NCBI GenBank assembly: GCA_964011675.1
Contig: CAXGPR010000002.1
Span: 26,216-90,215 of the forward strand
Length of the DNA stretch: 64,000 nt
Direction of reading: 5' to 3'
DNA from: an uncultured bacterium
GTDB lineage: Bacteria > Latescibacterota > UBA2968 > UBA8231
Under the pieces are notes generated by a model that was not told where the DNA came from, made no database searches, and worked only from the letters and a program-made list of their open reading frames with translations. The translations under genes were made by a program, and so were the position numbers. Below are positions 1 to 64,000 of this stretch, piece after piece; the stretch's first letter is position 1; every line of letters begins with the position of its first letter.

Positions 1-996
1 GATAGTATTGGATCACCTGCTGCTTCAGCATCGGGGCAGCGGCGAGATTTCAAAGGCATTTTTTGTCCTAATATTGTGATATTCGATGGAAATGGTAAGA
101 TTAACTATAGCGAGATGGAACGCTATGTGAATTGGTTGATCGACGCGGGTATACACGGTCTGTATCCGAATGGAAGCACTGGTGAATTCGTGCGCCTTTC
201 TTGGGAAGAGCGTCAAGATGTCGTGCGTCTCATTACTGAAGTAAACAGCGGTCGCGTACCTATCTTGGCTGGAGCGAGTGAGGCCAATACGCGAGACGTG
301 CTAAAGATGGCAGAGTTTTATGCGTCTATTGATGTCGACGCCATTTCTCTTGTTCCGCCGTATTACTACAAAATATCAGACGAGAGTCTTTTTGAGTACT
401 TCGCCGAGATTGCCGAGCAGTCTCCGCTCGACATTCTGCTTTACAATATACCGCAGTTTACCCAAGAACTGCCTTTGGAACTCATGGAACGGTTGCTGTC
501 TTATGAGCGCATTTTTGGCACAAAAGATTCCAGCCGAGATTTGCCGCGCCTGATAAACACGATGCACCGTCTGCGTGCTCAGCGCCCTGACTACGTGGTC
601 TTAGTTGGTTGCGAGGAGATTCTCTTTCCATCAGTTATGATGGGGGCCAGCGGTGGAACCATTGCCACGTCGGGCATTGTGCCGGAGGTGATTGTAGAAC
701 TGTATAATCAAGCTTTGGCAAATAACGTCGATAGAGCGCGGGTGCTTCAATACCGCATATTAGATTTGATCAACCTCATGCTATTAGGTGTGAATTTCCC
801 TGAAGGTTTTAAGACTGGTGTGGCTGTTCGCGGTTTTGACGTGGGTCCGGCTAGGACGTCTGCGAGTGATGGTGAACAGGAATATCTGCTTAAACTCGAG
901 TCTCAGATCGGATGTGTTCTGAGCGATATGGGCTACGCCGTGCGCGGTGCCCGCGCGTGTCCCGTCACAAACCTATCGCCTATTGTAGGTCGTTGA
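1..996 (+). CDS. Dihydrodipicolinate synthase (DapA/NAL) family lyase, 5'-partial at the window edge
   Basis: The frame is open from nt 1. The segment GIFCPNIVIFDGNGKINY...GLYPNGSTGEF matches the DapA-family N-terminus (TPFdenG..D... GTTGE). The track ORF 76..996 begins inside the conserved motif, so the true start lies upstream of the window. Confidence 0.7.
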   Translation, partial: DSIGSPAASASGQRRDFKGIFCPNIVIFDGNGKINYSEMERYVNWLIDAGIHGLYPNGSTGEFVRLSWEERQDVVRLITEVNSGRVPILAGASEANTRDVLKMAEFYASIDVDAISLVPPYYYKISDESLFEYFAEIAEQSPLDILLYNIPQFTQELPLELMERLLSYERIFGTKDSSRDLPRLINTMHRLRAQRPDYVVLVGCEEILFPSVMMGASGGTIATSGIVPEVIVELYNQALANNVDRARVLQYRILDLINLMLLGVNFPEGFKTGVAVRGFDVGPARTSASDGEQEYLLKLESQIGCVLSDMGYAVRGARACPVTNLSPIVGR

Positions 997-2084
997 TATC
1001 TACGACCTGTGCCCGCGTTCTTATTGTAGGGGCTGGCATTATAGGGCGTTCAATTGCCTACTATTTATCCCGTGCCGGCGCCCAACCAATTCTAATCGAA
1101 GCCCGTGAAGGGCCTTCTGATGCTAGCCGCGCTTCGCTTGGCGTGCTGACTCATTTTAGCGGTGGTCATAGCGTCTACGGTCTGTTTATACGCGACAGCC
1201 ATGCGGTGCACAGGCCGCTGGCAGACGAGTTGTTTGACGAAACGGGCATTGACGTTGGATGGCGTCCCTTGGGTGGTATCAATCTCGTAACTGACAGCGA
1301 AGATGAAGCGCTGATTAAAGCGCAGTGGGATCAGGCACGGGCGCGAAGTGTACCCGCTGAACGGCTCAGCGGCGAGGATATTCGCAGGATAGAGCCGTCT
1401 GTTGCTAGCGACGTATGTTGGGGACTTTACTTTCCTGAAGACCAGCGTGTGTCGCCGATGCGGCTAGGAGATGCCCTACTGAAGGGTGCGATTGCGCGCG
1501 GGGCTCAGATAAAATACGGTGAGAGCTTCTTGCGTATCGCCGAGAGCGGTAAAGATCGGGTGCTTGTCGAGACATCAAAGGGACGGCGTAGTGCAGATTG
1601 TGTTGTGCTTGCCTCCGGAGCGTGGACCGCTTTTCTTGCAGCATCTTTCGGCGCTCATGTGCCCGTGCGCCCAGTACGCGGAGAACACGGCTGTTATCGT
1701 GGAGAACGACTGCGTCACGTGCTACGCCACAGCGGACATCAGATCATTCCTACTGCGCGAGGTAATATGGTTGGGGCTACCGCAGAGGAAGTCGGTTTTA
1801 TTGCGGATACGACAGAAGCAGGGCAACGTGCACTACATACGGTATACACTCGACTGCTCGCGGTGTCCGAACCCCTGCGTTCGCAGTGGGCGGGGCTACG
1901 AGCAAAGCCCAAAGCAGGGCGTCCTATGATTGGTCCACTCAATGAGCATCCGCGCATATTTATTGCTACGGGACACTACAAGAACGGCGTCTTGATGGGG
2001 CCGCTTACAGGACAGGTTATAGCGCGCTGGATACTTGAGGGACAGCCGGGCCGAGATATGCAGCCCTTTGTCCCTGAACGATGA
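912..2084 (+). CDS. FAD-dependent oxidoreductase, DAO family (glycine/D-amino acid oxidase-like)
   Basis: It has a Rossmann GxGxxG motif (VLIVGAGIIGRSIAY) and C-terminal DAO-like motifs (IATGHYKNGVLMGP). The likely start is the in-frame TTG at 993, which overlaps the upstream stop as TTGA. Confidence 0.75.
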   Translation: MCSERYGLRRARCPRVSRHKPIAYCRSLISTTCARVLIVGAGIIGRSIAYYLSRAGAQPILIEAREGPSDASRASLGVLTHFSGGHSVYGLFIRDSHAVHRPLADELFDETGIDVGWRPLGGINLVTDSEDEALIKAQWDQARARSVPAERLSGEDIRRIEPSVASDVCWGLYFPEDQRVSPMRLGDALLKGAIARGAQIKYGESFLRIAESGKDRVLVETSKGRRSADCVVLASGAWTAFLAASFGAHVPVRPVRGEHGCYRGERLRHVLRHSGHQIIPTARGNMVGATAEEVGFIADTTEAGQRALHTVYTRLLAVSEPLRSQWAGLRAKPKAGRPMIGPLNEHPRIFIATGHYKNGVLMGPLTGQVIARWILEGQPGRDMQPFVPER

Positions 2085-2186
2085 GCGCGATCGGGTAGAT
2101 AGCGCCATCGCGTTTGAGACGAGCGCCCAGATTGCTTTATTTCATATGTCGCGTTTCCTCTATATTAAACTATTAGGGAGGTCGTC

Positions 2187-3128
2187 ATGGCTATAGAAAC
2201 CAGCGAGCTTGTAAATTCGCTTAATTCAGTTACTTCAATACCCGTAGTCCCCTTCCGTAAGGGGAAAATAGATTACGATGCCCACGCTAAAAATATCCGT
2301 TATCTCATGGATAACAATCATTTAGAAGGTGAGCGCCGGCGCGTAATTGGCATTGCGGGGACAAGTCTAATACATCATATCGGTCGCGATGAGCAGGTTC
2401 GTCTAATGGGATTTACTGGCGAACATATGGCTGGTAAAGGCGTTCTCATGTCTGGTATTGCCCCGAATCCGATAGCCGATGCGGAGGAACTGATTCGTCG
2501 CGAAGCCTCGCTATCCGTGCCGCCTGATTGTTATCTCGTAATGCCGCTGACGGGCGTGGGAAACGCCGAGGGCATTTTTCGCAATCATCTGGATATGGCA
2601 GAACGACTAGGACGAGAGACCGGGGCTCGGTTTCTATATTATTTGAGGAACAAAACCGAACGAGAGACCGCCATCCGGTTACTCAACGAGTCCGATTTTT
2701 TTGTCGGCTTGAAGATAGGAACAGATGTCGGTGACGTGACTACAATTGTCGACGGTGTCAATTCAGGAGCAGGCATAGTTATATGGGGCGTTGGTGACCG
2801 TTCTACTGGGCCAGCTAGTCTGGGCACGCTAGGACATACTTCTGGTATTAACGTCGCCTTTGTTCGCGCATCAGACGCAATCAACAACGCGCAACGCAGC
2901 GGAGACTTAGAGGCCTCGCAGCGCGTCGAGGACGAAATTGCCGCGTTTGAGGATATTCGTTTTCGCGACGGGCGTATGTATAACTACTCGGCCGTAGTTG
3001 AGGCGATGCATCTGATTGGAAGTGATGCGATTGACGGTGGGGATGGAGGTCCGTTTAACCCGCGCGTGCCGGCGGATGTGGCGAGTGAAGTGGCCGCTGC
3101 CGTCGAACCACTGATGAAGTATCACTAA
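2187..3128 (+). CDS. Second DapA-family (dihydrodipicolinate synthase-like) protein
   Basis: The N-terminus IPVVPFRKGKIDYDAHAKNIRYLMDN...GIAGTSLIHH resembles the DapA-family fold. A strong SD (AGGGAGG) sits 7 nt upstream of the ATG. Confidence 0.55.
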   Translation: MAIETSELVNSLNSVTSIPVVPFRKGKIDYDAHAKNIRYLMDNNHLEGERRRVIGIAGTSLIHHIGRDEQVRLMGFTGEHMAGKGVLMSGIAPNPIADAEELIRREASLSVPPDCYLVMPLTGVGNAEGIFRNHLDMAERLGRETGARFLYYLRNKTERETAIRLLNESDFFVGLKIGTDVGDVTTIVDGVNSGAGIVIWGVGDRSTGPASLGTLGHTSGINVAFVRASDAINNAQRSGDLEASQRVEDEIAAFEDIRFRDGRMYNYSAVVEAMHLIGSDAIDGGDGGPFNPRVPADVASEVAAAVEPLMKYH

Positions 3129-3136
3129 TCTGAGGC

Positions 3137-3442
3137 TTACTCTGTCTGGCTGTCGAGCTGGTCTAAATAGGCCTGCCACTCTAGAGGTAGCAGGTATTTC
3201 TTTTGGTTGTTGCACTCTTTGCAGCAAGGAACGACGTTGGACTTTACCGTATAGCCTCCGCGACTAATTGGCACGATGTGATCCATTGTCAATTCTGGTG
3301 GAGGAAAATGTACTTGGCAGTAATGACAGTGCCCGCTAGCCCGTCGGTTCTTCCACCACTGGGAATGACGTAGTTGACGGGCTTTGTTTTTCTCTCTGCT
3401 TATGTGCTCTTCGGGTGCAGGTAAAAAGTAGTCTTCAGCCAT
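3137..3442 (-). CDS. Small HNH endonuclease
   Basis: It carries the HNH signature CHYCQ....DHIVPISRGG....NVVPCCKECNNQK. Confidence 0.7.
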   Translation of the reverse strand: MAEDYFLPAPEEHISREKNKARQLRHSQWWKNRRASGHCHYCQVHFPPPELTMDHIVPISRGGYTVKSNVVPCCKECNNQKKYLLPLEWQAYLDQLDSQTE

Positions 3443-3491
3443 ACACGTAGTTTAGCTTCGGATTTTCCTTGGTGCAACGGATATATAGCAT

Positions 3492-4127
3492 ATGAACCAA
3501 ACAATCCCTCTATTTCCACTGCCGTTGGTCGTTTTTCCCAATCAGGCGTTGCCGCTCCATATTTTTGAACCGCGCTACCGCGATATGTTAGCCGATGTGC
3601 GCGAAGCGCAGGATCAAGGGGAAGTCATTCCTATTGGCATATGTTTGGGCGAAGATAGCGAATTGAGCGCGACGGTGGGCTGTGCCGTGCTGTTAGAAAA
3701 AGTGCTTAACGAGTATGGTGACGGCCGTGCCGATATTATCTGCGTTGGGTCTCGGCGTTTTACTGTCGGTGAAATTGTGAGCGAACGATCCTACTTAATA
3801 GTCGAAGCATCTTATATAGAGGACGAAGAAGAGCCTTTAGACGTCGCACTTCTCCAGAAAGCCCAACAGGGCTATATGCGTCTGTTGGAACTAACTCAGG
3901 AAGAGTCGGGTGACCGATTTGAGGGTGTCGTTCCACAGAACGCTTTTCAGATTGCTCAGTCGGCTGCGCTGCCAATAGAAAGGAAGCAAGAAATATTGCA
4001 GATGAACAGAGAAAATGAGCGTCTTCTCCTTCTCTGCAACCATTTTGATGAACTTGTTCTGCGCTTGGAAAGCCGCCGTGCTGAGCGCGTAAAGATTCAG
4101 TCTAACGGTCACTCAAAAAACCACTAG
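3492..4127 (+). CDS. LON N-terminal (substrate-binding) domain protein
   Basis: IPLFPLPLVVFPNQALPLHIFEPRYRDM is the canonical Lon N-domain start. There is no ATPase or protease domain. Confidence 0.7.
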   Translation: MNQTIPLFPLPLVVFPNQALPLHIFEPRYRDMLADVREAQDQGEVIPIGICLGEDSELSATVGCAVLLEKVLNEYGDGRADIICVGSRRFTVGEIVSERSYLIVEASYIEDEEEPLDVALLQKAQQGYMRLLELTQEESGDRFEGVVPQNAFQIAQSAALPIERKQEILQMNRENERLLLLCNHFDELVLRLESRRAERVKIQSNGHSKNH

Positions 4128-4217
4128 CTCAACGGCAATAGAAGCGTGCGTAACTTTTTCGGTTAGACATGAGCTGTGGGTTGCGACGAGATGCCTGTTG
4201 AGGTTATCGGCACCGCT

Positions 4218-4886
4218 CTATCTGACTAGGTCGACAAAAATGTGGTGGGCGACTTCTAGACCGAGCGTTCGGGGTTGATGCGCTTCGACAAGGAGGGTGA
4301 TAGGACCTTTAAACGGTGCTTTCTCGCACACTTTAACCATGATACCCAATTGTAGGCCCACATCATTCATATAGCGGAGCATCGCCGGATCGCGGTCGCT
4401 AACGCGTTTGACTACTGCGCGCTGTCCACGGTCTATATCGGATAGACGCGCGTAGGTTTGTTCTTCAATCTGTCCGTTTTTGTCGGGAATGGGTTCGCCG
4501 TGGGCACCAATAGTTGGATGTCCTAACATTCTATCTATACGCTCTTCAAATTCTTCTGATATGGCGTGTTCGAGTCGTTCAGCTTCCGCGTCGACCGCGT
4601 CCCATGAATACCCCAGTGCCTCGGAAAGATAGAGTTCGATTAGGCGATGATGGCGGATCGTCTCAAGAGCAATTCTTTCCCCCGCTTCTCTCAGTACTAC
4701 GCCCCTATACGGCGCGTATTCGAGCAGGTTTACCTCCGCTAGTTTCTTGATCATATTGGTCGCGGAAGCCGCTGTCACGCCCATTCGTTCGGCCAGAATA
4801 GAAGTAGTTACTTGGTTAGGTGCATCACTCCCGTGTTGTAGCTTGTAAATTACCTTGAGATAGTCCTCAATAGATTGGCTGATCAT
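4218..4886 (-). CDS. DtxR/MntR-family metal-dependent transcriptional repressor with a C-terminal FeoA/SH3-like domain
   Basis: It has an N-terminal HTH (IEDYLKVIYKL...TTSILAERMGVTAASATNMIKKL), then the HRLIELYL metal-binding/dimerisation motif. It is divergent from a metal ABC importer. Confidence 0.8.
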   Translation of the reverse strand: MISQSIEDYLKVIYKLQHGSDAPNQVTTSILAERMGVTAASATNMIKKLAEVNLLEYAPYRGVVLREAGERIALETIRHHRLIELYLSEALGYSWDAVDAEAERLEHAISEEFEERIDRMLGHPTIGAHGEPIPDKNGQIEEQTYARLSDIDRGQRAVVKRVSDRDPAMLRYMNDVGLQLGIMVKVCEKAPFKGPITLLVEAHQPRTLGLEVAHHIFVDLVR

Positions 4887-4948
4887 AAATTCCTTTTAGA
4901 GAGAGAGCATACGGCTTATATTGATCCCCCCAATAGTATTAGTAACGA

Positions 4949-4971
4949 CCTTGACTTTATTTTAGTCAAGG
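4949..4971. promoter_or_regulatory. Inverted repeat ccttgact-N7-agtcaagg between the divergent repressor and transporter genes; candidate MntR/DtxR operator
   Basis: It has perfect 8-bp arms. It sits in the 134-bp divergent intergenic region. Confidence 0.35.
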
Positions 4972-5020
4972 CTAAATTTATATACTATTCGCGTTAAATG
5001 AAAACAAGAAACGAGCAACT

Positions 5021-5941
5021 ATGTTATTTCGCCACGCGATATGCTTTCTTCTCGCCTTTCTCTTGGGATGCGCGGGAAGTTCCACAGAGAATTTAAATGA
5101 TGCAGAACATGTCGCAGTGGTCTGTACCACGGGTATGGTTGCCGATTTAGCACAGCGCATAGGCGGCGATCGCGTTCGCGTTATGGGACTAATGGGGCCG
5201 GGTGTTGATCCGCATTACTACAAGGCATCACAGGGAGATTTGGCCAAGCTCGAGCGTGCGGATTTGATCTTATATAACGGGCTTTTACTCGAAGGTAAGA
5301 TGCAGGACATTTTTGGCAAGATGGCCCGCACCAAGCGCATTGTAGCCGTAGCCGATGCGATTGACAAGGCTGATTTACTGCAGCCTGACGAACTGGAAGG
5401 GCACTACGATCCGCATATTTGGTTTGACGTGTCTCTGTGGAGTAAAACCATTGATTCCGTTGTGCGCGCATTGTCCGAAATTGATCACGAAGGCGCTGAC
5501 AGCTATAAGCGTAACGGCGATTCATATCGAAAAGAGCTAGATGCGCTCGATGCGTGGGTGACGGAACAGGTTGAGCAAATCTCCAGTGGGCAGCGTGTGC
5601 TAATTACCGCGCATGACGCGTTCGGTTACTTTGGACAAGCCTACGGAATCGAAGTTATGGGATTGCAGGGAATCTCGACGGTTGCAGAATATGGCGTCAA
5701 CGACGTAATCGGATTGGTTGATCTTATTACTGAACGAAAGATTCGCGCAATCTTTGTCGAGAGTAGCGTGCCGGAGAGGTCGATTGAAGCGGTGCGGCAG
5801 GGTTGTTTACAGCGCGGCCACACTGTAGCTATTGGTGGCACGCTCTATTCGGATGCTATGGGAGGTCAGGGTAGCGGCGCAGATACGTATGTGGGCATGG
5901 TTCGGAGTAACGTTGAGACCGTCGTAGGGGCGTTGCGATGA
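5021..5941 (+). CDS. Metal (Mn/Zn) ABC transporter substrate-binding lipoprotein, TroA/ZnuA/MntC cluster
   Basis: It has a signal peptide plus lipobox (LLGCAGS) and a TroA-like fold. It lies in an operon with ABC-3 components. Confidence 0.8.
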   Translation: MLFRHAICFLLAFLLGCAGSSTENLNDAEHVAVVCTTGMVADLAQRIGGDRVRVMGLMGPGVDPHYYKASQGDLAKLERADLILYNGLLLEGKMQDIFGKMARTKRIVAVADAIDKADLLQPDELEGHYDPHIWFDVSLWSKTIDSVVRALSEIDHEGADSYKRNGDSYRKELDALDAWVTEQVEQISSGQRVLITAHDAFGYFGQAYGIEVMGLQGISTVAEYGVNDVIGLVDLITERKIRAIFVESSVPERSIEAVRQGCLQRGHTVAIGGTLYSDAMGGQGSGADTYVGMVRSNVETVVGALR

Positions 5942-6729
5942 GTGATCCAGTGCATTCTGACGGGGCAGTGCCGCCGATTCAAGTACACGATATGACTATT
6001 GCCTATCACAAAAAGCCCGTTCTATGGGATGTCGATCTGGATGTGCCTGAAGGCGTTCTGGTTGGGATTATCGGTCCAAATGGTGCGGGTAAAAGCACGA
6101 TGATTAAGGCTGTGATGGATCTGATTCCCAAGGCATCGGGTTGGGTTAAAATATACGACCGCCCGTACGATCAAATGCGCAGTGCGATCGGCTACGTACC
6201 TCAGCGCGAGTCCGTTGACTGGGATTTTCCCGTAAATGCGCTGGATGTGGTTTTGATGGGGCGTTATGGACACGTGGGATGGTTCCGCAGGCCTAGCAGC
6301 GAAGATCGTCGCATCGCAACAGAGGCGCTGGAAAAAGTAGGCATGGCCGAGTTCGCCCAACGGCAGATCAGCCAACTGTCGGGCGGACAGCAGCAGCGTG
6401 TATTTTTGGCCCGTGCGCTTGCCCAAGATGCACGTATTTACATGATGGACGAACCCTTTGCGGGGGTAGATGCGGCAACCGAGCGTGCAATTATTGACAT
6501 CTTGATAGAATTGCGTAGTCAAGGTAAGACTATTCTGGTTGTTCACCACGACTTGCAGACCGTGACCGCCTATTTTGATTGGATTATCATGCTCAACATG
6601 CGCGTGGTTGCAGCTGGCCCAACGGGGGAAGTGTTTACGGATGAGAATTTGCAAAAGACGTACGGCGGTCGCCTAACTGTGCTGAGCCAAGCTGCCCAGG
6701 CTATGGCTGATCACCGCAGGGGAAATTAA
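5938..6729 (+). CDS. Metal ABC transporter ATP-binding protein (MntA/ZnuC/TroB-like)
   Basis: It has Walker A (GPNGAGKST), the ABC signature (LSGGQQQRV) and Walker B (MMDEP). Its 4-nt overlap with the upstream gene indicates an operon. Confidence 0.85.
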   Translation: MSDPVHSDGAVPPIQVHDMTIAYHKKPVLWDVDLDVPEGVLVGIIGPNGAGKSTMIKAVMDLIPKASGWVKIYDRPYDQMRSAIGYVPQRESVDWDFPVNALDVVLMGRYGHVGWFRRPSSEDRRIATEALEKVGMAEFAQRQISQLSGGQQQRVFLARALAQDARIYMMDEPFAGVDAATERAIIDILIELRSQGKTILVVHHDLQTVTAYFDWIIMLNMRVVAAGPTGEVFTDENLQKTYGGRLTVLSQAAQAMADHRRGN

Positions 6730-8051
6730 TGCTAGACAATGCGCTGCGTTTTCTTAGTTTGGCCGACGCCAACGTCCGTTTTGTGCTGCTCGGTTCGCTG
6801 CTGATTGGAGCGACTGGAGGCATGTTGGGTAGCTTTGCCGTCCTGCGTCGACGCAGTTTGCTAGGCGACGCGCTGGCGCATGCCGCTCTGCCAGGCGTTG
6901 CGTTGGCTTATCTGGCCACGGGAAGCAAATCATTGCCGGTATTACTCGTAGGGGCCACAGTCGCGGGCATCCTCGGCGTCCTGCTGATTCAGTTCATAAC
7001 TCAGTATACGCGTGTGAAAGACGATTCTGCAATTGGTATCGTGCTGTCCGTATTTTTTGGTATCGGTATCGTGCTCCTGACACACATACAGCGTGATGGC
7101 GGGGGCAATCAGAGCGGCTTGGATAAGTTCCTCTTTGGTCAAGCCGCATCTATCGTGGGCGACGATCTAATAGTAATGACGGTGCTTACGGTGATTATCA
7201 TCGTCGCCGTACTCGCGTTATACAAGGAATTCAAGGCGCTTATTTTCGATGCAGGTTTTCTAAGTACGCTGGGTTTTTCTGCTCGCAGAGTGGATGCTAT
7301 GCTCATGGGACTTATCGTGTTGACGGTTATGGTTGGCCTGCAAGCCGTTGGTGTAGTGCTTATTGCCGCTATGCTCATAACGCCAGCTGTGGCAGCTCGC
7401 TTTTGGTCTGAGCGCCTCGGCATTGTGGTTGTTATTTCTACGGTGTTCGGCGGTATTTCAGGCATCTTCGGTACCTTTATAAGTTCGCTCGCACCGCGTA
7501 TACCGACAGGGCCTGTGATGATCCTCGTTGCGACCTCATTCTTTATTGTATCGGCATTCTGTGCGCCGAGACGTGGTATGTTGGCGCGCTGGCGCCGCCA
7601 CCGTCACAATGCCGAACGCGAACGACGCCACCATTTTTTGCGCGCTTTTATCGAACTGTCAAACAAAGAGCGCCGCGATACGCTGTTAGCTTCTTTGCTG
7701 GCCGTAGAATTAGGATGGAATGTATCGCGCGTCGAGCGGATTGGACGCAAGTTGGCACGTCAGGGATACGCCCAGCGCAGTGACGGCCAGTGGTGTCTTA
7801 CGGACGCGGGTGTTGATGAAGGCGTTTTCATAGTCAAGTCGCACCGTCTCTGGGAGCACTATCTGTATTATCGCTCTATTCTGGATGCAGACCACGTGGA
7901 TCGTCCTGCTGACGAAGTAGAGCATTTGCTTACGCCGGAAATTATCGCGGACTTAGAGCAGATTCTAGCCGAAGAGCGTGGTATTGATACAGACGAAGTA
8001 GTCAATATACACGGAACGCTCAGTCACTATCGTCGGGGGGGACGCGAGTAA
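6729..8051 (+). CDS. ABC-3 family metal permease (TroC/MntB-like) fused to a C-terminal DtxR-like HTH plus dimerisation domain
   Basis: The N-terminal 290 aa are ABC-3 (LRRRSLLGDALAHAALPG). The C-terminal ~140 aa are LLASLLAVELGWNVSRVERIGRKLARQGY...KSHRLWEHYL...ADEVEHLLTPE, which parallels the DtxR HTH, HRLAERLL and metal-site regions. Confidence 0.8.
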   Translation: MLDNALRFLSLADANVRFVLLGSLLIGATGGMLGSFAVLRRRSLLGDALAHAALPGVALAYLATGSKSLPVLLVGATVAGILGVLLIQFITQYTRVKDDSAIGIVLSVFFGIGIVLLTHIQRDGGGNQSGLDKFLFGQAASIVGDDLIVMTVLTVIIIVAVLALYKEFKALIFDAGFLSTLGFSARRVDAMLMGLIVLTVMVGLQAVGVVLIAAMLITPAVAARFWSERLGIVVVISTVFGGISGIFGTFISSLAPRIPTGPVMILVATSFFIVSAFCAPRRGMLARWRRHRHNAERERRHHFLRAFIELSNKERRDTLLASLLAVELGWNVSRVERIGRKLARQGYAQRSDGQWCLTDAGVDEGVFIVKSHRLWEHYLYYRSILDADHVDRPADEVEHLLTPEIIADLEQILAEERGIDTDEVVNIHGTLSHYRRGGRE

Positions 8052-9331
8052 TGGAAATCGCTAGCGCGTTCTGGATTGTACTAACGGGTTCGCTTGCATC
8101 TGCGTCCTGTGCGTTGCTCGGCACGTTTCTCGTGTTGCGCAAGATGTCGCTGCTCGGCGATGCACTGAGTCACGCTGTGTTGCCAGGTATTGCGATTGCT
8201 TTTCTGCTATCGGACAGTCGGGCAATTATACCTATGTTTGTTGGTGCTGCGCTTTGCGGCCTGCTGACGACGTTCCTAATAGAAGCTTTTCACCGCAAGT
8301 GGAACGTGCAGGAAGATGCCTCAATTGGTATTGTTTTTACCGCGCTCTTTGCTCTGGGCGTGGTCTTGGTTACGGCTTATGCTGGACAGGTCGATCTCGA
8401 TCAAGAATGCGTGCTGTATGGGGAGATCGCGTATACGCCGTGGGATACGCTGATCTGGAACGGGGTTGATGTGGGACCTCGCCCCGTATGGGTATTGAGT
8501 GCGGTCTTCATACTCAACATGCTTTTTGTGTGCACGCTCTACAAAGAATTAAAAATCGCGTCCTTTGACTCGGCCATGGCCATGGCGGTGGGAATCAACG
8601 CAACTCTCATACATTATTTGCTGATGGGTATGGTATCGCTGACCACGGTCGCAGCGTTTGAATCTGTGGGTGCTATTCTCGTTGTTGCCATGTTTATTGT
8701 GCCCGGAGCATCGGCCTACTTGTGGAGCGATCAACTAGTCACAATTCTTCGTCTTGCCGTGGTATTTGGTGTGCTTTCGGCCTGGGTTGGGTATTGGACG
8801 GCTGGTGTCTGGGGCAGTTCTATTGCTGGATCTATCGTTGCCGTGGCTGGGTTTATTTTCTTACTGTCGCTGCTATTTTCACCCAACCAGGGCATAATAG
8901 CGCGTTTGTGGCAGCACGCCACTCTTTCCGTGCAGGTGGCCCAAGATCATATGCTCTTGGCGCTCGTGCGGCATTTTGAGGTAGACGAGACACACCGCTC
9001 AAGTCGAGAAGATCTGCTGCAGGCGACTTCGGTCTCTTACTTGGTATCGCGATTAGCCTTGCAGTCATTAGAGAAGAGTAGGCTGGTTGTACACGACAAG
9101 GGGGGCTGGGCATTGGCTGCCGGAGGCAGACAGGAGGCGCTGCGCCTCCTGCGCAACCATCGCCTGTGGGAAACGTACCTAAGCGGGCTGGGTCTTCCGG
9201 AAAATAGGGTGCATGGCCCGGCCGATGCCGTAGAACATTTTATCGGCCGTCAGCTGGCTGCCGAACTGGGGGCCGAAGTAGACCAGTCGATAGATCCACA
9301 GGGCAAACAGATACCTATATCAGACGATTAG
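8051..9331 (+). CDS. Second ABC-3 metal permease (TroD/MntD-like), also with a fused C-terminal DtxR-like domain
   Basis: It has the ABC-3 N-terminus (LRKMSLLGDALSHAVLPG). The C-terminus is LALVRHFEV...LVSRLALQSLEKSRLV...RNHRLWETYL...PADAVEHFI. Confidence 0.8.
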   Translation: MEIASAFWIVLTGSLASASCALLGTFLVLRKMSLLGDALSHAVLPGIAIAFLLSDSRAIIPMFVGAALCGLLTTFLIEAFHRKWNVQEDASIGIVFTALFALGVVLVTAYAGQVDLDQECVLYGEIAYTPWDTLIWNGVDVGPRPVWVLSAVFILNMLFVCTLYKELKIASFDSAMAMAVGINATLIHYLLMGMVSLTTVAAFESVGAILVVAMFIVPGASAYLWSDQLVTILRLAVVFGVLSAWVGYWTAGVWGSSIAGSIVAVAGFIFLLSLLFSPNQGIIARLWQHATLSVQVAQDHMLLALVRHFEVDETHRSSREDLLQATSVSYLVSRLALQSLEKSRLVVHDKGGWALAAGGRQEALRLLRNHRLWETYLSGLGLPENRVHGPADAVEHFIGRQLAAELGAEVDQSIDPQGKQIPISDD

Positions 9332-9347
9332 ATTGATGCGTCGATGT

Positions 9348-9674
9348 CTATCCACCCGCACGTTTTGCTTTATAGCCTCGTTCGTCTAATGCCTGGACGA
9401 CCTTGTCTGCGTTGTCGCCCTGTATTTCGATAACGCCATTTTTAACCGAACCCCCTGTTCCACATAGCCGTTTGATCTCCGAAGCTAGCTCTTTCATCTG
9501 TGCATCGTTTAAATTTAAATCGGTGATGGTCGTAACAGTCTTTCCGCCTCTTCCTTTTTTCTCCCGGCGCACGCGAGCAATGCCGTCTCCGCTGCTACGT
9601 TGAACGGTCTCTTTTTTCTTTTCTGTAATGCGTCCGCGGTCGCTTGAATAGACCAGACGGCTGTTGTTTGTCAT
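9348..9674 (-). CDS. yciH: SUI1/YciH-family translation initiation factor homolog
   Basis: VRREKKGRGGKTVTTI..L......ELA..IK..CGTGGSVKNGVIEIQGD matches the SUI1 fold. Confidence 0.75.
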   Translation of the reverse strand: MTNNSRLVYSSDRGRITEKKKETVQRSSGDGIARVRREKKGRGGKTVTTITDLNLNDAQMKELASEIKRLCGTGGSVKNGVIEIQGDNADKVVQALDERGYKAKRAGG

Positions 9675-9689
9675 GAGATTTGTCTCCGT

Positions 9690-10751
9690 TTAATGCGTTT
9701 TTGACAGCGCTGCTTCTGTTCGGTTCTGCGCCGTCACCTGAGTGCTTGCAACGCAGTTACGTCCTGAGCGCTTTGCCTCATACAGCATTTGGTCAGCTCG
9801 TTTAAAGAACTCTTCGAAGGAAATCGGTCCGGCATTTTCTGATGGTGCTTCGGCTGCGAATTCAAGGCAGGCAATGCCTAAGCTAACGGTTATGCGCGTG
9901 CCATCTGGCGCCTGCAGGGCGCTTGCGGTTTTTTCACGCATGCGATCTGCCCATGTGACAGTAGAAGAAAGGTCGGTATCAGGTAGTATGACGATAAACT
10001 CTTCTCCTCCGTAGCGTGCGGCCATATCACTTCGGCGACAGGAGGCACTTATTAGGTCCGCAAGTTCTTTTAGTATGATGTCCCCGGCATTGTGGCCAAA
10101 GGTGTCATTTACGCGTTTGAAATAGTCTATATCGAAGACGACCATTGAAAGAGGGCGTTCGTGGCGGTAGGCCAGACTGATTTCTCGTTCGGAAAATTCG
10201 AGCAACATCTGACGGCTGTATAAGCCCGTGAGCGGATCGTGAAAAGCAATATATTCAAGTTCGTGCTGTACAGGCTGCGCTTTATCTACGATGCGCTGTG
10301 TGAGCGTCCATTTCAGCGCATTGAGAGTGTCCTCTTTGATGTTGTTCCCCCGCTGTTCATGGTCTCTAGCCAATGTTTTTTCAAAGTCGAGTAGGAGCTG
10401 CCAGATGAGTTCAGCAATGTGTCCGTCTATTAGCGTAACATTGTCATACTGGTGGCTTAGTATATGACGCTGTGCTATAGAGCGATTCGTTGCATTGATA
10501 AGCCAATCTACCGGCTGGGCATCGACCAATTGTTCCATTTCTGTATAGGTCTCTATCCCTGAAGCTCTAGCTAAATCTAGAGCTGGTGCATGTGAGTCGA
10601 TATCACAGATGCCCACAATAATGACCTGAGGAAGTCTAATCAGCGTCTGCAAGAGTGCTGTACCGCCGCGTCCTCCTCCAATGATGCCAATTTTCTTAAT
10701 TTCGCCTATGGTGACTTGCCTATGTTTATTCATCGCTGTAAACCTGTGCAC
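9690..10751 (-). CDS. Diguanylate cyclase (GGDEF) with an N-terminal Rossmann-like NAD(P)-binding domain
   Basis: The C-terminal GGDEF domain contains the RYGGEEF motif. The N-terminus is IGIIGGGRGG...VIIVGICDID..., which is Gfo/Idh/MocA-like. Confidence 0.8.
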   Translation of the reverse strand: MHRFTAMNKHRQVTIGEIKKIGIIGGGRGGTALLQTLIRLPQVIIVGICDIDSHAPALDLARASGIETYTEMEQLVDAQPVDWLINATNRSIAQRHILSHQYDNVTLIDGHIAELIWQLLLDFEKTLARDHEQRGNNIKEDTLNALKWTLTQRIVDKAQPVQHELEYIAFHDPLTGLYSRQMLLEFSEREISLAYRHERPLSMVVFDIDYFKRVNDTFGHNAGDIILKELADLISASCRRSDMAARYGGEEFIVILPDTDLSSTVTWADRMREKTASALQAPDGTRITVSLGIACLEFAAEAPSENAGPISFEEFFKRADQMLYEAKRSGRNCVASTQVTAQNRTEAALSKTH

Positions 10752-11018
10752 TGCATATTAACAACCTCTGACGGAACGTACGAGTTTTGGAGAAAAATAC
10801 GTTTGGCTCATAAGAGAGCGATGCGCTTTTTCTCGAAATAGACTCGGTCCCATTCTGCGTTCCATCCAGGACTTTGAGAGAGACGAACGTAGCCACTAAC
10901 GAGTAAGAGAGGATTCATCGGATCTATTTCTCGACTTAAATCATCGCGTGTGCTGGGCAAATACTCGTAGTAGCGGGTATTGCCAATTCAAATGACGAAA
11001 TAGAAATGCTGGTGACTT

Positions 11019-11924
11019 TCACTGGAGGTGTCTTGCATCTCTAATGCGGCCGACGACGGGACAGTAAATTGGATCTGCATAATTAGGGTGGCCCTTCGAG
11101 TCGGCTGTAAGTCCATCGTTTGGATGAGAAATTAGTTGGTCGTTATCATAGATTGCTCTGTACTGATTGCTGGCGGGCTGTAGGTGAAACGCGATTGAGC
11201 GTCTTGGATTTTGTGTATAGTTGGGACCGCTGCCGTGAATGGTTTTGCAGTGGTGGAACGTCACTTGGCCGCGCTGTAAAACAGCAGGAACCTTAACGAT
11301 AGGCGATCCGCCGCTGTTAAACTGTTTTTCAAGTCCGCTCAAGTCGGAAGAAAAAAAGTTCAAGTGGTTGTTTTCCGGCCAGTGCATGCTGCCTTCGACA
11401 AAAGTGATCGTACCAATGGACTCGTCCATGTCGGTGAAGGGAACCCACGCCGTGAGCATACTGTCGGCGCTACATGTGCGCCAGTAACCATAGTCGGTGT
11501 GCCATCCCACGCTTTGCGGTGTCTGGTCATCCGAGGGCGGCTTGTAAAGCAGCTGGTCGTGCCAGAGACGCACGTCGTCTTCGCATAGAAGTGCGGCTAT
11601 AAGGCCGAGAATCGGTTTGCGCAAGAGGGTGTTTAGTTCGGGCACGATGAGAGTTGAGAAATCATTTTTACGCAGGCAGTCGATGCCGTCTCCAGGATAC
11701 CATGCCAAGGAGTAGGTTCGATTGTTGGGCAATGTTATATCTCTTTTCTCTAAGCTCGCATAGTAGCGTTCGCATGCAGCGATTGCTGAATCTAAATCGT
11801 CTGCTGAGTAGATTTTTTTAGAGATGTAGTAGCCCGTTTTATGATAGCGCTCTACGTCTTCAGGTGTGGGGAGTAAAGCTGCAAGTTCATTATCTTCGGG
11901 TGATGTCGCTTTTCGATTACTCAT
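11019..11924 (-). CDS. Phytanoyl-CoA dioxygenase (PhyH) family Fe(II)/2-oxoglutarate oxygenase
   Basis: It has the HxD...H facial triad context (WHTDYGYW ... HHCKTIHGSGPN). An 8-nt overlap with the upstream gene indicates an operon. Confidence 0.7.
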   Translation of the reverse strand: MSNRKATSPEDNELAALLPTPEDVERYHKTGYYISKKIYSADDLDSAIAACERYYASLEKRDITLPNNRTYSLAWYPGDGIDCLRKNDFSTLIVPELNTLLRKPILGLIAALLCEDDVRLWHDQLLYKPPSDDQTPQSVGWHTDYGYWRTCSADSMLTAWVPFTDMDESIGTITFVEGSMHWPENNHLNFFSSDLSGLEKQFNSGGSPIVKVPAVLQRGQVTFHHCKTIHGSGPNYTQNPRRSIAFHLQPASNQYRAIYDNDQLISHPNDGLTADSKGHPNYADPIYCPVVGRIRDARHLQ

Positions 11925-14172
11925 ATCTCTTTTCCTCCATTAGTTTCGGGCCCCATTCTAACTCGTCTAGCGTGCCGTAGTCGCGCCAGCCGAAATCGTA
12001 ACGTATTTTGGGGATTTCAAATTCGAAAAACCAGCGAATGCTCATGGGCAAACGCTCTTCTCCCCAATAGCAGAGAAACAGGGCACAGCGTCCGGGTGGT
12101 GTATCTATAACACCTATGGGAGTTAGGTCGGAAAATAGCGCGTCGCTTTCTTCGCGTTGCAAATAGCGCTCTAATTGAGGTTGATGTGCTGCAGCTGCGT
12201 TGCCCGTGCCAGGTCGAAGCTTCAGTGGACCATCGTCGTTCCAGCGAGAGAGCCCCTCCACTTGGGGTATTTCGTCAACGTGCTCCAAATAGAATGGAGT
12301 GGTCCAGCCATATTCACCGTCAACTTGCTGTAATCGAAAATAGAGCCATTTACCAGGTAGCTCTTTTGGAGTAAGCTCGAACTCGATCGAGAAATCGAGT
12401 GCCGACGGTCGCCAGCTGCGCAGGCGATAGTTTCCGCATATCATATCTACGCGATCAATAGAAGCACACGCGTGGGATGAAAACGCAATGCGCAACGCAT
12501 CGCGCACCGGAATTTGTGCGCCCATAGGTTGCCTGTTGGCCGTGGCTTCAAGGTAGATACGCGCACCGGATGTAGCATAGGTGCGGCGAGTTTCTAGCGC
12601 ATGCCATAAAAAGTCGCGCGATAGCTCGGAAGAGTAAATGGCCGTGAGGGGGCCCGTTCCGTAGGCTGCATCGCGCTGCTGCATGGGGTACTTTTGACCA
12701 AACCGTCCGCGGAATGTTTCGACTGCGCGAGGCCCTCCCATCAGGCCTAAATGCAAGTCAGATGCGCCGCACAGCGCCGGCCGGTAGCCCAAGTTGAGGG
12801 CTTTTTGAAGTAACCATTCGGCGTTGCCAAAGCCCGAACTCACTTCTAATAGGCGCTCTCGCCGGGTGCGGTGTAGATCCCACCGAGGTGGATCGCCGCC
12901 GATGTGAACTTCTAACATGACGTCGTCGCGCTCGTCGTAAAGGGACTCTAGCTGAGGCATGGGTAGGCGCATTGAGGGTGGCGTAGGCTCTTCATAGTAC
13001 TTAAAAATGACCTGTCGGTCGCCTTCTTGGGGGTGTGCTTCATAACCCAAGAAAGGCACGTAGCGTCCCGGCTCGTCCATTTCTTCACACGCTTCTCGAT
13101 ACGGACGCCAAATGTCATCGCGGCGGTCTGGATCCATAGACATGGCTGCTGGGCAAGAGAAATCAAAGCGGCCTATATCACGCGCTTGGTGGTGTCGGCT
13201 CAGCGGCGTCAGCTTGGGAGAGGGTAGATGCATAAGGTGCATGGTCGAGTCTCCCCAACCGTGTGCGTGAACGTCTCCCCAGTAAACGCGCGAGCGCGGG
13301 TTCTCCTGCACGATGATGGGGTTGCTGTTAAAAGACCCCGCCTCGCTTGTTCCCGGTATTCGATATACACCGGGTGTTTTTATATGCACCTCGTTGAAGA
13401 TCTTCAATCCTCTATCTGAAGGTGAAAACGCGTGGCTGTCCGGCATGCCCCAAACGCCTTCGGGGGGTGTAAAGTCGACGGTGCCCCCATAGTCTTCGAC
13501 CAGATTGCGGTTGCGGTCGAAGACGCTGAAGTGGAGCGGAAAGGCTTCGCTAGGTGCTACGACGGTAGGACCCAGCAATCGAGCGTATCTAATGATGGGG
13601 TGGTGAACTAGGTGGAGTGAGTGTGGATTGCTGAGTGCACCAACAAAAAGCTTTTGGTCCGGTTCGGAAATGGCTAGGAGGAATTGGCCTTCTGTCGCCG
13701 ACCAGAATACTTCGCTCCCTACGCTGCCTCGGCTGCGATCGCCAATGTGAAGTGTGATATCTTCTCCTCGGCGGAGCACGCCAGAAACGATGTGAATCGT
13801 CAGCAAGTTGACTGCACTAGAGCCCACGCTCAGAGATAGCTCGGCCCCGCTACTGCTGCTGCTAATAGTGCAATAGTCGCGGCTGCGTGGGGCGTGGGTC
13901 TGTAGCGCGAAGGCAATCTGGGTATCGAAGCGTATAAGTGCGAGAGCTGATCCTGCTTTCAGGTCGGATTCCTGATTTGATATGCGTAAAATCCACGTGC
14001 CGCGCGTGCCGGTGATCAGCGGCTGGTTGAGTGCGTCTATGCGCTCGCCTGCAAGTGTTTCAAAGTGGACGTCCATGTGAAATGCAAGGCGACCGGGGAT
14101 ATAATGCTGCGGATAGGCAGTGCGGCGTTGCAAGTAAATATACTCCTTGGTAGCGTCGTTTATGGGGTGCAC
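11917..14172 (-). CDS. Large cytoplasmic protein with a DUF3604/PHP-like metal-dependent hydrolase motif
   Basis: It has a YWGDVHAHGWGDS motif and a later GASDLHLGLMGGP motif, both reminiscent of DUF3604. The N-terminal ~290 aa are an extra beta-rich region. Confidence 0.45.
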   Translation of the reverse strand: MHPINDATKEYIYLQRRTAYPQHYIPGRLAFHMDVHFETLAGERIDALNQPLITGTRGTWILRISNQESDLKAGSALALIRFDTQIAFALQTHAPRSRDYCTISSSSSGAELSLSVGSSAVNLLTIHIVSGVLRRGEDITLHIGDRSRGSVGSEVFWSATEGQFLLAISEPDQKLFVGALSNPHSLHLVHHPIIRYARLLGPTVVAPSEAFPLHFSVFDRNRNLVEDYGGTVDFTPPEGVWGMPDSHAFSPSDRGLKIFNEVHIKTPGVYRIPGTSEAGSFNSNPIIVQENPRSRVYWGDVHAHGWGDSTMHLMHLPSPKLTPLSRHHQARDIGRFDFSCPAAMSMDPDRRDDIWRPYREACEEMDEPGRYVPFLGYEAHPQEGDRQVIFKYYEEPTPPSMRLPMPQLESLYDERDDVMLEVHIGGDPPRWDLHRTRRERLLEVSSGFGNAEWLLQKALNLGYRPALCGASDLHLGLMGGPRAVETFRGRFGQKYPMQQRDAAYGTGPLTAIYSSELSRDFLWHALETRRTYATSGARIYLEATANRQPMGAQIPVRDALRIAFSSHACASIDRVDMICGNYRLRSWRPSALDFSIEFELTPKELPGKWLYFRLQQVDGEYGWTTPFYLEHVDEIPQVEGLSRWNDDGPLKLRPGTGNAAAAHQPQLERYLQREESDALFSDLTPIGVIDTPPGRCALFLCYWGEERLPMSIRWFFEFEIPKIRYDFGWRDYGTLDELEWGPKLMEEKRYE

Positions 14173-14290
14173 CGCGCAGGTCTGCAGCGCAGTTCGAAAT
14201 TCGTTTTAACAATGGACAATCTAATTGAAAATATAGTTTGAAATTTGGTCAAATAGGCCAATTGACTCTGCTCTTTGTCTAACGAGTCAC

Positions 14291-15118
14291 TTACATATCT
14301 GCGCCGCAGTGCTTGCAGAATTTGGCGTCGACGTCGTGCCCTTCACTGCTGCATTGGGGACAACTTTGCGTCGATATTATGCGCTTATTATTTTGCATGG
14401 CCCACTCGGCTGTTACGATTCCCGTTGGGACGGCGAGAATGGCATATCCAGTGATCATGAGAAAGGCCGCCACGGCTTGGCCCACGTTGGTCTGCGGTGA
14501 GATGTCACCGTAGCCAACCGTCGTTATAGTAACAATTGCCCAGTAGATACTGCGCGGTATGCTGGTGAACCCGTTTTCTCTCCCCTCAATGAGGTACATC
14601 ATAGCGCCAATTATGATGACTATGTGAATAACCGTGAAGTAAAAAATCATAATTTTTCTGCGACTAGAATGCAGCGCGCGCGTGAGTTGATGCGCCTCGC
14701 CAACATACTGAGCAAGCTTAAAGATGCGAAATATACGGAGAACGCGAAGTGAACGGATGACAAGTAAATACTGTGTGCCTGGGACAAAAATGCTTAAGTA
14801 AGTGGGAATGATCGAAAGGAAATCGACAATGCCGTAAAAGCTGAGTGCATAACGCAAAGGGCGTCCAACGCAAATTAGTCGCAGTGCATACTCAAAGGTG
14901 AATAAGAGCGTAAACAACCATTCTACAACGTATAGCAGGTAACCGTACTGTTCGTGAAGCGCTTGAATGCTGTCGAGCATTACGACGATAATGCTCAATG
15001 TGATGCAGACGATGAGAATTAGATCAAATGCTTTACCGCTAAAAGTGTCTGCTTCAAAGACAACTTCGTGCAGACGGTGGCGCCAGCGAGAGGTGGGGTC
15101 GCGTGTGTATTCTGTCAT
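14291..15118 (-). CDS. Voltage-gated-like potassium channel with a C-terminal zinc-ribbon
   Basis: It has the selectivity filter TTVGYGD. It has an S4-like segment, RSLRVLRIFRIFKL. The C-terminus is CPQCSSEG...CKHCGADM. Confidence 0.75.
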   Translation of the reverse strand: MTEYTRDPTSRWRHRLHEVVFEADTFSGKAFDLILIVCITLSIIVVMLDSIQALHEQYGYLLYVVEWLFTLLFTFEYALRLICVGRPLRYALSFYGIVDFLSIIPTYLSIFVPGTQYLLVIRSLRVLRIFRIFKLAQYVGEAHQLTRALHSSRRKIMIFYFTVIHIVIIIGAMMYLIEGRENGFTSIPRSIYWAIVTITTVGYGDISPQTNVGQAVAAFLMITGYAILAVPTGIVTAEWAMQNNKRIISTQSCPQCSSEGHDVDAKFCKHCGADM

Positions 15119-15184
15119 AACTATAGTAAAAGATATTAAAGATGTGAGACTTATGGAACTGAAAGATTTCGAAAGGAAGAGTGT

Positions 15185-16000
15185 ATGATAGAGCTGGCAA
15201 TGATGAGTAGTGTATGTCCAGACTGGAGTTTAGATGAGATTGTGGATGCGATGAAACGCCACGGATATAAGGGGTTAGAACCGCGTGTTGAATGGGGACA
15301 CGCCTGCGGTATAGAAGCTGACTTGAGTCCAGTTCAGAGGCGAGCGATCTATCGGCGCATGCAGGACGAAGGTTTAGACATATGCTGTATCGCAACAGGT
15401 GTGCGAATGGCAGAGCCCGATAGAAAGAAACGCGCGCAACATATAGAAGATCTAAAGCGACACATTGATCTTTCCGCAGACCTAGGCTGCGGATTCGTGC
15501 GCACATTTGGTGGGCAACGCGCTCGTGATCGCGAGTGGCAGTATATCGTAGACTACGTCGTAGAAGGATATACTGAGGTGGTCAGCTTTGCAGAAGAGCA
15601 TGGCGTCATTGTGCTGATGGAAACGCACGATGACTGGTGTAGTTCTCCGCCGGTGCGCGCGGTTGTTGAGAAAGTGGGACATGCGTATTTAAAAGTACTA
15701 TGGGATTTTATGCATACTCAGCGCGTGCTTGAAAAACCGGACGAAAGCTTTTCTATGTTGGTTGAGCACGTCGCTCATTTACACGCGCACGATGGACAGT
15801 ACGTAAATGGGAAAATGCAGGTTGGAGCGCTAGGAGAAGGCGTAATTGATCATCAGACTCCTTTGCACCTATTGAGAAAGGCTGGATTTGCCGGATACTT
15901 TTCTGTAGAGGTTATACACAAAATGGGTGCAGGAGCGGACGCGGGGAGCGTTATGGCGCAGTATGCGGATACATTTCGTCGCATGACCGTTTCATTATAG
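15185..16000 (+). CDS. Sugar phosphate isomerase/epimerase (xylose isomerase-like TIM barrel) family protein
   Basis: Its size and the motif pattern ...GYKGLEPR...GL.ICCIATG...H....L.......G..... match this family. Confidence 0.6.
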   Translation: MIELAMMSSVCPDWSLDEIVDAMKRHGYKGLEPRVEWGHACGIEADLSPVQRRAIYRRMQDEGLDICCIATGVRMAEPDRKKRAQHIEDLKRHIDLSADLGCGFVRTFGGQRARDREWQYIVDYVVEGYTEVVSFAEEHGVIVLMETHDDWCSSPPVRAVVEKVGHAYLKVLWDFMHTQRVLEKPDESFSMLVEHVAHLHAHDGQYVNGKMQVGALGEGVIDHQTPLHLLRKAGFAGYFSVEVIHKMGAGADAGSVMAQYADTFRRMTVSL

Positions 16001-16036
16001 GATCCGTTTTATGCGGTTCACGTGCGACTGGGTCGG

Positions 16037-17050
16037 TTAGCTCGCGCTTAAACCAGAGCGAAAAGCTACGAACTCATCCGGTAGGTCGGCTGTGAAATGC
16101 ATATTCCTACCGGTAATGGGATGTTCGAGGTTGAGCTGGTTGGCGTGAAGCATCATTCGTGGAGCGCGCTGGCCTTTGTCGTGCGGTTTTCCGTATATAG
16201 GTTCACCGACAATTGGACAGCCTATATGCGCCATGTGAATTCGTATTTGATGCGTACGACCGGTTTCTAAGCGCACTTTAAGTTCGCTTGCATGGGCAAA
16301 GCGCTGAATAACTTCAAAGTGGGTGATTGCTTTTTTACCCGCTACTCGATCGGCAACAACTGCCCGACGGCCATCCGCAGCGCGGCCAATACGGCCCGTT
16401 AGTGTATCTCGATTCTGCAGTGGTCCACCTACCACGATACAGCGATAGCGGCGGCGAGCGCCGTGTTTGGCAAATTGCACGGCGAGCATTTTCTGTGCAC
16501 GACGACTGCGTGAAAAGCACAGGCAACCGCTGGTCTCTTTGTCGAGCCTGTGTATATACCCAGTGAAGGGACGTTTATCCCCCTGCGCGCGCAGCCAACG
16601 GCGCAGATATTCGCTAACTGCTCCTCTCTCCCCTTGCTGCGTAGGAGCTGATAACACGCCGGCTTTTTTATCTATGACTACTATATCCTCGTCACAGTAA
16701 AGAACGCTGAACGGCAATTCTTCTTCGAGCGGTGCAAAGCGTGTTAGCTGATAATGCTTGTCGATGCCCTGGCGAAAGTCACAGCGAATAGAAGCACCCA
16801 ACGACGGAATGTGTGTAGGATCCTTGCAGACAGATCCGTCGACGGAAACCAGCGCAGCCCGTACTGCTTTTCGGGCCATGCTGCGGCTGAGGTCCGAAAG
16901 CTCTTCTGCTATCAGAGCAAAAAGAGGTTGGGAAGGATTGGTTACCTGCAGTTCATGTAAGCGGTAGAGTGCATTTTTTCTCACGTTAGACTTTGTCTGT
17001 AACGGCTTTGAGGCGGACGGGGGAGGATACCGAAGCACCGGAGTTGGCAA
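16037..17050 (-). CDS. RluA-family pseudouridine synthase (RluD-like, S4 plus catalytic domain)
   Basis: It has the catalytic motif HRLDKETSGCLCF and an S4-like N-terminus. The annotated start overlaps the next gene by 65 nt, so the true start is probably downstream of 17050. Confidence 0.75.
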   Translation of the reverse strand: MPTPVLRYPPPSASKPLQTKSNVRKNALYRLHELQVTNPSQPLFALIAEELSDLSRSMARKAVRAALVSVDGSVCKDPTHIPSLGASIRCDFRQGIDKHYQLTRFAPLEEELPFSVLYCDEDIVVIDKKAGVLSAPTQQGERGAVSEYLRRWLRAQGDKRPFTGYIHRLDKETSGCLCFSRSRRAQKMLAVQFAKHGARRRYRCIVVGGPLQNRDTLTGRIGRAADGRRAVVADRVAGKKAITHFEVIQRFAHASELKVRLETGRTHQIRIHMAHIGCPIVGEPIYGKPHDKGQRAPRMMLHANQLNLEHPITGRNMHFTADLPDEFVAFRSGLSAS

Positions 17051-17816
17051 GCGGATCTACTCCGCGCAGCATGTGTCCTTGCCCACGCGATACGTGAGTT
17101 TCTACTATGGGTAAATCCTCGGGATCGCGCATCTGCACTAGCAGCGTAGTTCGTGCTTCTTGGCTAGTATTAAGACCCGAACCGTGAATTGTTAAATAGC
17201 TAAAAAAGAGCACGTCTCCGGCTTCGGCTGGGCAAGGTGTGGAATCTTCTACCGGAAACTGATCGGGTGGCAAGTGGTGTCCTCCGTCGCTTAGGTGATC
17301 GCGGACGCCTCCTCTGTGTGACCCCGGCACGACTCGTACGCATCCTTTTTCAAGAGGGGCGTCGTCAAAGTGGATAATCGCCGCAATCATTGAATGATTT
17401 TCGTGCGGGAAGTAAGGGGCATCCTGGTGCATGGGAAAGGGAGCACCTTTTTCTGGTGGTTTAATAAAAATTTTTGTGTGATGCAGTTGTACATTGTCGC
17501 CGATGATGTCTGCCGCGCGATCAGTTAGGCGGGGATCGACCAGTAAACGCGCGAAAGCTGAGGAGTGAAACTGTACGTTATGACAGTGCAGCAGTTCGCG
17601 CGGTAGATCGGTTACCTTAGCTCCGCTGCTCCAACCTTGATTGACGACGTCATCGGCTTGGTTTCCTAGCAAGCGTTGTGCTATATCGTGCACCTCTCTG
17701 CGGAAGTAGGCAGCTTCGTCTCTGCTGAAAACGGCCTTGACTAATACGTACCCATTTTCTACATAGTGCTGCTTTTCGTACGGCGCTAGAGTGTATGTTT
17801 TTTCGGGTGATATCAT
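16986..17816 (-). CDS. Second phytanoyl-CoA dioxygenase (PhyH) family protein
   Basis: It has the motifs MHQDAPYFPHEN ... VPGSHRGG (HxD...H). Confidence 0.7.
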   Translation of the reverse strand: MISPEKTYTLAPYEKQHYVENGYVLVKAVFSRDEAAYFRREVHDIAQRLLGNQADDVVNQGWSSGAKVTDLPRELLHCHNVQFHSSAFARLLVDPRLTDRAADIIGDNVQLHHTKIFIKPPEKGAPFPMHQDAPYFPHENHSMIAAIIHFDDAPLEKGCVRVVPGSHRGGVRDHLSDGGHHLPPDQFPVEDSTPCPAEAGDVLFFSYLTIHGSGLNTSQEARTTLLVQMRDPEDLPIVETHVSRGQGHMLRGVDPLANSGASVSSPVRLKAVTDKV

Positions 17817-18512
17817 GGCGTGTTTTCTCCAGTTGTCTCACATGTATAAGTCTACGTTGGAAACTGCCATAAGATAAGCAATATACGAGTGTGAGGAAGT
17901 GGTAGCTGCTTTGGGTATACGTAGCGGAAGACTTGGTTTGTCCCGGTGGCTCGACGAAATAAGGCGCGCGCACGACTAGTTGCGTTTTACCCATTAAATT
18001 GGACTGCCTATATGCGAGCCTAAAGTCGACCATCGTATGTAGATCAAGCCATAGGCAGTCAGTGAATACATAGAGACTTGGTAGTAGTGCAATCGCTGGA
18101 GTCGCGCACGAAGCATACACGTGGCAACTCCGCGTCGGCGAAAAGAAGAACGGGTCCGTACATAGGCTATGTAGGTTCGATCGGTGTAATCAGATACCGA
18201 AGTGCCGTGCTGATAAGCGCGCCATCGCCATGGGCAAAGCAGCAATCTTGGCTCTGTTTAAAATCCTTCGAAAGCTGTTTGATACTGCGTTCATCGCGGA
18301 GCTATAAGTGGTAAAGGACGTCATAAGACTTTGCCAGTCAATGTTTTTCGCATATTTAGTGAGCAAAATATGCACTGTCACAAATGCGGGGTAAACTGTT
18401 TGAGATTATTTAATTATGTTGAGCAGCGCTGAGCACTGAAATTGAAAGTGGGTACTTGGACAATTTTCTGCTGTCAATAGATAGGTGAGTAGCGTTCCCG
18501 TTCGTGCGTGTG

Positions 18513-19268
18513 CTAGGCTCGATAACGCGCGACCATATTCGCGTAGTAGAGGGCTTCTCCACCAAACATATCTAACGCGCTGCCCACGGTAAAGTCTAGT
18601 TTGCCCTGACCGAGTTGATCGATCTGATCAATATCACTTTGTGCGTGAATGCCGCCTGCATATGTTGTAGGTAGCGGCGTTATTTCGCCTAAGAGCGCCA
18701 CGAGATCAACGTCGATACCCTGCTGCTTGCCCTCCACGTTAGTTGCGTGTATCAAAAATTCACAGCAGGATTCGGCAAGAGCTTCTAAGTTGGAACGCGA
18801 AACTTCAAAATCTGTTGCCTGCTGCCAGCGATCTGTCATAACGACATAACGACCTGCAATGCGGGCACAGCTCAGGTCTAAAACGAGGCGCTCACGACCG
18901 GTTGCTCTTACAAGTCGACGCAGGTTGTCTTGTTCCAGCTGACCATTTTTAAAGACGTAAGATGTGGCTATTAGCTGAGCTGCACCGGCTTCAAGCCATT
19001 TTTCGGCGTTTTCGGCATGGATACCCCCGCCTAGTTGAAGCCCCTGTGGATAGGCTTGTAGGGCTGCAGCGGCGGCTCGTTCGTTGCCGGGACCAAGCAT
19101 GATAACGTGGCCACCGGGCAAGTTGTCGCGGAGATAAATTTTGGCAAAATACGCTGCGTCCTGTTGGGCAATAAAATTGGTTGTTGGCGCTTGCTGATCA
19201 TTCAGAGACGATCCGATGATCTGCTTGACTTGTCCCTGATGAAGGTCTATACACGGGCGAAAGCGCAT
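18513..19268 (-). CDS. hisA: HisA, eukaryote/His6-type ProFAR isomerase
   Basis: MRFRPCIDLHQGQVKQIIG ... LQLGGGI ... LDLSC ... EFLIHATNVEG ... YAGG ... GSALDMFGG aligns along the full length to His6-type HisA. Confidence 0.8.
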   Translation of the reverse strand: MRFRPCIDLHQGQVKQIIGSSLNDQQAPTTNFIAQQDAAYFAKIYLRDNLPGGHVIMLGPGNERAAAAALQAYPQGLQLGGGIHAENAEKWLEAGAAQLIATSYVFKNGQLEQDNLRRLVRATGRERLVLDLSCARIAGRYVVMTDRWQQATDFEVSRSNLEALAESCCEFLIHATNVEGKQQGIDVDLVALLGEITPLPTTYAGGIHAQSDIDQIDQLGQGKLDFTVGSALDMFGGEALYYANMVARYRA

Positions 19269-20359
19269 CAGTCGATGCGGTAGCGCTGTAGCTTGTCTTC
19301 ATTTATGCTGACGCCCAGGCCGGGACCGGAAGGGGGATAGAGATAGCCTTCCTCAATGTGCAGTTGCTCGTTAACGATGTCGTCACTATGGTATACAAAG
19401 CCGTTTACGTCGCTGGCATAGCCAATGTTGTGCATTGCAAAAGCAAGGTGGGCCTGTGCTGCTGTGCCGATACCCAATTCGGGCATGCTTCCAATTATAC
19501 AGGGCAGGCGAGCCGCTTCGGCAATAGAAAAGATCTGTGCTGCTGGACCGATGCCACCCGCTTCGGACACGTAAATGTTAAACACATCTACGGCGTTGGC
19601 CCGAATGCATGCCATGGCATCAGCAGGCGTCCATACGCTTTCGTCAGCCATGATCGGTACTTGGACGTTAGAACGCACGAAAGCGAGGCCCTCCATATCG
19701 CTATAGTGTAGCGGTTGCTCAATAAGCTCTAAATTGAACGCTGCTAGTTCGTTTATTCTGCGCACCGCCTCCTTGGCAGAGGACCACCCCATATTGGCGT
19801 CTACGCGTAGGGTTATATCACCTACTTCTGTTCGGATTGCATCAAGTATTTTGAGGTCTGATTGATGGTCGCGTCCGACTTTACACTTGAGCGTTTTATA
19901 GCCTTTTTCCGATAAGCGTTTCGCCTGTTCCACGATGTCTTGGGGATCGCCCATGGATAAGGAGTGGCTCAGTAAGACGCGGTCCCGCACCTGCCCACCG
20001 AGCAGGGTGTAGACAGGCGTATCAAGGATCTTACCAACCAAGTCATATAGCGCCATTTCAACGCCGGCTTTGGCAGGGTAAGAGCGATGTAGCAAAGAAT
20101 CCATATGCGCGCGAATCGAACTGATTTGAGTCGGATCAAAGCCAACTAGCGCTTCGGAGAGAAGTCCATTAATGGTTTCGCTTTCTCCACGACCCCGACG
20201 GTCCCATATACTTGAAGCTTCGCCGATGCCAACTAAATCGCTGTCGGTAAAAACGCGAACCACCGCGTTTTCGCTGCCTTGTTGAATGCCTAAACTACTC
20301 TTAAACGGGCGCGGACGCGGCACGCGCACTGGGATGGCTTCTATGCGTGTTATTTTCAT
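19268..20359 (-). CDS. Enolase-superfamily enzyme, MLE subgroup (dipeptide epimerase/OSBS/NSAR-like)
   Basis: It has the KxK motif (KCKVG) and the metal-ligand pattern (RVDANMGW, ELIEQP, MADES). A 1-nt overlap with hisA indicates an operon. Confidence 0.75.
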   Translation of the reverse strand: MKITRIEAIPVRVPRPRPFKSSLGIQQGSENAVVRVFTDSDLVGIGEASSIWDRRGRGESETINGLLSEALVGFDPTQISSIRAHMDSLLHRSYPAKAGVEMALYDLVGKILDTPVYTLLGGQVRDRVLLSHSLSMGDPQDIVEQAKRLSEKGYKTLKCKVGRDHQSDLKILDAIRTEVGDITLRVDANMGWSSAKEAVRRINELAAFNLELIEQPLHYSDMEGLAFVRSNVQVPIMADESVWTPADAMACIRANAVDVFNIYVSEAGGIGPAAQIFSIAEAARLPCIIGSMPELGIGTAAQAHLAFAMHNIGYASDVNGFVYHSDDIVNEQLHIEEGYLYPPSGPGLGVSINEDKLQRYRID

Positions 20360-20392
20360 AATAAACTAGTATAGGAGGCCGTGCACAGGCCG

Positions 20393-20950
20393 TCAAGACT
20401 GGGCGTATATGCTGAGACGAGTATTGCCATACTTGCGTGCTTTAAGAAGCTGTAACGTGCCTATTTCTTCGGGTAGTTCCAATTCTCTTTGGTGCTGGGC
20501 AAGGATTAGACCCTCTGCTCGCAAAAGCGGGGTAATAGACAGTTTGCCGAGCAGAGAGAGGCTGAGTGGTTTACCGTCGTGACAGATATGATAGGGGGGA
20601 TCTAAGTAGATGTTATCAAACGAACGGACTTCTTCACGTAGACGCGGAATGAGAATCTCTGCTCGATTGTCAAACATCTGGGCGCCGACTCTCCACTCCC
20701 GTAGTGTACTGCGTAAGATGCTATAGCGCCGCCGGTCCGGTTCGTTGAAAACGACGTGCGCGCCTCGACTGAGTGCTTCCAACCCTATCTGTCCAGATCC
20801 AGCACACAGGTCGAGAAAATGAGTCCCTTGTAGATCGGGCCCCAGCATGGAAAAAATCGACTCTTTTAGGCGAGATGAGGTCAGGCGAAGACTGCCAAGT
20901 TGGCCAGAGGCAATGTGTCTACCTCGCAAGGTACCTGTAACAATGCGCAC
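20393..20950 (-). CDS. rsmD: 16S rRNA (guanine966-N2)-methyltransferase RsmD
   Basis: The motifs MRIVTGTLRGR ... LDLCAGSGQIGLEALSRGA ... YLDPPY match RsmD. Confidence 0.75.
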   Translation of the reverse strand: MRIVTGTLRGRHIASGQLGSLRLTSSRLKESIFSMLGPDLQGTHFLDLCAGSGQIGLEALSRGAHVVFNEPDRRRYSILRSTLREWRVGAQMFDNRAEILIPRLREEVRSFDNIYLDPPYHICHDGKPLSLSLLGKLSITPLLRAEGLILAQHQRELELPEEIGTLQLLKARKYGNTRLSIYAQS

Positions 20951-21196
20951 GGATGATACACTCTTATAAGTTGATGGCGCGCATTTCCATGCGCATAGGA
21001 ATTATTAATGGTAAAACCAATAGGTCTAGTTATAAAAAGCACTTGTAAAATGATACCAAGATACTGTTTAATATACATTGAACAAATAAAACACTTTTTT
21101 ACGAGAGAGATTATTTTCCTTATTTCGTGTGCGTTGCACATTTATTTTAGTGGCTAAGCCCGTTGTTGAGTTGTCTTTCTCTACGTTGTTCGATGA

Positions 21197-22375
21197 TTGT
21201 GGAATGGAGGTAATAGCTTGACGGTAGATCATTGGGATGTTGTTGTACTTGGATGCGGAGGAATGGGCAGCGCGACGCTGTACCACTTGGCCGAGCGCGG
21301 TGCTCGGGTCTGTGGCATAGATCCCTTTGAACCTGGGCATGATAAGGGCTCTTCTCATGGGGAAACGCGTATTATTCGCAAAGCGTATTTGGAACACCCC
21401 AATTATGTTCCGCTCTTAGATCGAGCGTATACCCTGTGGGATCGCCTCACAGAAGAAAGTGGTCGGGACCTGTTTGTGCGCTGCGGACTACTGGCCATGG
21501 GAGACCCTGATTCGCACGTTATGCAGGGTCAGGCTGCATGTTATGCAGCCTGTGATTTGCCACACGAGGTACTCGATGAAGGTGAACTGCGACAACGCTA
21601 TCCCGACCTAGGAATCGGTCGCAACTGGAGTGCTTACTACGATCCACTAGGGGGTTTCCTACGTGTTGAAGAATGCGTTCGTCAGCATGCACAGAAAGCG
21701 TTAGATCGAGGGGCAATGCTCTATGCGGGAGAGTCAATGCGCCGGTGGTCTGTTGATGGAGCGGGTGTGAGCATTGAGACCGACCGACGAACGTTGCATG
21801 CAGATCGAATCGTGTTGACCTTGGGGCCTTGGGCCGTTGCTCAACTAAACTTGCTCGGGGTCAACGCACGCGTTGTGCGCAAGGTGTTGTTTTGGTATGA
21901 TGGCGCAGGGATCCAGCCGTACGAACTGGGTTCACTGCCCTGTTATCTCGTCGGGTCAGGAAAGGGCGAAGATACATTCTATGGTTTTCCCTCTATCGAT
22001 AGTCGAGGTATAAAAGTTGCTGAGCACAACATCTACTTAAATGATCGAGTTGATGATCCCAGAACAGTCAATCGTGCGTTGGCCGTCAACGACGAGCCGA
22101 TTGTCCGCCGATTTGTAGACGATTTTTTTCCCCGATTAAAAGCTCGACGTACGCATCATACAGTCTGCATGTATACTATGACGCCAGATAAGCATTTTGT
22201 AGTCGATGTGCATCCGGAATACCCGCAGGTCATCGTAGCAGCGGGTTTTTCTGGTCACGGATTTAAATTTGCTTCCGTGATGGGGGAAGTGCTGTCGGAC
22301 CTAGCGCTAGAGGGTAATACAAAGCAGCCTATCGATTTTTTGCGATTGCACCGTTTTTATGGAGGAACAAATTAA
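21197..22375 (+). CDS. Monomeric sarcosine oxidase / N-methyltryptophan oxidase (MSOX/MTOX) family FAD oxidase
   Basis: DVVVLGCGGMGSATLYHLAERG ... GSSHGETRIIRKAY matches MSOX. The likely start is the TTG at 21218, preceded by GGAGG. Confidence 0.75.
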   Translation: MWNGGNSLTVDHWDVVVLGCGGMGSATLYHLAERGARVCGIDPFEPGHDKGSSHGETRIIRKAYLEHPNYVPLLDRAYTLWDRLTEESGRDLFVRCGLLAMGDPDSHVMQGQAACYAACDLPHEVLDEGELRQRYPDLGIGRNWSAYYDPLGGFLRVEECVRQHAQKALDRGAMLYAGESMRRWSVDGAGVSIETDRRTLHADRIVLTLGPWAVAQLNLLGVNARVVRKVLFWYDGAGIQPYELGSLPCYLVGSGKGEDTFYGFPSIDSRGIKVAEHNIYLNDRVDDPRTVNRALAVNDEPIVRRFVDDFFPRLKARRTHHTVCMYTMTPDKHFVVDVHPEYPQVIVAAGFSGHGFKFASVMGEVLSDLALEGNTKQPIDFLRLHRFYGGTN

Positions 22376-23149
22376 ATGGACTTAGGGTTGCGCGATCGAG
22401 TCGCGCTCGTCACCGGCGCTAGTCGAGGTATCGGTTTATCTATAGCTCATTCTCTTGTTAGCGAGGGAGCTCGACTGGGTATTTGTGCACGAGGAGAGCA
22501 AGGCCTAGCGGAAGCAACGCAGGCGCTCTGCGATGCTGGAGGAGAAGTCTTTGCCCAAGTCTGCGACGTGCGTGAGCGCGATGGAGTGGGTGCATTTGTG
22601 AAGGGAGCTGCAGAGTCGTTAGGCGGCATTGATATTGTGGTAAATAATGTGGGCGGATCGGCTGGTGGTAGTCTGTTGGATAGTAGCGATGAAGAATGGG
22701 AAGAAACGTTTCAACTCAATTTGTTTCATGCCGTGCGGACTACGCGTGCCGCGCTACCTTACTTGCGCGAGGGGGGCGGTGGATCTGTCGTCATTATTAC
22801 CTCTATATCGGGTGCTAAACCTGCTCCTCGTGCACAGTATGGATGTGCTAAGGCCGCCGAGAATTTTCTCGCTGGAGCGCTGGCAATCGAACTGGCTGAA
22901 TATGATGTGCGCGTTAATGCCGTGGCGCCGGGCTCTGTGATGTTTCCTGGGGGAGGGTGGCAGCGCTTCAGCGATGAGCGTCCGCAGGAATTTGCGAATT
23001 TTTTGCAGGGTGAGTTTCCTTCAAAGCGCTTGGGATCGCCGCAAGAGGTGGCAGACGTAGTGACCTTTCTGGTGTCAGATCGCGCACGTTGGATCAACGG
23101 AGCCGTCGTGCCAGTAGACGGAGCACAAGGGCGTCCATCTGTAGCTTAA
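22376..23149 (+). CDS. SDR-family short-chain dehydrogenase/reductase
   Basis: It has TGASRGIG, NNVG and a YxxxK-type catalytic region. Confidence 0.8.
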   Translation: MDLGLRDRVALVTGASRGIGLSIAHSLVSEGARLGICARGEQGLAEATQALCDAGGEVFAQVCDVRERDGVGAFVKGAAESLGGIDIVVNNVGGSAGGSLLDSSDEEWEETFQLNLFHAVRTTRAALPYLREGGGGSVVIITSISGAKPAPRAQYGCAKAAENFLAGALAIELAEYDVRVNAVAPGSVMFPGGGWQRFSDERPQEFANFLQGEFPSKRLGSPQEVADVVTFLVSDRARWINGAVVPVDGAQGRPSVA

Positions 23150-23369
23150 AGCTGCGTAGGACAGCATTTTCTCTGCCCGTGGTTCTACCCGGCTTTTTCA
23201 TGATTTTGCTCGGAGCGCTCGATGCCACTGCTATCTCTGTTGATTAGGTTTGCACTTATACTTCACTTTGTCATTATGACTCCTCTACATTGGTAAAATA
23301 TGCTGTAAGACTGCGCCGTAGTTGACGCCTTTTACCAGGGAAAATAATTTAAGGGCGCTCTAAAATAGA

Positions 23370-23399
23370 GTTGCCAAACACAGCTGTGTGTTTGGCAAC
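23370..23399. promoter_or_regulatory. Perfect 13-bp-arm inverted repeat (gttgccaaacaca-gctg-tgtgtttggcaac), 24 nt upstream of the enolase-family gene start
   Basis: The palindrome is visible directly in the sequence. No U-tract follows it, so it is a candidate operator or 5'-leader hairpin rather than a terminator. Confidence 0.4.
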
Positions 23400-23422
23400 A
23401 GATACAAACAGGGAGAGATTAA

Positions 23423-24694
23423 ATGACAGACAGTGTGGAAGCAAACGTGGATATGCATTCGCGTCCAAGCGATTTGAAAATTACTGATATGCGCGTGGTT
23501 AACCTGCGCGGTGCACCTTTTCGCTCGACAATTATTCGACTGGATACAAATCAAGGGATTTTCGGGTATGGCGAGGTACGTGACGGCGGAAGTGAGACCT
23601 ATGCACTCATGCTGAAAAGCCGTCTAATAGGAGAGAATCCTTGCAACGTCGATAAAATATTTCGCAAGATTAAGCAATTTGGCCATCATGCGCGTCAGGC
23701 CGGTGGTGTTTGTGGAATCGAAATGGCGTTGATGGACTTGGCCGGTAAAGCCTATGGTGTGCCGGCTTACCAATTAGCCGGTGGTAAATTTCGTGACAGA
23801 GTCCTTTGCTATTGCGATACGCCTTCCGAGAAAAAAGGCAGCGATATGGGCAAGCGCCTAAAAGAGCGGATCGCAGATGGATTTGGATTTCTAAAAATGG
23901 ACGTCGGTATAGGTCTGTTACGCGATACCGAAAGTACGCTGATTGCACCGCCCGATATGCTGCGCACCGACGAGATTATGCACCCCTTTACCGGTATTCA
24001 AATCACGGATAAGGGCATCGATCTGCTCTGCCAGTACGTGGCGGAAGTGCGAGAGGAAATCGGATATGAAGTGCCGCTGGCCGTCGATCATTTTGGGCAT
24101 ATTGGCATCGAGTCGTGTATTCGTTTGGGAAAGGCGCTTGACCAATTTTCGCTTGCTTGGTACGAGGACATGATCCCATGGCAGTTTGCCGATCAGTGGC
24201 AGCGACTGGCAGAGTCGGTGAATACCCCGGTTTGCACGGGAGAAGATATTTATCTCAAAGAGGGTTTTATTCCGCTTCTTGAACGTCGGGCTATCGCCGT
24301 TGCGCATCCAGATCTGGCCTCGTCAGGAGGTATTCTCGAGACCAAGAAGGTGGGGGATTTAGCGCAAGATCACGGTGTCGCGATGGCACTGCACATGGCT
24401 ATGTCTCCAATTGCAGCGCTGGCCTCTGTCCACTGCGCGGCGGCGACTGAGAATTTTATGGTTCTGGAAAATCACTCTGTTGATCAGTTAGATCAGTGGA
24501 GTAGCCTGATCGATGGACTGCCAGTGCCGCTTGTCGAGGACGGACATATTGCAGTTCCTGAGGGTCCGGGATTAGGCTTTACAGACCTCAATGATGAGGT
24601 GGTTGAGGCGTTTATCGACCCTAATAACCCTGGTATTTTCGAATCGACAGAGCGCTGGGATAACGAAGGGGCGCACGATCGCCTGTGGAGCTAA
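23423..24694 (+). CDS. Enolase-superfamily enzyme, mandelate racemase/mannonate dehydratase-like
   Basis: The N-terminal capping domain contains ...GYGEV... and the barrel contains DHFGH, WYED and CTGED ligand-like motifs. At ~420 aa it is typical of ManD/GalD-like members. Confidence 0.7.
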   Translation: MTDSVEANVDMHSRPSDLKITDMRVVNLRGAPFRSTIIRLDTNQGIFGYGEVRDGGSETYALMLKSRLIGENPCNVDKIFRKIKQFGHHARQAGGVCGIEMALMDLAGKAYGVPAYQLAGGKFRDRVLCYCDTPSEKKGSDMGKRLKERIADGFGFLKMDVGIGLLRDTESTLIAPPDMLRTDEIMHPFTGIQITDKGIDLLCQYVAEVREEIGYEVPLAVDHFGHIGIESCIRLGKALDQFSLAWYEDMIPWQFADQWQRLAESVNTPVCTGEDIYLKEGFIPLLERRAIAVAHPDLASSGGILETKKVGDLAQDHGVAMALHMAMSPIAALASVHCAAATENFMVLENHSVDQLDQWSSLIDGLPVPLVEDGHIAVPEGPGLGFTDLNDEVVEAFIDPNNPGIFESTERWDNEGAHDRLWS

Positions 24695-24711
24695 GCGGCA
24701 GTCAATAGTGT

Positions 24712-25839
24712 ATGGGGGAGAGACGGTTGGCCGTTTCTCCCCTTTTATGGTTTGTTAACAGAGCTATGGATATGAACAAAAAAGTGTATGATGTCGCAGT
24801 CTTGAAAGGTGACGGAATTGGGCCGGAGGTTGTTGAAGAAGCGCTCGTCGTTTTACAAGCAATAGGCACTCCCCGCTTTAACTTTACTGAGTATTCCTGT
24901 GGTGCCGGCTGTTATCTAGACTGTGGAGAACCCTTACCCGTTGCGACGGTTGAAGCCTGTCGCACGGCAGATGCTGTTTTGCTTGGCGCAATGGGCTTGC
25001 CCGATATACGATGGAAAGATGGAACGGAAATGCGTCCGCAAATCGATTTGCGTATTATTCTCGACCTATATGCAGGCGTGCGGCCTATCTATTTGTATAA
25101 CGAAGCCCATTCACCGTTAAAGGGACTGGATGTGGGTGCAATTGACTTTGTGATTCTCCGCGAAAATGTAGAAGGGCTCTTTGCCTCGATGAACGGGGGT
25201 ATCGAACTGCGCGGAGAAGTGGCCGTCGATTCTATGGTCATTACGCGTAGCGGCACGGAACGGATTGTTCGATATGCATTTGAATTGGCCGTGCAGCGCG
25301 CAAGGTCCCCAATGCGCGTCACCTGTGTAGACAAGGCAAATGTCTTTAAGTCAATGGCCTTTTTTCGCTCTGTGTATGACCGAGTTGCGGATGACTTTCC
25401 GGACGTAGGACGCGATTATGCCTACGTTGATGCGTTGAGCATGTATTTGCTCCAGCGCCCAAAGGATTACGATGTGTTAGTCGCCGAGAACATGTACGGA
25501 GATATCATCTCTGACCTGGCAGCAGGTCTCGTCGGAGGTTTGGGGATGGCACCGTCGGGCGATATCGGCCCGGATGCAGCCGTTTTTCAACCATCGCACG
25601 GCACTGCGCCAGATATTGCGGGTAAGGGCTTGGCCAATCCAGTTGCTATGATTCTCTCTGCTGCGCTCATGCTAAAATGGCTAGGTGATCGAGAAGGTGA
25701 TAGAGAGGCTGTGCAGGGAGCCGCGCGCATAGAAGAAGCCGTTCGGTGCGTAGTTTCCCAAGTGGGCGCCGGTACGCCAGACATTGGAGGTATAATGACA
25801 ACGAGTGAATTGGGCAAGGCGATCGTCGAGGCTCTATAG
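24712..25839 (+). CDS. Isocitrate/isopropylmalate dehydrogenase family protein (tartrate dehydrogenase/LeuB-like)
   Basis: KVYDVAVLKGDGIGPEVV and the DLAAGLVGGLGMAPSG region match the family. The true start is probably the ATG at 24766 or 24772, downstream of the terminator hairpin. Confidence 0.75.
   Translation: MGERRLAVSPLLWFVNRAMDMNKKVYDVAVLKGDGIGPEVVEEALVVLQAIGTPRFNFTEYSCGAGCYLDCGEPLPVATVEACRTADAVLLGAMGLPDIRWKDGTEMRPQIDLRIILDLYAGVRPIYLYNEAHSPLKGLDVGAIDFVILRENVEGLFASMNGGIELRGEVAVDSMVITRSGTERIVRYAFELAVQRARSPMRVTCVDKANVFKSMAFFRSVYDRVADDFPDVGRDYAYVDALSMYLLQRPKDYDVLVAENMYGDIISDLAAGLVGGLGMAPSGDIGPDAAVFQPSHGTAPDIAGKGLANPVAMILSAALMLKWLGDREGDREAVQGAARIEEAVRCVVSQVGAGTPDIGGIMTTSELGKAIVEAL
24715..24746 (+). 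terminator. Intrinsic terminator-like hairpin followed by a U-rich tract
   Basis: The stem is a 12-bp ggggagagacgg/ccgtttctcccc pairing with one G-U, closed by a 4-nt ttgg loop. It is followed by ttttatggtttgtt. It lies 21 nt after the stop of the enolase gene and overlaps the track start of the next ORF. Confidence 0.5.
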
Positions 25840-25841
25840 CA

Positions 25842-27020
25842 ATGGACCGGCGAACGTTTTTAGGTGTTGGGCTGGGCGCGCTGGCCCCGTGGTCTGCTGC
25901 TTCTTGGAGCTGGGCTATGCCCAGCGAACAGAGGATGCGAGCGCGGTCTATAGGCATCGTTATTGGCTTTATGGAGCCGGGCCCGTTGAACGCTATTACC
26001 GACGTGCCTGGAGTGCGGGTTGGCCACGTGACGCTCGTTAGCGGCGAAGGCCCACTTGTTGTTGGAGAGGGTCCTGTGCGCACGGGTGTGACGGCGATTT
26101 TGCCGCATGGGGGTATGCTGTCAAAAGAGGCGTGCCACGCAGCTGATTTTACGCTGAATGGTAACGGAGAATTGACGGGCGTCGGCCTTGTTCGGCAGCG
26201 CGGAATTTTGGCTGCCCCAATCCTTTTCACCAATACGTCGAGCGTAGGCAACGCGTATGACGGCGCGCTTGAGTGGATGATGGACCGAGACCCGACACTT
26301 TTTAATCGTGGATATCGAATCGAACCTGTTGTAGGAGAGACGTGGGGCGACTTTCTCAATGATACAGCGGGACGACACGTGCGGCCAGAGCACGCATATG
26401 AAGCCATTGAGACAGCACAGAGCGGGCCCGTGGAAGAGGGATGTGTCGGCGGTGGGACTGCTATGCGTGCGTTTAATTTCAAAGCGGGTATTGGAACTGC
26501 ATCGCGCATCGTTACCTGTGCAGATGCGCGATACACGGTGGGCGTTATCGTGCAGTCGAATTTTGGCCGCCGCGACCAGCTACGCGTTGACGGAGTACCG
26601 GTGGGGAGAGAAATGCCTGAACGCATGCCTCAGCGAGGTAGTGACAAAAAAAACAAGTCCCTGCTGGTGGCCGTGGCAACCGATGCGCCGCTTATTCCAG
26701 TGCAACTCCAGCGCTTGTGTAAACGCGCATCTATGGGGCTGGCGCGTACGGGGGCGATTTCTTCGCACGGTAGTGGGGATCTCTTTATTGCTTTTTCCAC
26801 AGGTAAGAACGTCGTGCAGGAACAGCCCGCTGATCTATTTGCGCTAAAGAATCGCTGGATTTCGCATTTGCATCAAGCAGTAATAGAAGCGACAGAAGAG
26901 TCCATTCTCAACTCGTTGACGATGGCGCATTCAATGACAGGACGCGACGGTAATACCTATCACGCACTGCCGCTTGATAGCTTGGTTCAGATTATGCGCG
27001 CGCATGGGAGAATTAAGTGA
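25842..27020 (+). CDS. S58/DmpA-family (P1) aminopeptidase with a Tat signal peptide
   Basis: It has an RRTFLGVGLGALA twin-arginine leader and the DmpA motifs NAITDVPGVRVGHVT ... TGVTAIL. Confidence 0.7.
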   Translation: MDRRTFLGVGLGALAPWSAASWSWAMPSEQRMRARSIGIVIGFMEPGPLNAITDVPGVRVGHVTLVSGEGPLVVGEGPVRTGVTAILPHGGMLSKEACHAADFTLNGNGELTGVGLVRQRGILAAPILFTNTSSVGNAYDGALEWMMDRDPTLFNRGYRIEPVVGETWGDFLNDTAGRHVRPEHAYEAIETAQSGPVEEGCVGGGTAMRAFNFKAGIGTASRIVTCADARYTVGVIVQSNFGRRDQLRVDGVPVGREMPERMPQRGSDKKNKSLLVAVATDAPLIPVQLQRLCKRASMGLARTGAISSHGSGDLFIAFSTGKNVVQEQPADLFALKNRWISHLHQAVIEATEESILNSLTMAHSMTGRDGNTYHALPLDSLVQIMRAHGRIK

Positions 27021-28036
27021 AGACGCTGCATAGAGAGGGTATTCAAATTGGTCAGTTTGAGTCGGGTGCGCGCGATTCGATTGCCGATGTGAGAGGGGTT
27101 CGAGTTGGCCATGTGGATATCGAGGTCGAAGATGCACAAATCGGCCTGAGCATTGTTGAGCCCTATCCATTTTCTGAGGAAAAGCGGAGACTCTATATTG
27201 GGCGCTGGTCTCTCGATGGTGGAGGCAGTACTTCTGGTTTGGGTGTAGCAGAAGATTTTGGCACGCTCTCTGCACCAATTGCCGTTGTGCCTGGCCCTGC
27301 TTTTGGACGCGCGTATGAGGCTTTAATACACCAGAGTATTCGACGAGATCGTGGTCTCTCCACCGATGCTGGATGGCCGCCTTTTGTGATAGGTATGGAC
27401 GATGGCGTGTGGAACGACGCCCGGCGGGTATATGAAAGCGTAGAGCAACGCGATTTAAATCAAGCCCTTTCAGACGCTAGTGAAGCGTTCTTAGAGGGTA
27501 GCGTGGGCATTGGACGTTCGCTGCGTGCATTTGGCTTGCGGGGGGGGGTGGGCAGCGCATCTCGTCGAGTCGGACCGCAACATGTTGGCGCATTCGTCGC
27601 AGTCAACGGCGGGCTCCCTGGAGATCTACGCGTTAACGGACAGGCCGTGCGGATCCCTGGGTCTATAGCCGGCGGACCGCAGGAGTTTGTCGCCGTGTTG
27701 GCTACCGACGCGCCTCTGCTTCCCTTTCAGCTACGAGCTCTTGCGCAGCGTGCGGCGTTAGGTGCGAGCCGCTGCGGCCTGTGGAATCCGCTCACGCGTG
27801 AGGCACAAGTATGCGTGTTCACTACGATAAGATCTGAAGGTGATGTGACGAACGTCGAGCTTAATCGCATATCGGCAACAGATGATGATACGTTGTATGC
27901 GCTCTTTCAGGCTGGCGCAGAAACGGTGGAATCAGCTACTGTAAGTGCATTGTGTGAAGCAAAGCCGCTACAAGTAAATGGGCATTCGCTAGGTGTATTA
28001 GATATTAGTATGCTGCCAAGAAAAATGTATGATTGA
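27017..28036 (+). CDS. Second S58/DmpA-family peptidase (cytoplasmic)
   Basis: It has IADVRGVRVGHVDI ... LATDAPLLP. A GTGA start/stop overlap with the upstream gene indicates an operon. Confidence 0.7.
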   Translation: MKTLHREGIQIGQFESGARDSIADVRGVRVGHVDIEVEDAQIGLSIVEPYPFSEEKRRLYIGRWSLDGGGSTSGLGVAEDFGTLSAPIAVVPGPAFGRAYEALIHQSIRRDRGLSTDAGWPPFVIGMDDGVWNDARRVYESVEQRDLNQALSDASEAFLEGSVGIGRSLRAFGLRGGVGSASRRVGPQHVGAFVAVNGGLPGDLRVNGQAVRIPGSIAGGPQEFVAVLATDAPLLPFQLRALAQRAALGASRCGLWNPLTREAQVCVFTTIRSEGDVTNVELNRISATDDDTLYALFQAGAETVESATVSALCEAKPLQVNGHSLGVLDISMLPRKMYD

Positions 28037-29141
28037 CCTGCTCAATACGCCGAGCCACGTCGCCGCTTTTCGTACTGCTCTTCTCGCATGGTATAGAGTC
28101 AACAAGCGCTCGTTTGAATGGCGTGATAGCGATAATCCCTATCACGTGTGGATTTCTGAAATTATGCTTCAGCAAACCCGCGTTGATCAGATGGATGCAT
28201 ATTTTACGCGTTTTATTTCACGTTTTCCCGCGCTTGTGGATTTAGCTGTTGCACAGGAAGGCGACGTGTTGAAAGTGTGGGAAGGATTGGGTTACTATGC
28301 GCGTGCGCGGAACATGCACAAGGCCGCACAGCTGATGGTTACCCAATATGAAGGTCAGATTCCAGACTCCTACGAAGAGTTAATTTCCTTACCGGGTATT
28401 GGCACATATACGGCAGCGGCCGTAAGCAGTATCGCATTCGATCGCGATCACGCCGTACTAGACGGGAACGTAGTGCGCGTGCTGTGCCGTTTGCTGCGAA
28501 TAGAAGAAGATCCACGCCGCGCCGCGACTAAGAAACAGCTTATATATGCGAGCCAACGCCTTTTGCAGCCGGGACAAGCCGGCGATTTTAATCAAGGCAT
28601 GATGGAACTGGGCGCGCGCGTATGCACTCCGCAGAAGCCGGACTGCCAAACGTGTCCGGTAGAGGAACTGTGTCGGGTTAAAGCCGAGCTGTATAATCCG
28701 ACTTTACTGCCTTTGAAAGCGCCGAAAAAACGGAAGCCGCATTATCCTGTAGCGGCGGGGCTGATCTTGAAAGGAGATCAGGTGCTCATCGCGCAGCGAC
28801 CTCGCGATGGCATGTTAGGCGGGCTGTGGGAATTTCCAGGAGGAAAACGCGAAAAGGGAGAGTCACTGCAGGAATGTCTGCGTAGAGAGATTCGCGAGGA
28901 GCTAGATTTTGAGATAGAGGTGGGAGAAGTGCTGTGCAGCGTTGACCACGCGTACACGCACTTCAGCATAACACTCCATGCCCTAAGTGCACGATATAAG
29001 GAAGGGCAACCCAAGGCGATAGGATGCGAGGATTGGCGTTGGGTCTACCCCGAACAGCTAGACGACTTCGCCTTTCCGCGCAGCGACCGAAAGGTGATTG
29101 AATTTGTGCGCCAGCGGGGATGGCAGTTGGCGCTTTTTTAA
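28029..29141 (+). CDS. mutY: A/G-specific adenine DNA glycosylase MutY
   Basis: It has HhH-GPD (LPGIGTYTAAAV), a 4Fe-4S cysteine cluster (C..C.....C....C) and a C-terminal NUDIX-like domain. Confidence 0.85.
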   Translation: MIDLLNTPSHVAAFRTALLAWYRVNKRSFEWRDSDNPYHVWISEIMLQQTRVDQMDAYFTRFISRFPALVDLAVAQEGDVLKVWEGLGYYARARNMHKAAQLMVTQYEGQIPDSYEELISLPGIGTYTAAAVSSIAFDRDHAVLDGNVVRVLCRLLRIEEDPRRAATKKQLIYASQRLLQPGQAGDFNQGMMELGARVCTPQKPDCQTCPVEELCRVKAELYNPTLLPLKAPKKRKPHYPVAAGLILKGDQVLIAQRPRDGMLGGLWEFPGGKREKGESLQECLRREIREELDFEIEVGEVLCSVDHAYTHFSITLHALSARYKEGQPKAIGCEDWRWVYPEQLDDFAFPRSDRKVIEFVRQRGWQLALF

Positions 29142-30091
29142 GGGAGAAAGTATTGGCTACAGAAGAAAATTCGTTGGACAAGGCAAGAAGACGCGGCCCC
29201 GGCTTACTGCTGCGCGGTATGTGCATGGGGACTGCTGACGTGATACCCGGAGTATCCGGCGGCACTGTCGCTCTGATCATGGGTATATACGATGAACTGG
29301 TAAGCACCATTGCCTCTATTGACGGTCGCGTGCTGCAGGCGCTGCTGCGCGGCCGCGTGATCAAAGTGCTAAGTCTGGTTAACGCCGGTTTCCTCGTACC
29401 TATTCTAGCGGGTATTATATTGGCCATTGCGACGTTTGCTAAATTAATAACTTATTTACTCGCAATGTATCCTCAGCCAGTGTGGGGGTTTTTTACTGGG
29501 TTGATTCTCGCTAGTGCGCTTTATGTCGCTCGGCAGATCGAACGAGGATACGGCGTAAAAATTCCTCTTTTTATCGCGTTTGGTACGGCTTTCGGTTATG
29601 GTATAACAGTTTTGGTTCCAGTGGAAACGGGCACGGAGAGCTATAAATTTATACTGGCTGGTCTCGTTGCAATTTGCGCCATGATCCTACCGGGAATTAG
29701 CGGTTCGTTTCTACTCGTAATTATGGGCAAATATCAGCAGGTATTCAGTGCGGTTCATGAGCGAGATTGGCAGGTCATAGCACTTTTTGGTCTTGGTGCC
29801 GTAACGGGTGTATTGATTTTCTCTCGTCTTCTAAAGCGACTGCTCGCTCGTTATTACTCTGCAACAATGGCGTTTTTAGTTGGGCTTATGCTGGGATCCC
29901 TGCGCAAGGTATGGCCTTTTCGCACCGTGCTGGAAGAACGCGTAGTCGGATCTAAAACGCTGGTTCTGCGCGATGAATGCATATGGCCACCTGAGTTTGC
30001 TGGTGAAGTATGGCTTAGCTTTGGTCTGATGGGTATGGGGGCAGTGTTGGTTCTCGTATTGGAGCAGATTGGGCAGCGGGATAGAAGATAA
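29120..30091 (+). CDS. DUF368-family polytopic membrane protein
   Basis: It has GTADVIPGVSGGTVALIMG and multiple TM segments. An alternative TTG start at 29153 lies 6 nt after an AAGGGAG RBS. Confidence 0.55.
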   Translation: MAVGAFLREKVLATEENSLDKARRRGPGLLLRGMCMGTADVIPGVSGGTVALIMGIYDELVSTIASIDGRVLQALLRGRVIKVLSLVNAGFLVPILAGIILAIATFAKLITYLLAMYPQPVWGFFTGLILASALYVARQIERGYGVKIPLFIAFGTAFGYGITVLVPVETGTESYKFILAGLVAICAMILPGISGSFLLVIMGKYQQVFSAVHERDWQVIALFGLGAVTGVLIFSRLLKRLLARYYSATMAFLVGLMLGSLRKVWPFRTVLEERVVGSKTLVLRDECIWPPEFAGEVWLSFGLMGMGAVLVLVLEQIGQRDRR

Positions 30092-30113
30092 ATGTTGCTG
30101 CCTTCGTAGCCAA

Positions 30114-30332
30114 CTACTCGTCCATTTCATCAATTTCATCGCGTGCTGCGCGAAAACGCTGTATTCGACGGTAAAATATATATACCAAGCCAGCCAATGC
30201 CGTGTAGAGGACGAGTTCGTAGATAAATCCTTCCCAGCCCAGCACGACAGGCCAAAGAGCGAAGATACTAACGAGAATAAAGACATCTTCAATCAGGCGA
30301 CTTTTCTTGCCGGGATCATGCTCTTCAGACAT
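30114..30332 (-). CDS. Small two-TM membrane protein of unknown function
   Basis: It has an acidic N-terminus and two hydrophobic helices. It overlaps the Slt stop by 8 nt. Confidence 0.35.
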   Translation of the reverse strand: MSEEHDPGKKSRLIEDVFILVSIFALWPVVLGWEGFIYELVLYTALAGLVYIFYRRIQRFRAARDEIDEMDE

Positions 30333-32454
30333 CGGATAGTGCCTTGTATATCGCGTAGTTTTTGAGGACTAATTTGACGTAGAGCCGGGTTTCCTTAAAG
30401 GGAATTCGTTCAATGAAGGCGTCAGCATCGTTATGTGGGAATCGTTCTAACCACTGCCGTGCATTATGTGGACCGGCGTTGTATGCAGCCAGACCCAGTT
30501 CAAACCCCATATCAGCTGTTGTCCCATTTGTAAATTGTCGCACTTGGTCTCCTAAGAAATAGCTGCCGAGCCGGATAGAGACGTCCGGATCGTACAGGGA
30601 AGAGTGCTTGAAGCGATGCATGCCTATATGAGCGGCTAGTTTTTTTCCCGTCTTGGGCATAATTTGCATCAGTCCGCGCGCTCCCGCGCGCGAGGTCGCT
30701 CCCTCGTTAAACGTACTTTCCTGCCGTATTACAGACAAGACTAGATAGGGATCTACTTTGGCCTCGGTTGCCGCTGTAACGATTTCTTCCCAGTAGTAGT
30801 TGGGGTATACGCGTTCCCAATCGCTTCGCTTGTCGTTGGCGACAAAAATGCGTATGGAAAGTCTAAGGGCGCGGCTAAGGAAGCCAAGCGCCTCGTATCG
30901 GTCGCGGATCAGTTCGAGCCTTTCTACGCTGCTTTCGTTCAGTTTTTCAGCTCGTCCAATCTCTCGGCGTGCCTGTTGGTGTAAGCCCAGTGAAAAGAGT
31001 GCGTCGCTTCTTGCCAAGTGGTCCGCTCCCTTTATGTCCTCTATCGAGAGCAGGCTGCGTTCGGGGGCACCCACCCGTTCCAGAGCCCCGAGTTGGCCGT
31101 AGCCCATTTTGACTGCGCGCGTTGAATAGTATGAGCGGGGAAACCCATCGGCTGCTCGGTTATAATAGCTCTGTGACTCTACGCTGCGGCCTAACTCTGC
31201 GGCTGCCTTCCCGGCCCAGTAAAGACTCTGGTCGACAACATGCGGCTGCTGCGCTATTTTGCTGAGTCGTTCGAATACATGCAGTGCTTTGTCAAACTCG
31301 CTTCGACAGTAAAATGTAAAGCCGATTCCCCAGCCTGCATCATCGCGATAAGTGCTTTGCGGGTGACGGCTGACTAGTAGCTTGTATAGTCGCTCCGCCT
31401 CGGAAAAACGATTGTTGCGTTCGGCTGATTTGGCTGCCTGCCACAGGGCGTCATCAGCTAAGCTGTGTTGTGGATATTGACGAGAAAAACGTTCATAAAT
31501 AGCGATGGCATCAGCTTCGTTATTGCGGGTGATATATACGCCCCCAATGCGATAGAGGGCCGAGGGCAATCCGTACTGTTCGTACGTTTTCTCAAACGTG
31601 CGGATTGCGGTTTCATACTGGCCGAGGCCCAGCTGTGAAAGAGCCAAGTTGTAGTACGCATCCGCTACGCGCTGGTCGTGTGGGAATCTCTTTATAAATT
31701 GCTGAAAGCGCTTTTTGGAGTCGGCGTAGCGCTTGTGCGCATGGTAGGTAGAAGCAACGGCAAAAGCTGCTTTCGCATTGAGCGGTCCCTCGATGTCAAT
31801 AGCAGCTCTGAGCGCGCGTTTGTCTTTGGGGTATTCTTCCATAAGCTGAACGTATTGGCGATATGCAACGTCTTTTTGACCAGCTTCTAGGTGCGCTAAA
31901 GCGATGGAATAAATCGATCGGGGCGCTAGGGCCGGTTCTTCCATCAGCTCTTCATATAATTCGATGGCGGCCTGATGATTATCAGACTCCATATGGAGTG
32001 CTGCCAGCCGCTGACGTGCGGAACCTGCTAAAATGGATTGACTATTTTGGGTGAGAAAATGTCGATAATGGGTGACTGCCGCTTCAACCTGCTCCATGTC
32101 CTCTAGTGCTTGTGCCATCCAAAATTGGCGATAGGATTCGAGCAGTGGGGGAGGCATTGGTAGATCGCGAAGTCGCGTGTGGGCCTGTTCGGGCTTGCCT
32201 AAGTTGAGTTCACACAGCGCCATTTGCAATTGGCGCTGTGTGGATTCTTCTGATGTGATAGAATCTGCCTGCGTGCGATTGAGCTGTTGGTAGGCTTGCG
32301 CGTAGTTACCGTCGGCAATAAGCTGGCTTATTTGGCCTCGACGGGGCGGTTGGTAGGTGTCTGGGCCGAAGAAATACAGATAGGCGACTAAGGGCAGGAA
32401 GAGTAGAAGGCTGCCGCCTACTGCAAGTAACGCCATGCGAGTCTGTCGATTCAT
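30325..32454 (-). CDS. slt: Soluble lytic murein transglycosylase (Slt70-like; TPR superhelix plus C-terminal SLT domain)
   Basis: It has a signal anchor, TPR-like repeats and the SLT motif LVLSVIRQESTFNEGATSRAGARGLMQIMPKTG. Confidence 0.8.
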   Translation of the reverse strand: MNRQTRMALLAVGGSLLLFLPLVAYLYFFGPDTYQPPRRGQISQLIADGNYAQAYQQLNRTQADSITSEESTQRQLQMALCELNLGKPEQAHTRLRDLPMPPPLLESYRQFWMAQALEDMEQVEAAVTHYRHFLTQNSQSILAGSARQRLAALHMESDNHQAAIELYEELMEEPALAPRSIYSIALAHLEAGQKDVAYRQYVQLMEEYPKDKRALRAAIDIEGPLNAKAAFAVASTYHAHKRYADSKKRFQQFIKRFPHDQRVADAYYNLALSQLGLGQYETAIRTFEKTYEQYGLPSALYRIGGVYITRNNEADAIAIYERFSRQYPQHSLADDALWQAAKSAERNNRFSEAERLYKLLVSRHPQSTYRDDAGWGIGFTFYCRSEFDKALHVFERLSKIAQQPHVVDQSLYWAGKAAAELGRSVESQSYYNRAADGFPRSYYSTRAVKMGYGQLGALERVGAPERSLLSIEDIKGADHLARSDALFSLGLHQQARREIGRAEKLNESSVERLELIRDRYEALGFLSRALRLSIRIFVANDKRSDWERVYPNYYWEEIVTAATEAKVDPYLVLSVIRQESTFNEGATSRAGARGLMQIMPKTGKKLAAHIGMHRFKHSSLYDPDVSIRLGSYFLGDQVRQFTNGTTADMGFELGLAAYNAGPHNARQWLERFPHNDADAFIERIPFKETRLYVKLVLKNYAIYKALSDV

Positions 32455-32589
32455 ATTGGTTGTAGCTATGTATTGCCCAAATGGTTAAGGATAAATGAGC
32501 TACGTAATTTTACAGCTAAAATAAAAAGGGGAGTCCTTCTAGGCCAAGCGCAAAAATTAGGCTCGTCTAAAAAGCGGAGCATATTAGGA

Positions 32590-32775
32590 TCACTTGTCTT
32601 TTATTTGTTGGTCCAGCGAGTCGGAGAATGTCGACGGTCTCATAGGTTGCTGGCTTTTCTCCGCTTCTTCTAGCGCTTTGAGATGGCGACGCACTTCGCT
32701 CAAACCGGCGTATATTTCCCGGTTTAGTTTTTCCAGTTTCGGAGAAAACTGGCCAGATAAAGGAGATGTGTTCAT
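32590..32775 (-). CDS. Small charged/coiled-coil hypothetical protein (61 aa)
   Basis: The ORF alone supports it. It is co-oriented with its neighbours and lies between the lpdA terminator-like palindrome and slt. Confidence 0.25.
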   Translation of the reverse strand: MNTSPLSGQFSPKLEKLNREIYAGLSEVRRHLKALEEAEKSQQPMRPSTFSDSLDQQIKDK

Positions 32776-32894
32776 ATTCTTAACTTATGCTTCAGACAAT
32801 AGTTTCCCATTAAAGAGCAAAATATATGCCATATCACACGATTTTTTTGGGCGATATAAGGTGCTGTTTATGTAAGCTTTACAGGTGCTTAATT

Positions 32895-32947
32895 CATGCT
32901 AGACAATGCGCGATGGAAAGAATTTCCATCGCGCATTGCCTAGCATG
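32895..32947. repeat. 53-nt near-perfect palindrome: 8-bp outer arms around a single mismatch, a 16-bp perfect inner stem and a gaa loop
   Basis: The sequence is catgctag-a-caatgcgcgatggaaa-gaa-tttccatcgcgcattg-c-ctagcatg. It lies 23 nt downstream of the lpdA stop. No U/T tract follows it on either strand. Confidence 0.5.
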
Positions 32948-32969
32948 AGAAGACTTTACCCTGTAAAGC

Positions 32970-34382
32970 CTACCGTTTTGGAGCGTACAGATGTGGGCTC
33001 TGTCCGTAGTACACCTCGGCCGTTTCCATAACCGTTTCGGAAAGCGTTGGGTGTGGATGGATGGAAAGCTGAACGTCTGAAGCGAGTGCGGCCATTTCTA
33101 CGGCGAGCACGCCTTCGGCGATAAGTTCTCCTGCGTTCGCACCGGCGACACCGACGCCAAGGATGCGGTCTGTAGACGGATCAATAAGCATTTTAGTCAG
33201 ACCATCGTTGCGAGCAATGGCCGTCGCCCGCCCCGATGCGCTCCACGGGAAGCGCGCCACCTTGACATCAATGCCCTCTGCTTTCGCCTGCTCTTCTGTT
33301 AGACCACACCAGGCAATCTCGGGGTCGGTGTAGACCACGTTGGGTATTGCGCGTGGCTCAAAGACGAGTTTGTTGTGCCCCGCTAAAATTTCGGCAACGA
33401 GTGTCCCTTGATGAGAGGCTGTATGCGCTAGAGCTGCACCAACAATGTCTCCGATCGCAAATATGTTGGACTCGCTGGTGCGCATTTGACCGTCTACTTG
33501 TACATAGCCACGTTTATCCAATTCAATGCGCGTGTTTTCCAAGCCTAGATTGTCGGAGTTAGGAATCCTACCAACAGATAGTAATAGCTTGGAAAACACG
33601 TGTTGAGATGCGCTTCCATCAAGTCCTTCAAAATGAACTTCAATGCCTACATCTATTGGGTTTATTGCCGTTACCTTTGTGTTCAACCACAAGTTGGTGA
33701 AGCTTTTTTCCACGCATGAATGTAGAGGTTTCACTAAGTCGCGGTCAGCTGGCGGCACGAGGCCAGACATCATCTCGACAACGGAGACTTTACTACCAAG
33801 TGCGGCGTAGACTTGTCCCAATTCCATTCCGATAATGCCGCCGCCGACAATGAGCAGGCTTTCGGGAATATCCTCTAGGGCAAGAGCACTTGTCGAATCC
33901 ATTAAGCGCGTGTCATCCATACGAAAAACGCTCGGTACGGTAGGGCGCGAGCCGCTTGCTAAAAGCGCATGCTCAAATTCGATCGACTGCGTTCCTCCCT
34001 CTGCTAATTCGACTTCCAAGGCGTTTTTGTTGGTGAAACGAGCGTGCCCGCGAACGTGATTTAGCTTGCGGGCCTTTACCAGTTGGCCCAATCCCCCGGT
34101 CATTTTAGCAACTACGCCGTCCTTGTACGCGCGCAGTTTGTCCAAGTCTATAATTGGCTCTGCAAACTGCACGCCCCAGTGGTGAGCTTCTTTGCTCTCG
34201 TTGAGGAGCTTAGCCACGTGTAACAGCGCCTTGGATGGAATACAGCCGCGATAAAGGCAAACGCCGCCTGGATTGGCTTCTGGATCCACCAACGTCACAT
34301 CCAAACCGAGATCTGCCGCCTTGAACGCTGCCACGTAGCCGCCTGGGCCTCCACCTATGACAACGAGTTGTGTTTTATGCAT
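32970..34382 (-). CDS. lpdA: Dihydrolipoyl dehydrogenase (E3)
   Basis: It has the FAD motif VIGGGPGG and the redox-active GGVCLYRGCIPSK. Confidence 0.9.
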   Translation of the reverse strand: MHKTQLVVIGGGPGGYVAAFKAADLGLDVTLVDPEANPGGVCLYRGCIPSKALLHVAKLLNESKEAHHWGVQFAEPIIDLDKLRAYKDGVVAKMTGGLGQLVKARKLNHVRGHARFTNKNALEVELAEGGTQSIEFEHALLASGSRPTVPSVFRMDDTRLMDSTSALALEDIPESLLIVGGGIIGMELGQVYAALGSKVSVVEMMSGLVPPADRDLVKPLHSCVEKSFTNLWLNTKVTAINPIDVGIEVHFEGLDGSASQHVFSKLLLSVGRIPNSDNLGLENTRIELDKRGYVQVDGQMRTSESNIFAIGDIVGAALAHTASHQGTLVAEILAGHNKLVFEPRAIPNVVYTDPEIAWCGLTEEQAKAEGIDVKVARFPWSASGRATAIARNDGLTKMLIDPSTDRILGVGVAGANAGELIAEGVLAVEMAALASDVQLSIHPHPTLSETVMETAEVYYGQSPHLYAPKR

Positions 34383-34390
34383 GGGTATTA

Positions 34391-36043
34391 TCAGCCCTCT
34401 AGGAGTACAACAAAAGGATTATTCAGTGCGTCGCAGATCCAACGTAGAAAGCGTGCGCCGTCGGCTCCGTCGATAAGTCGGTGGTCGTAGCTGAGAGACA
34501 TAGGCATCATGGTGCGAGGCTGAAAATGCCCGTCTATGTAAACGGCTTCAACGCTTGAACGTGCCACGCCGAGTATAGCCACTTCGGGTGGATTGACAAT
34601 AGGAGTAAACGCTGTCCCTCCCATGACGCCGACGTTGCTAATAGTCATACTACCGCCCTGCATATCGGCCGGTGTGATCTTGCGATCACGTGTTTTCTGT
34701 GCCATGTCGCTCAGCTCGACGGATAGCTCAATGATATTTTTACGGTCTACGTCGCGCACTACGGGAACCATTAAACCATGCGGCGTATCAACTGCAATAC
34801 CGATGTGGCAATACTTTTTGTAAATGACTTCATTGCTTGCCATGTCTATGCTCGCATTGAACTGCGGAAAGACCTTGAGTGCGGCTCCCAATACTTTGAT
34901 AAGAATGGCCGTCGGCGTCAGCTTGCCCCCAGCTGCTTCAGCGCGCTTACCGTGTTCTTTGCGCCATACTTCCAGGTCACTGACATCTGCCTTATCGAAC
35001 TGTGTGACCATCGGAATGGTCGACCAGGCTTGTGACAGGCGCTCGGCCGTAATCTGGCGCACCTTCGACATTGATTCCCGCTCTATATCACCCCACTGGC
35101 TGAAGTCGGGTAAGGGGGCAGCTGCCGCCACGCTCGGTGATGCGGCGCGCGTTTGATGTAGTTGTTTAGAATGCGCTTTCACATCTTTTGAGGAGATGCG
35201 TCCCCCTGGTCCATGTCCCTCTACCTGCGTGATATCCACGCCTATTTCACGTGCGAGACGTCGCACGGAAGGGGCTGCTGGCACGCTCGTAGTTGGTGGT
35301 GCAGACGGCTGCGAGGTTGGAGTCAGCGCCTGCGCTGGTGGAGATGATATGGATTCGGCTTGAAGTGGAGCAGGCGCCTGAGTCGAGGGGCGCGTCGTAT
35401 CTGCCGCCGGCTTTTCTACAGCGGGTTTTGCAGCGGCAGATGTGGCCGTCTTGATGGTCAGCAAGAGCTGACCTACGGCCGCGTTGTCGCCTTCTTTCAC
35501 GTGAATCGCTTCAACTGTTCCGCCAATAGAAGAGGGTACTTCGATGACGGCTTTATCGGTCTCTAGTTCAATGACTGGCTGATCTTCCCTGACGGTCTCG
35601 CCGACCGAAACTAAGACACCTACGATGTCTCCATTCTCAACGTTTTCTCCCAGATCGGGCATACTAAATTTGACCGAGCTCGTCGATTGGGCCGCAGAGG
35701 GAAGGTGAGAAGCCGTTTCGGCCTGCGTTTGTGTGGCTGGTTCAGTTGGCTCAATTGGTTCAGTTTCGGGCTGTGGCGCTGCGACTGCTTCCGAGCCCTG
35801 TTCATCGCGTGACTCCAATGTGAGCAGAAGTTGGCCGACGGCTGCGCTTTCGCCTTCTTTTACGTGGACGGCTGTTACAGTCCCGCCGGTTGAAGCAGGC
35901 ACTTCAATAACGGCTTTGTCTGTTTCTAATTCGAGTACGGGCTGGTCTTCCTCAATGTGGTCTCCCACGCTGACTAATACGCTAACCACGTCCCCATTTT
36001 CGATATTCTCGCCTAGATCGGGCATCTTGAATTCTATCGGCAT
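34391..36043 (-). CDS. aceF: Pyruvate dehydrogenase E2 dihydrolipoamide acetyltransferase with two lipoyl domains
   Basis: It has two ...ETDKA.IEVP... lipoyl domains, a subunit-binding domain and a catalytic domain (DHRLIDG). Confidence 0.85.
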   Translation of the reverse strand: MPIEFKMPDLGENIENGDVVSVLVSVGDHIEEDQPVLELETDKAVIEVPASTGGTVTAVHVKEGESAAVGQLLLTLESRDEQGSEAVAAPQPETEPIEPTEPATQTQAETASHLPSAAQSTSSVKFSMPDLGENVENGDIVGVLVSVGETVREDQPVIELETDKAVIEVPSSIGGTVEAIHVKEGDNAAVGQLLLTIKTATSAAAKPAVEKPAADTTRPSTQAPAPLQAESISSPPAQALTPTSQPSAPPTTSVPAAPSVRRLAREIGVDITQVEGHGPGGRISSKDVKAHSKQLHQTRAASPSVAAAAPLPDFSQWGDIERESMSKVRQITAERLSQAWSTIPMVTQFDKADVSDLEVWRKEHGKRAEAAGGKLTPTAILIKVLGAALKVFPQFNASIDMASNEVIYKKYCHIGIAVDTPHGLMVPVVRDVDRKNIIELSVELSDMAQKTRDRKITPADMQGGSMTISNVGVMGGTAFTPIVNPPEVAILGVARSSVEAVYIDGHFQPRTMMPMSLSYDHRLIDGADGARFLRWICDALNNPFVVLLEG

Positions 36044-36071
36044 ATTCGTCTTAATCCTGTCGCGCGCTGCG

Positions 36072-38735
36072 CTAGCGATAAACGGGGTTGGGTTTCTCTG
36101 AGTCTACATTTAGGTCCTGCATAGCTTTCTTCACGGTCTTGTGTTCGATTTGTCCGGCATCCGCTAGTGCGCCCAGTGCGCCGAGCGTAACAAAGCGGGC
36201 ATCTACTTCGAAAAAGTCACGTAGAGCTTCGCGGCTTTCGCTTCGACCAAATCCGTCTGTGCCCAAAGAAACGGGTGCTTCTGGGAACCAGCGCGCAATG
36301 GATTCCGGAAGTGCCTTCACGTAATCAGAAGCTATTACGAAAGGACCCTTTTCACCTTCAAGGCACTCCTCGATATAAGACTTCTTCTTTGTTTCGCCCG
36401 GGTGCATGCGGTTCCAGCGCTCCGTGTCGAGTGCATCGCGATGCAGGCTTTTGAAGCTGGTTATGCTCCATACGTCCGCGGCGACATTATACTGCTCTTC
36501 TAAAATCTGCTGTGCCTCAAGCACTTTGTTCATTATCGCGCCGCTGCCGAAGAGCTGTGCTTTGAGCTTGGATCGTTTCTTACTTGAGCGTTTGAACTTG
36601 TAGAGGCCTTTGAGAATACCTTCTTCAACGCCTTCGGGCATAGGTGGCATTGGGTACTGCTCGTTTTCTACCGTCATGTAGTAGAATACATCTTCCTGTT
36701 CCACGTACATTCGACGGATTCCCTCACGAACGATAACAGCAATTTCATAGGCGAATGCTGGGTCGTAGGCCATCATATTGGGCACGGGGTAGGCCAAGAG
36801 ATGGCTGTGGCCGTCCTCATGCTGCAGTCCTTCGCCGTTGAGCGTCGTACGCCCAGCAGTTCCGCCCACCATGAAGCCCTTAACTCGCATGTCGCCTGCC
36901 AGCCAAATCAGGTCTCCAATGCGTTGCATACCGAACATGGAGTAGTAAACGAAAAATGGAATAGTGTTGATCCCGTGCGTTGAGTATGCAGAACCGGCGG
37001 CGATGAAAGACGACATCGAACCGGCTTCTGTTATACCTTCTTCGAGGATCTGACCGTCTTGGGCCTCTTTGTAGTAAGAGACTACATCCTTGTCTACGGG
37101 TTCGTATAGCTGACCAACGCTAGAGTAGATGCCAAACTGGCGGAATAAGGGATCCATACCGAATGTGCGTGCCTCGTCGGGAATAATCGGCACTATATAT
37201 TTACCAATTTCCTTGTCTTGAAGCAGTTTGCGGAGGACGGCAACAAAAGCCATCGTAGTGGCAATTGTGCGGTCTCCAGATGCTTTTTCAAATTCGTTCC
37301 ACAGATCGGACGGAGGCATCTGCAGGGGTTCGCTCTTAGTGCTGCGGCTGGGCACGGAGCCGCCTAAAGCTGTGCGGCGCTCGCGAATATACTGCATCTC
37401 TGGGCTGTTTTCGTCCGGCCTGTAGAAAGGGGCCGCTGCGACTTCGTCGTCGGAGATGGGAATGCCAAAGCGTGTGCGGAAAGAACGCAGCTCGTTTTCG
37501 TTAAGCGACTTTTGCTGGTGAGTTATATTCTTTCCTTCACCAGCCTCGCCCATGCCGTATCCCTTGACGGTTTTAGCGAGTATGACTGTCGGAGCGCCCT
37601 TGTGCTCGGTTGCCCTCTTGTAGGCCGTATACACCTTCTCGGGGTCATGGCCACCACGTCGCATTTTCTCAATCTGGTCGTCGGACAAATGGGCTACCAT
37701 GTCGAGGAGATCTCCATTTTTGCCGAAAAAGTCTTCTCGTATGAAGGCTCCGTCTGAGACCGTGTACTTCTGATACTGTCCGTCGACTACTTCTCCCATG
37801 CGCTGTACTAGCAGGCCTTTATCGTCGTTTTCGATCAGCGCATCCCAATCATCGCCCCAGACAACCTTAATTACGTTCCATCCAGCTCCCCGGAAGGTTG
37901 CTTCGAGCTCTTGGATAACCTTGCCGTTTCCGCGCACGGGGCCGTCGAGACGCTGTAGGTTGCAGTTAATGACCCACGTTAAGTTGTTGAGCTTCTCGCG
38001 CGAAGCTAGCGTGATGGCGCCAAGTGTTTCTGGCTCGTCGCACTCTCCATCGCCGAGAAAGGCCCATACCCGGCCGTCGTCTTTCTGCTTCAGGCCGCGG
38101 TTCTCCAAGTATCGGTTGAAGCGTGCCTGGTAAATTGACATGATCGGACCGAGTCCCATTGAGACCGTAGGGAATTGCCAAAAGTCAGGCATAAGCCATG
38201 GGTGGGGGTAAGACGAAAGGCCGCCGCCGGGCTGTAGCTCGCGTCGGAAGTTGCTCAGCTGCTCTTCGCTTAGACGTCCTTCGACAAAGGCGCGTGCATA
38301 CATTCCGGGTGATGCATGGCCCTGAAAATAGACTTGATCGCCTGAGTGTTCATCTGTGCGAGCGCGGAAAAAATGGTTGTAGCCAACTTCATACAGCGTT
38401 GCAGATGAAGCGAATGTCGATATGTGGCCTCCAGGAGCTGCCTTATCGCGATTGGCACGCACTACCATGGCCATGGCGTTCCAGCGCACGATGCTCTTTA
38501 TGCGGCGCTCTATTTCTCGGCTGCCGGGAAACGTTGCCTGCGCTGAACGGGGTATGGTGTTGACATACGGTGTGTTAGCGGTGAAAGGTATATCAATACC
38601 TGCTTGGTGGGCTCGTTGTTCGAGCTGCTCGAGTAAATGGCGCACGTGGTCTGGAGACCGTTCTGCCAACACGTAGTCAAGAGATTCTAGCCATTCGCGC
38701 AGTTCTATGTCTAATTCTTTCGCGTCTTCACTCAT
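36072..38735 (-). CDS. aceE: Pyruvate dehydrogenase E1 component, homodimeric type
   Basis: It is 887 aa with an AceE-type N-terminus (EWLESLDYVL) and the ThDP-binding GDGE motif. Confidence 0.9.
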   Translation of the reverse strand: MSEDAKELDIELREWLESLDYVLAERSPDHVRHLLEQLEQRAHQAGIDIPFTANTPYVNTIPRSAQATFPGSREIERRIKSIVRWNAMAMVVRANRDKAAPGGHISTFASSATLYEVGYNHFFRARTDEHSGDQVYFQGHASPGMYARAFVEGRLSEEQLSNFRRELQPGGGLSSYPHPWLMPDFWQFPTVSMGLGPIMSIYQARFNRYLENRGLKQKDDGRVWAFLGDGECDEPETLGAITLASREKLNNLTWVINCNLQRLDGPVRGNGKVIQELEATFRGAGWNVIKVVWGDDWDALIENDDKGLLVQRMGEVVDGQYQKYTVSDGAFIREDFFGKNGDLLDMVAHLSDDQIEKMRRGGHDPEKVYTAYKRATEHKGAPTVILAKTVKGYGMGEAGEGKNITHQQKSLNENELRSFRTRFGIPISDDEVAAAPFYRPDENSPEMQYIRERRTALGGSVPSRSTKSEPLQMPPSDLWNEFEKASGDRTIATTMAFVAVLRKLLQDKEIGKYIVPIIPDEARTFGMDPLFRQFGIYSSVGQLYEPVDKDVVSYYKEAQDGQILEEGITEAGSMSSFIAAGSAYSTHGINTIPFFVYYSMFGMQRIGDLIWLAGDMRVKGFMVGGTAGRTTLNGEGLQHEDGHSHLLAYPVPNMMAYDPAFAYEIAVIVREGIRRMYVEQEDVFYYMTVENEQYPMPPMPEGVEEGILKGLYKFKRSSKKRSKLKAQLFGSGAIMNKVLEAQQILEEQYNVAADVWSITSFKSLHRDALDTERWNRMHPGETKKKSYIEECLEGEKGPFVIASDYVKALPESIARWFPEAPVSLGTDGFGRSESREALRDFFEVDARFVTLGALGALADAGQIEHKTVKKAMQDLNVDSEKPNPVYR

Positions 38736-38995
38736 AGCGAACGTGAGTCCTCGTCTTCTGGGGTAAGACGCGCAGAGCGCGCGTCGTGGAAGAAGTCAAA
38801 ATAAGAACTTCGGCAGGTTTTGCAAAGACGTAAACCGGCGTCGGAATAGACTGCACTCAAGCGTGAGCTCCACGTTTTTGTATATTCGTTGCACTAACGA
38901 GGAGGAAGCGAAACTCACGGTTAGAGCGTCTTTTTTTCCTCGTAGACAGCGTTTGTACAGTTCAGCGTATTGCCGCTCTCATCTGGGTTCAACTA

Positions 38996-40813
38996 ATGGC
39001 TAAAAGTAAAACGCACGAGGCGATATGGCTCAGCGTGCTGGCCTCTGTGTTGTTACATATTGCGGGTCTGTATATGGCACGTGATTTTTGGCTTGATGAA
39101 GTAGAAACGGAGTCCTTCCGCGCCCGCTTGGCCAATATCGCCCCCCTCTTTAAGCCTCGTCGCCTCAATACCGCACAAAAGCCACTTATTGAACCGCTCG
39201 TTGAGTTCGAACTCGAATACATTGCGGCAGATAGAAAAGCCGTAGAATTAGATGAGCGCGAGCTACCGATGCAGATTATCGTTGAAGAAGTAGAGGTGGA
39301 AGATGCACCTGTCGCACTGCGGGAAGTGGCTAGCGGAAACAAAGAATATGATCCGATTCTCGAGCGCGTGAAGATGCTGTCTCCATCGGAACTGAGTTTG
39401 TCAGACAGCTTGGGTATTCCCTCGATGGATCTATTGCGCATCGTGGACATGGCGCGTGCAAACAAAGACCATGCTGGCGTGATCATAGACCGTTCGAGCC
39501 GTCGCGATTTGATGGGGTATGTCAACTTTACGCAGTTACGAGTATACGGGGCGGGAAGTGGACGGGGCCAACTTGATGCACTTGTACGCTATATGCGTGA
39601 CAACACGTTTATACTGGCTGAAGTGCGCGAAAAAACGTATCAAAATTTCTTGGCGGAAAACTTACTCAAGGATCCGATACACTTTCTTTTGCAGGGTGGG
39701 GGCATGATAGCCTATCGCGACGATGTATTGACGCTCTTTACACTCGAAGAAATGGCTCTGATGGGACGCTATCTGCGCGAGGGGGGGTTCTTGTTTATAG
39801 AGGGCAATAACCGCTACTTAAGCGAGATGCGAACGCACTTGCAGGATATACTCGGTCGAGATGCCATCTTACGTCCCGTTCCACTAAGCCACCCGCTATA
39901 CTACGCATTTTACGATTTCAGTGGAGGATTCCCCGGTGAAGACAAAACGCGTCTGACAGACGTCGGTGATAACCCTCGCTGGCATTATCCTACACAGTTC
40001 CTCGATGATCCGGTCGCAGACCAACGAGCTACGGCCTTTAATCAGGTCATCGAGAATGAGATGGTGGCTGAACAGCCTCCACCCTTGGGTATCTGGGGCG
40101 TTGAGATAGACGGACAGCTCGTCGCTGTGCTGAGTGATATGGGATTAATGAGTAAGGGAGCACTCAGTTCTAACGTGGAAGATAGCGGGGAAGAGCCCGT
40201 TTTATATTCACTTATGGCTTGCACAAACATCATCGCTTACGCTTTGACTCGAGACGGAGGGCGTACGCCGCATCTGCCGCCTGCGGCGTGGATGAACCGT
40301 CGTCCGGTAGTTGGGGTCGACAGCCCATCTGACGTATCTGAGCACGTGACGGAACGAGACCAAATAGACGATGAGACCTTCGCTGATCTCGATGCCTCTC
40401 TTGCGATAGTGCAAGCACCTTTGGGGGAGCTGATTGATCGGGGCTTACAACTGCGGATTGACGGTCGCTACACGCTGGAACTGCTTAAGACGGACTACAA
40501 TGGAGTTTTGCTACATAATTTGCCTGCCGGCAATCACTGGATTGAGCTCTCTTACGGCGGAGAAGTCCAACAACTAGACTTTTCTCTGAGTGGCGGCAAA
40601 GTGCTCACGCTGAACTTTGCGCTTAATCGCTTTGCGTTTATGAGCCAACTCCGTATAGAACAGCAAGACGAGCAGGTGGGTTTAGCACAATGGCTGCAGG
40701 CTTTTTTCGATCTGGACTTAGAGGAAATCTACCTTGCCGAAGATCGAGAATGGTTAGAAGGAGCCGAGGCCGATCAGAGAGTTGATTCTACGGGCGATGG
40801 CTTCGATCCATAG
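38996..40813 (+). CDS. N-terminally membrane-anchored protein with a DUF4159-like (ThuA/class-I amidotransferase-like) central domain and a beta-rich C-terminal extension
   Basis: It has one N-terminal TM helix. The central region is GAGSGRGQLDALVRYMRDNTFILAEV...LLQGGGMIAYRDD...GGFLFIEGNN..., which resembles DUF4159. Confidence 0.45.
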   Translation: MAKSKTHEAIWLSVLASVLLHIAGLYMARDFWLDEVETESFRARLANIAPLFKPRRLNTAQKPLIEPLVEFELEYIAADRKAVELDERELPMQIIVEEVEVEDAPVALREVASGNKEYDPILERVKMLSPSELSLSDSLGIPSMDLLRIVDMARANKDHAGVIIDRSSRRDLMGYVNFTQLRVYGAGSGRGQLDALVRYMRDNTFILAEVREKTYQNFLAENLLKDPIHFLLQGGGMIAYRDDVLTLFTLEEMALMGRYLREGGFLFIEGNNRYLSEMRTHLQDILGRDAILRPVPLSHPLYYAFYDFSGGFPGEDKTRLTDVGDNPRWHYPTQFLDDPVADQRATAFNQVIENEMVAEQPPPLGIWGVEIDGQLVAVLSDMGLMSKGALSSNVEDSGEEPVLYSLMACTNIIAYALTRDGGRTPHLPPAAWMNRRPVVGVDSPSDVSEHVTERDQIDDETFADLDASLAIVQAPLGELIDRGLQLRIDGRYTLELLKTDYNGVLLHNLPAGNHWIELSYGGEVQQLDFSLSGGKVLTLNFALNRFAFMSQLRIEQQDEQVGLAQWLQAFFDLDLEEIYLAEDREWLEGAEADQRVDSTGDGFDP

Positions 40814-40916
40814 CCATTTAATTGGACGTGTATTTTACACATTTACCCTTTATTTTAACGTATCGTTTATCTTACAAATTCACTTCCTGCTATATGCATA
40901 AAAAGGCAGTTCTTCC

Positions 40917-42050
40917 GTGTCTTTCTCTATTGGCTTCCTACTCTTATTAACTTGGACGGTCGCTTCTGCTAAAGCTGGCTGGGCACAGCAGTGGACTAAT
41001 CCGGCGGCATATGGCGTTTACGTCAATGCAAACGCTGCTGGCAGTGCGCGCGGTGACGCGCTGGTAGATGAACTCGTCACCGCGGGTGGGAATGCCGTTG
41101 TATTCGACGTAAAAGACCGCCTTGGGAGGCTAAGCTACACATCGAAAGTGGCGCTTGCTCGAGCCATCGGAGCAAGCGGAGAAGCAACCATCGATCGTCC
41201 GGCAGAACTTGTGGGATCTTGGCGTGACCGCGGCATGTATGTCATTGCCCGGTTGACGTGCTTTCACGATGTACTACTGGCTCAGCAGCGTTCTGGCTTT
41301 GCTCCCCTGTCTCGCCAAGGAGCTGGCGTGTGGTCGGAAAGAGGCACGCCAAACTGGGTCGACCCGGCGCTGCCAGAGGTGCAGCAGTATTTAGTAGATT
41401 TGGCGCTGGAGGTCGCGGGGTTCGGCGTCGATGAGATTCAGCTGGACTACGTTCGTTTTCCTACAGAAGGTCGAATAGAAGACGCCGTTTTCTCTTTCGA
41501 TCCAGCCGTGCTATCGAAATCAGCTGTCATAACTGATTTTGTGCGTCGTATGCGTACAGCGCTGGAGCCGACGGGTGCGCGTCTATCTGCAGATATTTTC
41601 GGCGTGACAGCGTGGGGGAGTCTAGCAGATATTAAGACAGTTGGTCAAGATGTAGATGATCTTCTAGACTATCTCGACGCGGTTTCACCCATGCTGTATC
41701 CGTCTCATTTTGCAGACGGGTTTGGTCGAATATCAAGTCCGGTTGCGCATCCATACTACTTTCTGTATCAAGGATGTCAGCGCCTGCGCAAGCGTGCTGC
41801 TGATCACGGAGTCGAGGTGAGACCTTGGATACAGGCATTTGACTATCGTGTCTCTAAGTATGACGCGACGTATATCACAGAGCAGCTGTACGGAGCCGAA
41901 GATGGTGGGGCGCGCGGATGGCTGCTGTGGAATTCAGCGAGCCGCTATCCGTTTGAGATCACAGCTATAGCCCATTTTATGGCTGGAATCGCCCTTGGTC
42001 TAAGCCAAGATGAGCGACTTCCCAAGCCCGTGGAAATTTCTCCTAAATAG
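40917..42050 (+). CDS. Secreted putative glycoside hydrolase-like TIM-barrel protein (DUF4015/GHL-type)
   Basis: It has a signal peptide, and the region GGNAVVFDVKD...GMYVIARLTCFHD...GVDEIQLDYVRFP resembles DUF4015. Confidence 0.5.
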   Translation: MSFSIGFLLLLTWTVASAKAGWAQQWTNPAAYGVYVNANAAGSARGDALVDELVTAGGNAVVFDVKDRLGRLSYTSKVALARAIGASGEATIDRPAELVGSWRDRGMYVIARLTCFHDVLLAQQRSGFAPLSRQGAGVWSERGTPNWVDPALPEVQQYLVDLALEVAGFGVDEIQLDYVRFPTEGRIEDAVFSFDPAVLSKSAVITDFVRRMRTALEPTGARLSADIFGVTAWGSLADIKTVGQDVDDLLDYLDAVSPMLYPSHFADGFGRISSPVAHPYYFLYQGCQRLRKRAADHGVEVRPWIQAFDYRVSKYDATYITEQLYGAEDGGARGWLLWNSASRYPFEITAIAHFMAGIALGLSQDERLPKPVEISPK

Positions 42051-42051
42051 G

Positions 42052-45000
42052 CTAGTCATGCGGTCGCAGCCGGTTTTCCAAGCGGCTCCAACCTAGCGTT
42101 TCTCGTACAAAGTGACGCACGTCTTCGATAACCCAGTACAGGCATGGAATCACTATAAGCATGATCATAGTCGCTGTTGTTAGACCAAACACTATGAGTG
42201 TTGCGAGCGGCGACCATACGGCTGACTTGCCCGTGATTCCTAGTGCTATGGGTAGCACGCCGCCCACGGTCGTTACCGTCGTCAGTATAATGGGCCGCAG
42301 GCGTTTTGAGGCTGCGTCGAGTATTGCATCGCGTACAGATAAGCCTCTTTGTCTGGCATAGTTGGCAAAGCTGATGAGCACAATAGAGTCGTTAACTACC
42401 ACTCCAGATAGACCTACCATGCCGTAAATAGCAGTAATTGAGAGCGGGTATCCATTGGCGATGAGACCCACCAGAGCACCCGCTAATGCGAAGGGAATTG
42501 TCACTATAATTATGAAGGGTTGGATTAGCGAGCGGAATTGCACTACGAGTATGAAAAAGATGCACATAGCGCCTAAGCCAAATAACAGAATAATGTTGTC
42601 GAAGGCCTGGTTAAATTCTTGGAACTGACCGCCGAAAACGAGGTTATATCCCGGGTGGATCGGAGCGATCTGTTGTTGAAAGTACGCTCTGAGATCTTCT
42701 ACCGTGCTCGCTGCGGCACCGGCTTCGCTCTCTTCAGCAAATACGGTAATGGTGCGGCGAAAATCACGGCGTTTAATTTCGCTGAATCCGGTGTCTCTAC
42801 GTAGTTCTGCTACGGAGCCGAGGCGAACAAAGTCACCGTTAGGCGTGCGGATGTCGATGTCTTCCAGTCGGCTGCCTGACGTGAACCAAGAGGGCGCGTA
42901 GCGTACGAGTATAGGCCGTTCTTTGTCATCTGCGTCAAAAGTGCCGGCCTGCTGTCCGTTTAGTGCGCTCTGCAGGGCTATACCGACATCGCTTGAGGTC
43001 AGGCCTAAGCGATGGGCTTCCGCTCTTCTCAGCTGGAACGTTAGCTCTCCCTTGCCTGGGACAAAGTCGTCGCCGATGTTAATCAGCCCTGGATAGCTCG
43101 CCAGTCGATCTTTAAGCTGTTCGGCAATCGCATCGAGTGTAACAAAGTCATCGCCTTGGATTTTTGCCTCGAGGGGATAGTCTTTAGGAGGACCGTTTTC
43201 GATAATCTTAACTTGAATCTCTTCTTGAGTGTATCCCATCTGGGCGGCGGTCTGTCGCATGTAATCGACCATACTTTCCAGTCGTTTTTTGACTTCTGCC
43301 CCATCTTCTATGTCGACAATGATTTCCGCATAGTTAGGTCGGGTGAACGTTCGGCTTTCCGTGTTTTGTACGCCGACGTTAACCAAAATTCGCTCGATGT
43401 GCGCGGTGTATTCTCGTGGCATTGCGCGGACCGCAGACTCGAGTCGCTGAGTATGGCGGTTGGTCTCGTCCAGAGCAGTGCCTTCAGGCAGAGTCAGCCA
43501 GACGGCAAAGTAGCTCTGCGGGTCCGAACTGAACAGTTCTTGACGCAGTTGGGGAAAAACAATGCCTGCAGAAACGAGGATAGTCGCGGGAATTCCGATG
43601 GCCACGGCATAGCGCCGCCAAGAAGGTAAAATCCTCGATATTAATCGACTATAACGCTCTGTCAAGCGTCCAATCGCACCGTCGAGCGGACTCTTTTTTT
43701 GGCCGTCCCCAAAATCGGAAATATGTGAAGGTAGAATAAGGAAGCACTCAATCAGAGATGCGAGTAAAGCCAAGCTTACGGTGATGGGTACGACCTTGAG
43801 AAATTCGCCGATCGTTCCGGGCAGGAACACCAACGGCATGAAGGCGGCGATGGTCGTCAACGTTGAGGTTAGGACGGGAGACAGCACTTCTTGCGTGCCG
43901 GTGATAACGGCATCGGCGCGCTTCCAGCCCATCTGCATATAGCGATAAACGTTTTCTATGACGACTATCGCATCGTCGACTATCATACCTAAAACTAAAA
44001 CTAGCCCAAAGAGAGTGTTTTCGTTGATCGATGATCCGATGGCCTTCAGCATGATAAAGGCTAGGCTAAAAGCGATCGGGATGCCAATGGCCGTTAGAAT
44101 GCTGTTGCGCCAGCCTATAAAGAGCCAGAGCACGATTACTACTAAGACTCCACCAGCCAGCGCGTTGGTCTGCAAGTTGACCAGTGAGTTACGCACGCGT
44201 ATCGACGTGTCGTTAACCAAGTCGATATACATTCCATTTGGTAGCGCCTGCTTCGATTCTTCAATCAGGCGATGGATCTTGTCGAGTAGATTTAGGGAGG
44301 ATCCGACGTCTTTTTTGGTTACACCCAACGCAATACTGCGTCTTCCTTCAAGCCGCGAACGGGCTTCTTCACGTGCGTAGGTATCTACTACAGTGGCGAT
44401 CTGATTTAGGGTTACGTGATTACCCTCGGGGTCGCGCGATACGACGGTGTTTTCGATATCCTGCAGGTTGCGGAACTTGCCTTTGTGTCGAACGAGGAAT
44501 TCCGATTGCCCGAGTTGTAGCGTGCCGGCTGGTAAGTCGGCGTTTTGCAGGGCTATGGACGTTCTGATGTCGTCTAGAGATAAGTCGAGTGCGCGCGCGC
44601 TGGGCGGATCAACTTGAATATGGACTTGTCGCTCGCGGTCGTCGAATAGAAAAACGCGATCAACTTCCCAGAAATTCTCTATCGCGTCGCGTAAGTCGTC
44701 AACGTGCTGACGCAGTTGACCGTATGTGATTTGGGTGTCACCGCTGAGTGCGACTTGGACAAGCGGTATGAAGTTGGAAGATTTCAGCTTAAGGTAGAAT
44801 GGATCTGAAACGGCATCGGGTAGGTTGACTCGATCAATTGCCTGCCGGGTTTCTTGATACTGCCGCTCGAATTCATCCGTTGAGATATTCTCAAATTGCA
44901 TGGAGATCTCGACAATGCCTTCACTTGAAATCGAGTTGGATTGGCTCAGGTAGTCTATATTTTCCAATTCTTCTTCTGCCGGCTGCGTTATAAGTCGCTC

Positions 45001-45180
45001 TATGTCAGCCGTAGACACTCCCGGATAGGACATGACTACAAGTAGCCACTTTAGGTTAACTGGCGGCAGGTACTCTTGGGGCATTGTGATGTAGGCTCCG
45101 GTGCCTCCAAGTAAAAAACACGCACTGAGAAGGTTGGCGATTAGGGGGTTGGCTACTACCCAGCGAAAAAGAGATTTCAC
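42052..45180 (-). CDS. RND efflux transporter permease (AcrB/HAE1 family)
   Basis: It is 1042 aa with a 12-TM RND architecture. A 4-nt overlap with the adaptor gene indicates an operon. Confidence 0.9.
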   Translation of the reverse strand: MKSLFRWVVANPLIANLLSACFLLGGTGAYITMPQEYLPPVNLKWLLVVMSYPGVSTADIERLITQPAEEELENIDYLSQSNSISSEGIVEISMQFENISTDEFERQYQETRQAIDRVNLPDAVSDPFYLKLKSSNFIPLVQVALSGDTQITYGQLRQHVDDLRDAIENFWEVDRVFLFDDRERQVHIQVDPPSARALDLSLDDIRTSIALQNADLPAGTLQLGQSEFLVRHKGKFRNLQDIENTVVSRDPEGNHVTLNQIATVVDTYAREEARSRLEGRRSIALGVTKKDVGSSLNLLDKIHRLIEESKQALPNGMYIDLVNDTSIRVRNSLVNLQTNALAGGVLVVIVLWLFIGWRNSILTAIGIPIAFSLAFIMLKAIGSSINENTLFGLVLVLGMIVDDAIVVIENVYRYMQMGWKRADAVITGTQEVLSPVLTSTLTTIAAFMPLVFLPGTIGEFLKVVPITVSLALLASLIECFLILPSHISDFGDGQKKSPLDGAIGRLTERYSRLISRILPSWRRYAVAIGIPATILVSAGIVFPQLRQELFSSDPQSYFAVWLTLPEGTALDETNRHTQRLESAVRAMPREYTAHIERILVNVGVQNTESRTFTRPNYAEIIVDIEDGAEVKKRLESMVDYMRQTAAQMGYTQEEIQVKIIENGPPKDYPLEAKIQGDDFVTLDAIAEQLKDRLASYPGLINIGDDFVPGKGELTFQLRRAEAHRLGLTSSDVGIALQSALNGQQAGTFDADDKERPILVRYAPSWFTSGSRLEDIDIRTPNGDFVRLGSVAELRRDTGFSEIKRRDFRRTITVFAEESEAGAAASTVEDLRAYFQQQIAPIHPGYNLVFGGQFQEFNQAFDNIILLFGLGAMCIFFILVVQFRSLIQPFIIIVTIPFALAGALVGLIANGYPLSITAIYGMVGLSGVVVNDSIVLISFANYARQRGLSVRDAILDAASKRLRPIILTTVTTVGGVLPIALGITGKSAVWSPLATLIVFGLTTATMIMLIVIPCLYWVIEDVRHFVRETLGWSRLENRLRPHD

Positions 45181-46340
45181 GGGGTAGACTCGACTGTGAT
45201 AAAACCCATTTCTGACGGTTGTATCTGTAGCCCATCGACCATAAGAGTACCTCCGGCAGCTACTCTTTCGCCTGGGTTGAGGCCATCTGAGATCAGAAAG
45301 AGTCCGTCGGGGAGTTCAAGACCTATCGATACCAAACGCCGAGTGAGAAATGCGTTTCCCTCCTTCTCTTCAACCACGTATGCATACGTGGTTCCAGCGA
45401 ACGACCGCAATGCGTTTTCGCTGACCAAAACGCCGCGAATCTTTCTGGTGGTTAGCAGCTTAATAGACGCCAATGCACCAAACGAGCGACGGACTCTGTT
45501 AGGAGCTTCTAACTCAACGATATATCGACGTGACTGAGGGTCTGCTAACTGCGTAAATGAGCGCAGGGTTGTTTCGAATGGCGCGCTGCCATCGCTGGGT
45601 GTGACGAGTCCTGGAAGGCCTACCTCTAACCACAGAACTTCTTTAGCGGAGACGTTCGCGCGTACGATTAGGGTATCAGTGCTAGCTATGTGCACAAGTG
45701 GATGACCTGCTGCTACAGTTTGACCAACCTCGCCGCGTATAGCTGAGATCTCGCCACTGAACGGTGCTTGCAGCACTGTTTTCTTGAGATCTAATTGCGC
45801 TATTTTTAACGCCGTTTTTGCTGATCTCTTGTGCGCATTGGCGCTGTCCTTATCAAACGTGGCTCGCTGCAGCTCTTCTTCTGTCGCCGTGTCATCTCTG
45901 TAGAGTCTGTTTATGCGTTGCCAAGTTTGATTTGCCAAGAGCGCGCGGCTTCGCGCCGCGTTTAGTTCGGCGTCGCGCTGCATTCGCTGCAGCACATATC
46001 GCTGTGGGTCTATCTGAAATAAGGTGTCACCTTGACTAACGCGTGCTCCAATCTGCACTCGGCGTTCTGTTAGGACACCGCTCACTTCAGCTGAGAGAGC
46101 GGTCTGGCGATGGGGGTTCAGTGTGCCGTCGAGGTAGAGTTCGCGCGTCATGAACTTCTCCTGCAGCTGAATTACATCGACGCGCGGTAGCTCGCTCGCT
46201 TCTGTCATGGAAGGCAAAAGGAGTGCGAATAGAAAGAAGATCCGTGCCATGTGTGAAACTCGATAGGAAGCGATTAGGTGTGCGAAAAATACATTTAGAC
46301 CAATTGACGATATTCTAAAAGCGGTAGATAATTCAAGCAC
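45177..46340 (-). CDS. RND efflux periplasmic adaptor subunit (HlyD/MFP family)
   Basis: It has coiled-coil and beta-barrel MFP features. The likely start is the internal Met at ~46250 (MARIFFLFALLL signal). Confidence 0.8.
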   Translation of the reverse strand: MLELSTAFRISSIGLNVFFAHLIASYRVSHMARIFFLFALLLPSMTEASELPRVDVIQLQEKFMTRELYLDGTLNPHRQTALSAEVSGVLTERRVQIGARVSQGDTLFQIDPQRYVLQRMQRDAELNAARSRALLANQTWQRINRLYRDDTATEEELQRATFDKDSANAHKRSAKTALKIAQLDLKKTVLQAPFSGEISAIRGEVGQTVAAGHPLVHIASTDTLIVRANVSAKEVLWLEVGLPGLVTPSDGSAPFETTLRSFTQLADPQSRRYIVELEAPNRVRRSFGALASIKLLTTRKIRGVLVSENALRSFAGTTYAYVVEEKEGNAFLTRRLVSIGLELPDGLFLISDGLNPGERVAAGGTLMVDGLQIQPSEMGFITVESTP

Positions 46341-46376
46341 GCGTCCCCCAACGCTTGTATGATGCCCTAGTATGAG

Positions 46377-48017
46377 CTACTTATACCGTTTCATTTGGCC
46401 AATCTGTAGTCGATTCCAGTACTCGTTGAGTCTATCTTTTATCTGCCTGCTCAACAGGATACCGCCGATGATATTGGGGAAGGCCATGCTGAGAATCATG
46501 AGGTCGGAAAAATCTATCACGTTTTGGAGTTGAGTCACCGCGCCTACAAAGACGAAAAAAACGAAAAGAAGTCGAAAGACAATCATCGATCCCGTGCCAA
46601 ATAGGTATTCCCAAGCACGCTCTCCGTAGTATTCCCAAGAGATCATTGTAGAGTAGGCAAAGAGACAGATAACAATGGCCAGCACATACTCTGCTCCTGG
46701 AATAACCGAGCCAAAGGCCGTAGCCGTCATTTCAGCGCCCTTCCCCTGCAGGGCGGGGTCTTGATATACGCCCGTTAGCATGACCACGAGGGCTGTCATG
46801 GTGCATATGACGATGGTGTCGATAAAGGGGCCAATCATCGCGACAATCCCTTCGCGTGCAGCCTCTTCAGTCTTGGCCGCAGAGTGGGCTATTGCCGCTG
46901 AACCGATGCCGGCTTCGTTCGAAAAGGCTGCTCGCGTGATTCCTGTGACCATGATGCCAAGCACGCCGCCGTAAACTGCATCGCCGCTAAAGGCTTGGCT
47001 AATTACCAGTGCAAAAATGGTGGGAACTTGTTCGATATTGGACAGGATAATAAATAACGCACTCGCGACGTATAGCAGACACATAGCAGGCACTAAACGA
47101 GAGGTCACGCCTGCTATGCGTTGTATGCCTCCGATGATGACGATGCCTACTAAGATGGCTAATATCATGCCAACAAGCCAATTGTATTCTTTAAAGAAAG
47201 GGCTGAGCGTACCCAATGCCTCCAAGGTCTGGTTGGATTGGAACATGTTTCCACCACCGAGTGATCCACCTATGCAAAGCAGTGCAAATAGCATAGCGAG
47301 CGTTCGGCCCAGCGCTTTGAGCCCACGCATTTCCAGTCCCTTCTCCAGGTAGTACATGGGTCCGCCGGCCACACGTCCGTCTGGGTGGATGTCGCGATAC
47401 ATGATTGCCAGCGTGCAGGATGCAAGTTTAGAAGACATGCCGAAGATGGCGGTGATAATCATCCAGACCAGCGCGCCTGGTCCGCCCGTTCCAATGGCTA
47501 CGGCTACTCCGGCAATATTACCCAGACCTATGGTAGCAGAGAGCGCACTGGTCAACGCTTTGAAGTGAGAAATCTCGCCTGGGTCATCTGGATCGTCATA
47601 CAGGCCGCGAATCACATCGATGGAGTGGCCGAAAGCCCGTATGGAAAAGAAACCGAAAAACAGCGTGTAGTAGATACCGCCGATAAGAAGAACGCCTACG
47701 ACAAGCGGAACGCCCGTTCCAAAATCGAAGAGTAGTATGGACGCTAGGAACCCCACGGTTCCGCCTAGGATGGAATCGACTTCAGCTAACCATCCTTGAA
47801 CCCAATTGTCTTGCTCCGGTTCCTGTGCAAACGCTGGAAGTGCCGCGAATAGGGTTAGGAAAAGAGCACAGAAAGCAGGTGGAATTCGCATATGAGAGTG
47901 CATTTTTTTCTCCGTTGCTGTGCGGCTGACTATTTGTTCGATCGGGCACGTAGCGCGCTGGAAGAGTGCTCTAAATACCCATCGGGGAATGATATATAGG
48001 CTTACGTACGGGAGCAA
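46377..48017 (-). CDS. Alanine/glycine:cation symporter (AGCS family)
   Basis: AGCS-type TM topology with the conserved GGPGALVWM and GIGSAAIAHSAAKT-like motifs. The likely start is the internal Met near 47903. Confidence 0.8.
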   Translation of the reverse strand: MLPYVSLYIIPRWVFRALFQRATCPIEQIVSRTATEKKMHSHMRIPPAFCALFLTLFAALPAFAQEPEQDNWVQGWLAEVDSILGGTVGFLASILLFDFGTGVPLVVGVLLIGGIYYTLFFGFFSIRAFGHSIDVIRGLYDDPDDPGEISHFKALTSALSATIGLGNIAGVAVAIGTGGPGALVWMIITAIFGMSSKLASCTLAIMYRDIHPDGRVAGGPMYYLEKGLEMRGLKALGRTLAMLFALLCIGGSLGGGNMFQSNQTLEALGTLSPFFKEYNWLVGMILAILVGIVIIGGIQRIAGVTSRLVPAMCLLYVASALFIILSNIEQVPTIFALVISQAFSGDAVYGGVLGIMVTGITRAAFSNEAGIGSAAIAHSAAKTEEAAREGIVAMIGPFIDTIVICTMTALVVMLTGVYQDPALQGKGAEMTATAFGSVIPGAEYVLAIVICLFAYSTMISWEYYGERAWEYLFGTGSMIVFRLLFVFFVFVGAVTQLQNVIDFSDLMILSMAFPNIIGGILLSRQIKDRLNEYWNRLQIGQMKRYK

Positions 48018-48025
48018 GCTGCTTT

Positions 48026-49891
48026 TTACAGGTTTGATACCGTTTCCACGGTGAACCAGCGACCTGGCATCGGCACGCCGGGAATCTCTTCATACTGTAT
48101 GTCAGTCAGGTTGTCGATCCGTAAACGCACTTGGCCGTAAGGCATACTTCGGCTGATCGTTAGGCATGACACGCCGTAATCTTTCTCTGTTGTGTATTGG
48201 CGAAAGTCATAATGCCAACGCGCGTGCATGCCTGCGGGTAAATGGTGAGTTAAATGTATGCTGATTTGCTGGCGTGGTTGCGTGAATACATACTTGGACT
48301 CAAGACCCTCTGCTAATCTGCGCGTTTTGTTGTTCCAGGCATAGCTAAACGATGGTGAAAATGCATTCCAACGATGATAGGATAAATCGATGAGCGTACC
48401 TACAGTACGTATCTTTCCCAGATTTTTCGCTTCAAATAGCGTGTCTGACCGCACATTTTTTATGTAATCGATTAGGTTGTTTTCATAACGGGCGTACGCA
48501 TGACCCTGCAGATGTAAGTGGGATTGCAGTGTGGTTACTATAACTGCCTCATAAGTCCAAGCGCGCTCAGCGTTGAGTGATGGATTACCAATGTTCTGGC
48601 CTCGTCTTAGTTCAGATCGGGGCACGTGCTTATTGTAATTCTGTTCTGTGAAAGATGGAGCGCGAAAGGCGCGTCCTAAGCCAAGAGATAATCGTCCAGT
48701 TTGTAGCTTACGTGCTAGGCTTACAGAAGGGGAAAACTCCATGTCGTATGTATTGCTGTAGTCAACTCGTGCGCTTGTTTTGACAAGCCACTCATCAATT
48801 GGATGAGACGATTCTGCGAAAAGCGCGCCGCGTCGTTGTGCGTGTTCACCCAGATTATTGCTGTCAATCTGAAGGTAACTCAGCTCACCGCCCCAGAGTA
48901 TTTGTCCCTCTCTCCAGGGTTGAATTAAGTGCGTTTCTAAGGTCATCGATTCGTTTATATGGCGGTTTTCATAAGCGCTTGGGTTGTCGCGCCATAGAAC
49001 AAATCGATCTCGGTGTCGCCTATAGGACATTCGACTGTTCAAAAGCTTATTGGAGCGGAGACGCCTTTGATACTGTGCGTTTCCCAGCCAGATTCTAGTC
49101 CATTCCTTGGAGGGGTAAGGGGCATAGAAATCTTTTGCTCCGAAGGCCTTGTCTTCTACGCCACCGATCAACTTGAGTTCGCCTGATAAAAGCGGTAAGC
49201 GAAGCCTAGTCAACAGGTGATCAATGTCGAATTCTGTCGTATCGCGATAGCCGTCGGAGCGCTCTTTTCCGACGCTGAATGAGATATCACCCCATTCTCT
49301 CTTCCAGTTGTAACGAACTGTCGCTCGTTGTGCTACGGCGGCAACGTCGCTGTTTGTTTTTGCTTTTCCCCACAGGGAGGACAACGCAACGTGTCGCTGT
49401 GGGACAGTGTGTGGAACGAGATTAACAACGCCGCCAAATGCATCAGGACCGTGTACTGCAGAACCCGCTCCGTAAACAATTTCTACTCGCTGTAGATCCT
49501 GCGGCCTGAGGGGCAAGTTCAACGTGTGATGACCTGTTTGCGGGTCGTTCACGCGCATGCCATCTACCATCACCATTACTTGACTGTAGGTGGCACCTGC
49601 CATTTCTAAGTCGGTTTGTACTCCTATCGGGCCGCGCGTTCTCGAGTGAATGCCAGGTATTGCGTTTAAAAGTTCGGCAATACTGTGTGCTCCTATTCGT
49701 GCAATCTCTGCGCTGTCGAGCACGGCTACAAGCCTGTTAGTCCCTTGTGAACTGGGAAGACGTGAAGCGCTTACATAGATGGTATCCATCTGATAGGTTT
49801 GTCCGAAACCTGTATTAACCATACCGATCAGCAAGAGGATACACCATAAATATACTCGGCATATCGAGATAGCTTTCACTTGTTTTGCCAT
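48026..49891 (-). CDS. TonB-dependent outer-membrane receptor (BtuB-size, ~620 aa)
   Basis: It has a signal peptide, a plug domain (IAELLNAIPGI...VDGMRVND) and a C-terminal beta-barrel ending in an aromatic-rich segment. Confidence 0.75.
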   Translation of the reverse strand: MAKQVKAISICRVYLWCILLLIGMVNTGFGQTYQMDTIYVSASRLPSSQGTNRLVAVLDSAEIARIGAHSIAELLNAIPGIHSRTRGPIGVQTDLEMAGATYSQVMVMVDGMRVNDPQTGHHTLNLPLRPQDLQRVEIVYGAGSAVHGPDAFGGVVNLVPHTVPQRHVALSSLWGKAKTNSDVAAVAQRATVRYNWKREWGDISFSVGKERSDGYRDTTEFDIDHLLTRLRLPLLSGELKLIGGVEDKAFGAKDFYAPYPSKEWTRIWLGNAQYQRRLRSNKLLNSRMSYRRHRDRFVLWRDNPSAYENRHINESMTLETHLIQPWREGQILWGGELSYLQIDSNNLGEHAQRRGALFAESSHPIDEWLVKTSARVDYSNTYDMEFSPSVSLARKLQTGRLSLGLGRAFRAPSFTEQNYNKHVPRSELRRGQNIGNPSLNAERAWTYEAVIVTTLQSHLHLQGHAYARYENNLIDYIKNVRSDTLFEAKNLGKIRTVGTLIDLSYHRWNAFSPSFSYAWNNKTRRLAEGLESKYVFTQPRQQISIHLTHHLPAGMHARWHYDFRQYTTEKDYGVSCLTISRSMPYGQVRLRIDNLTDIQYEEIPGVPMPGRWFTVETVSNL

Positions 49892-50153
49892 TGTCTAATC
49901 CACTGGTTACGATATGTTCTATTTTAAGCAGAAAACAAAGCTATAACTGTGTGGTCAACTTGCCAAATATATCGTTTTCTGCTACTGATAGATAGGTGGA
50001 ATGTGCTATTGCTTGTGCGCTTTCTGCCTGCCTTGACAGACCGCGGATGCAGGTTTAAACTAGTGCTCCTGAAAGGTCTCAAATCTGGCCCAGTCACATA
50101 AATTGGGGCCGCTCTATATGGCCTCTTTTACAAGGAGATCGTTTTCTCTATTT

Positions 50154-51500
50154 ATGCAAAGCAGTCGCATTACAATAAAGAAAGGCCTTGATCTGCCGAT
50201 CGAGGGTGCGCCCGAACAGGTGGTAGGTGAAGGCGCCGCCGTAAGCCAAGTTGCCGTAATTGGTTCGGATTACAACGGGATGAGGCCGACAATGGCCGTT
50301 AAAGAGGGCGACGAAGTGGCTTTGGGCCAGTTGCTCTTCGAAGACAAAAAAACACCCGGTGTTCGACATACTTCTCCTGCCAGCGGAAAAGTAGTTGCAA
50401 TAAATCGCGGTGCAAAGCGTTTTCTTCAGTCAGTAGTTATCGAACTGAGTGGGGACGCGGAAGAGCAGTTCGAACAATTCTCCGACACAGCGCCTGATCA
50501 ACTCGGCCGCGAACAGATACGCGAGAAGCTAATTCACTCCGGTTTGTGGACAGCTCTGCGTACGCGCCCCTACAGTAAAGTTCCCTCTCCAGAAACTACC
50601 CCCCATTCCATTTTCGTCACTGCAATAGATACAAACCCATTATCTGCCAACCCGCAAGTAGTGCTGGTAGAAGGTGAAGATGACTTTACCTTGGGTATAC
50701 AGATTCTGAGCAAATTGAGTGATGGTCCCACTTATTTGTGCAAGGCGCCCGGTGCTGCTATAAGCGGTGGAGATGGGCAAGAGGTTGAGTTTGCCGGTCC
50801 GCATCCAGCAGGTCTGCCCGGGACACACATTCACTTCGTTGATCCGGTCGGGTTAGGGAAGACTGTCTGGCACATCAATTATCAAGATGTTATCGCCATC
50901 GGCAAATTATTCTCTACAAACCGACTATCCGTAGAACGCGTCATCGCACTGGCTGGTCCGCAGGTAGAGCACCCGCGTCTGGTCCGCACGCGCTTGGGGG
51001 CACGGCTTAGTGAACTGACAGCTAGCCAGTTGAAAACAGGGGAAAATCGGATCATCTCTGGTTCGATTCTCTCGGGTCGTGCTGCTGTTGGTCCGTTCGA
51101 TTTTTTAGGTCGCTACCATTTACAGGTTGCGGTTTTAGCTGAAGGACGAGAGCGCGAATTTCTTGGTTGGCAAAAGCCAGGGATTGACAAGTTTTCTGTT
51201 AAAAATGTTTTTGCATCCAAACTTTTCCCCGGTAAACTTTTCAACTTCACGACCTCCATAGAGGGCAGCGATCGAGCACTGGTGCCAATAAGCTCTTACG
51301 AGAAAGTAATGCCGCTCGACGTTGTTCCGGTTTTTCTTCTTCGTTCTCTGATAACGGGAGACACAGAGCAGGCACAGCTCTTAGGAGCGTTAGAGCTAGA
51401 TGAAGAAGATTTAGGTTTGTGTTCGTTTGTATGTCCAGGTAAGCACGAATTCGGACCGCTTTTGCGGAAAAATCTCGAACAGATCGAATTGGAAGGATAG
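50154..51500 (+). CDS. nqrA: Na+-translocating NADH:quinone oxidoreductase subunit A
   Basis: It starts with the conserved [12 protein letters not shown] placed the start at the ATG at 50154 rather than the track start at 50103. Confidence 0.85.
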
Positions 51501-51509
51501 AAGAGCAAG

Positions 51510-52727
51510 ATGAAGCTGCTGCGAGACTTATTGGATCAAGCCGAACCGCTTTTTCACAAGGGTGGGCCCTTGGAAAAAGGATACGCGCTGTATGAAGCCG
51601 CTGACACTTTTCTCTATACTCCGGGGAAAGTGACAAACGGTCCAACGCACGTGCGAGATAGTATCGATCTTAAACGCACGATGATAATGGTTGTTGTCGC
51701 TTTGCTTCCCTGCATATTCATGGCTTTTTGGAATACCGGATATCAAGCCAATCTTGCGATGCAAGAAATGGGTCTTACCACAGCTGGAGGTTGGCGTGGT
51801 GTGGTCATGGACATTATCGGACTTGGCTACTCACCATCGAACTTCATCGTAAACATGATACACGGAGCGCTCTACTTTCTTCCCGTCTTCATCGTGTGTA
51901 ACGCTGTTGGTGGCTTGTGGGAAGGGCTTTTTGCTACCTTACGTGGTCATGAAATCAACGAGGGCTTCTTGGTTACTGGTATGTTATTTCCGCTGACTTT
52001 ACCACCGACCATTCCTCTATGGCAGGTTGCCGTGGGTATTAGTTTCGGTGTTGTCGTCGGCAAAGAAGTCTTCGGTGGCACAGGTAAAAACTTCCTTAAC
52101 CCTGCATTGACAGGTCGCGCTTTCCTCTACTTTGCATATCCTGCTGCAATTAGTGGAAATGCTGTTTGGGTTGGTGCTGATAGTTACACAATGGCGACGC
52201 CCTTGGGTGACGGGGCAGAAAGTGGTATGAGTGCCGTTCGTGAATCCATGTCTTTGATGGATGCATTTTTGGGGGTAATTCCTGGGTCTATGGGAGAGAC
52301 TTCTGCACTGGCTTGTCTCATCGGCGCCGCAATACTGATTGCGACTGGTATAGGTTCATGGCGTATCATTTTGAGCATGACACTGTCAACATTTATTTTC
52401 GCTGAACTGCTACACATGATCGGTAGTGACACCAATCCCATGTTTGAAATGAACGGGTTGTGGCATATGGCCGTTGGCAGCTTCGCTTTCGGTTGCGTTT
52501 TCATGGCTACAGACCCCGTATCGTCGTCTATGACAGAGAGAGGTCGCTGGTTTTACGGTGCATTAATTGGCGTTATGACAGTTCTTATCCGAGTTATAAA
52601 CCCTGCGTTTCCAGAAGGGGTTATGTTAGCCATCCTATTCGGTAATGTTTTTGCTCCGGTAATTGACTACGTTGTTGTGAATGCCAATATTAAGAGGCGT
52701 CTGGCTCGCACAGTCGTTAGTGGTTAA
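51510..52727 (+). CDS. nqrB: Na+-NQR subunit B
   Basis: Its polytopic topology and position in the operon match NqrB. Confidence 0.9.
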
Positions 52728-52739
52728 AGGGAGGTTAAC

Positions 52740-53528
52740 GTGGCACAAGATACAGTAGGAAAAACGTTTGGTGTTGCACTTGGTGTTTGTTTGGTGTGCT
52801 CTATTCTCGTTTCGGCTGCCGCAGTGTCTCTCAAGCCCACACAAGAGGAAAACAAGGCGTTAGATAAGAAGCGCAACATCTTGATGGCCGCTGGTCTTTT
52901 GAAGGCAGGTGAGAGCGCAGGGGCTGATCGAGTCATTGAGTTGTATGAAAACGTGCAAGCGCGTGTCGTTGACCTATCGACTGGAAACTACACGGACGTT
53001 GACCCCGATGTATTTGACGCGCGCAGGGCTGCTCTTGACCCAGAACAAAGCGAAGAAATTCCGCTAGACAAAGACTTGGCGAAGATTAAGCGTCGAGCCA
53101 AACTGTCAGATGTGTATGTCATTTCTGAGGGAGATCGAGTAAGGAAAGTAATCGTTCCAGTGTGCGGAAAGGGTTTATGGTCGACGCTCTACGGCTTTTT
53201 GGCTCTAGATACTAAAGATCTCAACACAATTCGGGGTTTGGTATTTTATGAACACCTTGAGACTCCTGGGTTGGGAGGGGAAGTGGATAATCCGAACTGG
53301 AAGGCTCTCTGGGACGGAAAGAAAGCGTATGGCGATGATGGTGAAGTAAAAATTGATGTGCTCAAGGGAAAGGTCGTGCCCGGTAATCCTAATGAGCAAT
53401 ACCAGGTTGATGGGCTGTCTGGAGCGACAATAACTGCGCGCGGGGTCAAATACATGTTGGAGTATTGGTTGGGCGAAGAGGGTTTCGCTTCTTACCTCGA
53501 TAGACTTCGCGAGCAAGGAGTAAGCTGA
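52740..53528 (+). CDS. nqrC: Na+-NQR subunit C
   Basis: It has a single TM and an FMN-binding-domain region ([11 protein letters not shown]). Confidence 0.85.
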
Positions 53529-53529
53529 A

Positions 53530-54156
53530 ATGGCTGACAAGGCGAAAGACGTACTGTTCAACCCGCTTTTCAATGACAATCCGATCGCATTGCAAATTCT
53601 GGGAATTTGCTCGGCACTGGCCGTGACGACCAAAATGGAAACGTCGATCACAATGTCTTTGGCTGTAATGTTTGTCTTGTCAATGTCGAACACAGCTGTG
53701 AGTTTGATCCGCAACATTATTCCTAACAGCATACGTATTATAGTGCAGATGACTATAATTGCATCTCTTGTGATTATCGTTGACCAATTTTTACGTGCTT
53801 TCGCTTTCGATACGAGCAAGCAACTTTCTGTTTTTGTTAGCCTCATCATTACCAATTGTATTGTTATGGGACGTGCAGAAGCATTTGCTATGAAAAACGG
53901 CCCTGTGATGAGTTTTATGGACGGTTTAGGGAATGCCATAGGGTACAGCGCGATTTTACTTGTCGTTGGATTTTTCCGTGAACTGTTTGGTTCAGGTAAG
54001 TTATTTGGTGTAGAGATGTTTACTCTGTCGACTGAGGGCGGTTGGTATGAACCCAATGGTATGATGCTGCTGCCTCCAAGCGCTTTCTTCCTAATTGGTT
54101 TTATTATTTGGATATTGCGCGCGATTAAGACCGAACAGATTGAAGAGGAAAATTAG
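53530..54156 (+). CDS. nqrD: Na+-NQR subunit D
   Basis: It is an NqrD/RnfA-type membrane protein. Confidence 0.9.
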
Positions 54157-54159
54157 ACG

Positions 54160-54768
54160 ATGGAAGTTTATCTGAGCATTCTCATGAAGTCGATCTTTGT
54201 CGAGAACTTGGCGCTGTCTTTTTTCCTCGGTATGTGCACATTCTTAGCAGTTTCAAAGAACGTGAGCACGGCATTTGGTTTGAGCATCGCAGTCATAGTC
54301 GTTCAGTTGATAACCATACCGGCCAACAACTTGATTTATCAGTATTTGCTCAAAGAAGATGCACTGGCTTGGGCTGGACTCACTGGGGTCGATTTGACGT
54401 TTATCGGCCTCATCAGTTACATCGGCATAATCGCTGCAATGGTGCAGATCCTTGAGATGTTTCTCGATCGGTTTGTGCCTGCACTATACAATGCTTTAGG
54501 TATATTCTTGCCATTAATAACTGTAAACTGCGCTATTCTTGGTGGTTCATTATTCATGGTTGAACGGGATTACAATCTGGCTGAAAGCGCAGTATTTGGT
54601 TTGGGATCTGGAATCGGATGGGGATTAGCGATTGTAGCCCTTGCAGGGTTGCGTGAGAAAATGAAGTATAGCGATGTCCCACCGCCTCTGCGTGGCTTGG
54701 GCATCACATTCATTACGGTTGGCTTAATGTCATTGGCCTTTATGTCTTTTTCCGGTATACAGCTTTAA
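54160..54768 (+). CDS. nqrE: Na+-NQR subunit E
   Basis: It is an NqrE/RnfE-type membrane protein. Confidence 0.9.
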
Positions 54769-54792
54769 TATTGAGGAGCAACGAGTTATAAA

Positions 54793-56040
54793 ATGATTGA
54801 AATCGTATCTGGTGTAGGCATGTTCATCGCCATCGTGTTAGCGCTAGTTGCTTTAATTTTGTCTGCCCGATCTAAATTGGTGGCCAGCGGAAATGTTAAA
54901 ATCCGCTTGAATGGAGATGATAGTAAGGCTCTTTCGGTTCCAGCCGGCGGCAAGTTGCTCAACGTTCTGGCCGATAACAAAATTTTTGTCTCTTCTGCCT
55001 GCGGTGGAGGAGGTACGTGTGCTCAATGTAAAGTGCATGTTCATGATGGCGGTGGCGACATTCTGCCGACAGAATTAACGCACATATCAAAGGGCGAGGC
55101 GCGTGACGGTTTGCGGTTGTCATGCCAAGTCAATGTGAAGCAGGACATGGAAGTTGAAGTGCCTGCTGAGTTCTTTTCGGTCAAGAAGTGGGAATGTGAA
55201 GTAGTCTCCAATGAGAATGTTGCCACTTTTATTAAAGAATTTGTTGTTCGTTTGCCAGAAGGCGAAACACTCGATTTTGAGTCTGGCGGTTACATTCAGA
55301 TAGAAATACCGCCTTATGAAGCAAACTACAGTGACATTGAAGGTATCGAAGATCGTTTTAAGCCCGATTGGGACCGATTCAATGTTTGGGATTTTAAAGC
55401 TGTTAATACTGAGACTGCGGTTCGTGCTTACTCAATGGCTAATTATCCTGCTGAGGGTAACATTGTTATGCTTAATATCCGCATCGCTACTCCTCCCCCT
55501 GATCGTTCGTCGCCTACGGGCTGGAAGCAAGTACCGCCTGGTATTGCATCTTCGTACATATTTAGCCGTAAACCGGGGGATAAAGTGACTATATCGGGCC
55601 CCTTTGGAGAATTTTTTATCAACGATACGGATCGCGAGATGGTTTACATAGGCGGTGGCGCGGGTATGGCTCCACTCCGCTCGCACATCTTCCATTTGTT
55701 TCGTACATTGAAATCGGGTCGCAAGGTATCGTATTGGTATGGGGCAAGAAACCCTAATGAAGTTTTTTACGAAGATCATTTTCGCAAGATCGAAGAAGAG
55801 TTCCCCAACTTCAAATTCAACATTGCCATGTCTGATCCGCGTCCGGAAGATAATTGGACCGGATATGTGGGGTTTATACATCAGGTGGTTCACGATAATT
55901 ATCTTAAAGATCATGCGGCTCCTGAGGATATTGAATATTACATGTGCGGTCCACCGATGATGTCCCAATCTGTATTCAAAATGCTTGATGATCTAGGTGT
56001 TGAGGAAGAAATGATTCGTTTCGATGATTTTGGTGGTTAG
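54793..56040 (+). CDS. nqrF: Na+-NQR subunit F (2Fe-2S ferredoxin plus FAD/NADH reductase)
   Basis: It has the cysteine cluster [10 protein letters not shown] and a C-terminal FNR-like module. Confidence 0.9.
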
Positions 56041-56082
56041 TAAGTGGTGGCATTTATTACCATAAAAACCGGAAATAATTGA

Positions 56083-56301
56083 ATGACTTTATTAATTGCA
56101 GCATTTGTTGCTTTCGCATTAGTTATGGTAGCAATGGCCGTGGGCGTGATTTTTTCTGATAGGCAGATTAAAGGTTCGTGCGGTGGCCTTAGTTCAATGA
56201 GCGATCGCTACGGACAGCCTATGTGCGAGTGCGGTGCAAAGCCTGGTTCATGTGGCGAAGAAGAAAAAAAGTCGCTCGAGATGGTCGTAATGGGCAACTA
56301 A
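56083..56301 (+). CDS. nqrM: (Na+)-NQR maturation factor NqrM
   Basis: It is a 72-aa single-TM protein with the conserved cysteine motif GSCGGL...CECG. It lies immediately after nqrF. Confidence 0.65.
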   Translation: MTLLIAAFVAFALVMVAMAVGVIFSDRQIKGSCGGLSSMSDRYGQPMCECGAKPGSCGEEEKKSLEMVVMGN

Positions 56302-56322
56302 CAGCGATTAAAGATTGGGATC

Positions 56323-56358
56323 AGAGCGGCGGACTCGTGTCCGCCGCTCTTTTTTTTC
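56323..56358 (+). terminator. Rho-independent terminator after nqrM
   Basis: It has a perfect 11-bp GC-rich stem (agagcggcgga / tccgccgctct) with a 6-nt loop, followed by T8. Confidence 0.75.
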
Positions 56359-56375
56359 ATGGCGATAAGGTGTCT

Positions 56376-56624
56376 ATGGGAAAGCGCGAGAAGACTAAAA
56401 TTTTATCTTCCTATGCTGAATCCAGTCGTTATATGGGTATGGGTATACACTTTGCGCTTACGACGCTGCTTGGTGCAGGGGGAGGTTGGTGGCTGGACCG
56501 CTCAATTGCAACTCTACCTTTTTTCACGTTGGTTGGTCTGTTAGCAGGCGCATGTGCTGGATTTTACCACTTGTATGTAAAACTGATGGAAATAGAAGAC
56601 AGAGAGCGGAGTGCAGAGAAATGA
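56376..56624 (+). CDS. atpZ: AtpZ/AtpR-like small membrane protein (putative F0F1-ATPase-associated subunit, ATPase_gene1-like)
   Basis: MGKREKTK...YMGMGIHFALTTLLGAGGGWWLDRSIATLPFFTLVGLLAGACAGFY matches the family pattern. An ATGA overlap links it to the next ORF. Confidence 0.55.
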   Translation: MGKREKTKILSSYAESSRYMGMGIHFALTTLLGAGGGWWLDRSIATLPFFTLVGLLAGACAGFYHLYVKLMEIEDRERSAEK

Positions 56625-56941
56625 CGATGACTTTGGATGGCATAATATTTGGATTGTCGGTTGGTGCTAGCACGGGATGTATTGCTCTTCTCGTTCTTCG
56701 CTGGTCATATGCTAAGGGTAACCAAGCGTTCATGATGGCTTTTATGGGCGGCATGGTTGTACGCCTCTTAACTGTGGCTTTAGCTTCATTTGTCATCTTG
56801 TCTTCTACAGATACGAACCCACAGAGTTATGTAATCTCAATGCTGATTGCATATCTATTTTTTTTAGGCTTAGAAATTTACTACGCAATAGCAAAAAACG
56901 CCTTACAAAAGCGCGCCGATTTAGAAAATTCGAAGAAGTAA
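56621..56941 (+). CDS. atpI: AtpI-like hydrophobic protein (ATP synthase protein I)
   Basis: It is a 106-aa hydrophobic protein sitting between atpZ and atpB. The start shown is an internal Met of track ORF 56486..56941. Confidence 0.45.
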   Translation: MTMTLDGIIFGLSVGASTGCIALLVLRWSYAKGNQAFMMAFMGGMVVRLLTVALASFVILSSTDTNPQSYVISMLIAYLFFLGLEIYYAIAKNALQKRADLENSKK

Positions 56942-57045
56942 GGTTATTTGAGGCCAAACTTTTTTGTATTAATTTCGCACTAAATAAATAAGGGTGAGTT
57001 TCTCTTAGCTCTTTTCTATTTATAGTGTTTTCCTCTAAAAAACAC

Positions 57046-57074
57046 TTGACGTCCAAGCTCAGTCCGGTTATTAT
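57046..57074 (+). promoter_or_regulatory. Sigma70-like promoter TTGACG-17-TATTAT
   Basis: The hexamers match the sigma70 consensus 5/6 and 5/6 with 17-nt spacing. The -10 element overlaps the left arm of the 21-bp palindrome. Confidence 0.3.
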
Positions 57075-57117
57075 GCTAAACATAAGTTTGGTAAGTCAAA
57101 CTTATGTTTAGCATAAT
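57070..57117. promoter_or_regulatory. Perfect 21-bp-arm inverted repeat (attatgctaaacataagtttg-gtaagt-caaacttatgtttagcataat) in the atpI-atpB spacer
   Basis: It is 48 nt long with no mismatches and is followed by gttttaaactgttctt. It is a candidate operator or attenuator/terminator-like hairpin. Confidence 0.5.
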
Positions 57118-57245
57118 GTTTTAAACTGTTCTTGTCTCGGACATTGTCCACTTGTCGACTAATGTAAATCTGTGCTGTAATTTTCGCTAAATGTCACATT
57201 TCACATTATACATTTGCCAAAATGAAATTAATTGGCTAATTGCCG

Positions 57246-57274
57246 TTGACAGTGATACTGGGCCTATTTAGCTT
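57246..57274 (+). promoter_or_regulatory. Second sigma70-like element TTGACA-17-TAGCTT, about 56 nt upstream of atpB
   Basis: It has a perfect -35 and a weak -10 with 17-nt spacing. Confidence 0.25.
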
Positions 57275-57329
57275 ATGCAAGCTATTATGAAAAAACGGGT
57301 TGAAATTTCTCAAGGTATGATGAAACACA

Positions 57330-58175
57330 ATGGCTAGCAATGCGTCTACAGCCGATGGTGGCGCTCCTCAGGTTGATATAATCGGGCACATACTCGATCA
57401 TGACTATTTGGAACTTCCCTTTGTAGATCCAGACCATCTCTTGGCTGGAAAAGTCGAGCTTCCCCAGTTTCCTCCCATCAACTTGGGAGGAGTTGAAATT
57501 GACATGTCAATCACGCGACACGTAGTGGTAATGTGGGTCGTAAGCGCCGTACTAATCGGCCTGTTGCTCAGTGCTTTTCGCAAGGCGACGGTTGTGCCCT
57601 CTGGTATAGCTAATTTTTTTGAAACAATTGCTGTGTTTTTACGTGATGAAGTGGCCGATCCCATAATGGGTCATCACGGCAGAAGATTTCTACCGTTCCT
57701 ACTGACCATTTTCTTCTTTATTCTGTTCTGCAATCTATTTGGTCTTGTTCCATACAGCGCAACGGCTACGGGCAATATTAGTGTGACTGCGGGCTTAGCA
57801 CTTTGCACATTTTTTGTTATGCTGGGCGCCGGTATTGCGAACAACGGGTTTTTCGGCTATTTCAAAAGTCTGATACCAACTGGTGTGCCAGGTTGGTTGC
57901 TATTTATACTGGTGCCTGTGGAACTGATTAGCCTATTTGTGAAGCCCTTCGCGTTGTGTGTGCGTCTTTTCTCCAATATGACGGGTGGTCACGTTGCTAT
58001 ACTAGTTTTCCTTGGTTTGATTGTCATTTTACAGAGCGAATGGGTTGCCTTGGCCTCTGTGCCCTTCGCTGCCGCTATTTACTTACTCGAAGTGTTTGTC
58101 TCTTTTGTGCAAGCATTTGTTTTCACTCTGTTGTCAACGGTGTTTATCGGCATGGCCGCACACCCTGATCATTAG
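57330..58175 (+). CDS. atpB: ATP synthase F0 subunit a
   Basis: It has the conserved LRLFSNMTGGH Arg-containing helix and a long N-terminal extension. Confidence 0.9.
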   Translation: MASNASTADGGAPQVDIIGHILDHDYLELPFVDPDHLLAGKVELPQFPPINLGGVEIDMSITRHVVVMWVVSAVLIGLLLSAFRKATVVPSGIANFFETIAVFLRDEVADPIMGHHGRRFLPFLLTIFFFILFCNLFGLVPYSATATGNISVTAGLALCTFFVMLGAGIANNGFFGYFKSLIPTGVPGWLLFILVPVELISLFVKPFALCVRLFSNMTGGHVAILVFLGLIVILQSEWVALASVPFAAAIYLLEVFVSFVQAFVFTLLSTVFIGMAAHPDH

Positions 58176-58205
58176 AGTATTCTTTTAAGAGAGGAGTGTT
58201 GTAAG

Positions 58206-58427
58206 ATGGAAATGGCTTATTTAGGCGCCAGTATCGGCGCGGGTATGTGCACAATAGGCGCCGCACTAGGCATTGGTCGTCTGGCCGGTTCAGCTATGGA
58301 AGGTATTTCGCGCCAGCCGGAAGCCGCGGGTGACATCCGCACAAATATGATTCTGACTGCTGCACTCATCGAAGGTGTTGCTTTGATCGGTGAGGTTGTT
58401 GCGCTGTTGGTAGTTCTCACTAAATAG
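58206..58427 (+). CDS. atpE: ATP synthase F0 subunit c (H+-type ion site)
   Basis: It has the hairpin loop RQPEA. Helix 2 reads IEGVALIGE, with Glu followed by Gly/Val and no Ser/Thr Na+ ligands. Confidence 0.9.
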   Translation: MEMAYLGASIGAGMCTIGAALGIGRLAGSAMEGISRQPEAAGDIRTNMILTAALIEGVALIGEVVALLVVLTK

Positions 58428-58453
58428 ATCTCCAAAAGGATTAGTTTCGACTT

Positions 58454-58954
58454 ATGCTGCTAGATCCCCATTATGGGACTATAATCTGGACGATAGTCAC
58501 CTTCATATTAGCCTATTCTATTCTGGCTAAGTTTGCTTGGCCTCAACTGCTTGGTGCTCTGGAAGAGCGTGAGGATCGCATACGAGAAGCACTTGAGGGT
58601 GCGGAAAAAGCTCGGGACAGTGCGGAAACAGCTCTTGAAGAGCATCGATCTAAGCTGGCAGAGGCTGAATCTGAAGCGCGCCAGATCGTGGCTCAGTCGC
58701 GTGAGGCTGCGGAGAAAGTCCATCAGGAAGTTGTAGCCAAAGCGCGCGAAGAGGCACAAGGCATGATTGAACAAGCGCGTCAGAGTATCGAGCGCGAGAA
58801 GAATGCGGCCATCTCTCAACTGCGCCGCGAAATGGCTGATTTGGCTGTGCAGGCGGCGAGTGAATTGGTAAATGCGAATCTCGATGATGATAAAAACCGC
58901 AAGCTGGTTGACGAGCTGATAGACGGAATTCCCGAGAATGCTCAGCACAATTAG
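58454..58954 (+). CDS. atpF: ATP synthase F0 subunit b
   Basis: It has an N-terminal TM helix followed by a long charged helix. Confidence 0.85.
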   Translation: MLLDPHYGTIIWTIVTFILAYSILAKFAWPQLLGALEEREDRIREALEGAEKARDSAETALEEHRSKLAEAESEARQIVAQSREAAEKVHQEVVAKAREEAQGMIEQARQSIEREKNAAISQLRREMADLAVQAASELVNANLDDDKNRKLVDELIDGIPENAQHN

Positions 58955-58993
58955 TGCCTGGGCTCAACACGTTAAGATACGATCTCAATTCTA

Positions 58994-59533
58994 ATGAATG
59001 CTCCCGAAGTTGTGCGGCGTTATGCAGCTACTCTGTTAGATGCCGCCGAAGAAATGGATATACTAGATGCTGTGCGTGGGGACGTGCGGAGTTTACTTGA
59101 GACGATTTCAAGCTCACTAGAGCTGAAAGATTTTCTCAGCAATCCGCTCATTGGCCCCGAGGTGCAGGATCGGACTCTTGTCGCCATATTTGATGGCAAG
59201 ATCCAGGTACTTACGCGCAACTTCCTGTCGCTCACAGCACAGCGTCGTCGCGCAAACTCTCTCGTCCCGATCCTTTCTGCATTTACTGAGATGGTCGAGG
59301 AAAGAGAAGGTATTCTCAGCGCGGAAGTCGTTTCGGCTGTTGAGTTGAATGACGAACAGAAGAAACGAATAGCTGAGCGTTTGACCGTATATACCGGCAA
59401 GCAGATACGCCTCCATGCGCGCGTGGATTCCACTCTGCGGGGCGGACTGGTCGCGCGCGTAGGTGATATAGTTTTCGACGGCAGTCTCAACACGCATTTA
59501 GAACGCCTGCGCCGACGTCTAGTTGGCGCTTGA
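58994..59533 (+). CDS. atpH: ATP synthase F1 subunit delta
   Basis: OSCP/delta-like sequence in the expected atp operon position. Confidence 0.8.
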   Translation: MNAPEVVRRYAATLLDAAEEMDILDAVRGDVRSLLETISSSLELKDFLSNPLIGPEVQDRTLVAIFDGKIQVLTRNFLSLTAQRRRANSLVPILSAFTEMVEEREGILSAEVVSAVELNDEQKKRIAERLTVYTGKQIRLHARVDSTLRGGLVARVGDIVFDGSLNTHLERLRRRLVGA

Positions 59534-59586
59534 GCATCACTTAATATTAAGAGAATAAATTTTAAGAACGAGAAGAGGTAGATTCT

Positions 59587-61113
59587 ATGGCCACCGAAGC
59601 GATGGTCCAGCCCGACGAGATTTCTCAGATACTTAAGCAGCAACTGCTTGGCTTCGAGAAAGAAGTCGACGTATACGAGACGGGCACGGTGCTTTATGTG
59701 GGAGACGGCATTGCTCGCGTCCACGGTTTGGGAAATGTGCGTGCCACGGAGCTGGTGGAGTTTCCCAATGATATCATGGGCATGGCACTCAACTTGGAAG
59801 AAGACAACGTCGGTTGCGTGCTATTCGGGGATGACACGCTCATTAACGAAGGTGATCAGGTCAAACGCACCGGACGCATCGTAGAGGTTCCAGTTGGTCC
59901 CGAAATGCTTGGTCGCGTAGTTAACCCGCTGGGGTTACCCATTGACGGCAAGGGAGACATTAACGCAGCACAGACGCTGCCTATTGAGAGGAAGGCGCCA
60001 GGCGTTATTGCGCGTCAGCCTGTTAAAGAGCCCATGCAGACAGGTATAAAGATCGTTGATTCGACGGTGCCAATAGGTCGTGGACAGCGAGAATTGATTA
60101 TTGGAGACCGTCAGACGGGAAAGACGGCAATCGCCGTTGACACGATAATCAACCAGAAGGGCCTCGACGTTCAGTGTGTGTACGTGGCTATCGGACAGAA
60201 AGCTTCAACGGTAGCTAAGGTGGTAGCCGAGTTAGAGGCTGCTGGTGCTATGGATTACACCATTATAGTTTCGGCTACGGCTTCGGATCCAGCGCCACTG
60301 CAGTTTTTAGCGCCCTATGCCGGTTGTTCAATGGGTGAGTATTTCCGCGATAACAGCAAACATGCGCTGATCATTTACGACGATCTGTCTAAGCAGGCTT
60401 GGGCTTATCGCGAGATGTCGCTTGTGCTACGCCGCCCGCCTGGCCGTGAAGCATACCCGGGCGACGTGTTTTATCTCCACTCTCGTCTACTCGAACGCGC
60501 TGCTAAGATGAGCGCTGATTTGGGTGGTGGGTCCCTGACGGCGTTGCCGATTATTGAGATTCTTGAAGGTGATGTATCTACCTTTGTTCCCACAAACGTG
60601 ATTTCCATTACTGACGGGCAGATTTTGCTCAAACCAGAGCTTTTCTATTCTGGTAACCGTCCGGCTATGGACGTGGGCGCTTCTGTGTCGCGCGTGGGAT
60701 CTTCAGCGCAGACTAAGGCGATGAAAGCCGTTGCTCGTTCGATTAAGGGAGACATATCACGCTACAACGAAGTAAAGGCCTTTGCTCAGTTTGGAACGTC
60801 TGATCTTGATCAATCGACCCGCGATTTGCTAAACCGCGGTGAGAAGTTGATGGAGATTTTGAAGCAGGGGCAATACAAGCCCATGCCCTTGGAAGAGGAG
60901 ATTGTCGCCCTTGCTACGATTGATTCGGTTCTTGATCTGCAGACTAGTGACGTGCGGCGCTTTGAAGAGGAACTCATTCAGTACATGAGGGATCACCAAG
61001 GTGACTTACTGAAAGAAATTCGCGAAAGCGGTGATTTGAGCGACGAAAATGCAGAAAAGCTCAACGAATCGATTGCAAGCTTTAAGGCCACGTTCCGCGG
61101 CTCTGAAAACTAG
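59587..61113 (+). CDS. atpA: ATP synthase F1 subunit alpha
   Basis: It has the P-loop GDRQTGKT and full-length conservation. Confidence 0.95.
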
Positions 61114-61133
61114 GATAAAGAAGGGATAGAGAA

Positions 61134-61994
61134 GTGGCTACACTTCGCCAACTCAGAACGCGCGTTGCCAGTATTTCAAATATCCAGCGCGTTACAAATG
61201 CCATGCAGATGGTTGCTGCGGCTAAGATGCGTCGTGCTCAGGATGCGATCGAGGCAGCAAGACCCTATGCGCAGCAGTTGGATGCCGTTTTGGGAAACCT
61301 GCAAAAAAGTATCGACCCCGAAGAGAATCCACTTTTCCGCGAACGTCCTGTTGAGCGCGTTGCTCTGGTGGTCGTAACGGCTGATCGTGGCTTGTGCGGA
61401 GCCTTCAACGGCAGTATTTGTCGCCGTGTACAGAATGAGCTAGACGAGTATACGGAAAAAAATGTTGAGTTAGTTACAGTTGGTCGCAAAGGATACAACT
61501 ATTTTCGCAACAGAGATATGGGTATTGATTCCAACTATGGCGAAGTATTTCGCCAGCTGGAATTCTCTAAGGCTGCTGAAATCGCTCAGGGATTGACCGC
61601 ACGCTTTATCAGTGGTGAGGTAGATCGTGTGTTGCTCGTGTTCAGTGAGTTTCGTTCCGTTGCACAGCAGATTCCCGTTGTGCAGCAACTGCTGCCTATT
61701 TTGCCCAAGCAAGAGGATAGTGATGCGGATAGAGATACCGATTACATCTTCGAACCTTCTCCAGAGGCACTGTTAGATACGTTGGTGCCTCGACACGTTA
61801 ACTTTCAGGTTTGGCGTGCGCTGTTAGAAGTTAACGCCGGCTTTTTTGCTGCTCAGATGACCGCTATGGACAACGCAACAAAGAATGCCGGTGAGCTACT
61901 CGACGAATTGACGCGCGAAATGAATAAGGTGCGGCAGTCGTCCATCACGTTGGAACTGATGGACATTATTGGCGGCGCCGAAGCTGTAGCGTAA
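61134..61994 (+). CDS. atpG: ATP synthase F1 subunit gamma
   Basis: It has conserved N- and C-terminal helices (MQMVAAAKMRRAQ ... ITLELMDIIGGAEA). Confidence 0.9.
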   Translation: MATLRQLRTRVASISNIQRVTNAMQMVAAAKMRRAQDAIEAARPYAQQLDAVLGNLQKSIDPEENPLFRERPVERVALVVVTADRGLCGAFNGSICRRVQNELDEYTEKNVELVTVGRKGYNYFRNRDMGIDSNYGEVFRQLEFSKAAEIAQGLTARFISGEVDRVLLVFSEFRSVAQQIPVVQQLLPILPKQEDSDADRDTDYIFEPSPEALLDTLVPRHVNFQVWRALLEVNAGFFAAQMTAMDNATKNAGELLDELTREMNKVRQSSITLELMDIIGGAEAVA

Positions 61995-62019
61995 ATGGCG
62001 TTTTACTATTGAGGAATAG

Positions 62020-63423
<1,404 letters not shown>

Positions 63424-63426
63424 GAA

Positions 63427-63834
63427 ATGGCTGCTTTCAAACTAGAGATCGTTACGCCAGAGAAAACGATTTACTCGGGCCAAGTCCGCCACGTGCAGGC
63501 TCCGGGGAGCGAAGGTAGTTTTGGCGTTCTATCTGGTCACGTTCCCTTTCTGACTTCTCTGAACATTGGCTTACTGCGCATTGATGAAGACGGCGGTGAT
63601 CAGGTAGATATGGCCGTTAGTGGCGGTTTTACTCAGGTTGCCCCTCAGGGTGTTACCGTTCTTGCCGAGACTGCTGAGCGCGGCGATCAAATTGACGTAG
63701 AGCGTGCTCGCAGCGCGCGGGAGCGGGCAGAGCAACGCCTCGGCGACATATCGTCAGGTGAAGTCGATGCGACTCGTGCACAAATTGCCCTTGCTCGGGC
63801 CGTCAATCGTCTTAAGGTTTCCGGTCAAATTTGA
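63427..63834 (+). CDS. atpC: ATP synthase F1 subunit epsilon
   Basis: Epsilon-like N-terminal beta-sandwich and C-terminal helical region in the last position of the atp operon. Confidence 0.9.
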   Translation: MAAFKLEIVTPEKTIYSGQVRHVQAPGSEGSFGVLSGHVPFLTSLNIGLLRIDEDGGDQVDMAVSGGFTQVAPQGVTVLAETAERGDQIDVERARSARERAEQRLGDISSGEVDATRAQIALARAVNRLKVSGQI

Positions 63835-63858
63835 TGAAATAGTGTAAGACTTTAAGCA

Positions 63859-63896
63859 AAGGGCCGACCATCTTCGGGTGGTTGGCCCTTTGTTTT
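63859..63896 (+). terminator. Rho-independent terminator after atpC
   Basis: It has a 12-bp stem (aagggccgacca / tggttggccctt, one G-U) with a tcttcggg loop, followed by tgtttt. Confidence 0.7.
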
Positions 63897-63938
63897 ATGT
63901 TGTATGACGCTTTTATTTATCTATAGAAGGATCTTTTT

Positions 63939-64000
63939 ATGGCTTCCGTTCCTCGTGGATTGAGCGATTTCCTACATCAATACATTCCCGAAATTGAAAA
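63939..64000 (+). CDS. 5' end of an unidentified CDS (MASVPRGLSDFLHQYIPEIE...), truncated by the window edge
   Basis: An ATG follows a GAAGGA SD-like element 8 nt upstream. It sits after the atp terminator. Confidence 0.3.
   Translation, partial: MASVPRGLSDFLHQYIPEIE

What the first reader, a model, noticed from the sequence alone, without database searches (positions are those of the whole stretch)
6729..9331. Both ABC-3 metal permeases carry a fused C-terminal DtxR-like DNA-binding plus metal-sensing domain
Each transmembrane permease of the TroABCD/MntABC-type importer is 426-440 aa, whereas typical permeases are ~290 aa. The extra ~140 C-terminal residues align with the N-terminal two-thirds of DtxR/MntR: a winged HTH, the HRLWEHYL / NHRLWETYL helix that matches DtxR HRLAERLL, and a His/Glu/Asp-rich segment at the position of the DtxR metal sites. 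A canonical soluble DtxR/MntR-FeoA regulator is also encoded divergently at 4218-4886, so the locus contains three DtxR-type modules. A membrane-tethered DtxR domain is unlikely to act as a classical repressor. It may instead be a cytoplasmic metal sensor that gates transport, or a module that hetero-dimerises with the soluble regulator. To my knowledge such fusions have no functional characterisation.
Basis: partly seen in the sequence, partly recalled or inferred. Interest (0 to 1): 0.62.

Follow-up and report, generated by a model that had tools for sequence, protein, structure and literature searches.

The report
Metal permeases fused to DtxR sensors
Both membrane subunits of a manganese/iron/zinc ABC importer end in a cytoplasmic DtxR-type metal-sensing domain; this kind of fusion is already characterised in Chlamydia (YtgC-YtgR), but having it on both subunits alongside a separate soluble regulator is a widespread variant that has not been studied.

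Summary
Permease 1 (6729-8051, 440 aa) and permease 2 (8051-9331, 426 aa) each combine an ABC-3 domain with a C-terminal Fe_dep_repr_C hit above Pfam threshold. AlphaFold models show nine TM helices, then a long helix and a wHTH plus dimerisation domain. For permease 2 this superposes on the Mn repressor DR2539 (rmsd 2.5 A). The extension is cytoplasmic. The identical protein occurs on 14 independent contigs, so it is not an artefact.

The claim that such fusions are uncharacterised is wrong. Chlamydia trachomatis YtgC-YtgR is this fusion: it is cleaved and acts as an iron-dependent repressor. The window's domains share YtgR's ligand set and its HRLWE signature.

What differs is that both subunits are fused (41 of 80 sampled species-level loci, several phyla), and 30 of those 41 also keep a soluble DtxR-FeoA regulator nearby. 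The fused wHTH is variable and lacks canonical DNA-contact residues, but so does the proven DNA binder YtgR, so this does not decide the function. It is still under purifying selection (dN/dS 0.21-0.27).

Best reading: YtgR-like metal feedback. An in-situ heterodimeric sensor that gates transport remains a live alternative. This is a new variant of a known kind, of moderate interest.

The parts
4218..4886 (-). Soluble DtxR/MntR-type regulator with a FeoA (SH3-like) third domain, transcribed divergently from the importer operon
   Evidence: Pfam Fe_dep_repress (62.6 bits), Fe_dep_repr_C (91.3) and FeoA (63.5). NCBIfam best match is the Thermus-type MntR model (E 7.7e-61, below its cut-off). It retains 85% of the DNA-contact positions of DR2539. 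wHTH dN/dS is 0.097.
4938..4978 (+). Divergent promoter/operator block. Upstream half-site ATTAGTAA (4938-4945); -35 TTGACT (4951-4956); 7-2-7 palindrome TTTAGTC-AA-GGCTAAA (4961-4976) overlapping the -10 TAAATT (4973-4978); lineage-specific 8-7-8 palindrome CCTTGACT-N7-AGTCAAGG (4949-4971)
   Evidence: Inverted repeat. It is the only deeply conserved block in a footprint of 10 related intergenic regions. Promoter-like match TTGACT-16-TAAATT. It is the only copy of the palindrome in the 64 kb window, although one chance match at <=2 mismatches is not unusual (42/100 shuffles).
5021..5941 (+). Periplasmic metal-binding protein (ZnuA/TroA/PsaA family)
   Evidence: Pfam ZnuA, E 5.5e-77.
5938..6729 (+). 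ABC ATPase subunit, with no C-terminal sensor domain
   Evidence: Pfam ABC_tran, E 6e-29. It is 263 aa with no cysteine at all, so it has no ZnuC-type CxxxHxCC zinc-sensing domain (translation; motif from PMC12236471).
6729..7568 (+). Permease 1 transmembrane domain (TroC/YtgC-type, nine TM helices plus coupling helices)
   Evidence: ABC-3, E 3.9e-65. AF2 helices up to 260-278. Foldseek PsaC 7kyp, E 2.8e-14. Chlamydial YtgC matches this TM domain at 119-162 bits against 73-95 for P2. The PsaC coordination-site equivalents D47/H51 are invariant.
7578..8048 (+). Permease 1 cytoplasmic YtgR-type DtxR module (residues 284-440): stalk + alpha1 (284-314), wHTH (318-357), metal/dimerisation helices (359-417), and a P1-specific tail with a near-invariant His428
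   Evidence: Fe_dep_repr_C 38.5 bits. PDB sequence match 5zr4, E 3.3e-5 over residues 18-116. AF2 secondary structure. Ligand columns across 30 loci: H(alpha1) 24/30, H79 29/30, E83 30/30, D at position 102 30/30, E105 30/30, H106 30/30. dN/dS: wHTH 0.21, alpha4-6 0.073.
8051..8878 (+). Permease 2 transmembrane domain (TroD/YtgD-type, nine TM helices plus coupling helices at 164-180)
   Evidence: ABC-3, E 1.6e-50. AF2 pLDDT 84.6, with TM helices 2-29, 33-54, 59-83, 88-111, 144-162, 184-203, 208-225, 229-254 and 258-276. PsaC 7kyp, E 2e-15. D37/H41 are invariant.
8894..9328 (+). Permease 2 cytoplasmic YtgR-type DtxR module (residues 282-426): stalk + alpha1 (282-311), wHTH (316-355), metal/dimerisation helices (357-409), and a DPQGKxIP tail
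   Evidence: Fe_dep_repr_C 50.1 bits. PDB 8pvt, E 2.4e-10. Foldseek 8pw0, rmsd 2.5 A over 131 columns. Ligand columns: H(alpha1) 23/30 (D in the other 7), H79, E83, H98, E105 and H106 all 30/30, D at position 102 27/30. In the 115-sequence alignment H300, H370, E374, H388, E395 and H396 are invariant. dN/dS: wHTH 0.27, alpha4-6 0.093.

Best explanation
This is a TroABCD/YtgABCD/PsaBCA-type ABC importer for ionic Mn/Fe/Zn. BOTH membrane subunits (TroC/YtgC-like P1 and TroD/YtgD-like P2) end in a cytoplasmic two-domain DtxR module: a wHTH plus a metal-binding dimerisation domain, with no SH3/FeoA domain. The modules belong to the same class as Chlamydia YtgR.

Proposed mechanism:
1. Metal brought in by the transporter loads the conserved His/Glu/Asp sites.
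2. The P1 and P2 modules leave the membrane side by side at TM9 and pair.
3. As shown experimentally for YtgR, the module then acts as a metal-dependent repressor, most probably after proteolytic release.
4. This adds a transporter-coupled feedback layer on top of the soluble DtxR-FeoA regulator, which I assign to the conserved palindrome in the divergent promoter.

Shown here: the domain architecture, the fold, the cytoplasmic location, conservation of the ligand positions, class membership with YtgR, conservation of the double fusion, and purifying selection on all parts.

Inferred: metal binding, P1-P2 pairing, cleavage, DNA binding, and which protein uses the palindrome.

Class membership I put at about 0.9. 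The released-repressor output I put at about 0.45, and that is the confidence given for this explanation as a whole.
For: Architecture and fold.

Cytoplasmic location:
- Four TM helices follow the coupling helices at 164-180.
- This matches PsaC's nine-TM topology, with TM9 at the dimer interface (PMC8346216).
- The linker is Arg/Lys-rich.

Same class as YtgR:
- Identical ligand pattern: alpha1-His, H79, E83, H98, E/D102, E105, H106.
- The HRL-W-E tryptophan is present in P1 41/41, P2 32/41 (Tyr in the other 9), single-fusion proteins 17/17 and YtgR 7/7, but in only 2/30 soluble regulators.
- YtgC's TM domain is P1-type.
- The layout is the same: a short turn after the last TM helix, then one long helix.

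Experimental precedent: the YtgR domain (C-terminal 139 aa) binds its promoters in an Fe-dependent manner, represses, and is cleaved from YtgC (PMC5599777; PMC6504234; PMC7755916).

The fused wHTH is under purifying selection (dN/dS 0.21 and 0.27) and keeps a net positive charge equal to that of the soluble regulator. wHTH-only versions of the extension persist in other lineages, so the wHTH has a function of its own.

The architecture is conserved: every full-length top hit is fused, and 41 species-level loci carry the double fusion.
Against: - The locus already encodes a canonical soluble regulator. It retains 85% of DR2539's DNA-contact positions, against 28% (P1) and 17% (P2). 30 of 41 double-fusion loci keep such a regulator within 7 kb.
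- The promoter footprint shows only one conserved block.
- The fused wHTH is the least conserved part of the module: entropy ~2.0-2.2 bits against 0.93 for the regulator's recognition helix.
- The P1 and P2 modules are only 29% identical, so a heterodimer would need an asymmetric operator, and none was identified.
- The connection to TM9 is a continuous 30-residue helix rather than a flexible linker. In DR2539 the residues at the N-terminus of alpha1 contact DNA, so the uncleaved form probably could not bind DNA in the canonical mode.
- Nothing here tests cleavage or DNA binding.
- No + strand promoter-like site lies near either TM/DtxR domain boundary that could express the domain separately.
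Confidence: 0.45

Rival explanations
1. In-situ gating (trans-inhibition). The two modules stay attached and form a P1-P2 heterodimer under the transporter when cytoplasmic metal is high. Through the rigid helix that links a metal ligand on alpha1 to TM9, they lock the permease and stop import. Transcription is left to the soluble regulator, and the wHTH serves as a docking surface rather than a DNA reader.
For: - Both subunits are fused, giving a 1:1 pair.
- TM9 lies at the PsaC dimer interface, so the modules emerge adjacent to each other.
- The metal/dimerisation helices are the most conserved part and the wHTH the least.
- A continuous helix runs from TM9 into alpha1, which carries the His ligand.
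- The soluble regulator and a single conserved operator are present.
- The ATPase lacks any regulatory domain.
- There is direct precedent in the same transporter class: ZnuC's C-terminal zinc-sensing domain dimerises on Zn and locks ZnuBC closed (PMC12236471).
Against: - No DtxR-type domain is known to act this way.
- The only characterised homologue (YtgR) is a DNA-binding repressor with the same divergent wHTH, so wHTH divergence is not evidence for this model.
- Relatives with ligand-less modules (Bacillota) or wHTH-only extensions (Thermoanaerobaculia and others) cannot be metal gates, yet they retain the wHTH.
- The geometry could not be tested, because only monomer models without coordinates were available.
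Confidence: 0.33
2. Partner of the soluble regulator. A fused module heterodimerises with the soluble DtxR-FeoA protein, sequestering it at the membrane or handing metal to it, and so couples repressor activity to transporter abundance.
For: Three DtxR-type dimerisation domains are encoded in one locus. The regulator co-occurs with the double fusion in 30 of 41 loci. All three share H79, E83, E105 and H106.
Against: - The dimerisation region of the fused modules is only 29-38% identical to the regulator's, and the fused class has its own signature (Trp in HRLWE) that the regulator lacks.
- 11 of 41 double-fusion loci have no regulator within 7 kb.
- Chlamydia has the fusion but no soluble DtxR-type regulator: YtgR is described as its only identified iron-dependent regulator.
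- With a module on each subunit, the obvious partner is the other subunit.
Confidence: 0.07
3. Artefact or decaying relic. The long ORFs result from assembly or frameshift errors or a recent read-through fusion, and the extensions are non-functional.
For: There is no Pfam Fe_dep_repress hit. One relative (L041) has the module as a separate 99-aa ORF after a 352-aa permease.
Against: - The identical protein occurs on 14 independent contigs.
- Every full-length protein among the top 120 hits for each permease is fused.
- Ligand positions are invariant.
- dN/dS is 0.07-0.27 in every part of the extension.
- The AF2 fold is confident.
Confidence: 0.01

Closest known systems
Chlamydia trachomatis YtgC-YtgR (CT069/CTL0325) of the ytgABCD operon
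   Same: - ABC-3 permease with a C-terminal two-domain DtxR-like module in one ORF, third gene of an SBP-ATPase-permease-permease operon.
- Same ligand set and HRLWE signature, and the same long helix after the last TM helix.
- Same lack of canonical DtxR DNA-contact residues.
   Different: - In Chlamydia only YtgC is fused and YtgD is not. Here the YtgD-type subunit is fused too.
- Chlamydia has no other DtxR-type regulator, whereas here a soluble DtxR-FeoA regulator is encoded divergently.
- Core identity is only ~35-38%.
- Cleavage, DNA binding and metal specificity are shown for YtgR and untested here.
Treponema pallidum troABCD-troR, and Mn regulators DR2539 / MntR / SloR / ScaR (DtxR family)
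   Same: The same importer type is paired with a DtxR-family Mn/Zn/Fe repressor. The window's soluble regulator keeps DR2539's DNA-contact residues almost one for one, and a palindromic operator overlaps the promoter. P2's module superposes on DR2539 at 2.5 A.
   Different: In those systems the regulator is a separate soluble protein and the permeases are ~290 aa. The fused modules lack the third (SH3/FeoA) domain and the canonical DNA-contact residues.
E. coli ZnuC zinc-sensing domain (and MetN C2 / ModC regulatory domains): built-in trans-inhibition of ABC importers
   Same: A cytoplasmic sensor domain covalently built into a metal ABC importer of the same type II / ABC-3 class, present in two copies per transporter, which dimerises on ligand binding (PMC12236471).
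   Different: Those sensors sit on the ATPase, not the permease, and are unrelated in fold (a CxxxHxCC motif for ZnuC). The window's ATPase has no such domain. Gating by the DtxR modules is hypothetical.
Streptococcus pneumoniae PsaBC (PDB 7KYO/7KYP)
   Same: Closest solved structure of the transmembrane part: nine TM helices, two coupling helices, and a conserved Asp/His coordination site in TM2 (P1 D47/H51, P2 D37/H41).
   Different: PsaC is a homodimer of ~280-aa subunits with no C-terminal domain. Here the permease is a heterodimer and both subunits are extended.

Membership tests
YtgC-YtgR-type permease-repressor fusion | ABC-3 permease domain and DtxR-like domain in a single uninterrupted ORF within an SBP-ATPase-permease-permease operon | tested here: met
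   The identical ORF occurs on 14 contigs.
YtgC-YtgR-type permease-repressor fusion | Fused module shares the YtgR sequence signatures (alpha1 His ligand, HRLWE, H98, E/D102, E105-H106) | tested here: met
   Alignment with seven Chlamydiae YtgCR sequences from PMC7755916 Supplementary Data 5.
YtgC-YtgR-type permease-repressor fusion | The fused subunit is the first (YtgC/TroC-type) permease; the second (YtgD) is unfused | tested here: not met
   P1 is YtgC-type and fused, but P2 (YtgD-type) is fused as well. 41 of 80 sampled loci share this double fusion.
YtgC-YtgR-type permease-repressor fusion | Proteolytic release of the C-terminal domain | not testable with these tools
   Needs immunoblot or mass spectrometry. 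The only observations here are a helical (not flexible) linker and the absence of a + strand promoter-like site near the domain boundaries.
YtgC-YtgR-type permease-repressor fusion | Metal-dependent binding to and repression of its own promoter | not testable with these tools
   One conserved palindrome is present, but which protein binds it cannot be determined computationally.
DtxR/MntR family (Pfam Fe_dep_repress + Fe_dep_repr_C) | Metal-binding/dimerisation domain (PF02742) with conserved ligand positions | tested here: met
   38.5 and 50.1 bits against a threshold of 27. Ligand columns are invariant or nearly so.
DtxR/MntR family (Pfam Fe_dep_repress + Fe_dep_repr_C) | N-terminal wHTH DNA-binding domain recognised by PF01325 | tested here: not met
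   No PF01325 hit at E<=1. The wHTH fold is nevertheless present.
DtxR/MntR family (Pfam Fe_dep_repress + Fe_dep_repr_C) | Canonical DNA-contact residues (as in the DR2539-DNA complex 8PW0) | tested here: not met
   Retention is 0.28 (P1) and 0.17 (P2) against 0.85 for the soluble regulator. The DNA-binding YtgR scores 0.16, so this does not exclude DNA binding.
ABC-3 ionic-metal permease (PsaC/TroC/TroD/MntB/ZnuB) | Nine TM helices with two coupling helices and the TM2 Asp/His coordination site | tested here: met
   D47/H51 and D37/H41 are invariant. Features as described in PMC8346216.
Built-in trans-inhibition sensors of ABC importers (ZnuC ZSD type) | Sensor domain on the ATPase with a CxxxHxCC motif | tested here: not met
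   The ATPase is 263 aa and contains no cysteine. The resemblance is functional only, and hypothetical.

The most novel reading that the evidence does not exclude
The two YtgR-type modules never leave the transporter. They form a metal-dependent P1-P2 heterodimer beneath the permease and, through the rigid TM9-alpha1 helix, lock it shut when cytoplasmic metal is high. A DtxR fold would then have been re-purposed from repressor to allosteric gate of a type II ABC importer, with transcription left to the soluble regulator. The wHTH-only and ligand-less variants in other phyla would be further steps of the same re-purposing.
Probability: 0.3. Interest if true: 0.75.

Novelty: new variant of a known kind. 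Interest (0 to 1): 0.42.

Why it matters
Permease-repressor fusions have been studied only in Chlamydia, an obligate intracellular pathogen with one fused subunit and no other DtxR-type regulator. There it remains unclear why a repressor is built into a permease, and which protease releases it.

The double-fused form is common in free-living, mostly uncultured lineages (Latescibacterota, Gemmatimonadota, Calditrichota, KSB1, Acidobacteriota, Krumholzibacteriia, Omnitrophota). It coexists with a conventional repressor. That separates the two possible jobs (transcription versus direct transporter control) in one locus and makes the question testable with recombinant proteins.

If the modules gate transport, that would be a new mode of post-translational control of metal import and a new function for the DtxR fold. 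If they are released repressors, heterodimeric DtxR-type regulators coupled to transporter turnover would be a new regulatory layout.

Tried and rejected
1. **Conservation argument.** I tried to argue from conservation that the fused wHTH has lost DNA binding. The recognition helix is far more variable than in the soluble regulator of the same genomes, and DR2539's DNA-contact residues are not retained. I rejected this as decisive after calibration: the experimentally DNA-binding YtgR scores the same (0.16), and the wHTH is still under purifying selection.
2. **Lon-domain neighbour.** I asked whether the neighbouring stand-alone Lon substrate-binding-domain gene (3492-4127) is a conserved partner that could explain cleavage. 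It is present in only 11 of 41 double-fusion loci, all in the closest clade, so it is lineage synteny and not a system component.
3. **The 8-7-8 palindrome.** I first took CCTTGACT-N7-AGTCAAGG as the operator. Footprinting showed it is specific to the window and its two nearest relatives. The deeply conserved element is the overlapping TTTAGYC-NN-GRCTAAA.
4. **Hydropathy topology.** The crude hydropathy prediction was too noisy. I replaced it with the AF2 helices plus the PsaC topology.
5. **Thompson et al. 2012.** The original PNAS paper on the fusion is not in the library. Whether it mentions double fusions could not be checked.
6. **Representative search.** The 1.84-billion-representative search with P2's module gave 1291 clusters at E<=1e-3. 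Many are metagenomic fragments, so it does not give a clean count of fused versus free proteins.
7. **First dN/dS script.** It timed out and was rewritten.

Full report
- a divergent 222-aa regulator (4218-4886, minus strand);
- a ZnuA-family binding protein (5021-5941);
- an ABC ATPase (5938-6729);
- two permeases of 440 aa (6729-8051) and 426 aa (8051-9331), whose stop and start codons overlap by one base.

Pfam finds ABC-3 in both permeases (E 3.9e-65 and 1.6e-50). It also finds the DtxR metal-binding/dimerisation domain Fe_dep_repr_C at residues 358-414 (38.5 bits) and 359-422 (50.1 bits), against a gathering score of 27.

The wHTH is nevertheless present:
- phmmer against PDB sequences aligns the extensions to residues ~18-135 of DtxR-family chains (5zr4, 8pvt, MntR, DtxR).
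- AlphaFold2 models (P2 pLDDT 84.6, P1 73.6) show alpha1-alpha2-alpha3-hairpin-alpha4 and onward after the last TM helix.
- Foldseek places the last 131 residues of P2 on the DNA-bound Mn repressor DR2539 (8PW0; rmsd 2.5 A, target TM-score 0.79), followed by DtxR, SloR, MntR, IdeR and ScaR.
- P1 matches only the same family apart from transporters, but more weakly.

**2. Not an artefact.** The identical P2 protein and the identical locus are found on 14 independently assembled marine-metagenome contigs. All full-length proteins among the best 120 hits for each permease carry PF02742. Every part of the extension has dN/dS between 0.07 and 0.27.

**3. Topology.**
- The P2 model has TM helices 2-29, 33-54, 59-83, 88-111 and 144-162, coupling helices at 164-180, and then four more TM helices (184-203, 208-225, 229-254, 258-276).
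- This is the nine-TM, two-coupling-helix topology of PsaC, the closest solved structure (PMC8346216).
- Four helices after the cytoplasmic coupling helices put the C-terminus in the cytoplasm.
- In PsaC, TM9 is part of the dimer interface, so the two extensions should emerge side by side.
- In both models a five-residue turn leads into one continuous ~30-residue helix (P2 282-311, P1 284-314). Its second half is DtxR alpha1 and carries a metal ligand.

**4. What is already known.**
- Chlamydia trachomatis YtgC (CT069/CTL0325) is an ABC-3 permease with a C-terminal DtxR-like domain, YtgR.
- The isolated 139-aa domain binds the ytg and trpBA promoters in an iron-dependent manner and represses them.
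- YtgR is cleaved from YtgC during infection and in E. coli.
- Orthologous fusions were reported in 11 phyla.
- Sources: PMC5599777; PMC6504234; PMC7755916.

**5. Membership.** I took seven Chlamydiae YtgCR sequences from Supplementary Data 5 of PMC7755916.
- YtgC's TM domain is clearly P1-type (119-162 bits against 73-95 bits for P2).
- The YtgR domain has the same ligand pattern as the window's modules: His on alpha1, then the equivalents of DtxR H79, E83, H98, E/D at 102, E105 and H106.
- A tryptophan in the HRLWE helix marks all fused modules (P1 41/41, P2 32/41 plus 9 Tyr, single-fusion proteins 17/17, YtgR 7/7) and is nearly absent from the soluble regulators (2/30).
- The modules are therefore YtgR-class.

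**6. What is different.** A scan of species-representative genomes returned 80 loci, which I classified with home-built HMMs.
- 41 have both permeases fused. The record titles name Latescibacterota, Gemmatimonadota, Calditrichales, KSB1, Acidobacteriota, Krumholzibacteriia, Omnitrophota, and Actinomycetota and Planctomycetota MAGs.
- About 20 have only the first permease fused, as in Chlamydia.
- The rest, mostly Bacillota, had no module that my HMMs detected.
- 30 of the 41 double-fusion loci also encode a soluble DtxR-FeoA regulator within 7 kb. It is either divergent, as here, or downstream in tro-like order.
- The P1 and P2 modules are only 29% identical to each other.
- The searchable literature on this fusion is limited to Chlamydia. 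I found no description of the double fusion.

**7. Repressor or sensor?** In 30 genomes that have all three proteins:
- The soluble regulator's recognition helix is among its most conserved parts (0.93 bits entropy).
- The wHTH of the fused modules is their most variable part (~2.0-2.2 bits).
- Their metal/dimerisation helices are nearly as conserved as the regulator's.

The ligand columns are invariant or nearly so. Using the published DR2539-DNA contacts (bioRxiv 10.1101/2024.02.12.579695), the regulator retains 85% of contact positions, P1 28% and P2 17%.

This looked like evidence for loss of DNA binding, but the calibration removes it. YtgR, a demonstrated DNA binder, scores 16% and shows the same region-wise pattern across Chlamydiae. 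Single-fusion proteins show the pattern too. The fused wHTH is also still under purifying selection, with dN/dS of 0.21 and 0.27 against 0.07-0.09 for the metal core and 0.10 for the regulator's wHTH. A divergent wHTH is therefore a trait of the whole class and does not decide the function.

**8. Promoter.** A footprint of ten related divergent intergenic regions shows one conserved block. It contains:
- a -35 box, TTGACT (4951-4956);
- a 7-2-7 palindrome, TTTAGTC-AA-GGCTAAA (4961-4976), overlapping the -10 TAAATT (4973-4978);
- an upstream half-site (4938-4945).

The palindrome occurs once in the 64-kb window. Because the soluble regulator keeps the canonical contact residues, I assign this operator to it. 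That assignment is an inference. No second, asymmetric conserved element for a P1-P2 heterodimer was seen, and no + strand promoter-like site lies near either TM/DtxR domain boundary.

**9. Synthesis.** These points are shown:
- YtgR-class modules on both subunits;
- a cytoplasmic location;
- ligand positions intact;
- the double architecture conserved across phyla;
- every part under selection.

The most defensible mechanism rests on homology to the one characterised member. Imported metal loads the modules, which act as a metal-dependent repressor, probably after release and probably as a P1-P2 pair. This adds a feedback layer tied to transporter abundance. I give the released-repressor output about 0.45.

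The main rival, at about 0.33, is an in-situ heterodimeric sensor that gates transport. It is favoured by:
- the 1:1 double fusion at the TM9 interface;
- the rigid helical link that carries a ligand;
- the co-resident conventional repressor with a single operator;
- the absence of any regulatory domain on the ATPase;
- the recent demonstration that ZnuC carries a built-in zinc sensor that locks ZnuBC (PMC12236471).

In DR2539 the residues at the N-terminus of alpha1 touch DNA. A helix continuing from there to the membrane would therefore probably clash with DNA, so the uncleaved form is unlikely to bind DNA canonically. The two models are not mutually exclusive.

**10. Further grades of the module.**
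- In Thermoanaerobaculia, Acidobacteriota and Holophagales loci the second permease carries only alpha1 + wHTH (86-106 aa). One of these reaches MarR_2 at 28.8 bits, above the threshold of 27.
- In Bacillota, Thermoactinomycetaceae and a Bathyarchaeia MAG the first permease carries a 143-166-aa extension with a degenerate NQRLWD motif that has lost the ligands.

These variants keep the wHTH without metal sensing. That argues the wHTH has its own role and that the family is more diverse than the Chlamydia example suggests.

**11. Verdict and limits.**
- The finding is real, but the kind is known. The double fusion with a retained soluble regulator is a new variant of moderate interest.
- No experiment or multimer model was possible.
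- The locus sample comes from one pattern-based scan, and only +/-7 kb was examined per genome.
- The original 2012 paper could not be read.

Noticed in passing
L051:3157-4269, L062:202-1311, L069:2333-3448, L077:5101-6267 (also L058, L065, L068, L076, L079, L084): In Thermoanaerobaculia/Acidobacteriota/Holophagales loci, where only the first permease has a full DtxR module, the second permease carries an 86-106 aa C-terminal extension. It consists of alpha1 plus a wHTH only and has no metal-binding/dimerisation domain. L062 reaches Pfam MarR_2 at 28.8 bits (threshold 27).
   Followed up: partly
L054:5661-7001, L059:5658-7001, L070:5686-6975, L075:5619-7010, L078:5661-7001, L080:5649-6986: In Bacillota/Thermoactinomycetaceae genomes and a Bathyarchaeia MAG, the first permease has a 143-166 aa extension with a wHTH-like stretch and a degenerate 'NQRLWD' helix (the DtxR H79 position is Gln). 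This looks like a ligand-less relative of the module. Pfam sees only ABC-3.
   Followed up: partly
L041:5931-7285: A 352-aa permease is followed immediately by a separate 99-aa ORF that hits Fe_dep_repr_C (45.7 bits), and then by a normally fused second permease. This is either a natural split of the fusion or a frameshift in that MAG.
   Followed up: partly
window 3492-4127 (+): A stand-alone Lon substrate-binding-domain protein (LON_substr_bdg, E 1e-20) lies next to the regulator. It is conserved at this position only in the closest clade (11 of 41 double-fusion loci), so it is probably synteny and not a cleavage factor.
   Followed up: yes
window 3137-3442 (-): A small 101-aa HNH endonuclease ORF (HNH_5, E 4.8e-13) lies between the DHDPS-like gene and the Lon-domain gene. 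A similar HNH gene is called at this position in the NCBI record behind L006 but not on the otherwise similar contig L005.
   Followed up: no
L019-L026, about 8330-9010 (+): In one Latescibacterota clade the soluble DtxR-FeoA regulator lies directly downstream of the second fused permease on the same strand (troABCD-troR order) instead of divergently upstream. A further weak DtxR-like ORF lies ~5 kb upstream.
   Followed up: no
window 7980-8048 (P1 residues ~418-440): Permease 1 has its own C-terminal tail (VVNIHGT...YRRGG) with a near-invariant His428. It replaces the DPxGxxIP motif that P2, YtgR and the soluble regulators share. It has low pLDDT and its role is unknown; it might be an extra metal ligand.
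   Followed up: no
window 8393-8479 (P2 residues 115-143): The periplasmic loop of permease 2 contains an almost invariant acidic motif, DLDQECVLYGEIAYTPWD, which was used as the scan pattern. P1 has a different invariant motif here (NQSGLDKFLFGQAA). The two halves of the outer gate are therefore asymmetric. AF2 confidence is below 50 for residues 115-130.
   Followed up: no
literature (PMC5599777, PMC7755916): The reported YtgR cleavage product in Chlamydia runs at ~28-30 kDa, far larger than the ~16-kDa DtxR module. The cut would then lie inside the permease domain, and the released fragment may retain TM helices. This bears on how 'release' should be understood for this whole class.
   Followed up: no
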